32,000 nt of DNA from Vibrio vulnificus CMCP6 (lineage in GTDB: Bacteria; Pseudomonadota; Gammaproteobacteria; Enterobacterales; Vibrionaceae): the NCBI RefSeq assembly GCF_000039765.1, contig NC_004460.2:1290001-1322000 (forward strand), read 5' to 3'. Shown here piece by piece: positions 1 through 32,000 of this stretch. Under the pieces are notes generated by a model that did not search any database, was not told the origin of the DNA, and saw only the letters and a program-made list of their open reading frames with translations. Positions within the stretch are counted from its first letter, which is position 1, and each line of letters starts with the position of its first letter. The position numbers were made by a program, and so were the translations under genes.

Positions 1-599
1 GTCAACTCAAACAACTGCAAAGCCAAATAGAGCCGCACTTTCTGTTTAATACTCTGGCCAACATCAGTGCGCTCATGAGCTGTGATGTGGAGAAAGCCCA
101 GCAGATGCTGACGCGTTTAACCGATTTATTGCGCTCAACGCTGAAGAGTTCGCGTGAAGAGAGAACGTTACTCGCCAGTGAACTGGAGATTCTCGATGCC
201 TATCTCGCGATTCAAAAAATTCGTTTGGGTGAGCGGTTGGAGTATCACATTCATTGCCCAGAGGCGCTGAAAGGGTGTGTGATTCCACCGATGTTGATCC
301 AACCTTTGGTGGAAAATGCCATTACGCATGGGATTGAACCCAAAGTGCAAGGGGGCAAAGTTGAGGTCCGAGTAATGAAAAATGAACTCGGCCTTGAGCT
401 GCGCGTCGTGGATACTGGGGTGGGCTTTGGGCAAGCCTCTCGCTCGGGATCGGGGGTAGGGCTTAACAACATTAAACAACGTTTGGCGACCTTGTTTGGT
501 GAATTAGGCACGCTAACTCTATTGGAAGGTCGCCACGGTGGGGTTTGTGCTGTTATACAAATGCCGCCGCAACAAGAGAAACAGGAAGCGAAAGCGTGA
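1..599 (+). CDS. Sensor histidine kinase, LytS/YehU type, C-terminal part (5' end cut by the window edge)
   Basis: Frame 3 is open from nt 3 ([25 protein letters not shown]...), upstream of the first ATG in the ORF track. The PHFLFN phospho-acceptor box has its His codon at 36-38. HATPase_c-like boxes follow ([23 protein letters not shown]). Stop TGA at 597-599. Confidence 0.85.
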
Positions 600-1366
600 T
601 GACTTCAATGACGGCGTTGATTGCCGATGATGAACCCCTACTGAGACACCACCTCAATCGGATGTTGGCGGATGTTTGGCCTGAGCTCGAGGTGGTGGCG
701 TTGGTGGGGGATGGGCAGCAAGCCCTCACTTCGATTGAACAACTTCAGCCCGATATCGTGTTTTTGGATATCCGCATGCCAGAGCTTGATGGTATCGCTG
801 TGGCAAAACAGCTCAATCGTGGTGAGTATCGTCCAACCATCGTTTTTGTGACCGCTTATGATGAATATGCGGTGAAAGCCTTTGAGCAACAAGCGATCGA
901 TTACTTAATGAAGCCACTGAGCGAAGCGCGTCTTATCGATACTTGCCAACGCATCAAAGCACGTCAACAGCCCACGGTATCGCCACCGGATGTGGGGGCG
1001 TTGTTGAGTCAACTTCAGGCGTTGTCTAAACCGGCGCAACCTCAATATCTACAGTGGATTCGCGCGGCATTAGGAGACGATATTCATCTTATCTCGGTGA
1101 ATGATGTACTCTATTTTAAAGCGGAAGAAAAGTACGTCACCGTGCACACCCTTGCCAAAAAAGAGTTCCTGATTCGCATGTCGTTAAAGGAGCTTTTGGC
1201 CCAACTTGACCCCGAACGGTTTTGGCAAATACACCGAGCGTCGGTCGTTAATGTGGCAGCGATAGAGAAAGTGCAGAAGGATTTTACGGGGCGAATGTCG
1301 GTGACGGTCGGGGAGCAAAAGCTGCCAGTCAGCCGCGGCTCTCAGCATCTGTTCAAAGGCATGTAG
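599..1366 (+). CDS. LytR/AlgR-family response regulator (receiver + LytTR DNA-binding domain)
   Basis: Receiver motifs are present ([27 protein letters not shown]). The C-terminal LytTR-like segment includes [15 protein letters not shown] and KLPVSR. ATG at 599 overlaps the kinase stop by 1 nt (gTGATGa), so the 545 start in the ORF track is unlikely. Confidence 0.9.
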
Positions 1367-1517
1367 CGGAAAATGTCTTGCCAAGAGGGCGGCGAGATAA
1401 CGGCGAGAGATCGAAGGCGTCAGCGCTTTATCGCAGCGTAAGCGATGGGGAAAACGGCTACCTGCAGAGGGCCAGCAAGACGAAATGTTTACAGTGTAAA
1501 TTGCGTAAACAAAAGAG

Positions 1518-1538
1518 AAGGGCAGCGTCGCTGCCCTT
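1518..1538. terminator. Hairpin between convergent genes (possible bidirectional terminator)
   Basis: AAGGGCAGC (1518-1526) pairs perfectly with GCTGCCCTT (1530-1538). It is A-rich upstream (aaacaaaagag) and T-rich downstream (gtcgttgctgttttgttg). It lies between the response-regulator stop and the chemoreceptor stop. Confidence 0.6.
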
Positions 1539-1571
1539 GTCGTTGCTGTTTTGTTGCGTTTGCAACGGATG

Positions 1572-3233
1572 TTAGACGGTGAAGCGTCCGACGAGATCAG
1601 AAAGTTGGTGCGCTTTCTTATTCAAGCTTTGGCTACCCATGCGGTTTTGGTTAGCTAAGTCCGCTGATTGGCTACTTTGATCTGAAATCACCACGATTCG
1701 TTCTGAAATTTCCTGACCAACAATACTTTGCTCCTCGGTTGCGGTTGCAATCAAAGAGTTCATATCCATGATGGTGCCAATCGAGTCGATGATTTTCAGC
1801 AAAGCAGCGGCGGCGGCATTGGCTTCTTCTACCGTGCTTTCACCACGGGCTTGGCTGGCATCCATCGCTTTCACTGCAGCATCCGATGCGGCTTTCAACT
1901 GGTTGATCATCTGATGAATTTCACCCGTACTGTCTTGTGTGCGGCTGGCGAGTTTGCGAACTTCGTCTGCCACCACCGCAAAACCGCGGCCTTGTTCGCC
2001 AGCGCGAGCAGCTTCAATGGCGGCGTTCAATGCCAGCAAATTGGTTTGCTCTGCGATGTCTTGAATCACTTCCAAAGAAGAGGAAATGTTTTTCACATCA
2101 CCCTCGAGGCGAGAAATGACGTCATTGGCTTTCGAGACTTCACCAGCGAGCTCACGTACTGACGAAGCTGCCGAGTTGACGATGGTTTGCGCTTCATGGG
2201 CATTTTCTTCCGCGTAGCGCGCTGCTTGCGCCGCTTGGCTGGCGTTGCTGGAAATTTCGGTGGCGGTGGTGGTCATTTCTGTCATGGCGGTGGCCACTTG
2301 TTCGGTTTCCCCACGTTGACCTGCGGCGAGGTTGTCCACTTCGGTTGCGCGGCGAGACATATTGTCCGTTTCGCTGACCACGTCCTTGCCAACTTCCGTG
2401 ACACTGCGAATGATGTTTTGCAGGCTACCGACAAACTGATTGAAGTTGCGGCTCAATTGCTTGAACTCTGGCACGCTGAAATCTTCCATGCGCGCGGTTA
2501 AATCAGCATCGCCACTGGCAAAGGAGCGTATTGATTCATCAAACATTTCCAGCGGTCGCATAATGCTGCGGTTAACGAAGACGGCAAACACACCTACGAT
2601 GAGCGCAATAATGATGGCAAAAAACGCGATAGCGGAAAGGGTGGTTTGCAACGCATCGTGAGCGGTGCTCTCCATCTCCATCACGATAGCGTCAATGTCA
2701 TCGGTGTAAAAACCAGTACCGATCATCAGATCCCACTCCGAGATAAAAATGGAGTAACTCAACTTTGGTAGGGGGGTGGTTTGGCCCGGTTTTGGGAAGT
2801 AGTAAGTGGTGAAATCACCAGTGCGGGCATTCTTCAACAAATCTTTGATCAGATAGTTGCCCTTTTGGTCTTGGAGATTGATAAAGTTTTCACCAATGCC
2901 TTTATCACTTTTACCGACAACAATGCGTGTCCCTTTTGAGTCATAGGCAAACACATAGCCAGAGTCACCATATTCGAGCTCGCGCAACACTGGCAGCGCT
3001 TCTTCCAGTGTCGCTCTGCGGTTCAGCAGTGGCTGCACGGCGGATTTCGCCATTTGAATGTAGTTTTTCAACTCCTCTTGCTTCATCCGCATCATGTTGT
3101 CGCGAGTGATTTCAACTTGTTGCTCATTAAATGCGGTGGTTTTCAGATAGGTAAACCACATCATTCCCAGAGCAATGGTTAGAACAGGCACGATTGAAAG
3201 AATATACAATCTTTTTCTTATGGTTAAATTCAT
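1572..3233 (-). CDS. Methyl-accepting chemotaxis protein with a periplasmic single-Cache (sCache_2-like) sensor, HAMP and MA signalling domains
   Basis: 553 aa with an N-terminal TM segment. The Cache-like block includes [47 protein letters not shown] second TM segment, a HAMP domain and the highly conserved MCP hairpin ([35 protein letters not shown]) follow. SD AAGGAAAG lies upstream of the ATG. Confidence 0.93.
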
Positions 3234-3360
3234 AACAACTTTCCTTGCGTCACAGCAGCATTGTTAAGCCGAATAGCGTAGTAAATGGTTCTTGTAATAA
3301 TGCTTTAAGCTTAGCCAATCCTTCGCCAAGGTAATGTGAAATTGGAGGGTTTTATGAAAT

Positions 3361-3402
3361 AAAAATGATGAGATTGTTATTATTTTGTTTCTCATCATTT
3401 TT
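3361..3402 (-). terminator. Rho-independent-type hairpin downstream of the 3447-4238 gene
   Basis: AAAAATGATGAGA (3361-3373) pairs with TCTCATCATTTTT (3390-3402). U-runs would follow the stem on either strand. Confidence 0.55.
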
Positions 3403-3446
3403 TGACACTATGAATGGTGCATCCGATTGATTATGGTTAGTTAGGT

Positions 3447-4238
3447 TTATTCAGGCGCGCTAGTGAGATAGCGATGCCAGTTGTCACTGAGGGTTTGATA
3501 GTTCGCTTGGCAAAACTCAGTGCGCTCTTGGCGGTACTCTTTTTCTATTTCATCAAGTAGGTTGGGATGCCGCTCAGGATTGCTGCCATAGACCAAACAG
3601 AGCGTGGCAAAGTAGCGCTGCAAATCAAAGCTGTGTTCATCAATGTACTCATCCAAATCGTAGTACTCAGGTTTGTCTTCTGACTCAAAAGCAAACATGT
3701 CTGCTGCGCTGATGGCAATCTCATCGCCATTTTCGACGTAATCGATCAGCAATAAGGTGGCAAAATTGTCCACGGCATCTTCTTCTTTACCCAAAATAGC
3801 GATGTTCTGATCGGCAATGTAGGCGTGGCCAGCTTCATGAAGTAGGGTATGCAGCATGGTGTTGATCGCACCGCTTTCCGCGCTTTTCCCATAGGTTTTT
3901 TGATACTCATTTTTACGGAAATAATCGAGTGACTCGGTGTAAAACGAAAAAGGAATGTGCACGATGTGCGTTTCGGGATCATACAGTGGGCCTTGATCGC
4001 CACCATAGCTGACGGTTAAGGTCTTTTTGAACGGAAAGAGCGAATGAGAAAGATCGAGCAGGGTTGTGTTGATTTGATAAGACTCGAGTGTATCGATAAT
4101 CGTCTGCTCTTGTTTGGTAACCTGCTTGGGGTAGAGGATTTGAATGGATTCGGCAAGTGCCCCAGCGCTAAAACAAGACGCCAGTAATAGACTGAGTGGC
4201 CAGCGTGTTTTCTGGCAAGAGGGTTGTGGATGTTTCAT
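3447..4238 (-). CDS. Secreted or lipoprotein-type putative zinc metallopeptidase (HExxH; resembles the DUF4344 family, from memory)
   Basis: ATG at 4238 has SD AAAGGA 6-7 nt upstream; the track start at 4253 is a TTG. The signal peptide has a lipobox-like LLASC. An HEAGH motif sits in LLHEAGHAYI. Confidence 0.7.
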   Translation of the reverse strand: MKHPQPSCQKTRWPLSLLLASCFSAGALAESIQILYPKQVTKQEQTIIDTLESYQINTTLLDLSHSLFPFKKTLTVSYGGDQGPLYDPETHIVHIPFSFYTESLDYFRKNEYQKTYGKSAESGAINTMLHTLLHEAGHAYIADQNIAILGKEEDAVDNFATLLLIDYVENGDEIAISAADMFAFESEDKPEYYDLDEYIDEHSFDLQRYFATLCLVYGSNPERHPNLLDEIEKEYRQERTEFCQANYQTLSDNWHRYLTSAPE

Positions 4239-4353
4239 GATTTTTCCTTTCAACTGAGGCTGAATGTGTGTTTCATGTTTATGCTAAATGGTTATGTTTA
4301 ATCAGTGAATTCTGGTGATATACAGTCTGATTGTTGGAAACTTTGACCAAGAT

Positions 4354-4382
4354 CGGACATTTTCGTCGATTTATGTTATAGT
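4354..4382 (+). promoter_or_regulatory. Candidate sigma70 promoter for the 4389-4645 transcript
   Basis: -35 CGGACA (4354-4359), a 17-nt spacer, then -10 TATAGT (4377-4382). There is no plus-strand gene upstream. Confidence 0.3.
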
Positions 4383-4388
4383 CCGCTT

Positions 4389-4645
4389 CCATTTTGGCCA
4401 CTGTTGTAGAGTAAAGCTCAACAATCCGCCCTTTGCCAGTTTAGGTGCTCGCTCCGAGTTGTCGGCAGTTTGTCGATAGAGGAAACGGTCAGGAACGAAA
4501 AAAGCGCGGCAAACAGAGGCAAAATGGAAGAGGATTTTGAATGCCAGTTATGGCGTCGAGGCATCTGTATACCGTAACGGAATGTTTGTCGTACAGATTG
4601 GCCACTCATCGATTAGGGAGCTAGAAATAGCTCCTTTTGTATTTT
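4389..4645 (+). ncRNA. Candidate sRNA or long 5' leader of about 255 nt, ending at a strong intrinsic terminator; family not recognised
   Basis: It is bounded by the candidate promoter and by the terminator at 4616-4645. An 11-bp perfect long-range helix joins CTTCCATTTTG (4386-4396; the first few nt lie just upstream of the annotated 5' end, whose transcription start is only estimated) to CAAAATGGAAG (4520-4530). Repeated words occur: TTGGCCACT at 4394-4402 and 4598-4606, TGCCAGTT at 4433-4440 and 4542-4549. No convincing long ORF is seen on either strand. Confidence 0.35.
4616..4645 (+). terminator. Rho-independent terminator
   Basis: Stem GGAGCTA (4617-4623), loop GAAA, stem TAGCTCC (4628-4634), followed by TTTTGTATTTT (4635-4645). 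The T-run is present only on the plus strand. Confidence 0.7.
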
Positions 4646-4860
4646 GGAAGCTTGCAAAGGGTGTTTGAGACATCACCCAATGATCGCCTTCCATCCCTTG
4701 AGCCTAACCAGATGGCTTGTACTCGCTGCCTATACCCCGTTTAGATTGGTGTTTCACCTTATTTGGCAGCGCATTAGACGATGCAGTAACTGACGTTCAA
4801 AAGCAAAATACTAACACTCTGATATTAAGGAAGATAAAGAGTCTGAGATGAAGAGGTTGT

Positions 4861-6087
4861 ATGAATCATTTAATCACAGTCGGTGCACTGGAATCTTTTT
4901 TAGTGGCGATTAGCGTGCTGTTTTTAGGGCATTTTATTAATGCCAAACTCCCCATCCTAAGAAAATTCAATATTCCCGAACCCATTGTTGGTGGTTTGAT
5001 TGTCGCCTGTATCATTACGATTTTGCATTTCCGTGGCATCGATTTGGAATTCAACTTGCCCTTGCAAAATACCTTTATGCTGATGTTTTTCTCGACGGTG
5101 GGTTTGGCGGCAAACTACACTCAATTGCTCAAAGGTGGCGCCAAAGTGTTCCTGTTTTTGGCGGTGGCGTCGGTGTACATCGTGATTCAAAATGGCGTTG
5201 GTGTTTCGCTGGCGAGTATGCTGGGCTTGGATCCGTTAATGGGCCTTATCGCGGGCTCCATTACGCTTTCCGGGGGTCATGGAACTGGCGCGGCATGGTC
5301 GCAAACGTTCGCAGATAACTATGGTATGTCCAACACGCTTGAAATCGCGATGGCCTCTGCGACGTTCGGTTTGATTATCGGCGGCCTGATTGGTAGCCCA
5401 GTGGCGCAGCGTTTGGTCGACAAGCACAACGTCGAGTCCGAGTATGGCCGAGGTTCAAAAACCCACGAAAAATTCCCTGAACTGGTGACTTACAACGAAT
5501 ACGAAGAGGATAAGGTGACGGCAAAGAAAGTGATTGAGAAGCTGTTCTTCCTGATCATTTGTGTGACCGGCGCCAAGTACGTTGAACAGTGGGTCAGCAC
5601 CTATGAAATCAAATGGTTGATGATTCCAGACTTTGTCTATGCGCTGTTTATCGGTGTCATCATCACCAACTTCCTTGAAGTGACGAAAATCCGTAAGTTA
5701 GACGCTGAAACCGTCGATATGCTCGGTACGGTGTCGTTGTCGCTGTTTTTGGCGATGGCGCTAATGAGTTTGAAGCTGTGGAACATCTTCGATCTGGCGA
5801 TTCCATTCTTGGTGATCTTAGCGGTGCAATCGGTGGTGTTGGCGCTGTTTACTTACTATGTGACGTTTAAAGTGATGGGCAGCAACTATGACGCGGCAGT
5901 CATTGCTGGTGGCCATTGTGGTTTTGGCCTAGGTGCGACGCCAACTGCAGTGATGAACATGGGGTCAATCGTGAATCGTTTTGGCCCTTCGCCTCAGGCC
6001 TTTATGGTGGTGCCGATAGTGGGGGCGTTTTTTATCGATATCGTCAACTTAATTGTCTTACAGGGCTTTATCTCCTTTATGGGGTAA
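4861..6087 (+). CDS. gltS: Sodium/glutamate symporter GltS (copy 1)
   Basis: 408 aa and polytopic. It is collinear with E. coli GltS as recalled (NIPEPIVGGL, GSITLSGGHGTGAAW, GHCGFGLGATPTAVMNM, FGPSPQAF..VPIVGAFFID). Confidence 0.93.
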   Translation: MNHLITVGALESFLVAISVLFLGHFINAKLPILRKFNIPEPIVGGLIVACIITILHFRGIDLEFNLPLQNTFMLMFFSTVGLAANYTQLLKGGAKVFLFLAVASVYIVIQNGVGVSLASMLGLDPLMGLIAGSITLSGGHGTGAAWSQTFADNYGMSNTLEIAMASATFGLIIGGLIGSPVAQRLVDKHNVESEYGRGSKTHEKFPELVTYNEYEEDKVTAKKVIEKLFFLIICVTGAKYVEQWVSTYEIKWLMIPDFVYALFIGVIITNFLEVTKIRKLDAETVDMLGTVSLSLFLAMALMSLKLWNIFDLAIPFLVILAVQSVVLALFTYYVTFKVMGSNYDAAVIAGGHCGFGLGATPTAVMNMGSIVNRFGPSPQAFMVVPIVGAFFIDIVNLIVLQGFISFMG

Positions 6088-6120
6088 GTCGTGTGTCAAT
6101 GTTCGATATTGTTCACCAAC

Positions 6121-6149
6121 AAGGGAGCCAAATGGCTCCCTTAGTTTTT
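6121..6149 (+). terminator. Rho-independent terminator after gltS copy 1
   Basis: AAGGGAGCC (6121-6129), loop AAAT, GGCTCCCTT (6134-6142), then AGTTTTT. Confidence 0.8.
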
Positions 6150-6547
6150 GATACTGTTTGACCTCTCTTGCCTTGACGATAATGGCCATGGGCGAGTCTT
6201 GCTCACCATATTCACTCAATAGAAATTTATATTTCTCACATGGTGAGATAATAAGTCAGTAATCTGTCACTTATTCTTATTAATTGAGAATTTAAAGGGA
6301 ATGGTTCAGTGACATTTGATTTCATCGCGGCACACTGGCTCCTCATTGAAAAACGCACGTAGTTTCGTTCACTACCACTCGGGATAGCCTAATACTCTCT
6401 CAACCCTCTTGCTGCGTGTATCGTGGTACCACAGTGCGCTGTGCCTTAATAAGCAGGGCTTTGAGAGAAAAACGCCAATTTGCAGCAGCCGTTCTGCACT
6501 CGAGTTGCGGTGAGCGACGTTACTCATGCCACAACAATAGAGGTTTT

Positions 6548-7774
6548 ATGAACAGTGTTGTATCTGTTGGTCCGCAGGAGTCCTTTCTCATCGCCGTTGG
6601 CGTGCTATTTTTGGGTCACTTTATTAATGGCCAAATTCCGATCCTCAAACGTTTTAATATCCCAGAGCCGATTGTCGGCGGCTTAGTGGTGGCCTTGGTG
6701 ATCACCCTTGCCCACTTTAATGGCATCACTTTTGACTTTGACTTACCGTTGCAAAAAACGTTTATGTTGATGTTTTTTGCTACGGTGGGTTTGGCTGCCA
6801 ACTACAAACAATTGCTCAAAGGTGGCGTGAAGGTCCTGCTGTTTTTACTGATTGCGTCGATATACATCGTGGTGCAAAACGGCATTGGCGTCTCGCTGGC
6901 GAGTATGCTTGGTCTTGACCCCTTACTTGGGCTGATTGCTGGCTCCATCACGCTCTCTGGCGGTCATGGAACCGGAGCAGCATGGTCGCATACCTTTACG
7001 CAAAACTATGGGTTAGAGAATGCCTTAGAAATCGCGATGGCCTCTGCCACGTTTGGTTTAGTGATGGGCGGGATCTTGGGCAGCCCAGTGGCGCAGCGTC
7101 TGGTGGACAAACACCAATTGGAATCTGAATACGGTCGAGAATTGCAAGCCCACCAACGTTTTGCTGATTTGGTCACTTACAATGAAAATGAAGAAGACAA
7201 AGTCACGGCTAAGAAGGTGATTGAAAGCTTGGCGCTGATGTTTCTGTGTGTGATTGGCGCGCGCTACCTCTCTCAATGGGTCAATCAATTAGACATTGCT
7301 TGGTTGATGATCCCCGATTTTGTTTACGCGCTGCTGCTGGGAGTGTTTGTAACTAACTTCCTTGAACTCACCAAAGTGAGAAAGTTGGATTTAGAAACGG
7401 TGGATATGCTCGGCACCGTTTCGCTCTCACTGTTTTTGGCCATGGCATTGATGAGCTTAAAACTGTGGAATATTTTTGATTTGGCGCTGCCATTTCTGTT
7501 TATTTTGTCTATTCAATCGTTGGTGATGGTGCTGTTTAGCTACTTCGTGACGTTTAAAGTGATGGGACGAAACTACGACAGTGCGGTGATCGCCAGCGGT
7601 CATTGTGGTTTTGGTTTGGGCGCGACCCCCACCGCTGTGATGAACATGGGGTCGATTGTGAATCGCTTTGGCCCTTCTCCGCAGGCGTTTTTAGTGGTGC
7701 CTATTGTCGGCGCGTTTTTTATCGATTTAGTCAATATGCTGATATTACAAGGCTTTATCGCTTTTCTTGGGTAA
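6548..7774 (+). CDS. gltS: Sodium/glutamate symporter GltS (copy 2, tandem paralog)
   Basis: ATG at 6548 (MNSVVSVGPQESF...) has SD AGAGG 5 nt upstream and gives 408 aa, the same length as copy 1 and collinear with it without gaps. The 6416 start in the ORF track adds a non-homologous 44-aa extension. Confidence 0.9.
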   Translation: MNSVVSVGPQESFLIAVGVLFLGHFINGQIPILKRFNIPEPIVGGLVVALVITLAHFNGITFDFDLPLQKTFMLMFFATVGLAANYKQLLKGGVKVLLFLLIASIYIVVQNGIGVSLASMLGLDPLLGLIAGSITLSGGHGTGAAWSHTFTQNYGLENALEIAMASATFGLVMGGILGSPVAQRLVDKHQLESEYGRELQAHQRFADLVTYNENEEDKVTAKKVIESLALMFLCVIGARYLSQWVNQLDIAWLMIPDFVYALLLGVFVTNFLELTKVRKLDLETVDMLGTVSLSLFLAMALMSLKLWNIFDLALPFLFILSIQSLVMVLFSYFVTFKVMGRNYDSAVIASGHCGFGLGATPTAVMNMGSIVNRFGPSPQAFLVVPIVGAFFIDLVNMLILQGFIAFLG

Positions 7775-7929
7775 TTGACTTTTCACTCAAATACATGGGA
7801 TTGCGGTGGAGGTCGCACTGCGATTTATCTCTGCCGAAACAAAAGGTTAGTCACTGCCTTTGTTGATATTTTCAGCTAGAATAATGGTTCTTGTGTACGG
7901 TAAATAACCACGAATGAAAGGAGGCAGCC

Positions 7930-8796
7930 ATGACGGACAAAATCTCAACGACGGCATTGGCAAAAATGCGCAACATTGAAGCCTCTCAACTGTTTACCGA
8001 TTTGAGCCGTGCTGGTTACATCAGCCGAGTGGGCGATAAATGGATTCTCACCGAATTGGGCGCGCGGTTTGGCGGCGAATATGTTGACCATACGAAATTT
8101 GGCCAGTTCATTGTCTGGCCTGTGAACTTGCATGTTGAGTTGACCTCTACTCAAGGCAAGTTATTGAGTGCGACGCAAATCGGCGAGCTGCTTGGGCTTA
8201 ATGCCAAAAAGATGAACCAGTTGCTCAGTGAAATGGGCTGGATGGCCAAAACTGAGCGTGGTTGGGAAGTGACCGAATCGGGCATTCGTGCTGGTGGTAA
8301 ACAAAAAGGTGATGGTGAGGAGAAGCCATACTATTTGTTGTGGCATGATTCGATTACACGCAACAAACGCCTCAAGCAATCGGTGGTGGAGTTCTTGGGG
8401 CAAGACGCGGAAGTGCATGCGACGGATAAGTCATTTTCCAGTTTCCGACAGAAATTTGAGGCGAAACACCGCACCTTAGATGGCCACTATGTGCGCTCTA
8501 AAGGAGAGTTGTTGATCGACAATTGGCTGTATTTAGCTGGTGTTGCTCATGCTTACGGGCGGCAGTTACCGATTGAAGAAGAGATCATCAGTGATTTTTA
8601 TTTGCCTGCTGGCAAAGTCTATTTGCAGTTCTGGGGTAGCGATAACGGTGGAACACCAGAGGCGAATAAAGCCAAGATTCGCGCGGTGTATCAAGCGCAT
8701 CATTTCCATCTGATTGAAGTTGAGCAAGACGAGCTGGAAAGCCTGGATGAGGTGTTGCCGCAGCGTTTAAGGCCATTTGGCATCAAAGCGTATTAG
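7930..8796 (+). CDS. Hypothetical protein: two tandem winged-helix-like repeats plus a C-terminal PD-(D/E)xK-nuclease-like fold with apparently substituted catalytic residues
   Basis: Strong SD (AAGGAGG, 6 nt before the ATG). There is an internal repeat between aa 5-65 and aa 79-140 (shared pattern S.T.....L.......LS..G.......W..TE.G.R.GG ... W). The C-terminal block is HYVRSKGELLIDNWLY..SDFYLP..VYLQFWG. The bidirectional terminator at 8846-8878 follows. Confidence 0.75.
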   Translation: MTDKISTTALAKMRNIEASQLFTDLSRAGYISRVGDKWILTELGARFGGEYVDHTKFGQFIVWPVNLHVELTSTQGKLLSATQIGELLGLNAKKMNQLLSEMGWMAKTERGWEVTESGIRAGGKQKGDGEEKPYYLLWHDSITRNKRLKQSVVEFLGQDAEVHATDKSFSSFRQKFEAKHRTLDGHYVRSKGELLIDNWLYLAGVAHAYGRQLPIEEEIISDFYLPAGKVYLQFWGSDNGGTPEANKAKIRAVYQAHHFHLIEVEQDELESLDEVLPQRLRPFGIKAY

Positions 8797-8845
8797 TGGC
8801 TCAGCTCCATCAGCGGCGTACGTGTTTCACTCTGTATCCAATGAA

Positions 8846-8878
8846 AAAATCCCGCAAAATTTGCGGGATTTTGTTTTT
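8846..8878. terminator. Bidirectional Rho-independent terminator (convergent 288-aa gene and nagB)
   Basis: AAAATCCCGCAA pairs with TTGCGGGATTTT. It is flanked by an A-run (8844-8849) and a T-rich tail (ttttgttttt). Confidence 0.85.
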
Positions 8879-8900
8879 CTGGTGTTCGCTCAGAGCGAGA

Positions 8901-9701
8901 TTAGAAGCCGACGATGTTCTTAGCTTCTAGCTCAGTGAAGTATTTTACTGTCTTCACTTTTAGCTCTTGAGTTGATGGCTCATCACATACGATCACTGAC
9001 TTAGGATGTAGTTGAAGAGCAGAAACAGTCCATAGGTGGTTTACGCTGCCTTCTACCGCTGCTTCTAGCGCGAGTGCTTTGTTATGGCCTGTTACTAGGA
9101 TCATAATTTCTTGAGAATCAAGCAACGTACCCACGCCGATCGTCAAGGCGTATTTTGGTACTTGGTTGATGTCGCCATCGAAGAAACGAGAGTTAGCAAT
9201 ACGCGTGTCTTCCGTTAGTGTCTTGATGCGAGTGCGAGACGATAGAGAAGACGCTGGCTCGTTAAATGCGATGTGACCATCGTTGCCCACGCCACCCATG
9301 AATAGGTTGATACGGCCGTAAGATTTGATTTTGTCTTCGTAACGCTGACATTCTGCTTCGTGATCTTCCGCATTGCCGTTTAGCAGGTTGATGTTCTCTT
9401 CCTGGATGTCAATGTGGTTGAAGAAGTTGTTGTACATGAATGAACGGTAAGATTCTGGGTGATCGGCGGAAATGCCAACGTACTCATCCATATTAAAAGT
9501 CACAACGTGCTTAAAGCTCACTTTGCCTTCTTGGTAAAGTTCAATCAGTGCTTTGTATGTCGCAAGAGGAGTGCCACCCGTAGGTAGACCCAATACGAAA
9601 GGACGCTCAGCTGTTGGTTGGAAATCATTGATACGCTTAGCAATATGTGCCGCTGCCCACTTACCAACTTGTGCTGCGGTTTTTAACGGGATAAGTCTCA
9701 T
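8901..9701 (-). CDS. nagB: Glucosamine-6-phosphate deaminase
   Basis: 266 aa, near-collinear with E. coli NagB as recalled ([45 protein letters not shown]). Confidence 0.97.
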
Positions 9702-9743
9702 TTTTCGCCCCTAGATATTAGAAATTTTGGATGTACCGAAACA

Positions 9744-9764
9744 TTATTTTGCATTATAAAATAA
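9744..9764. promoter_or_regulatory. Operator-like dyad upstream of nagB (NagC/Mlc-type candidate)
   Basis: TTATTTT (9744-9750), spacer gcattat, AAAATAA (9758-9764). This is a perfect 7-bp inverted repeat, 43-63 bp upstream of the nagB ATG. Confidence 0.4.
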
Positions 9765-10022
9765 GTTTTGTGTGGCTGCCATTGTTTTAGGTCAAAATTT
9801 CACATATTTCACCTAACTGTCACCATTGTGGCTGATGACACACGTTTGCGCTGGGTGTTTTTCTTGGATTGAGCGTCGATGAATGAGTTAAATCTGTTCT
9901 AATCAGTTGATAAATTTATCTTCTAAATTAAGTAGTAATTTGAAGGGGCTCAACTTTACGCATTGGCGAAATAACCACCACCTGCCCATACTCATAGTGT
10001 GTTCTTCTGCAGGAGCCAGATC

Positions 10023-10274
10023 ATGAAAAACGAGTTAGATTCCACCAAAATTCTGCACGCGTATGAAACCATTATGGAACGAGGCACCCCAACCGAATTT
10101 GGCAAAATTTACGAAGGGGTCGAAGCGTTTTCAGATTATGATGGCTACAGCGTGTACATGCGAGGCAATGGGGTTGAGTTAAAAGTCGGTTTTCACAACA
10201 CCTACCACCTAGATTATGAGCAAGAGCACTTGCGCGATAGCTTCTTGAAAAAAGTGGCACTGCTCGCCAAATAA
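10023..10274 (+). CDS. Small hypothetical protein (83 aa)
   Basis: ATG at 10023 is preceded by AGGAG at a 7-nt spacing. The composition is soluble and acidic. No family was recognised. Confidence 0.6.
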   Translation: MKNELDSTKILHAYETIMERGTPTEFGKIYEGVEAFSDYDGYSVYMRGNGVELKVGFHNTYHLDYEQEHLRDSFLKKVALLAK

Positions 10275-10336
10275 AGCGTGCCCCACCAGTTAAGGCTAAT
10301 TACCTCTATTTTGATGCACTTGTTTCGGCAAGTGCG

Positions 10337-12340
10337 TCAGTGTTTTAGAGATCGAATCAAATAAGCGAGTGTCGGCTCAATGTCACCTTGATGTTGAGGG
10401 ATGCGATGACGTGGTTGAGTTAGCCATCCACGTTCAACCAATTCGTCAATCAGATCTAAGTAACGATGGCTGCATTTTCCAATCATGAGGTTGTCTAGGC
10501 TGCGCTGTTTGCTGAGATCCAGCATGGCTAAGAAGCCTTTGAGATACACATAGTCTTTTGTGAAGCCACCACCGCGGTAAACGCGAGTTGTGATGATGAA
10601 GGCATCGTCCCTTTCTAGCTGGAGCTCATCAGTTAAAAAACAAAAAGTCTGGTAGAAGTTGTGCTCTTTGAGTAAGGAATCCACCGCCAGCACTCGAACG
10701 GCTAAGGCTTGTAAGCGAGCATGGGACAGGTATCCAGAGTGGTACTCCGCCATGATCGCCAAACCTTCCTGTGTCAAGGTGTCGCCTGGTAGACCGAGTC
10801 GAAACACTTGCAATGGCTGCATTTTGGCATTGAAGGTGGTGGCCATATGCACACCAAGTTCATGTTGGATCAGGCGTCTCAGTTCCGTATCGTGAAAAGT
10901 GACCTTGCCATTTAAAAGGAGCGTCGGGGGATTTGAACTGACCATGGCGCGTGCCGCCAAGGAAGAGGACAAACTCACTTTACAAGGCATCTCCCACCCT
11001 TTTGTGGCCTGTTGCATCTGCGTTTGTGCTTGCTGTGCAGTAAAAAGTGCCCCGTGTTCTTCATCGAGTGTCTGCGCGTAGAGAAGAAACTGAGCGTTGC
11101 TGATATCGACGCCGTCGGGACGACCGTAATGACGTAACGAGTTATAGAGAAATGCCTCTTGCCCCACGCTGGTTAGCAGGTCAATTTTCTCACTCAAATT
11201 ATTCACCATATCGCTGTAGAGCTGGCGCATATCAGGATCGGCGATGGTTTCGATCGGAAAACGATAAAGCTGATGTTTGAACTCGTTGGCATGGATAGGC
11301 AGCTGGCGATAGCGATAGTCTGGAGTATAGCGATTGGGGGCCGCTTCAAAGCGTTTTCGTTCGGCGGTTAAATTGGTTGGGTTAACGTATTTAAGCGTTT
11401 CAACCTTATTGGCCAGTTTGTAGAGCGCTTTATCCACGGCCAGTACCGCAGGCTCGATCGATGAGCTCAGCATATCGGCTTTGCTGACCGAGCGGCGGCG
11501 ATTGAATTTGCGTTGAAAAAAGGCACTGGTTTGGCTAAAGGCTTCTTTCAAACCGGATTGCAACGCCTCGAGGACCAAAGGAAACAGCGTGCCGCTCTCC
11601 TCTTCCATAAAAACTTTCTTCACCTCGGTAGGCAGTACTAAGGTGCGATCAAAGTGTGCGTTCGTGTGGGCAATTAAGTAGCCTCGGCCTTCAAATACGG
11701 CGTTGACTTGCGCTGTGGCGGCGAGGTTAGGTAGCGCAATGCTTTGCAATTCTGCGCAAAAACGTTTCACCACCGATTGCCAGCGTTCTATATCAATTTG
11801 TGCGGTGCCGATGTTGAATACTGGCGCGTCTGCTTGTTGCCGCTTGTAGTTGTAAGAGTGAACATCAAACACCAGTACCATACCGTGCAGCGATTCGAGT
11901 TTGGCGATCAATGCTTCATAAAGTTGATAAAAAGCCGCGTGTTTTTGATGACTTCGGTTGCGCTGCTGATTGCTGAGAGGTTTCTTCCACACCTGCACAT
12001 CCCAAGCCGATTTGTAGTATGTGCTTAGCGTCATGGCTCGATTGAGATCGTACTCAAAACGCGAATCAAGGCCGATCAGCACAATCGGTTGTGACATGAT
12101 CATGTCATCGGTGTAGGGATCTTCTTCGAATAAGCGTTCACTGTCGCTAAGTAAGCACTGGTTGGTCAAATCGCTTCTTAACCGATGTCCGGCGTGAATG
12201 GCGGTACATACCACAGGTAGGTATTCATCGATTTTGATGAAGCAGCCTCCCTCCACCAACTCGCCTGAAAATGGCTGCCCTCGTTTGATCATCGAGAGCA
12301 TCTCTTCTAATGCGTATTGGTTATGGGTCGATGTGAGCAT
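10337..12340 (-). CDS. Two-domain hydrolase: N-formylglutamate-amidohydrolase-like N-half fused to a QEGLA-motif / DUF1704 (MATCAP-like, HExxxH) C-half
   Basis: The N-half has FGase-family motifs (IHAGH, DSRFEYDLNR, VFDVHSYN). The C-half has HELGVH at 10847-10864 and QEGLA at 10757-10771; both were checked against the nucleotide sequence. The start is ambiguous: ATG 12340 overlaps the upstream gene by 20 nt, and ATG 12301 is the alternative. The track start at 12412 lies deep inside the upstream gene. Confidence 0.85.
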   Translation of the reverse strand: MLTSTHNQYALEEMLSMIKRGQPFSGELVEGGCFIKIDEYLPVVCTAIHAGHRLRSDLTNQCLLSDSERLFEEDPYTDDMIMSQPIVLIGLDSRFEYDLNRAMTLSTYYKSAWDVQVWKKPLSNQQRNRSHQKHAAFYQLYEALIAKLESLHGMVLVFDVHSYNYKRQQADAPVFNIGTAQIDIERWQSVVKRFCAELQSIALPNLAATAQVNAVFEGRGYLIAHTNAHFDRTLVLPTEVKKVFMEEESGTLFPLVLEALQSGLKEAFSQTSAFFQRKFNRRRSVSKADMLSSSIEPAVLAVDKALYKLANKVETLKYVNPTNLTAERKRFEAAPNRYTPDYRYRQLPIHANEFKHQLYRFPIETIADPDMRQLYSDMVNNLSEKIDLLTSVGQEAFLYNSLRHYGRPDGVDISNAQFLLYAQTLDEEHGALFTAQQAQTQMQQATKGWEMPCKVSLSSSLAARAMVSSNPPTLLLNGKVTFHDTELRRLIQHELGVHMATTFNAKMQPLQVFRLGLPGDTLTQEGLAIMAEYHSGYLSHARLQALAVRVLAVDSLLKEHNFYQTFCFLTDELQLERDDAFIITTRVYRGGGFTKDYVYLKGFLAMLDLSKQRSLDNLMIGKCSHRYLDLIDELVERGWLTQPRHRIPQHQGDIEPTLAYLIRSLKH

Positions 12341-13361
12341 TTTGTACCGCCGTGCGGAAAGCGCTCTTACGCTGCTGGAGGAGTTCTTTGGAATTGACGA
12401 TGTTTTCAACAAAATCTATCACCTGGCGCTGCAAGCGTACTCGGTTGAGTTTGTTGATTCGGGTAATACCGCCTGGGCTCAGTACATTCACCTCAACCAG
12501 CTTATTGCCGATCACATCAAGACCAGTGAAATAGAGGCCATCTCGCACTAATTTGGGGCCAATAGCTGCGCACAAGCGTCGCTCTTCTTTGGTGAGAGTG
12601 TGCTTAATGACTGACCCTCCTGCGTGCACGTTTGAACGAAACTCGCCCTTGGCCGGAATCCGCGCCATTGCACCAATAGGCTCACCATTGAGCATCAAAA
12701 TGCGTTTGTCGCCTTCCTCGGCACCTTCAATGTAATCTTGCAAAATCACATAGTTACTTTGTTCGCCTTCCCCAATATAGAAATCGAGGAGTGAACGGAA
12801 GTTCTGTTGTGCATTTTTCTCAATCACAATCACACCATGCCCACCAAAGCCATTGAGCGGTTTGAGGATCATCTTCTCGCTCTGGGACTCTTCCAAAACG
12901 CGTTGCAGATACTCTCGATTTTTTGAGACATGGGTAGAAGGGAGAAACTCGCTGGCTGTGCCGCCCATACTGGCGGTGTAGAGCTTGTTATTAGCGATAC
13001 GTAGGCCTTCAAGGTCGTTGATGATCAGCGTATCGTCTTTGATGGAATCGAGGAAATTCAGGGCAAGATTGTCTAAAGGAGGATTCGCCCGCATGAAAAT
13101 AACGTCAAAACCCGCCATAGGGAGGCAGGCTTTTTGAAATTCGGCCTGACGATAAAAAGTCGGTACCTTGTCTGAAATTCGCAGTCCTTTTTTCAGGACC
13201 TGACAGAAACCAAATACGTTACTGTCTCTAATGGTCAATCCGCTCGTTGTTGTAATGGCAACCGTGTGGCCTCTTAATGCGCACTCATGAATGAGGCGTA
13301 AGGTGGTGTCCGTTTCAGGACAAACACGATCCCATGGATACATCAAAAAGCAGATATGCAT
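12321..13361 (-). CDS. ATP-grasp ligase of the glutathione-synthetase (GshB) type, paralog
   Basis: 346 aa, collinear with E. coli GshB as recalled (ILKPLNGFGGHG, GDKRILMLNGEPIGAMARIPAKGEFRSNVHAGG, IGPKLVRDGLYFTGLDVIG.KLVEVNVLSPGG). Its ATG shares one base with the stop of the upstream gene (TAATG, 13359-13363). SD GAGGA lies 6 nt upstream. Confidence 0.9.
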   Translation of the reverse strand: MHICFLMYPWDRVCPETDTTLRLIHECALRGHTVAITTTSGLTIRDSNVFGFCQVLKKGLRISDKVPTFYRQAEFQKACLPMAGFDVIFMRANPPLDNLALNFLDSIKDDTLIINDLEGLRIANNKLYTASMGGTASEFLPSTHVSKNREYLQRVLEESQSEKMILKPLNGFGGHGVIVIEKNAQQNFRSLLDFYIGEGEQSNYVILQDYIEGAEEGDKRILMLNGEPIGAMARIPAKGEFRSNVHAGGSVIKHTLTKEERRLCAAIGPKLVRDGLYFTGLDVIGNKLVEVNVLSPGGITRINKLNRVRLQRQVIDFVENIVNSKELLQQRKSAFRTAVQNAHIDP

Positions 13362-13720
13362 TAATCGTCCTCAGTTAGGCTTGCGTCTTCCTCAACGTAG
13401 TCATCGTTTGCGTCTGGTTTATTGCGTCCGTTAAGAGTATGGAAGCGCTTGCGACCACGTGCAAGGCGGATGTATTTCAACCAAGTACGTTCCACTTTGT
13501 TTTGTGCCGCTTCTGGTGTTTCTAGCGTCAGCAAAAAGTGTTTTTCATCTTCATTTTCTGGAGTCAATTGACCGGTCTCTAGACCGACCAAGGTGTCTCC
13601 ATAAATCATTAGGATTTCCTCTTCTGCAAGAGTAAAATCACCTGACTTTGCAAATCCGCGTGGAAATTTTGCGTTATCGAAAAATCGTTTTTTGCCATGA
13701 CGAATAGTCGTGTCAGACAT
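13361..13720 (-). CDS. DUF413 / MaoP (YifE)-like protein with an acidic C-terminal tail
   Basis: 119 aa with the family pattern FFDNAKFPRGFAKSGDFT...E..WLKY......RKRFHTLNG, as in E. coli YifE (recalled). It is divergent from an HdfR-like LysR gene, as in E. coli. The C-terminus is DANDDYVEEDASLTEDD. Confidence 0.85.
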   Translation of the reverse strand: MSDTTIRHGKKRFFDNAKFPRGFAKSGDFTLAEEEILMIYGDTLVGLETGQLTPENEDEKHFLLTLETPEAAQNKVERTWLKYIRLARGRKRFHTLNGRNKPDANDDYVEEDASLTEDD

Positions 13721-13869
13721 ATCAAACAGCCTCTGTAACCGTGATAGATGAATAATGATGATTTACGGCGAAAGTTAGGCGCAAAGTTAGCAAAAGAAAA
13801 ACAAAAGTTTTCTATCGATATGATAGGTATTTGTTGTTAATCTGGTGGCGATAAACCAGGAGATGTCTA

Positions 13870-14769
13870 ATGGACGTAAAGGTCTTTCGTACTTTTTTAG
13901 AATTGGCTAATGTTCGTCATTTTGGACGTGCAGCTGAGAATTTATACATTACCCAAGCCGCGGTCAGCGCGCGCATCAAACAGCTAGAAAGCTACTTCGA
14001 TGTTGAGCTTTTTATTCGTGATCGCAACAACATCAAACTCACATCGGCAGGTGAGCGTTTAGTGGGTTACGCAGAAGTGATGGTGTCCACATTGCAGCAG
14101 GCGAAACTTGAACTTTCGATGCAAGATGGCCGTGCCTTGCAACTGACGTTGGGCGGAACGCCAAATGTGTGGGATGCCTATCTGCAAAACTGTTTAAGCG
14201 TGGTGACTGATTCGTTCAGTGGCTACGGTTTTAATGCGGAAGTGATGGGGCGAGAACTGCTGACACGTGGCCTGCAAGAGCGCACGTTAGACATGGCATT
14301 CGCGTTTGATCAAATCAAAGCAGATGAGTTTTCTTGCAAGAAAGTGGCCGATTTGGTGTTGGTGATGGTGTCCACTGAAGCTGCAAGCAAAGACAGCGTC
14401 TTTGAGGGTAAATACGTCTACATTGATTGGGGAACCAAGTTTGCTTCTGAGCATGCTGAGCGTCACCAGAAACACCTAGCGCCCTATCTCAGAACGTCGA
14501 CTGCGCGTATTGCACTCGATTTCATTTTAGAAAAAGGTGGAAGTGCTTACTTACCAGCTTCGATAGCCCAGCCGTACCTTTCTTCGGGGCAGTTGCATCG
14601 AGTAGAAGGGGTCGATGAATGGAATCGTCCTATTTATTTAAGCTACCGCAAAGCCAGCACCTCGATTGATGCCATTCGTCAGGTGGAAGAATTGGTTAAG
14701 ATGATTGACCCGCTGGCCAGCTACCAAGTGCAACAGGCGATCGATTTGTCGTTAACTCAAAACGGTTAA
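13870..14769 (+). CDS. hdfR: LysR-family transcriptional regulator, HdfR-like
   Basis: The N-terminal HTH closely matches E. coli HdfR as recalled (RHFGRAAENLYITQAAVSARIKQLE...LFIRDRNNIKLTSAGERL..YAE). It is divergent from the DUF413 gene. SD AGGAG lies 7 nt upstream. Confidence 0.8.
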   Translation: MDVKVFRTFLELANVRHFGRAAENLYITQAAVSARIKQLESYFDVELFIRDRNNIKLTSAGERLVGYAEVMVSTLQQAKLELSMQDGRALQLTLGGTPNVWDAYLQNCLSVVTDSFSGYGFNAEVMGRELLTRGLQERTLDMAFAFDQIKADEFSCKKVADLVLVMVSTEAASKDSVFEGKYVYIDWGTKFASEHAERHQKHLAPYLRTSTARIALDFILEKGGSAYLPASIAQPYLSSGQLHRVEGVDEWNRPIYLSYRKASTSIDAIRQVEELVKMIDPLASYQVQQAIDLSLTQNG

Positions 14770-14797
14770 GCCGCAGATTTTCGCGTTGAAATACTCT

Positions 14798-14826
14798 AAA
14801 GCCTCGTCAAAAAACGAGGCTTTTTT
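14798..14826. terminator. Rho-independent terminator after the hdfR-like gene
   Basis: AAAGCCTCGT (14798-14807), loop CAAAAA, ACGAGGCTTT (14814-14823), then a T-run. Confidence 0.8.
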
Positions 14827-14890
14827 GTTGCTTTTCAATGCCCTTTTCTAAGCTCGATCTACTCTGTTAAACAAAGTGATTAGCAAGGCG

Positions 14891-15094
14891 TTAAAGGTTC
14901 ATGAGATTTTCGAGCGAGTCTTCAATGTTGGCGCAATGGTAGGTGTGAATCGCGTTGCCATCGCGGGCGTTGATTTGAATCGTGGAAATTCCATTGTCTC
15001 CTTGAGATTCGATAATGCCGAGAGAGTCCTCTACTGAGTTGCTGGTAATCACTTCTTGATTGCGCAGCACGATAATACAGGAGTGCAGATCCAT
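14891..15094 (-). CDS. Small hypothetical protein (67 aa)
   Basis: A good SD (AAGGAAGAGG) lies just upstream of the ATG. The composition is soluble. No family was recognised. Confidence 0.55.
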   Translation of the reverse strand: MDLHSCIIVLRNQEVITSNSVEDSLGIIESQGDNGISTIQINARDGNAIHTYHCANIEDSLENLMNL

Positions 15095-15464
15095 AGCCTC
15101 TTCCTTATTCGTTATGTCTGACGTTGTTGACCACTGGTGAGGGTGGCTACTTTTTAAATTAGTTTAAATTGTGAGAATTGCCAAAAATTATACACAACGC
15201 AATATTGCAATCCGATGCAGAGGCTGGGTTGAGGCTGGAAATTGGGATTGAGTTCCGAAAATGGCGAGTTATTATCGAGGTTATTGTTACAATTTCACTC
15301 ATATCTCCCATCGTTTTGGCTTTGCCAATCCGTTGGTTACCAAACACACAGCGAGCGATTGCCAGTGTGAGGCATGGGGATACGCTAACGCTTGATAGAG
15401 CGACATGATTGAGGTGGAACAGGGCTGCGGTTCCCCCATTTTCCCGTCAAACAAGGATTTTTCT

Positions 15465-16850
15465 ATGGCCATTTTAAACTACTCATCGCTCACGACAGAG
15501 CAATGTCAACAAGCAAGGATGGCCCGAGATAGTCGCTTTGATGGGCTGTTTTATGTGGCGGTCAAAAGCACTGGGATTTTCTGCCGGCCTGTATGTCCTG
15601 CCAATTTACCCAAAGAAGAGAACGTGGAGTATTACCACGATAAAGCGCAAGCCTTGTCGGCTGGCTATCGCCCATGTTTGCGTTGTCGCCCCGACAGCGC
15701 GCCTGATTCTTGGGCGTGGAAAGGGGTCGAAACCACATTTCAACGTGCGTTGACCTTGATTGAACAAGGGGCGCTACAAACGGAGAGGTTGTCAGCTTTG
15801 GCGCAACGTTTAGGAGTGAGCGATCGCTATATTCGTCAATTATTTCGCCGGTATTTGGGGATCTCTCCGAAGCAATATGCTCAGTCTCAGCAGTTGTTGT
15901 TTGCCAAACAGTTGCTGCATGGTAGCTCATTGAGCGTTACCGAAATTGGCTTTGCTTCCGGCTTTAACAGTACTCGCCGTTTTAATGATGCGTTTCAAAA
16001 GTCGATGGGTATGCCCCCTTCGAAAATCCGTCGAAGTAAAGGGGGGGCGAGTCACGATCAGTCGCATATTGTGCTCGCGTTTCGCGGTGATTTGAACGTA
16101 AAACACATGCTGGATTTTTATCGGCAGCGAGCGATTGAAGGCGTAGAGGTGGTGACGGAGACGAGTTATCAACGTCAAGTCGTGATCAACGGAAAAACGG
16201 TTGGGTTTCGCGCGGAATTTCCCGCAACATTTCCAGCAGAGAAGCGGCAGTTAGTGGTTTATTTTTCGATGGATGATCTGACGTTGTTGCGCCCGATGGT
16301 GGCTGGAATCAGGCGGATGTTCGATCTCGATTGCGACACGCGCGTGATTGAAGCCCATCTCAACACTGTAGCGCCTGGGTTGGTCAAAAGCGTTGGTATC
16401 CGGATTCCGGGTGTCTGGAGTGTTTGGGAAGCGGGCGTACGAGCGATTTTGGGCCAACAAGTCTCGGTCAAAGCCGCCATCGGACAACTGAATCTATTGG
16501 TCGCGACTTTACACCCCGATTCTGAAGTGCGCACTTTTCCTTCACCACAACAGGTGGTTGATGCGGATCTGCATTTCTTACGAATGCCACAAAGTCGAAA
16601 AGAAACCTTAAGACGTTTTGCTGCCATGATGCTGGAGAATGAACACGCCGATCCCAATCAATGGTTGGCGTTAAAAGGCATTGGGCCGTGGACGGTCAGT
16701 TACGCCCAATTGCGAGGCCTTTCGCAGCCAGACAGACTGCTAGAGAAGGATTTAGTGGTGAAAAAAGCACTGGCTCAGTTCCCCACTTTGAATCAAGAAA
16801 GCGCTTCACCTTGGGGGAGTTACGCAACTTTTCATCTATGGAATCAATAA
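15465..16850 (+). CDS. Ada N-terminal (Zn, methylphosphotriester-sensing) + AraC HTH + AlkA-type DNA-3-methyladenine glycosylase II fusion
   Basis: ATG at 15465 has SD AAGGA 7 nt upstream. The Ada_Zn block is FDGLFYVAVKSTGIFCRPVCPA...GYRPCLRCRP. An AraC HTH follows (RYIRQLFRRYLGISPKQY). The C-terminal half looks like AlkA_N plus a HhH-GPD glycosylase. Confidence 0.9.
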   Translation: MAILNYSSLTTEQCQQARMARDSRFDGLFYVAVKSTGIFCRPVCPANLPKEENVEYYHDKAQALSAGYRPCLRCRPDSAPDSWAWKGVETTFQRALTLIEQGALQTERLSALAQRLGVSDRYIRQLFRRYLGISPKQYAQSQQLLFAKQLLHGSSLSVTEIGFASGFNSTRRFNDAFQKSMGMPPSKIRRSKGGASHDQSHIVLAFRGDLNVKHMLDFYRQRAIEGVEVVTETSYQRQVVINGKTVGFRAEFPATFPAEKRQLVVYFSMDDLTLLRPMVAGIRRMFDLDCDTRVIEAHLNTVAPGLVKSVGIRIPGVWSVWEAGVRAILGQQVSVKAAIGQLNLLVATLHPDSEVRTFPSPQQVVDADLHFLRMPQSRKETLRRFAAMMLENEHADPNQWLALKGIGPWTVSYAQLRGLSQPDRLLEKDLVVKKALAQFPTLNQESASPWGSYATFHLWNQ

Positions 16851-16851
16851 C

Positions 16852-17337
16852 ATGAAATACTACACTCAATTTTCCAGCCCGTTTGGTCTTGTGACTGTTC
16901 AGGCCAACGATCAAGGTTTGCTCGGGATCTGGTTTGAACAACATACGACTTTACCAATGGAGTTAGGGTGTGACGCGGCTACGCATCCGGTGATCAGCGA
17001 AACTCGTCAACAGTTGGAGCAGTACTTTTCTGGCCAGCGACAACAGTTTGATCTGCCTTTGGCCGCGCAAGGCACCGAGTTTCAACAAAAAGTGTGGCAG
17101 GCACTGACCCAAATCCCTTATGGTCAAACCTGTAGCTATCAAGATTTGGCCAATGCCATTGGTAACCCTAAAGCGGTGAGAGCGGTGGGGCTGGCGAATG
17201 GTAAAAATCCGATTTCTATCGTCGTCCCTTGCCATCGAGTGATAGGCAAAAGCGGCAAGTTAACCGGATATGCTGGCGGTTTAGAGCGTAAACAGCAATT
17301 GCTGGCGTTGGAGTCAGGTGGTGAAATTTCACGCTGA
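16852..17337 (+). CDS. ogt: Methylated-DNA-protein-cysteine methyltransferase
   Basis: The active-site PCHRV is present (IVVPCHRVIG). The N-terminal Ada/Ogt ribonuclease-like domain is present. The ATG lies 1 nt after the upstream stop, so the two genes form an operon. Confidence 0.93.
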   Translation: MKYYTQFSSPFGLVTVQANDQGLLGIWFEQHTTLPMELGCDAATHPVISETRQQLEQYFSGQRQQFDLPLAAQGTEFQQKVWQALTQIPYGQTCSYQDLANAIGNPKAVRAVGLANGKNPISIVVPCHRVIGKSGKLTGYAGGLERKQQLLALESGGEISR

Positions 17338-17521
17338 TCCAGCTCGACTCGCGTTTTGGTTTACAGTGTAAACTTGCATGAGATTGACGTTGCGACCTGT
17401 TTCTCCTCGAAGAACGGAGCGTGCTGAGGTATCTAATTCGCAGAATGATGCAACGAGGATTGCTTTTTCTCGTTCGTTGCCTATAAAGGCCATGGATTGA
17501 ACAAGCCGAAGGAGTGAGGCA

Positions 17522-18340
17522 ATGTATCTCAATACGGAATTTGAGAGTTTTAGTGCGTTAATCAACAAGTGCTGGGCCCAACACGAACAAGATCCTCAGT
17601 ATGTGGCGAGTTTGCTCGAAACGGTGTTAAGCAACGAGTCCGAATCCGATCATCTGGCCGCTGCAATGGGGTGTTTTGTGCATACTTGCGTTGCCCATTT
17701 AAGAGAGGCACAACGAGCACAACGCCTTTTTGATCGGCGTGATGGGGTGTTTGACACATCGACGATGACGATTTGGCGAGGTGTGCTGCTCTATTTTACC
17801 GATCCTGAGCGTTTGCCAAGTTACCTTGCTTCACGACCGAATGATGAACAAGCTTTGATTCGTGGTCGTATTGCCAATGAGTTGGTTGCGCTGGCGCAAA
17901 TGGAAGAGGCGATTTTGTTGTTGCAACAGGCAGCCTCTTTCGCTGCTCCAAGTCAGGTTGTGCTGCACCGCATCTTGGCCATTGCATCAAACAACTTAGC
18001 CTGTCAGTTGGAAGAGCAAGCGCAGCGTACCGAACAAGAGAAACATGCCATGTTATGGGCTGCTCGCCAGGCGCTAGACAGTTGGAAAATAGCCGGTGGG
18101 TGGAAAGAAGAAGAGCGAGCGGAGTATCGCTTTGCCAAAAGTTATCTCGCCGCAGGCGATGCTAGTTCAGCGTTGGGGCATGCGACTCGTTGTCTCAATA
18201 TCTGCCAACGAGAGAAGGATGATTTCGAGCTGTTTTATGCCTATGAACTGCTTGCTCACGTTTACTACCATTTGGCGGAAGAGAGAAAGCATGGCCTTGA
18301 CTCGGAACTCGCTCAATACTGTGAATACCGTTGGATGTAA
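17522..18340 (+). CDS. Hypothetical helical (TPR-like?) protein, 272 aa
   Basis: SD GAAGGAG lies upstream of the ATG. The ORF is long and the sequence looks helix-rich. No family was recognised. Confidence 0.7.
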   Translation: MYLNTEFESFSALINKCWAQHEQDPQYVASLLETVLSNESESDHLAAAMGCFVHTCVAHLREAQRAQRLFDRRDGVFDTSTMTIWRGVLLYFTDPERLPSYLASRPNDEQALIRGRIANELVALAQMEEAILLLQQAASFAAPSQVVLHRILAIASNNLACQLEEQAQRTEQEKHAMLWAARQALDSWKIAGGWKEEERAEYRFAKSYLAAGDASSALGHATRCLNICQREKDDFELFYAYELLAHVYYHLAEERKHGLDSELAQYCEYRWM

Positions 18341-18397
18341 CAAAAAACGAGAAGCATCAGGCTTCTCGCTTTTGTTTTAGCTCGTGTTCTGGTGTGG

Positions 18398-19006
18398 TTA
18401 TTGAGTGGCGATTTGTGGCTGATAGCGCCCTGGTTTGTGGTTCATCGCTAGAATCAAGTTTGTTGCTACCGCCCCGAGCACTGATAAAGCAATTAAATAA
18501 GGTTCAACAATAAAGAGCGAAAGAACGACGATGGTGCAGTCGAGTGCCATTTGAACCTTACCAGCACGAATGCCAAAGCGTTCTTGTAAAAACAGGGCGA
18601 GAATATTGAAACCACCCAAGCTCATCTTGTGACGGAAGATGATCAACATTCCAATGCCAATTAAACCTCCGCCAAGTAGGGCGGCATAAAGCGGGTCAAT
18701 GTGCGCAATTTGAATGACGTGATGCAAATGGTCTACGGCGAACGAGACAATTGTCACGGCGATAAAAGTATTGATGGTAAAGCGCCATCCCATGCGCATG
18801 ACAGAAAGTAGGTAAAACGGTAGGTTCAACGCAAAAAACACTTGGCCGAAACTAAAGTCAGTGACTTTGGTTAAAAAAATTGCCAATCCTGCGGTTCCAC
18901 CAGTCAATAATCCTACTTGATTAAAAAAGATAACACCGAGAGAAACCAAGGCACTGCCTAATGTCAGCGCCAGTAAGTTCTCTCTTAGGCTATGATCTTT
19001 ATCCAT
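18398..19006 (-). CDS. YitT-family (DUF161) integral membrane protein
   Basis: 202 aa with about 5 TM segments. It has a glycine-rich signature (LLTGGTAGLAIF, LLGGGLIGIGM) typical of the YitT N-terminal module. Confidence 0.8.
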   Translation of the reverse strand: MDKDHSLRENLLALTLGSALVSLGVIFFNQVGLLTGGTAGLAIFLTKVTDFSFGQVFFALNLPFYLLSVMRMGWRFTINTFIAVTIVSFAVDHLHHVIQIAHIDPLYAALLGGGLIGIGMLIIFRHKMSLGGFNILALFLQERFGIRAGKVQMALDCTIVVLSLFIVEPYLIALSVLGAVATNLILAMNHKPGRYQPQIATQ

Positions 19007-19217
19007 TTCGTTGGGCTTCCTTTCAAAAATGCTGTTAAAGAGTAAAAACAGACTAAAACCCGCTAAAGATGTCGATTATTGAGCCTTTTGTCGAGTTTGC
19101 AACAGAATTGGTGAAACTGTTAAGTGTTTAACAAATTTTACACAAGCCGGTTGGAACACGGAAAGTTAACAGCTTTGATGGTGAGCGAGAAAAACCATAA
19201 AACGCAGGAAGCAAGCG

Positions 19218-19613
19218 ATGATCAAACAAGTTGGCCCAACCGTTATTCAAGCAAAACACAAAGCGAGTTGTCACTGTGGTGGTGTCGAGCTTGAGCTCGA
19301 ATTACCCAATGGCATTGAGAAACCGAGGCGCTGCGACTGCTCCTTATGTCGAAGAAAAGGGGCCATTGTGGCGTCGGTGAAATTGGATGGTATCCGCATC
19401 ATCAAAGGCGAAGCCTTACTGAAGCTCTATCAGTTTAATACTCATACCGCGAAACATTATTTCTGCTCTAACTGCGGCATTTATACCCACCATCAGCGCC
19501 GCTCTTCACCGAATGAATATGGTTTTAATCTAGGGTGTTTGGAAGGAGTGAACCCGTATGATATTGGTGAGGTTCCATTGATGGATGGGGTTAATCATCC
19601 CGCAGATCGATGA
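19218..19613 (+). CDS. GFA / CENP-V family protein (Cys-rich zinc site)
   Basis: The family pattern is present: CHCGGVELEL...RCDCSLCRRKGA...FCSNCG. Confidence 0.88.
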   Translation: MIKQVGPTVIQAKHKASCHCGGVELELELPNGIEKPRRCDCSLCRRKGAIVASVKLDGIRIIKGEALLKLYQFNTHTAKHYFCSNCGIYTHHQRRSSPNEYGFNLGCLEGVNPYDIGEVPLMDGVNHPADR

Positions 19614-19648
19614 AATGGTGAAGTATTGAAAATCGAAGTATCGGCAGT

Positions 19649-19677
19649 AGAGGGCTACCAAGCGTTGATAGCCCTCT
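19649..19677. terminator. Hairpin between the convergent GFA gene and nhaD
   Basis: AGAGGGCTA (19649-19657) pairs with TAGCCCTCT (19669-19677), a perfect 9-bp stem. The T-tail is weak. Confidence 0.5.
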
Positions 19678-19687
19678 TTGAACAAGA

Positions 19688-21124
19688 TCAGTAGTTGAAG
19701 GTTTGTGTGTTATACACCAAATGGACCGCGATACTGGCGCAGTAACCAAGCAAGATCACCGGGCTCCATTTTAAGTGACCAAAGAAAGTGTATTGACCGC
19801 GAGCAGCCCCCATTAATGCCACGCCGGCCGCCGAGCCGATCGACAACATACTGCCTCCCACGCCAGCCGTTAAGGTGACCAGCAGCCAATTGCCAAGCGA
19901 CATCGAAGGCTCCATGCTAAGCACCGCAAACATCACCGGAATATTATCGACAATGGCGGATAGGAAGCCGACGGTAATATTGGCCCAAACAGGGTCCCAC
20001 TTGGTGTAGAGGGTGAAAGAGACCACTTCGAGATAACCTAACAAGCTCAAACCACCGACGCACATAACAACGCCATAAAAGAACAGCAAGGTGTCCCATT
20101 CTGCCCGAGAGACGCGATGGAACACATCGAATGGCACCACAGAGCCGATGCGTTTTAGTGCATCCTCATCCCCATTGGCAATGGCAATGGCGGTCTTCTT
20201 TGCTAAAGATTGCGCCAAGGTTTTACGCAAGAAATAGCCAAAAAATTGCAGATAAGCGAGGCCCATCATCATGCCAATGACGGGAGGGAAGTGGAGTACG
20301 GCGTGAAACGCCACCGCGGTGGCGATGGTGAGAATAAACAGGCCGACAATACGTCGAGCGCCGCGTTTGAGTTCAACATCGACATGCACCGTTTGCGGAC
20401 GTTCTTCTGGAATGAAGAAGGACATGATGAGGGCGGGTAATAGATAGTTGATGGCAGAAGGCAAAAAAAGTGGCATAAACTGTGAAAAGCTCACGTGGCC
20501 AGCTTGCCAAACCATCAAGGTAGTGATGTCCCCAAACGGGCTAAATGCTCCTCCTGCATTGGCCGCAATGACGATGTTAATGCATGCAAGGTTAACAAAC
20601 TTGGGGTTATCGCCAGAGACTTTCATCACCACAGCGCACATCAAAAGCGCCGTGGTGAGGTTATCGGCGATAGGGGAAATGAAGAAAGAGAGAAAGCCTG
20701 TGAGCCAAAATAGCCGACGAAAATCAAAGCCCTTACTGACCATCCACGCTTGTAGCGCGTCGAACAGCCGTCGCTCTTCCATGGCATTAATGTAGGTCAT
20801 CGCCACCAGTAAGAACAACAGCAGCTCTGCGTACTCTAGCAAGTTGTGTTCTAGTGCGGCTTTGGCGACCTCGCTTTGCCCATGGGACTGATAGCTAAAG
20901 CCGATCAAAATCCAGATTAAACCCGCAGCGAGCAGTACGGGTTTGGATTTGCGCATTTTTAAGTACTCTTCCAGCATCACTAAGATGTAGGAGAGGACGA
21001 AAATAAACAGGCAGAGTATCCCGACTGCTGATGTGGTGAGATTGAGTTTCGAGGTTGTTGCGCCAAAGGCAAGGGTGGGAAACAAAAGGGTAATTAGCAC
21101 AACAATCCGTTGATAGATGCCCAT
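19688..21124 (-). CDS. nhaD: NhaD-type Na+/H+ antiporter
   Basis: Polytopic protein; 478 aa from ATG 21124, which has SD GGAGA 7 nt upstream. Composition and length match NhaD / the ArsB-NhaD permease superfamily as recalled. Confidence 0.85.
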   Translation of the reverse strand: MGIYQRIVVLITLLFPTLAFGATTSKLNLTTSAVGILCLFIFVLSYILVMLEEYLKMRKSKPVLLAAGLIWILIGFSYQSHGQSEVAKAALEHNLLEYAELLLFLLVAMTYINAMEERRLFDALQAWMVSKGFDFRRLFWLTGFLSFFISPIADNLTTALLMCAVVMKVSGDNPKFVNLACINIVIAANAGGAFSPFGDITTLMVWQAGHVSFSQFMPLFLPSAINYLLPALIMSFFIPEERPQTVHVDVELKRGARRIVGLFILTIATAVAFHAVLHFPPVIGMMMGLAYLQFFGYFLRKTLAQSLAKKTAIAIANGDEDALKRIGSVVPFDVFHRVSRAEWDTLLFFYGVVMCVGGLSLLGYLEVVSFTLYTKWDPVWANITVGFLSAIVDNIPVMFAVLSMEPSMSLGNWLLVTLTAGVGGSMLSIGSAAGVALMGAARGQYTFFGHLKWSPVILLGYCASIAVHLVYNTQTFNY

Positions 21125-21223
21125 AGACCATTCTCCGTTATTATCTGGAGAAATTTTAGACACAAATGAACGAGTTATATGTGACAGCTATCGTATTCGC
21201 TGAAGCGAAATGGATTTAGTCGT

Positions 21224-21337
21224 TTATCTTTTGAGGCTGTAGACGCTGGCAATGCTCAATAAGGCGACAACAATAATCAGCCCATGGGATAACCAAGCGC
21301 TAATTTCAAGAAATGGTGTTAATTGAGTGCTCCACAT
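21224..21337 (-). CDS. Small single-TM protein (37 aa), below the ORF-track cutoff
   Basis: Read from the reverse strand: aAGGAGGggtt-ATG, then MWSTQLTPFLEISAWLSHGLIIVVALLSIASVYSLKR, stop TAA at 21224-21226. It has a strong SD, a hydrophobic core and a basic C-terminus. Confidence 0.45.
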   Translation of the reverse strand: MWSTQLTPFLEISAWLSHGLIIVVALLSIASVYSLKR

Positions 21338-21543
21338 AACCCCTCCTTCTTTGCAATGGCTACAACATGTGGAATGAAGCGGTTACTTTAATCAGATTGG
21401 GGATGAATTATTGTGAGTCATTACAAATATTTAACCATGCATTTCATAAAATACGCTGGCTTTGCGACTTCGCTCTCATTAAATGAGAACCATTCCCGAC
21501 GGGTGAGTTGGTCATCGGTCGGGAATGATGAGCTAGATTGGCT

Positions 21544-22563
21544 TTATCTGAGCAGGTAGCGTTGTAAAGGCGTGTGGTTCAACCCCCACACCAGCGCCAC
21601 GCTAAGCCCAATCGTCATCGGATAAATAAAGAGATCACGGCTTAACCCTTCAAAACCCAATATTCCAGCAATGTTCATGAGTAGGATGATCACCAATAAG
21701 TGACAAATGTACACTCCGAGCACATATGGTGATAACGCAAAGGTCAAAGGATGTTGGCCAAGTTGAGGGTAATTGAGCAAGAGTAGAAATAGGCCCGTTG
21801 CCCACAGTTCAGTACCAAAGAGGAAGTCATGACCGTTGAAGGCAATGTCGTACCCCATTAATCCATAAGCTTGGCCAAGGTGTACGAGCAAGCCAACCAA
21901 GAACATTCCCCCTGCAATCGCACTGCTGACACGCACGTTTTTCTCACGAATCATAAAGCCAATAGCCACCAATAAGGTGCTGAAGAACGGCCCATTACGG
22001 GTAAAGAAAGGGGAGGCTAAATCCGTCAAAGGCTGATAGCTGCCAGCTAAGACCCCATAAAGATACAACAGTGCTGCGATGGGCAGTAACCAGTGCTGAC
22101 GTTGAAAATGGACAAACAGTGCCACTACAGCCACGGCGATAATTAAGGCTGGAAGAAACCACAAATGCACCAGTCCGCCTTCTAACAAGGAATTCAGCGG
22201 TGTTTGAGCAAGGTAGCCCCAGTAGCCTTGTCGCTCGGCTAAATAACCGTGTTCCGCGACGACTTGGAAATTGAAAGGCATCAGTAGGCTCAGCGCGCTC
22301 CAGACCAACCAAATCTTAAGCAAGGGTTTGGCGTAATTTCCCAATGTCTCGAAAGGGGCGCTGGTCAGCTTTGGCTGAATTAAATAACCGGAAATCAGGA
22401 AAAATAGCGGTACGGCAAAGCGTGCCATTTGATTGAGCAGGTAGCCGACCCAAGGAATGTCATCGATTTGCCAGTAGGTCAATGCCATTTGGCAATGTAA
22501 GCCTATGATGGCAAGTATCGCGATGATCCGCCCAAGCTCGAGGCTAGCGATTTTGGTTTTCAT
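21544..22563 (-). CDS. Acyltransferase family 3 integral membrane protein
   Basis: About 10 TM segments. The N-terminal pattern (IAILAIIGLHCQ...RFAVPLFFLISGYL) is typical of acyltransferase_3. ATG at 22563 is preceded by GGGAGAG. Confidence 0.85.
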   Translation of the reverse strand: MKTKIASLELGRIIAILAIIGLHCQMALTYWQIDDIPWVGYLLNQMARFAVPLFFLISGYLIQPKLTSAPFETLGNYAKPLLKIWLVWSALSLLMPFNFQVVAEHGYLAERQGYWGYLAQTPLNSLLEGGLVHLWFLPALIIAVAVVALFVHFQRQHWLLPIAALLYLYGVLAGSYQPLTDLASPFFTRNGPFFSTLLVAIGFMIREKNVRVSSAIAGGMFLVGLLVHLGQAYGLMGYDIAFNGHDFLFGTELWATGLFLLLLNYPQLGQHPLTFALSPYVLGVYICHLLVIILLMNIAGILGFEGLSRDLFIYPMTIGLSVALVWGLNHTPLQRYLLR

Positions 22564-22781
22564 GTTCTCTCCCATAAAAATAACTGGCCACAATCTATCA
22601 CTGCTCTCAAAGGGAGAACCTAGCGAATATCAATAGTTGCGATGTGAAAAGAAAAATATTTAAAATCATTGCATTACAATTAAATCTATTATTTGTGTCG
22701 CCAATGGTATCTTGGCTTTCTGGTCTGATCTCTAATATAAAATTTGCAAAATGGAACGATCGTGCTAAAAATTAGGTCATT

Positions 22782-23375
22782 ATGAGTAAAGGTCAAATTA
22801 CAAAAGAGCACATCCTGCAGCATGCCTTTCAACTGGCCAGTGAAAATGGCTTAGAAAGCCTCACCATTGGCGAGTTAGCGAAGCAGTGCGGGATGTCAAA
22901 AAGTGGTTTGTTTGCCCACTTCAACGCGAAGCTGAATTTGCAACTCTCGGTGCTGGAGTATGCCAACCTGATCTTCGCTGAGCGTGTGATTGCGCCTGCC
23001 CGTTTGTCTGGTGATGCGGATATGGAAAAGAAAATCCGAGGGCTACTGGATAACTGGATGACGTGGAACCACTCGTTTCAAGGAAGTTGCATGTTTTTAG
23101 ACGCTTGGAATGATGCGGCGCCGAAAGAGTGTGAACTGCAAAAAGCGCTGCAAGGTTCGATTGCTAAGTGGCTGGATTACCTGCAAATCCAAGTTGAAAA
23201 AGGGATGGAACAAGGCGCTTTTTCAGCGGATTTGAATGCCCAACAAGCGGTGTTTGAACTGTATGGCTTGTACCTCAGTGCGCATGTGTTTTATGCCATA
23301 CGTGGGGAGGAAGTGAGTTTGCAGCATTTTTGGCAAGGGGTCGATAAACTGCTGGCAGGATGGAAAAACGGTTAA
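22782..23375 (+). CDS. TetR/AcrR-family transcriptional regulator
   Basis: N-terminal TetR HTH (GLESLTIGELAKQCGMSKSGLFAHF). Confidence 0.9.
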   Translation: MSKGQITKEHILQHAFQLASENGLESLTIGELAKQCGMSKSGLFAHFNAKLNLQLSVLEYANLIFAERVIAPARLSGDADMEKKIRGLLDNWMTWNHSFQGSCMFLDAWNDAAPKECELQKALQGSIAKWLDYLQIQVEKGMEQGAFSADLNAQQAVFELYGLYLSAHVFYAIRGEEVSLQHFWQGVDKLLAGWKNG

Positions 23376-23451
23376 GAGAGTAAAGAGCAAGGTATTGCTC
23401 TTTTTAAACAATATAAATAGCACGGTCGTTCTTTTTGAACGAACGGAGGAT

Positions 23452-24303
23452 ATGATGAGTGAGAAGATTTACTTTAATACGTCGCAGAAGTTTAGCCTTA
23501 AACGCAGTTTAGTGAACTGGACGACACGCCTACACCATACGCTGGCCCCTTCCCATGCGAAAAGAACGGCGCGAAAGTTACTGCTAACGCCTGCTCGTAC
23601 CCAGAGTAAAAACCTGCCACCACAAGGCTTGCGTAAAGGCCAGGTAGACACGGCCCATGGCACCTTGACCACGTACGCTTTGGGAGAAGGGCCGGTATGG
23701 GTGCTGACGCACGGTTGGTCGGGCACGGCAAGTCAGTTTTTTCCACTGATGGCGCACATTGCTTCACGAGGCTTTACCGCGTTGGCCTACGATCACCCAG
23801 CACACGGCGAAAGCTCTGGCGATGTTGGCCATATCCCTGCGTTTGTTGAAGGGCTTGATGCGGTGTTGGATTCACTAGATGAGGTCGCTGGGCTTATTGG
23901 TCACAGTATGGGCACGGCATCGGCTCTAGAATGTCGCCACCAAAAGCTTGAGGACAAACCCATGTTGCTGATTGCGCCAGTATTGAATTACGTGGAAAAC
24001 CTGTTTTCGAGCATTGAGCGCTCGGGTTACAGCATGAAACTGTTTAGAGCCGTGGTGTCTGAGGTGGAAGAGCAGTTTAACTATCCTATTCAATCGGTTG
24101 ATCCGTATCGTCGTTTGGCGCAACGTCGTGTACAAACCCTGATAGTGCATGATGAACAAGACAAGTTTACTAGCCATGCAGTTTCTGCCTCTGCCGCTCA
24201 AGAAATGGAGAATGTTGAATTAATCAGCACGCAAGGACAAGGGCGTGGACGCGTGATGAAGTGTCAGCAGGTGCTAGACAGTTTTGATCGCCTGATTGCG
24301 TAA
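23452..24303 (+). CDS. Alpha/beta-fold hydrolase
   Basis: ATG at 23452 or 23455 directly follows GGAGGA. It has the nucleophile elbow GHSMGT and an HGW motif near the N-terminus. The track start at 23395 has no SD. Confidence 0.85.
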   Translation: MMSEKIYFNTSQKFSLKRSLVNWTTRLHHTLAPSHAKRTARKLLLTPARTQSKNLPPQGLRKGQVDTAHGTLTTYALGEGPVWVLTHGWSGTASQFFPLMAHIASRGFTALAYDHPAHGESSGDVGHIPAFVEGLDAVLDSLDEVAGLIGHSMGTASALECRHQKLEDKPMLLIAPVLNYVENLFSSIERSGYSMKLFRAVVSEVEEQFNYPIQSVDPYRRLAQRRVQTLIVHDEQDKFTSHAVSASAAQEMENVELISTQGQGRGRVMKCQQVLDSFDRLIA

Positions 24304-24347
24304 CAGGGCGGAGATTCAACTCTTGTCGACAGCGTAAGCGCAGGAGA

Positions 24348-24377
24348 TAAAAAAGGCCAGACGCGAAGCATCTGGCC
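24348..24377 (-). terminator. Rho-independent terminator of the chitinase gene
   Basis: GGCCAGA (24355-24361) pairs with TCTGGCC (24371-24377). The A-run at 24348-24354 becomes a U-tail on the minus strand. Confidence 0.75.
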
Positions 24378-24400
24378 AGAATTGCTAGGAACAGCAATGA

Positions 24401-26938
24401 TTAGTTACAGTTCGCAGGGCCGATCTCTTTCCAAACACCCCATTGACCTGATTTCGATGGATCTTCACCAGTAGTCCACCACTTCGCTTCCCATGTTTTG
24501 CCTGCATGAGTCACTTGTTGGCCACCCGTGTAAACCGCGCTCGCATCCCATGCATTGCTGCATGTGCCGCCGTTATCCACTTTCTTCGCAACAACAACTG
24601 TTGTTGATGCCACAGACGATGCTTGACCATCGCTCACTGTTACGGTGAACGTTAGGCTAGTATCTGCTGTGTATTCGGCCGCAGTGAAGGTCACTTGTGC
24701 GCCATTGGTTTGTGCTACAAGACCAGCTGGAAGCTGCCAAGTGTAAGTCAGAGTATCGTTGTCTGCATCTGTTGAAGTAGACGCATCAACCACGACCACA
24801 TCACCCGCATTTGCCGTGGCAGGTGCTGTCACTTTCGCCACTGGGGCTGTGTTCACAGGACCTGTGTCTTTCGCGTTCACCGTCACAACCACAGTGTCAG
24901 AGGCGCTTGCGCCATCTGCATCCGTTACCGTAAGTTGGAAAGTGAATTGCTGCGCTGCAGTCACTTCTGGTGCATCAAAGCTTGCAGAAGCCGTGTTTGC
25001 GCCCATCAGCGTGACCGCTGGACCACTCACTTGAGTCCAAGCGTAGCTAGCGATAGGGCCTTCAGCATCTTTCGATGCACTGCCATCCAATGTCACGGTT
25101 GCTGGGCCAACCACGACGACATCGGCACCCGCATTTGCGGTTGGTTTTTTGTTTGGTGGGATCACCACACCGCCCGCCAAACCTTCATGCATCGCATTGA
25201 GGATGTCACCATTATCGGCATCGATTTCCCATGAGAATAGACCCGCTAGACCAAGGCTCTTCGCGTATGCGCCTTTTGCAAGAACAGAGCGATGATCGTC
25301 AAACGTGATCAACTCACCCGTGGTGCGGTTCCACACGTATGGCGCTTCAGCTTGATCATCATAGCCGTATTCGAAGCCGTTGATGCCTGTGCTGTTTGGA
25401 CCCAACATGAATGACTTAATGCCTTTGTAGTCAATCACGCCATCTTCCCAAACACCTTGAGCGGTGCTGCCTTTCAGTTTACCCGTTGCAGTGCCAGTCA
25501 TTGGGTCATTTGGATCACGTAGAGTGCTTGGCATCACGCCTTCCCAACCACGGCCGTACATGGCAGTACCAAGAACCAGTTTGTTGGCTGGCACACCTTG
25601 CGCAAGCAGGAGTTGAATACCGTGATCAGAGGTGTAAGCCGGGCCTTTGTAAGGCACGCCATTCTCGTCTACACCCGTGCCGTCACACTGACCAGGGCGC
25701 ATGAAGTTACCACAGTAAAGCGCGGTTTGGTGACCAGGGACGTTGTTCCAACCGCCGTAGAAGTCGTACGTCATGGCAAAGATGTAATCCATGTACTGAA
25801 TGGCATCTGCGTAGTTCACGTCTTCAATCTTGTCGTGACCCACACCGATAGCGGATGTCAGTTCATAAGTGCGACCTGTTTCTGCTTCCAACTCGTTCAG
25901 CATGGTGCGCAGTTCGCGCATCAGATCAACGTAGGCTTGGCCATCGCGTGCAGGATCGCCTAGGTTTGGCGCAGCGCCATCACCACCAGGGAATTCCCAA
26001 TCGATATCCACACCGTCATAGAATTTCCACGTCGTTAGGAAGCGTTTGACTGATGCCACAAACGTATCGCGGTTTTTCTTATCAACGAAATCAAAGAATG
26101 GGTCAGACAATGTCCAGCCACCGATGGATGGGATGATTTTGAGATCAGGGTAACGCTGTTTCAGCGCCATCATCATCGCGTAGTTGCCTTTGATTGGCGT
26201 GCTGTATTGATGGCCAGCTTGTGGGAAGCTCTTTTGATACGCTGCCCATGGGTCATGAATCACGACTTCGTAATCTGGCACACCCTGACACGCGGTTTGA
26301 AGCGCATTGAAGCTGTTACCGCCAACCGATTTCACCGACTCGTTTGGACCACAGATAGGAATAAAGCCGTAAAGAATATGAGTAAGGTTCTGAGCTGGGA
26401 TGTTGTCAACGGTGTAGTTACGGCCATAAATGCCCCATTCAACAAAGTAAGTACCTACGACAAGGCTTGGGTCCGTGTTGTAAGACTTATTGTTCGAGTC
26501 AACATTCATGGTAAGCGGCTTAAGATGCGAGCCGTCGGTATCGGCGATGGTGATCTCCGCGGGTGCGCTTTTCGCACAGCCAGTCGCATCACACGCTTCG
26601 ATTTCCATTTGATAAAGGCCGCCTTTTCCGTATTGGAAAGTGGCCGCTGTTTGGCTTCCAGAAATAGGACCAGAGGCCACTTTTACGCCGTCAAAATAGA
26701 TATTATAAGTATCACCAGTATTGCCACTCCATTGATTGAACTTCACAGAGATGGTTGCCTGATCATGGTATTTCACCATTTGGTTGTAGCCCGCGGTGGT
26801 TTCCATCGCGAGTTCAATCTTAGAAAACTGAAGATTGTTTGAACCGTACAGGTCAATACTTGGTGCTGTAGGTGCGGCAAGCGCTGCTCCAGAAAGAGCC
26901 AGCGCAATACTCGCTGCACACAGGTTTAGTTTCGTCAT
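24401..26938 (-). CDS. chiA: Secreted GH18 chitinase, ChiA type (ChiN domain, GH18, two PKD-like repeats, C-terminal CBM5/12 chitin-binding domain)
   Basis: The start is at ATG 26938 (MTKLNLCAAS..., signal peptide ending ALAAP). The catalytic DGVDIDWE is at 25994-26017 (checked). Two repeats of about 90 aa are present (ANAGADVVVVGP... / ATANAGDVVVVDAS...). The C-terminal block is AWDASAVYTGG..V.H.GK.WEAKWWT.GE.P. Confidence 0.95.
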   Translation of the reverse strand: MTKLNLCAASIALALSGAALAAPTAPSIDLYGSNNLQFSKIELAMETTAGYNQMVKYHDQATISVKFNQWSGNTGDTYNIYFDGVKVASGPISGSQTAATFQYGKGGLYQMEIEACDATGCAKSAPAEITIADTDGSHLKPLTMNVDSNNKSYNTDPSLVVGTYFVEWGIYGRNYTVDNIPAQNLTHILYGFIPICGPNESVKSVGGNSFNALQTACQGVPDYEVVIHDPWAAYQKSFPQAGHQYSTPIKGNYAMMMALKQRYPDLKIIPSIGGWTLSDPFFDFVDKKNRDTFVASVKRFLTTWKFYDGVDIDWEFPGGDGAAPNLGDPARDGQAYVDLMRELRTMLNELEAETGRTYELTSAIGVGHDKIEDVNYADAIQYMDYIFAMTYDFYGGWNNVPGHQTALYCGNFMRPGQCDGTGVDENGVPYKGPAYTSDHGIQLLLAQGVPANKLVLGTAMYGRGWEGVMPSTLRDPNDPMTGTATGKLKGSTAQGVWEDGVIDYKGIKSFMLGPNSTGINGFEYGYDDQAEAPYVWNRTTGELITFDDHRSVLAKGAYAKSLGLAGLFSWEIDADNGDILNAMHEGLAGGVVIPPNKKPTANAGADVVVVGPATVTLDGSASKDAEGPIASYAWTQVSGPAVTLMGANTASASFDAPEVTAAQQFTFQLTVTDADGASASDTVVVTVNAKDTGPVNTAPVAKVTAPATANAGDVVVVDASTSTDADNDTLTYTWQLPAGLVAQTNGAQVTFTAAEYTADTSLTFTVTVSDGQASSVASTTVVVAKKVDNGGTCSNAWDASAVYTGGQQVTHAGKTWEAKWWTTGEDPSKSGQWGVWKEIGPANCN

Positions 26939-27257
26939 AATTTTTCTCTCATTCCTTTGTATATATGCCACCAATTGCGAAGGCATAAGCTGCTTTGCGA
27001 AGGTAGGCACAAAGCATCGATATCAGTATTAAAGAGTCTTTTTTTTCGGCAAAAAAAATTAAAACGCTTTTCGAGTGACCGAGGAGAATCTGAGCGAAAG
27101 AAACAGCGTGTTACATAAAAAATGGAACCGCGCTTGAGAGTTTTATTAATTGTTGAGCGTTTTATGGAAAAATATCAAATAGCATACTATTTGGGGGAAG
27201 AGAAAATAAGTGGAATTAACTTAACAAAAAAGTATGCAACTCAGAAACTTATACTAA

Positions 27258-32000: not shown

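Follow-up and report, generated by a model that had tools for sequence, protein, structure and literature searches.

An ATP-grasp ligase and hydrolase gene cassette in the maoP operon of Vibrio vulnificus CMCP6

The window analyzed here, a stretch of 32,000 nucleotides from V. vulnificus CMCP6, contains the hdfR-maoP locus of this bacterium, in whose maoP operon a conserved enzyme cassette rides. The conserved unit, found in many marine bacteria, is a two-gene cassette for a GshB-type ATP-grasp ligase and a hydrolase; the two enzymes probably attach residues to an acidic C-terminus and take them off again. As a tentative reading, which we favour, the locus could be an HdfR-linked, low-salt-induced module by which bonds at the C-terminus of a small, acidic peptide resembling glutathione are ligated and hydrolysed, with MaoP probably not being the required substrate. 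A preliminary description of the three operon genes, which proposed such functions, knew of no earlier account of them for this trio, and in the literature no paper on the function of the trio or of the ligase-hydrolase pair was found.

Operon structure and the hdfR-maoP control region

The three minus-strand genes, coding for a DUF413 protein, a GshB-type ATP-grasp ligase and a fusion of FGase and MATCAP domains, are translationally coupled and form one operon (Table 1). The TAA of maoP (13363-13361) and the ATG of the ligase gene (13361-13359) have A13361 in common (TAATG), and the Shine-Dalgarno motif GAGGA is located 7 nt upstream of this ATG. The hydrolase ATG at position 12340 is located within the 3' end of the ligase gene, so that the two genes share 20 nt, and opens a reading frame of 667 aa down to 10337; 19 homologues agree with this start in their N-termini, and ligase/hydrolase overlaps of 14-26 nt are also present in relatives. 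The gene overlaps, ribosome binding site and hydrolase start proposed earlier were thereby confirmed, and the proposed three-gene operon is supported by Photobacterium damselae, in which the trio, in the same gene order, is induced 9-fold, 38-fold and 27-fold at 1% vs 3% NaCl. RimK is among the most strongly low-salt-induced genes of P. damselae as well (52-fold). A sigma-70-like promoter inside the operon was not found. The hairpin at the operon end is also located downstream of a convergent DUF3081 gene.

Table 1. Features of the hdfR-maoP locus in the window
Feature	Position	Strand	Remarks
maoP (DUF413/YifE family)	13361..13720	-	119 aa, acidic tail, nucleoid-associated protein
GshB-paralogue ATP-grasp ligase	12321..13361	-	346 aa, PRK12458 subfamily
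Bifunctional hydrolase	10337..12340	-	667 aa
FGase-like half (N-formylglutamate amidohydrolase family)	11654..12217	-	aa 42-229
MATCAP/QEGLA (TIGR02421) metallopeptidase half	10388..11356	-	aa 329-651
HdfR-like LysR-type regulator	13870..14769	+	divergent from operon
hdfR-maoP intergenic control region	13721..13869	.	alignment of intergenic regions
Hairpin, operon end	10311..10340	.	13-bp stem, terminator scan

The DUF413 protein is MaoP/YifE, a characterised nucleoid-associated protein. It matches PF04219 (E 4.6e-32) and NF008252 (179 bits; cutoff 135), its Vibrio orthologues are named 'Macrodomain Ori protein' in UniRef, and E. coli MaoP, with which it shares 38% identity, has an acidic tail, too. 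Its C-terminal end is the acidic tail DANDDYVEEDASLTEDD, as noted before. The divergent gene, lying outside the interval 10337-13720 covered by the preliminary description, encodes a protein with HTH_1 and LysR_substrate domains whose best NCBIfam match is HdfR (NF002946; 207.7 bits, below the cutoff of 240). This HdfR-like regulator shows 37% identity over 277 aa to E. coli HdfR and is 80% identical to the syntenic LysR protein of V. parahaemolyticus, which is probably VPA0041. HdfR is an activator of maoP. Alignment of the hdfR-maoP intergenic regions of Vibrio, Shewanella, Thaumasiovibrio, and E. coli revealed the conserved blocks TTTTGTTTTTCTTTT (13792-13806) and CTAACTTTCGCCGT (13765-13778); the latter aligns with E. 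coli maoS, CTAATACTCCGCGCCAT (PMC5023128), and the conservation thus reaches E. coli. In Y. pestis, deletion of maoS abolished maoP expression (PMC13627719). Divergent hdfR and maoP genes, a maoS-like intergenic block and an acidic MaoP tail are therefore shared with the HdfR-MaoP module of Enterobacterales; however, maoP stands alone in E. coli and Y. pestis, whereas the enzyme cassette is attached in V. vulnificus and many Vibrionales and Alteromonadales.

The ligase and the hydrolase

By HMM searches, all domains assigned earlier (DUF413, GSH-S, FGase, and DUF1704/MATCAP) were recovered. The ligase has the two-domain ATP-grasp architecture of E. coli GshB (PDB 1GSA), consisting of GSH-S_N (E 4.8e-22, full-length match) and GSH-S_ATP (E 9.6e-58). 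Judged by its sequence, it is GshB-like rather than RimK-like and does not belong to the TTL family: its identity to E. coli GshB is 31% (E 2.8e-37, compared to ~1e-12 for RimK), and it remains below the RimK family cutoff (TIGR00768, 80.7 vs 143.4) and gave no match to the TTL Pfam domain. The equivalents of GshB Arg210, Arg225, and Arg233 as well as the glycine-rich loop are invariant in the ligase subfamily, and the Mg ligands are conserved. A weak match to cyanophycin synthetase was also seen. Across orders the ligase is 66-90% identical. Its score with NF003573, the NCBIfam model for GshB, is just above the cutoff (281.9 vs 272), and it belongs to the separate subfamily PRK12458/NF009110 (484 vs 408), which carries an extra, helix-like C-terminal extension of ~25 aa; unlike GshB, it is always paired with the hydrolase. 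It is distinct from housekeeping GshB, because it scores below the TIGR01380 equivalog cutoff (248.5 vs 299.05) and P. damselae carries both the operon copy and, on chromosome I, a gshB of canonical length, with opposite regulation of the two at low salt (38-fold up vs 1.6-fold down).

The N-terminal half of the hydrolase matches FGase (PF05013, E 1.5e-16) and the C-terminal half, a MATCAP-like zinc peptidase, matches MATCAP (PF08014, E 2.4e-93); the protein exceeds the cutoff of the TIGR02421 'QEGLA' model (394.8 vs 338.65 bits). Of the 120 best homologues (~660 aa), nearly all contain both domains, and for two of them Pfam lists MATCAP only. In the AlphaFold2 model (pLDDT 87.7, pTM 0.87), the C-half matches human MATCAP (7z5g/7z6s; E 1e-9, TM 0.69), so that it models as a MATCAP-like metallopeptidase as proposed earlier, and the N-half matches FGase 2q7s (E 4e-9, TM 0.74); its FGase membership is an assignment at the Pfam and fold level. 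The motifs HELGVH (aa 493-498; nt 10847-10864), QEGLA (aa 524-528; nt 10757-10771), DSRFEYDLNR (aa 92-101), and VFDVHSYN (aa 157-164) are all located where they had been described. In the homologue alignment, H493, E494, H498, Q524, E525, and G526 of the MATCAP half are invariant, and the invariant residues of the FGase half include H49, D92, S93, R94, E96, Y97, D98, K133, H134, D159, and Y163. Three of 20 homologues carry Y or K in place of H161; because this residue is not invariant, it is uncertain whether the FGase half is catalytically active.

Conservation of the cassette

Among 75 related loci with enough upstream DNA to be evaluated, the ligase gene is located directly upstream of the hydrolase gene with overlapping codons in 67. 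Since it recurs at this frequency, the adjacency is not due to chance; it is found with unrelated flanks and across several orders. The co-conservation of DUF413 expected earlier was only half borne out, as DUF413 is absent from 45 of the 75 loci, including those of Piscirickettsia, Marinobacterium, and Pseudoalteromonas, and all 45 contain the pair. An HdfR-like LysR gene is located near the cassette in ~30 loci, and the cassette has hdfR-maoP as its neighbour in three gene orders; in Vibrionales and Alteromonadales this linkage is kept in several arrangements. In nine loci, the position immediately upstream of the ligase gene is occupied by 'c4', a family of 80-95 aa proteins with the conserved C-terminal tail DDYYGDWD. 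MaoP and 'c4', two distinct small proteins, both have acidic tails with aromatic residues, and each is encoded immediately upstream of the ligase, though not in the same lineages.

The ligase was lost and the hydrolase kept in eight loci that belong to three or more lineages, in each case with DUF413 directly upstream. Purifying selection on the hydrolase without ligase is very strong (pN/pS 0.017), and the hydrolase is independent of the ligase. Of the writer/eraser pair suggested previously, a ligase with an opposing carboxypeptidase-type hydrolase remains a reasonable reading, while these eight loci speak against an obligatory pairing from the side of the hydrolase. MaoP in turn does not depend on either enzyme, as hdfR-maoP with the same acidic tail is present in V. 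parahaemolyticus, V. splendidus, and E. coli, which have neither of them. Being a nucleoid-associated protein with an unchanged tail in the absence of the enzymes, MaoP is not the obvious candidate substrate it had been taken for. Next to ligases that are 68-90% identical, the extreme C-termini of DUF413 vary (EDD, EEN, ENN, VEE, MEL, EVA, YDD, LEY).

Possible substrates of the enzyme pair

It is hardly credible that ligase and hydrolase have no functional link and came into the maoP operon by happenstance: the variable gene content of the Vibrio locus, with maoP alone, maoP and hydrolase, or maoP and both enzymes, would fit this, but it is contradicted by the codon-overlapping adjacency with unrelated flanks and by co-induction of the genes. 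A cycle on a protein tail, in which the hydrolase would trim the acidic Tyr-containing tail of MaoP ('c4' elsewhere), the ligase would re-extend it and DNA binding of MaoP would be tuned with salinity, seems unlikely to us, although it has a bacterial precedent and several features of the locus in its favour. In the RimK/RimA/RimB system (RimABK) of Pseudomonas, the ATP-grasp enzyme RimK extends the acidic C-terminus of the protein RpsF and a co-transcribed protease trims it (PMC7343187, PMC11957791); in V. vulnificus, the ligase is GshB-type and the putative eraser is a metallo-hydrolase fusion instead of a retropepsin. With the tubulin TTL/TTLL-MATCAP/TMCP-CCP cycle, of which the tail cycle would likewise be a bacterial analogue, the locus shares a MATCAP-family peptidase and an ATP-grasp ligase. 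CCP deglutamylases are M14 enzymes, and the FGase half gave weak Foldseek matches to M14-type metallocarboxypeptidases (2c1c, 4b6z, 4a37), and in this respect the fusion is reminiscent of a detyrosinase joined to a deglutamylase; however, the ligase falls outside the TTL family, tubulin tails are absent from bacteria, and the V. vulnificus substrate may be a small molecule. The trimming of acidic protein tails by MATCAP-family enzymes, the coupling and co-induction of maoP with the enzyme genes, the three gene orders, the 'c4' tail in the slot before the ligase and the retention of DUF413 in all ligase-less loci would agree with a tail substrate, and an encoded tail would explain the constraint on the hydrolase without ligase. 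Against it stand the 45 loci with neither DUF413 nor 'c4' near the cassette, the same MaoP tail in enzyme-less species, the variable C-terminal residues, the functionality of C-terminally FLAG-tagged MaoP in Y. pestis, and a ligase that resembles RimK less than it does GshB, which acts on a small substrate.

Plain glutathione turnover, with a stress-inducible second glutathione synthetase, an enzyme degrading glutathione or gamma-glutamyl peptides and MaoP as a mere neighbour, would add nothing new beyond the peptidase families used. NCBI models do call the ligase a glutathione synthase, glutaredoxin and GST genes are close to some loci, and the housekeeping GshB of V. cholerae, a species without the ligase, could feed the hydrolase, which would explain why the hydrolase was retained. 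We nevertheless regard this as doubtful given the separate ligase subfamily with 66-70% identity across orders and its specific extension, the strict pairing and translational coupling, which suggest a dedicated substrate, and the specificity of FGase-type domains, which cleave acyl-NH-Glu bonds (HutG) and not the gamma-Glu-Cys bond.

The small glutathione-like peptide that we favour is supported by the conservation of the cassette including the loci without DUF413, by a GshB-like ligase existing as second copy beside canonical gshB, by the small N-acyl-glutamate substrate of FGase enzymes (HutG), by MaoP tails that are alike with or without the enzymes and vary at the extreme C-terminus, and by trio co-induction together with the HdfR-like linkage. 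The gamma-glutamyl cyclotransferase-like (GGACT) gene directly 3' of the hydrolase gene in Marinobacterium is suggestive in the same direction. Glutathionylspermidine synthetase/amidase (Gss) and cyanophycin synthetase/cyanophycinase are further cases in which an ATP-grasp synthetase and an opposing hydrolase regulate how much of a small peptide or polymer is present, the hydrolases there being of other families (CHAP amidase, S51 peptidase). Several points argue against the small peptide: the only characterised MATCAP-family enzymes act on tubulin tails, an acidic-tailed MaoP or 'c4' is encoded just upstream of the ligase, DUF413 precedes the hydrolase in all eight ligase-less loci, H161 varies, and simple opposition on a dedicated metabolite would predict decay of the hydrolase after ligase loss, in contrast to the observed constraint.

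In the proposed mechanism, the ligase would act on an acidic acceptor of the Glu or gamma-Glu type, using ATP to turn the acceptor's C-terminal carboxylate into an acyl-phosphate and adding one amino acid. The MATCAP half would take off the C-terminal residue again, and the FGase half may then cut the exposed N-acyl-glutamate-type bond. If the hydrolase also acts on substrates other than the products of this ligase, its survival after ligase loss would be explained. How much of a small glutathione-like peptide is present would be determined by ligase and hydrolase together, and MaoP would be a co-regulated operon partner and not an obligatory substrate.

Domain composition of the two enzymes

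The preliminary description had proposed three translationally coupled genes on the minus strand, namely a DUF413 gene, an ATP-grasp ligase gene and a hydrolase gene, and this layout was recovered with its stop/start overlaps and with the quoted motifs in place. At 99% identity, the window was assigned to Vibrio vulnificus. Also, the domain calls for all three genes were borne out by HMM searches. A promoter scan detected no sigma-70-like promoter inside the three-gene block, and a hairpin is located 3′ of the last stop codon of the operon. The positions of all features are listed in the table.

Coordinates of the operon genes, neighboring genes and related features in homologous loci (L numbers denote collected loci from genomes and metagenomes).
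Feature	Sequence	Position	Strand	Remarks
DUF413 (maoP) gene, 119 aa	window	13720..13361	-	last A of TAA is first A of ligase ATG; GAGGA 7 nt upstream
Ligase gene, 346 aa	window	13361..12321	-	last 20 nt overlap hydrolase ATG (12340)
Hydrolase gene, 667 aa	window	12340..10337	-	ATG at 12340, end at 10337
HdfR-like LysR gene	window	13870-14769	+	divergent, upstream of maoP; best model HdfR, 207.7 (below cutoff 240)
Sodium/glutamate symporter (GltS) gene	window	4861-6087	+	tandem with next
Sodium/glutamate symporter (GltS) gene	window	6416-7774	+	
KilAC-like gene, 288 aa	window	7930-8796	+	weak match to phage antirepressor KilAC (ANT) domain
Ada(Zn)-AraC-AlkA fusion gene	window	15405-16850	+	
Ogt-type methyltransferase gene	window	16852-17337	+	directly after the fusion gene
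c4 ORF	L029	3558-3821		
c4 ORF	L030	3587-3829		
c4 ORF	L031	3529-3771		
c4 ORF	L032	1830-2078		
c4 ORF	L033	3587-3835		
c4 ORF	L037	3434-3691		
c4 ORF	L039	3566-3829		
c4 ORF	L044	3541-3828		
c4 ORF	L045	2091-2333		
c4-like ORF	L008	8218-8081	-	
FGase-only paralogue and small gene behind it	L047	3509-4959		paralogue of 321-346 aa in L047 and L049
FGase-only paralogue and small gene behind it	L049	3614-4953		
Gamma-glutamyl cyclotransferase-like gene (GGACT/AIG2)	L017, Marinobacterium arenosum	8139-8648		directly 3′ of hydrolase, same strand
maoP-hydrolase junction with 79-bp spacer	L005, V. cholerae	5920-6000		hairpin GGGCTACA...TGTAGCCC at 5933-5957
Hypothetical gene, 56 aa (A0J47_RS17005)	P. 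damselae NZ_CP070625.1	556064-556234		next to hdfR

The ligase consists of a GSH-S_N (PF02951, E 4.8e-22) and a GSH-S_ATP domain (PF02955, E 9.6e-58) according to the profile search. It scored 248.5 against TIGR01380, below the cutoff of 299.05, and 281.9 against NF003573, just over the cutoff of 272; the best model was that of a separate subfamily, NF009110 (484, cutoff 408). In an alignment of 12 sequences including E. coli GshB, the residues R220, R234 and R242, corresponding to R210, R225 and R233 of GshB, as well as G171, G173 and G174 were invariant. Following the E. coli literature, we take these residues to represent the catalytic arginines, the flexible loop and the glycine-rich loop of GshB. 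Both RimK models remained below their cutoffs (TIGR00768, 80.7 vs. 143.4; NF007764, 51.4 vs. 331), the RimK Pfam match comprised the generic ATP-grasp domain only, and the TTL Pfam family was absent among the matches at E ≤ 0.01. Judged by these profiles, the ligase falls outside the RimK and TTL families, and it is much closer to GshB than to RimK. Photobacterium damselae, which carries the same trio, has a canonical-length gshB (RS03915) elsewhere with opposite regulation, which shows that the operon ligase is an extra paralogue in that genome. Calling the operon copy "glutathione synthase" is probably an error, one that has misled the interpretation of at least one transcriptome. Conservation of the ligase is unusually high, with 87–90% identity inside Vibrio and 66–70% between orders.

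In the hydrolase, residues 329–651 matched PF08014 (E 2.4e-93; 313.5 bits, cutoff 27), and the "QEGLA" model TIGR02421 scored 394.8 bits (cutoff 338.65). Residues H493, E494 and H498 of the HExxxH motif and Q524 and E525 of the QEGLA motif were invariant in 20 homologues; that the motif Glu takes part in catalysis is known from the E281A variant of TMCP1. In an AlphaFold2 model of the hydrolase (pLDDT 87.7, pTM 0.87), the C-terminal half resembled human MATCAP (7z5g/7z6s) with an E-value of about 1e-9 and a target TM of 0.69 in a Foldseek search. A C-terminal half that does not model as MATCAP-like had been named as grounds for giving up the original proposal; since the fold matches human MATCAP, this objection falls away. 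Membership of this half in the MATCAP/TIGR02421 family holds by profile and predicted fold, and a Tyr/Phe carboxypeptidase activity on acidic tails is putative.

The N-terminal half (residues 42–229) matched the FGase family PF05013 (E 1.5e-16; 61.6 bits, cutoff 28.9). No solved structure was matched by sequence, and the fold search alone gave matches, namely to the N-formylglutamate amidohydrolase 2q7s (E 4e-9, TM 0.74) and to 2odf (TM 0.66–0.71). Against the HutG equivalog TIGR02017 this half scored 19.3, far below the cutoff of 278.75, and no hut genes were found near the operon within the window. This half belongs to the Pfam FGase family and falls outside HutG. The residues H49, D92, R94, E96, D98, H134 and D159 were invariant, and H161 was replaced by Y or K in 3 of the 20 homologues. 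Inside Vibrio, the hydrolase is 66–75% identical.

MATCAP-domain proteins of ~620 aa form a large class (P0417, P0418, P0421, P0431, P0443), in which the N-terminal region of ~260 aa is matched by no Pfam model. This region was not recognisable as an FGase domain, the hhalign alignment with the FGase-MATCAP fusion covering only the inter-domain linker (probability 35%). In the loci L047 and L049, an extra FGase-only paralogue lies between the ligase and the full-length hydrolase, and the gene behind it encodes a small hydrophobic protein of 123–125 aa. This looks like a local duplication splitting off the FGase half.

Conservation of the pair and loss of the ligase

For the comparison of gene contexts, 11 genome loci, 80 metagenome loci and 9 looked-up contexts were collected and scored by tblastn and ORF clustering; a locus counted as evaluable if 1100 nt or more of DNA preceded the hydrolase (n = 75). 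The ligase was located directly upstream of the hydrolase in 67 of these, with a codon overlap of 14–26 nt wherever gene calls existed. DUF413 was absent in 45 evaluable loci, among them Piscirickettsia, Marinobacterium, Pseudoalteromonas and a MAG labelled cyanobacterial. Since all 45 keep the ligase, the conserved unit is the ligase-hydrolase pair and not the trio.

DUF413 was found near the pair in 30 loci and an HdfR-like LysR gene in about 30, in three arrangements. Vibrio, Photobacterium, Shewanella and Ferrimonas have LysR divergent from DUF413-ligase-hydrolase. In nine metagenome loci, DUF413 and LysR are divergent and LysR is followed by a small ORF, the ligase and the hydrolase, and in L008 DUF413 is divergent from ligase-hydrolase with LysR further downstream. 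That hdfR-maoP has stayed next to the enzymes despite rearrangement speaks for a genuine connection, at minimum one of regulation. Clustering of 775 ORFs from 98 loci gave the ligase, LysR, DUF413 and a family named c4 as the only recurrent neighbors.

The c4 proteins are unannotated, very acidic and 80–95 aa long, and their genes, which occupy the position before the ligase in nine loci, are flanked by the HdfR-like LysR gene and the ligase gene. They share the C-terminus ...KRNYLAKKKIEQLQEERRLKKxDDDYYGDWD. The sole family match, PA3496_fam, was sub-threshold (20 bits, cutoff 22), no informative literature on c4 was found, and no c4-like gene was found in the window. In Marinobacterium arenosum, the gamma-glutamyl cyclotransferase-like gene behind the hydrolase, a single instance, hints at gamma-glutamyl chemistry.

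In Vibrio, the locus between Ada/AlkA and DUF3081/nagB occurs in three states: maoP-ligase-hydrolase in V. vulnificus, maoP-hydrolase in V. cholerae, V. mimicus and V. metoecus, and maoP alone in V. parahaemolyticus and V. splendidus. The ligase has disappeared on three or more occasions, namely from the cholerae clade, from L069 and from a Shewanella-like lineage that has its flanks in common with the ligase-bearing S. psychrotolerans. It is cleanly missing between maoP and the hydrolase in eight loci (L005 of V. cholerae, L006, L011, L020, L023, L021, L022 and L069), and no V. cholerae orthologue occurred among the best 120 ligase matches. In every ligase-less locus, DUF413 immediately precedes the hydrolase; the V. 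cholerae spacer between the two contains a hairpin.

Between V. cholerae and V. mimicus, the hydrolase showed a pN of 0.011 and a pS of 0.645 (pN/pS 0.017), with both halves alike, and the neighbors were all looser (nagB 0.027, LysR 0.067, DUF413 0.107). The hydrolase of the cholerae clade is thus under very strong purifying selection, and this tight constraint without the ligase implies that the "eraser" has a function independent of this "writer". In the same comparison (L005 vs. L011), maoP had a pS of 0.22, its neighbors 0.53–0.65; the low value could be caused by the codon bias of a highly expressed gene, by RNA constraint or by recent exchange.

The HdfR-MaoP neighborhood and low salinity

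The DUF413 protein matched PF04219 (E 4.6e-32, 110 bits) and the YifE/MaoP model NF008252 (179, cutoff 135) and shares 38% identity with MaoP of E. coli, so that its membership in the MaoP family holds on sequence grounds. The adjoining LysR protein is 37% identical to E. coli HdfR, and its P. damselae orthologue is annotated as HdfR by NCBI. The 149-bp hdfR-maoP intergenic region has blocks in common with its Shewanella and E. coli counterparts, and one stretch can be aligned with the maoS element of E. coli. A DUF413 orphan dedicated to the operon was ruled out, as the hdfR-maoP locus persists without the enzymes.

MaoP/maoS has been described as an organiser of the Ori macrodomain (PMC5023128). 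In Yersinia, a 2026 study showed that maoP is activated by HdfR, that MaoP is an abundant nucleoid-associated protein binding DNA without sequence specificity, and that it stays functional with a C-terminal FLAG tag (PMC13627719). The species in which nucleoid-associated DNA binding or the Ori macrodomain effect has been shown are E. coli and Y. pestis. The window LysR is also 80% identical to the syntenic LysR of V. parahaemolyticus, which is probably VPA0041, a published regulator of lateral-flagellar swarming whose HdfR orthology was not recognised there (PMC9029033).

In P. damselae, which has the same gene order, RNA-seq at 1% vs. 3% NaCl revealed a strong low-salt induction of DUF413 (9.1-fold), of the operon "glutathione synthase" (38.4-fold) and of the QEGLA protein (27.5-fold), and HdfR decreased 2.3-fold (PMC10308900). 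In the same data, canonical-length gshB decreased 1.6-fold and RimK increased 52-fold (PMC10308900). These changes support one co-regulated operon and point to a role at low salinity. The 56-aa hypothetical gene next to hdfR was 18.6-fold up at low salt.

Further genes were observed around the operon. The alkylation-repair pair Ada-AraC-AlkA/Ogt flanks hdfR and is kept in Vibrio synteny, and the position of the KilAC-like gene is conserved in other Vibrio species (L001, L100). The two GltS genes lie 2.5–5 kb from the operon. Their closeness to a putative Glu-peptide cassette may be coincidence, because V. parahaemolyticus, which has neither enzyme, keeps one GltS gene at the syntenic position.

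Possible substrates and meaning of the pair

For both enzymes, the comparisons establish membership in the stated families, and the catalytic motifs of the ligase and of the MATCAP half are conserved. In the proposed mechanism, the ligase would activate a C-terminal carboxylate and join an amino acid to it, the MATCAP half would strip a C-terminal residue, and the FGase half would split an acyl-NH-Glu bond. In its logic, the pair comes closest to RimK/RimB acting on ribosomal protein S6 and to the TTL/MATCAP/CCP cycle of tubulin, and it is also near to synthetase/amidase pairs such as Gss.

We tentatively favor a small acidic, glutathione-like peptide as substrate, because the ligase is of the GshB type with a full GSH-S_N domain and much nearer to GshB than to RimK, because FGase enzymes act on a small molecule, and because the pair is widespread without MaoP. 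The same reading is favored by the extreme C-termini of MaoP, which vary next to near-identical ligases (EDD, EEN, ENN, VEE, MEL, EVA, YDD, LEY). Action on the C-terminal tail of a protein seems unlikely to us; it would fit the MATCAP enzymes, whose only known activity is tail trimming, as well as the position of DUF413 directly before the hydrolase in every ligase-less locus, and c4 would provide a second small family upstream of the ligase with a conserved acidic and aromatic C-terminus (DDYYGDWD). The preliminary description had regarded the DUF413 protein as the obvious candidate for a protein substrate. This view lost ground with its identification as MaoP next to its regulator gene hdfR: E. 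coli, which has neither enzyme, likewise possesses a MaoP with an acidic tail (...EDYTDSD), the Vibrio tail (...DDY...EED) does not differ between the three locus states, and no covariation of the MaoP C-terminus with enzyme presence was found.

Plain glutathione turnover by a stress isozyme is likewise an unlikely explanation. More speculative is a "tail code", which we consider improbable: the fusion would trim acidic Tyr/Trp-containing C-terminal tails of small chromatin-type proteins (candidates being MaoP and, elsewhere, c4) and the ligase would rebuild them, retuning the activity of nucleoid proteins as salinity drops. Such a cycle would be the prokaryotic equivalent of the tubulin cycle and might be ancestral to it. 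Altogether, the observation behind the original add-and-trim proposal was confirmed and its interpretation partly supported, with MaoP as substrate a minority hypothesis. The object should be reframed as a ligase plus FGase-MATCAP cassette with a recurrent tie to HdfR-MaoP and low salinity.

MATCAP/TMCP were recognised as tubulin-tail carboxypeptidases only in 2022–2023. Their large bacterial sister family TIGR02421 has more than 2000 representatives and an uninformative name; in the literature searched, the origin of "flavohemoglobin expression-modulating" was not traceable, and neither published functional work on bacterial QEGLA/MATCAP proteins or on the ligase-hydrolase pair nor biochemical data on a bacterial family member were found. 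The present results offer a concrete entry point to this function: in nearly all cases the bacterial enzyme is fused to another domain, one of the carboxypeptidase superfamily, it is translationally coupled to a predicted C-terminal amino-acid ligase, and the unit is strongly up at low salinity. Control of biofilm formation and of immune resistance by HdfR-MaoP was recently demonstrated in Yersinia, and the genomic tie of the cassette to HdfR-MaoP suggests either that a metabolite serves HdfR as a signal or that MaoP is modified.
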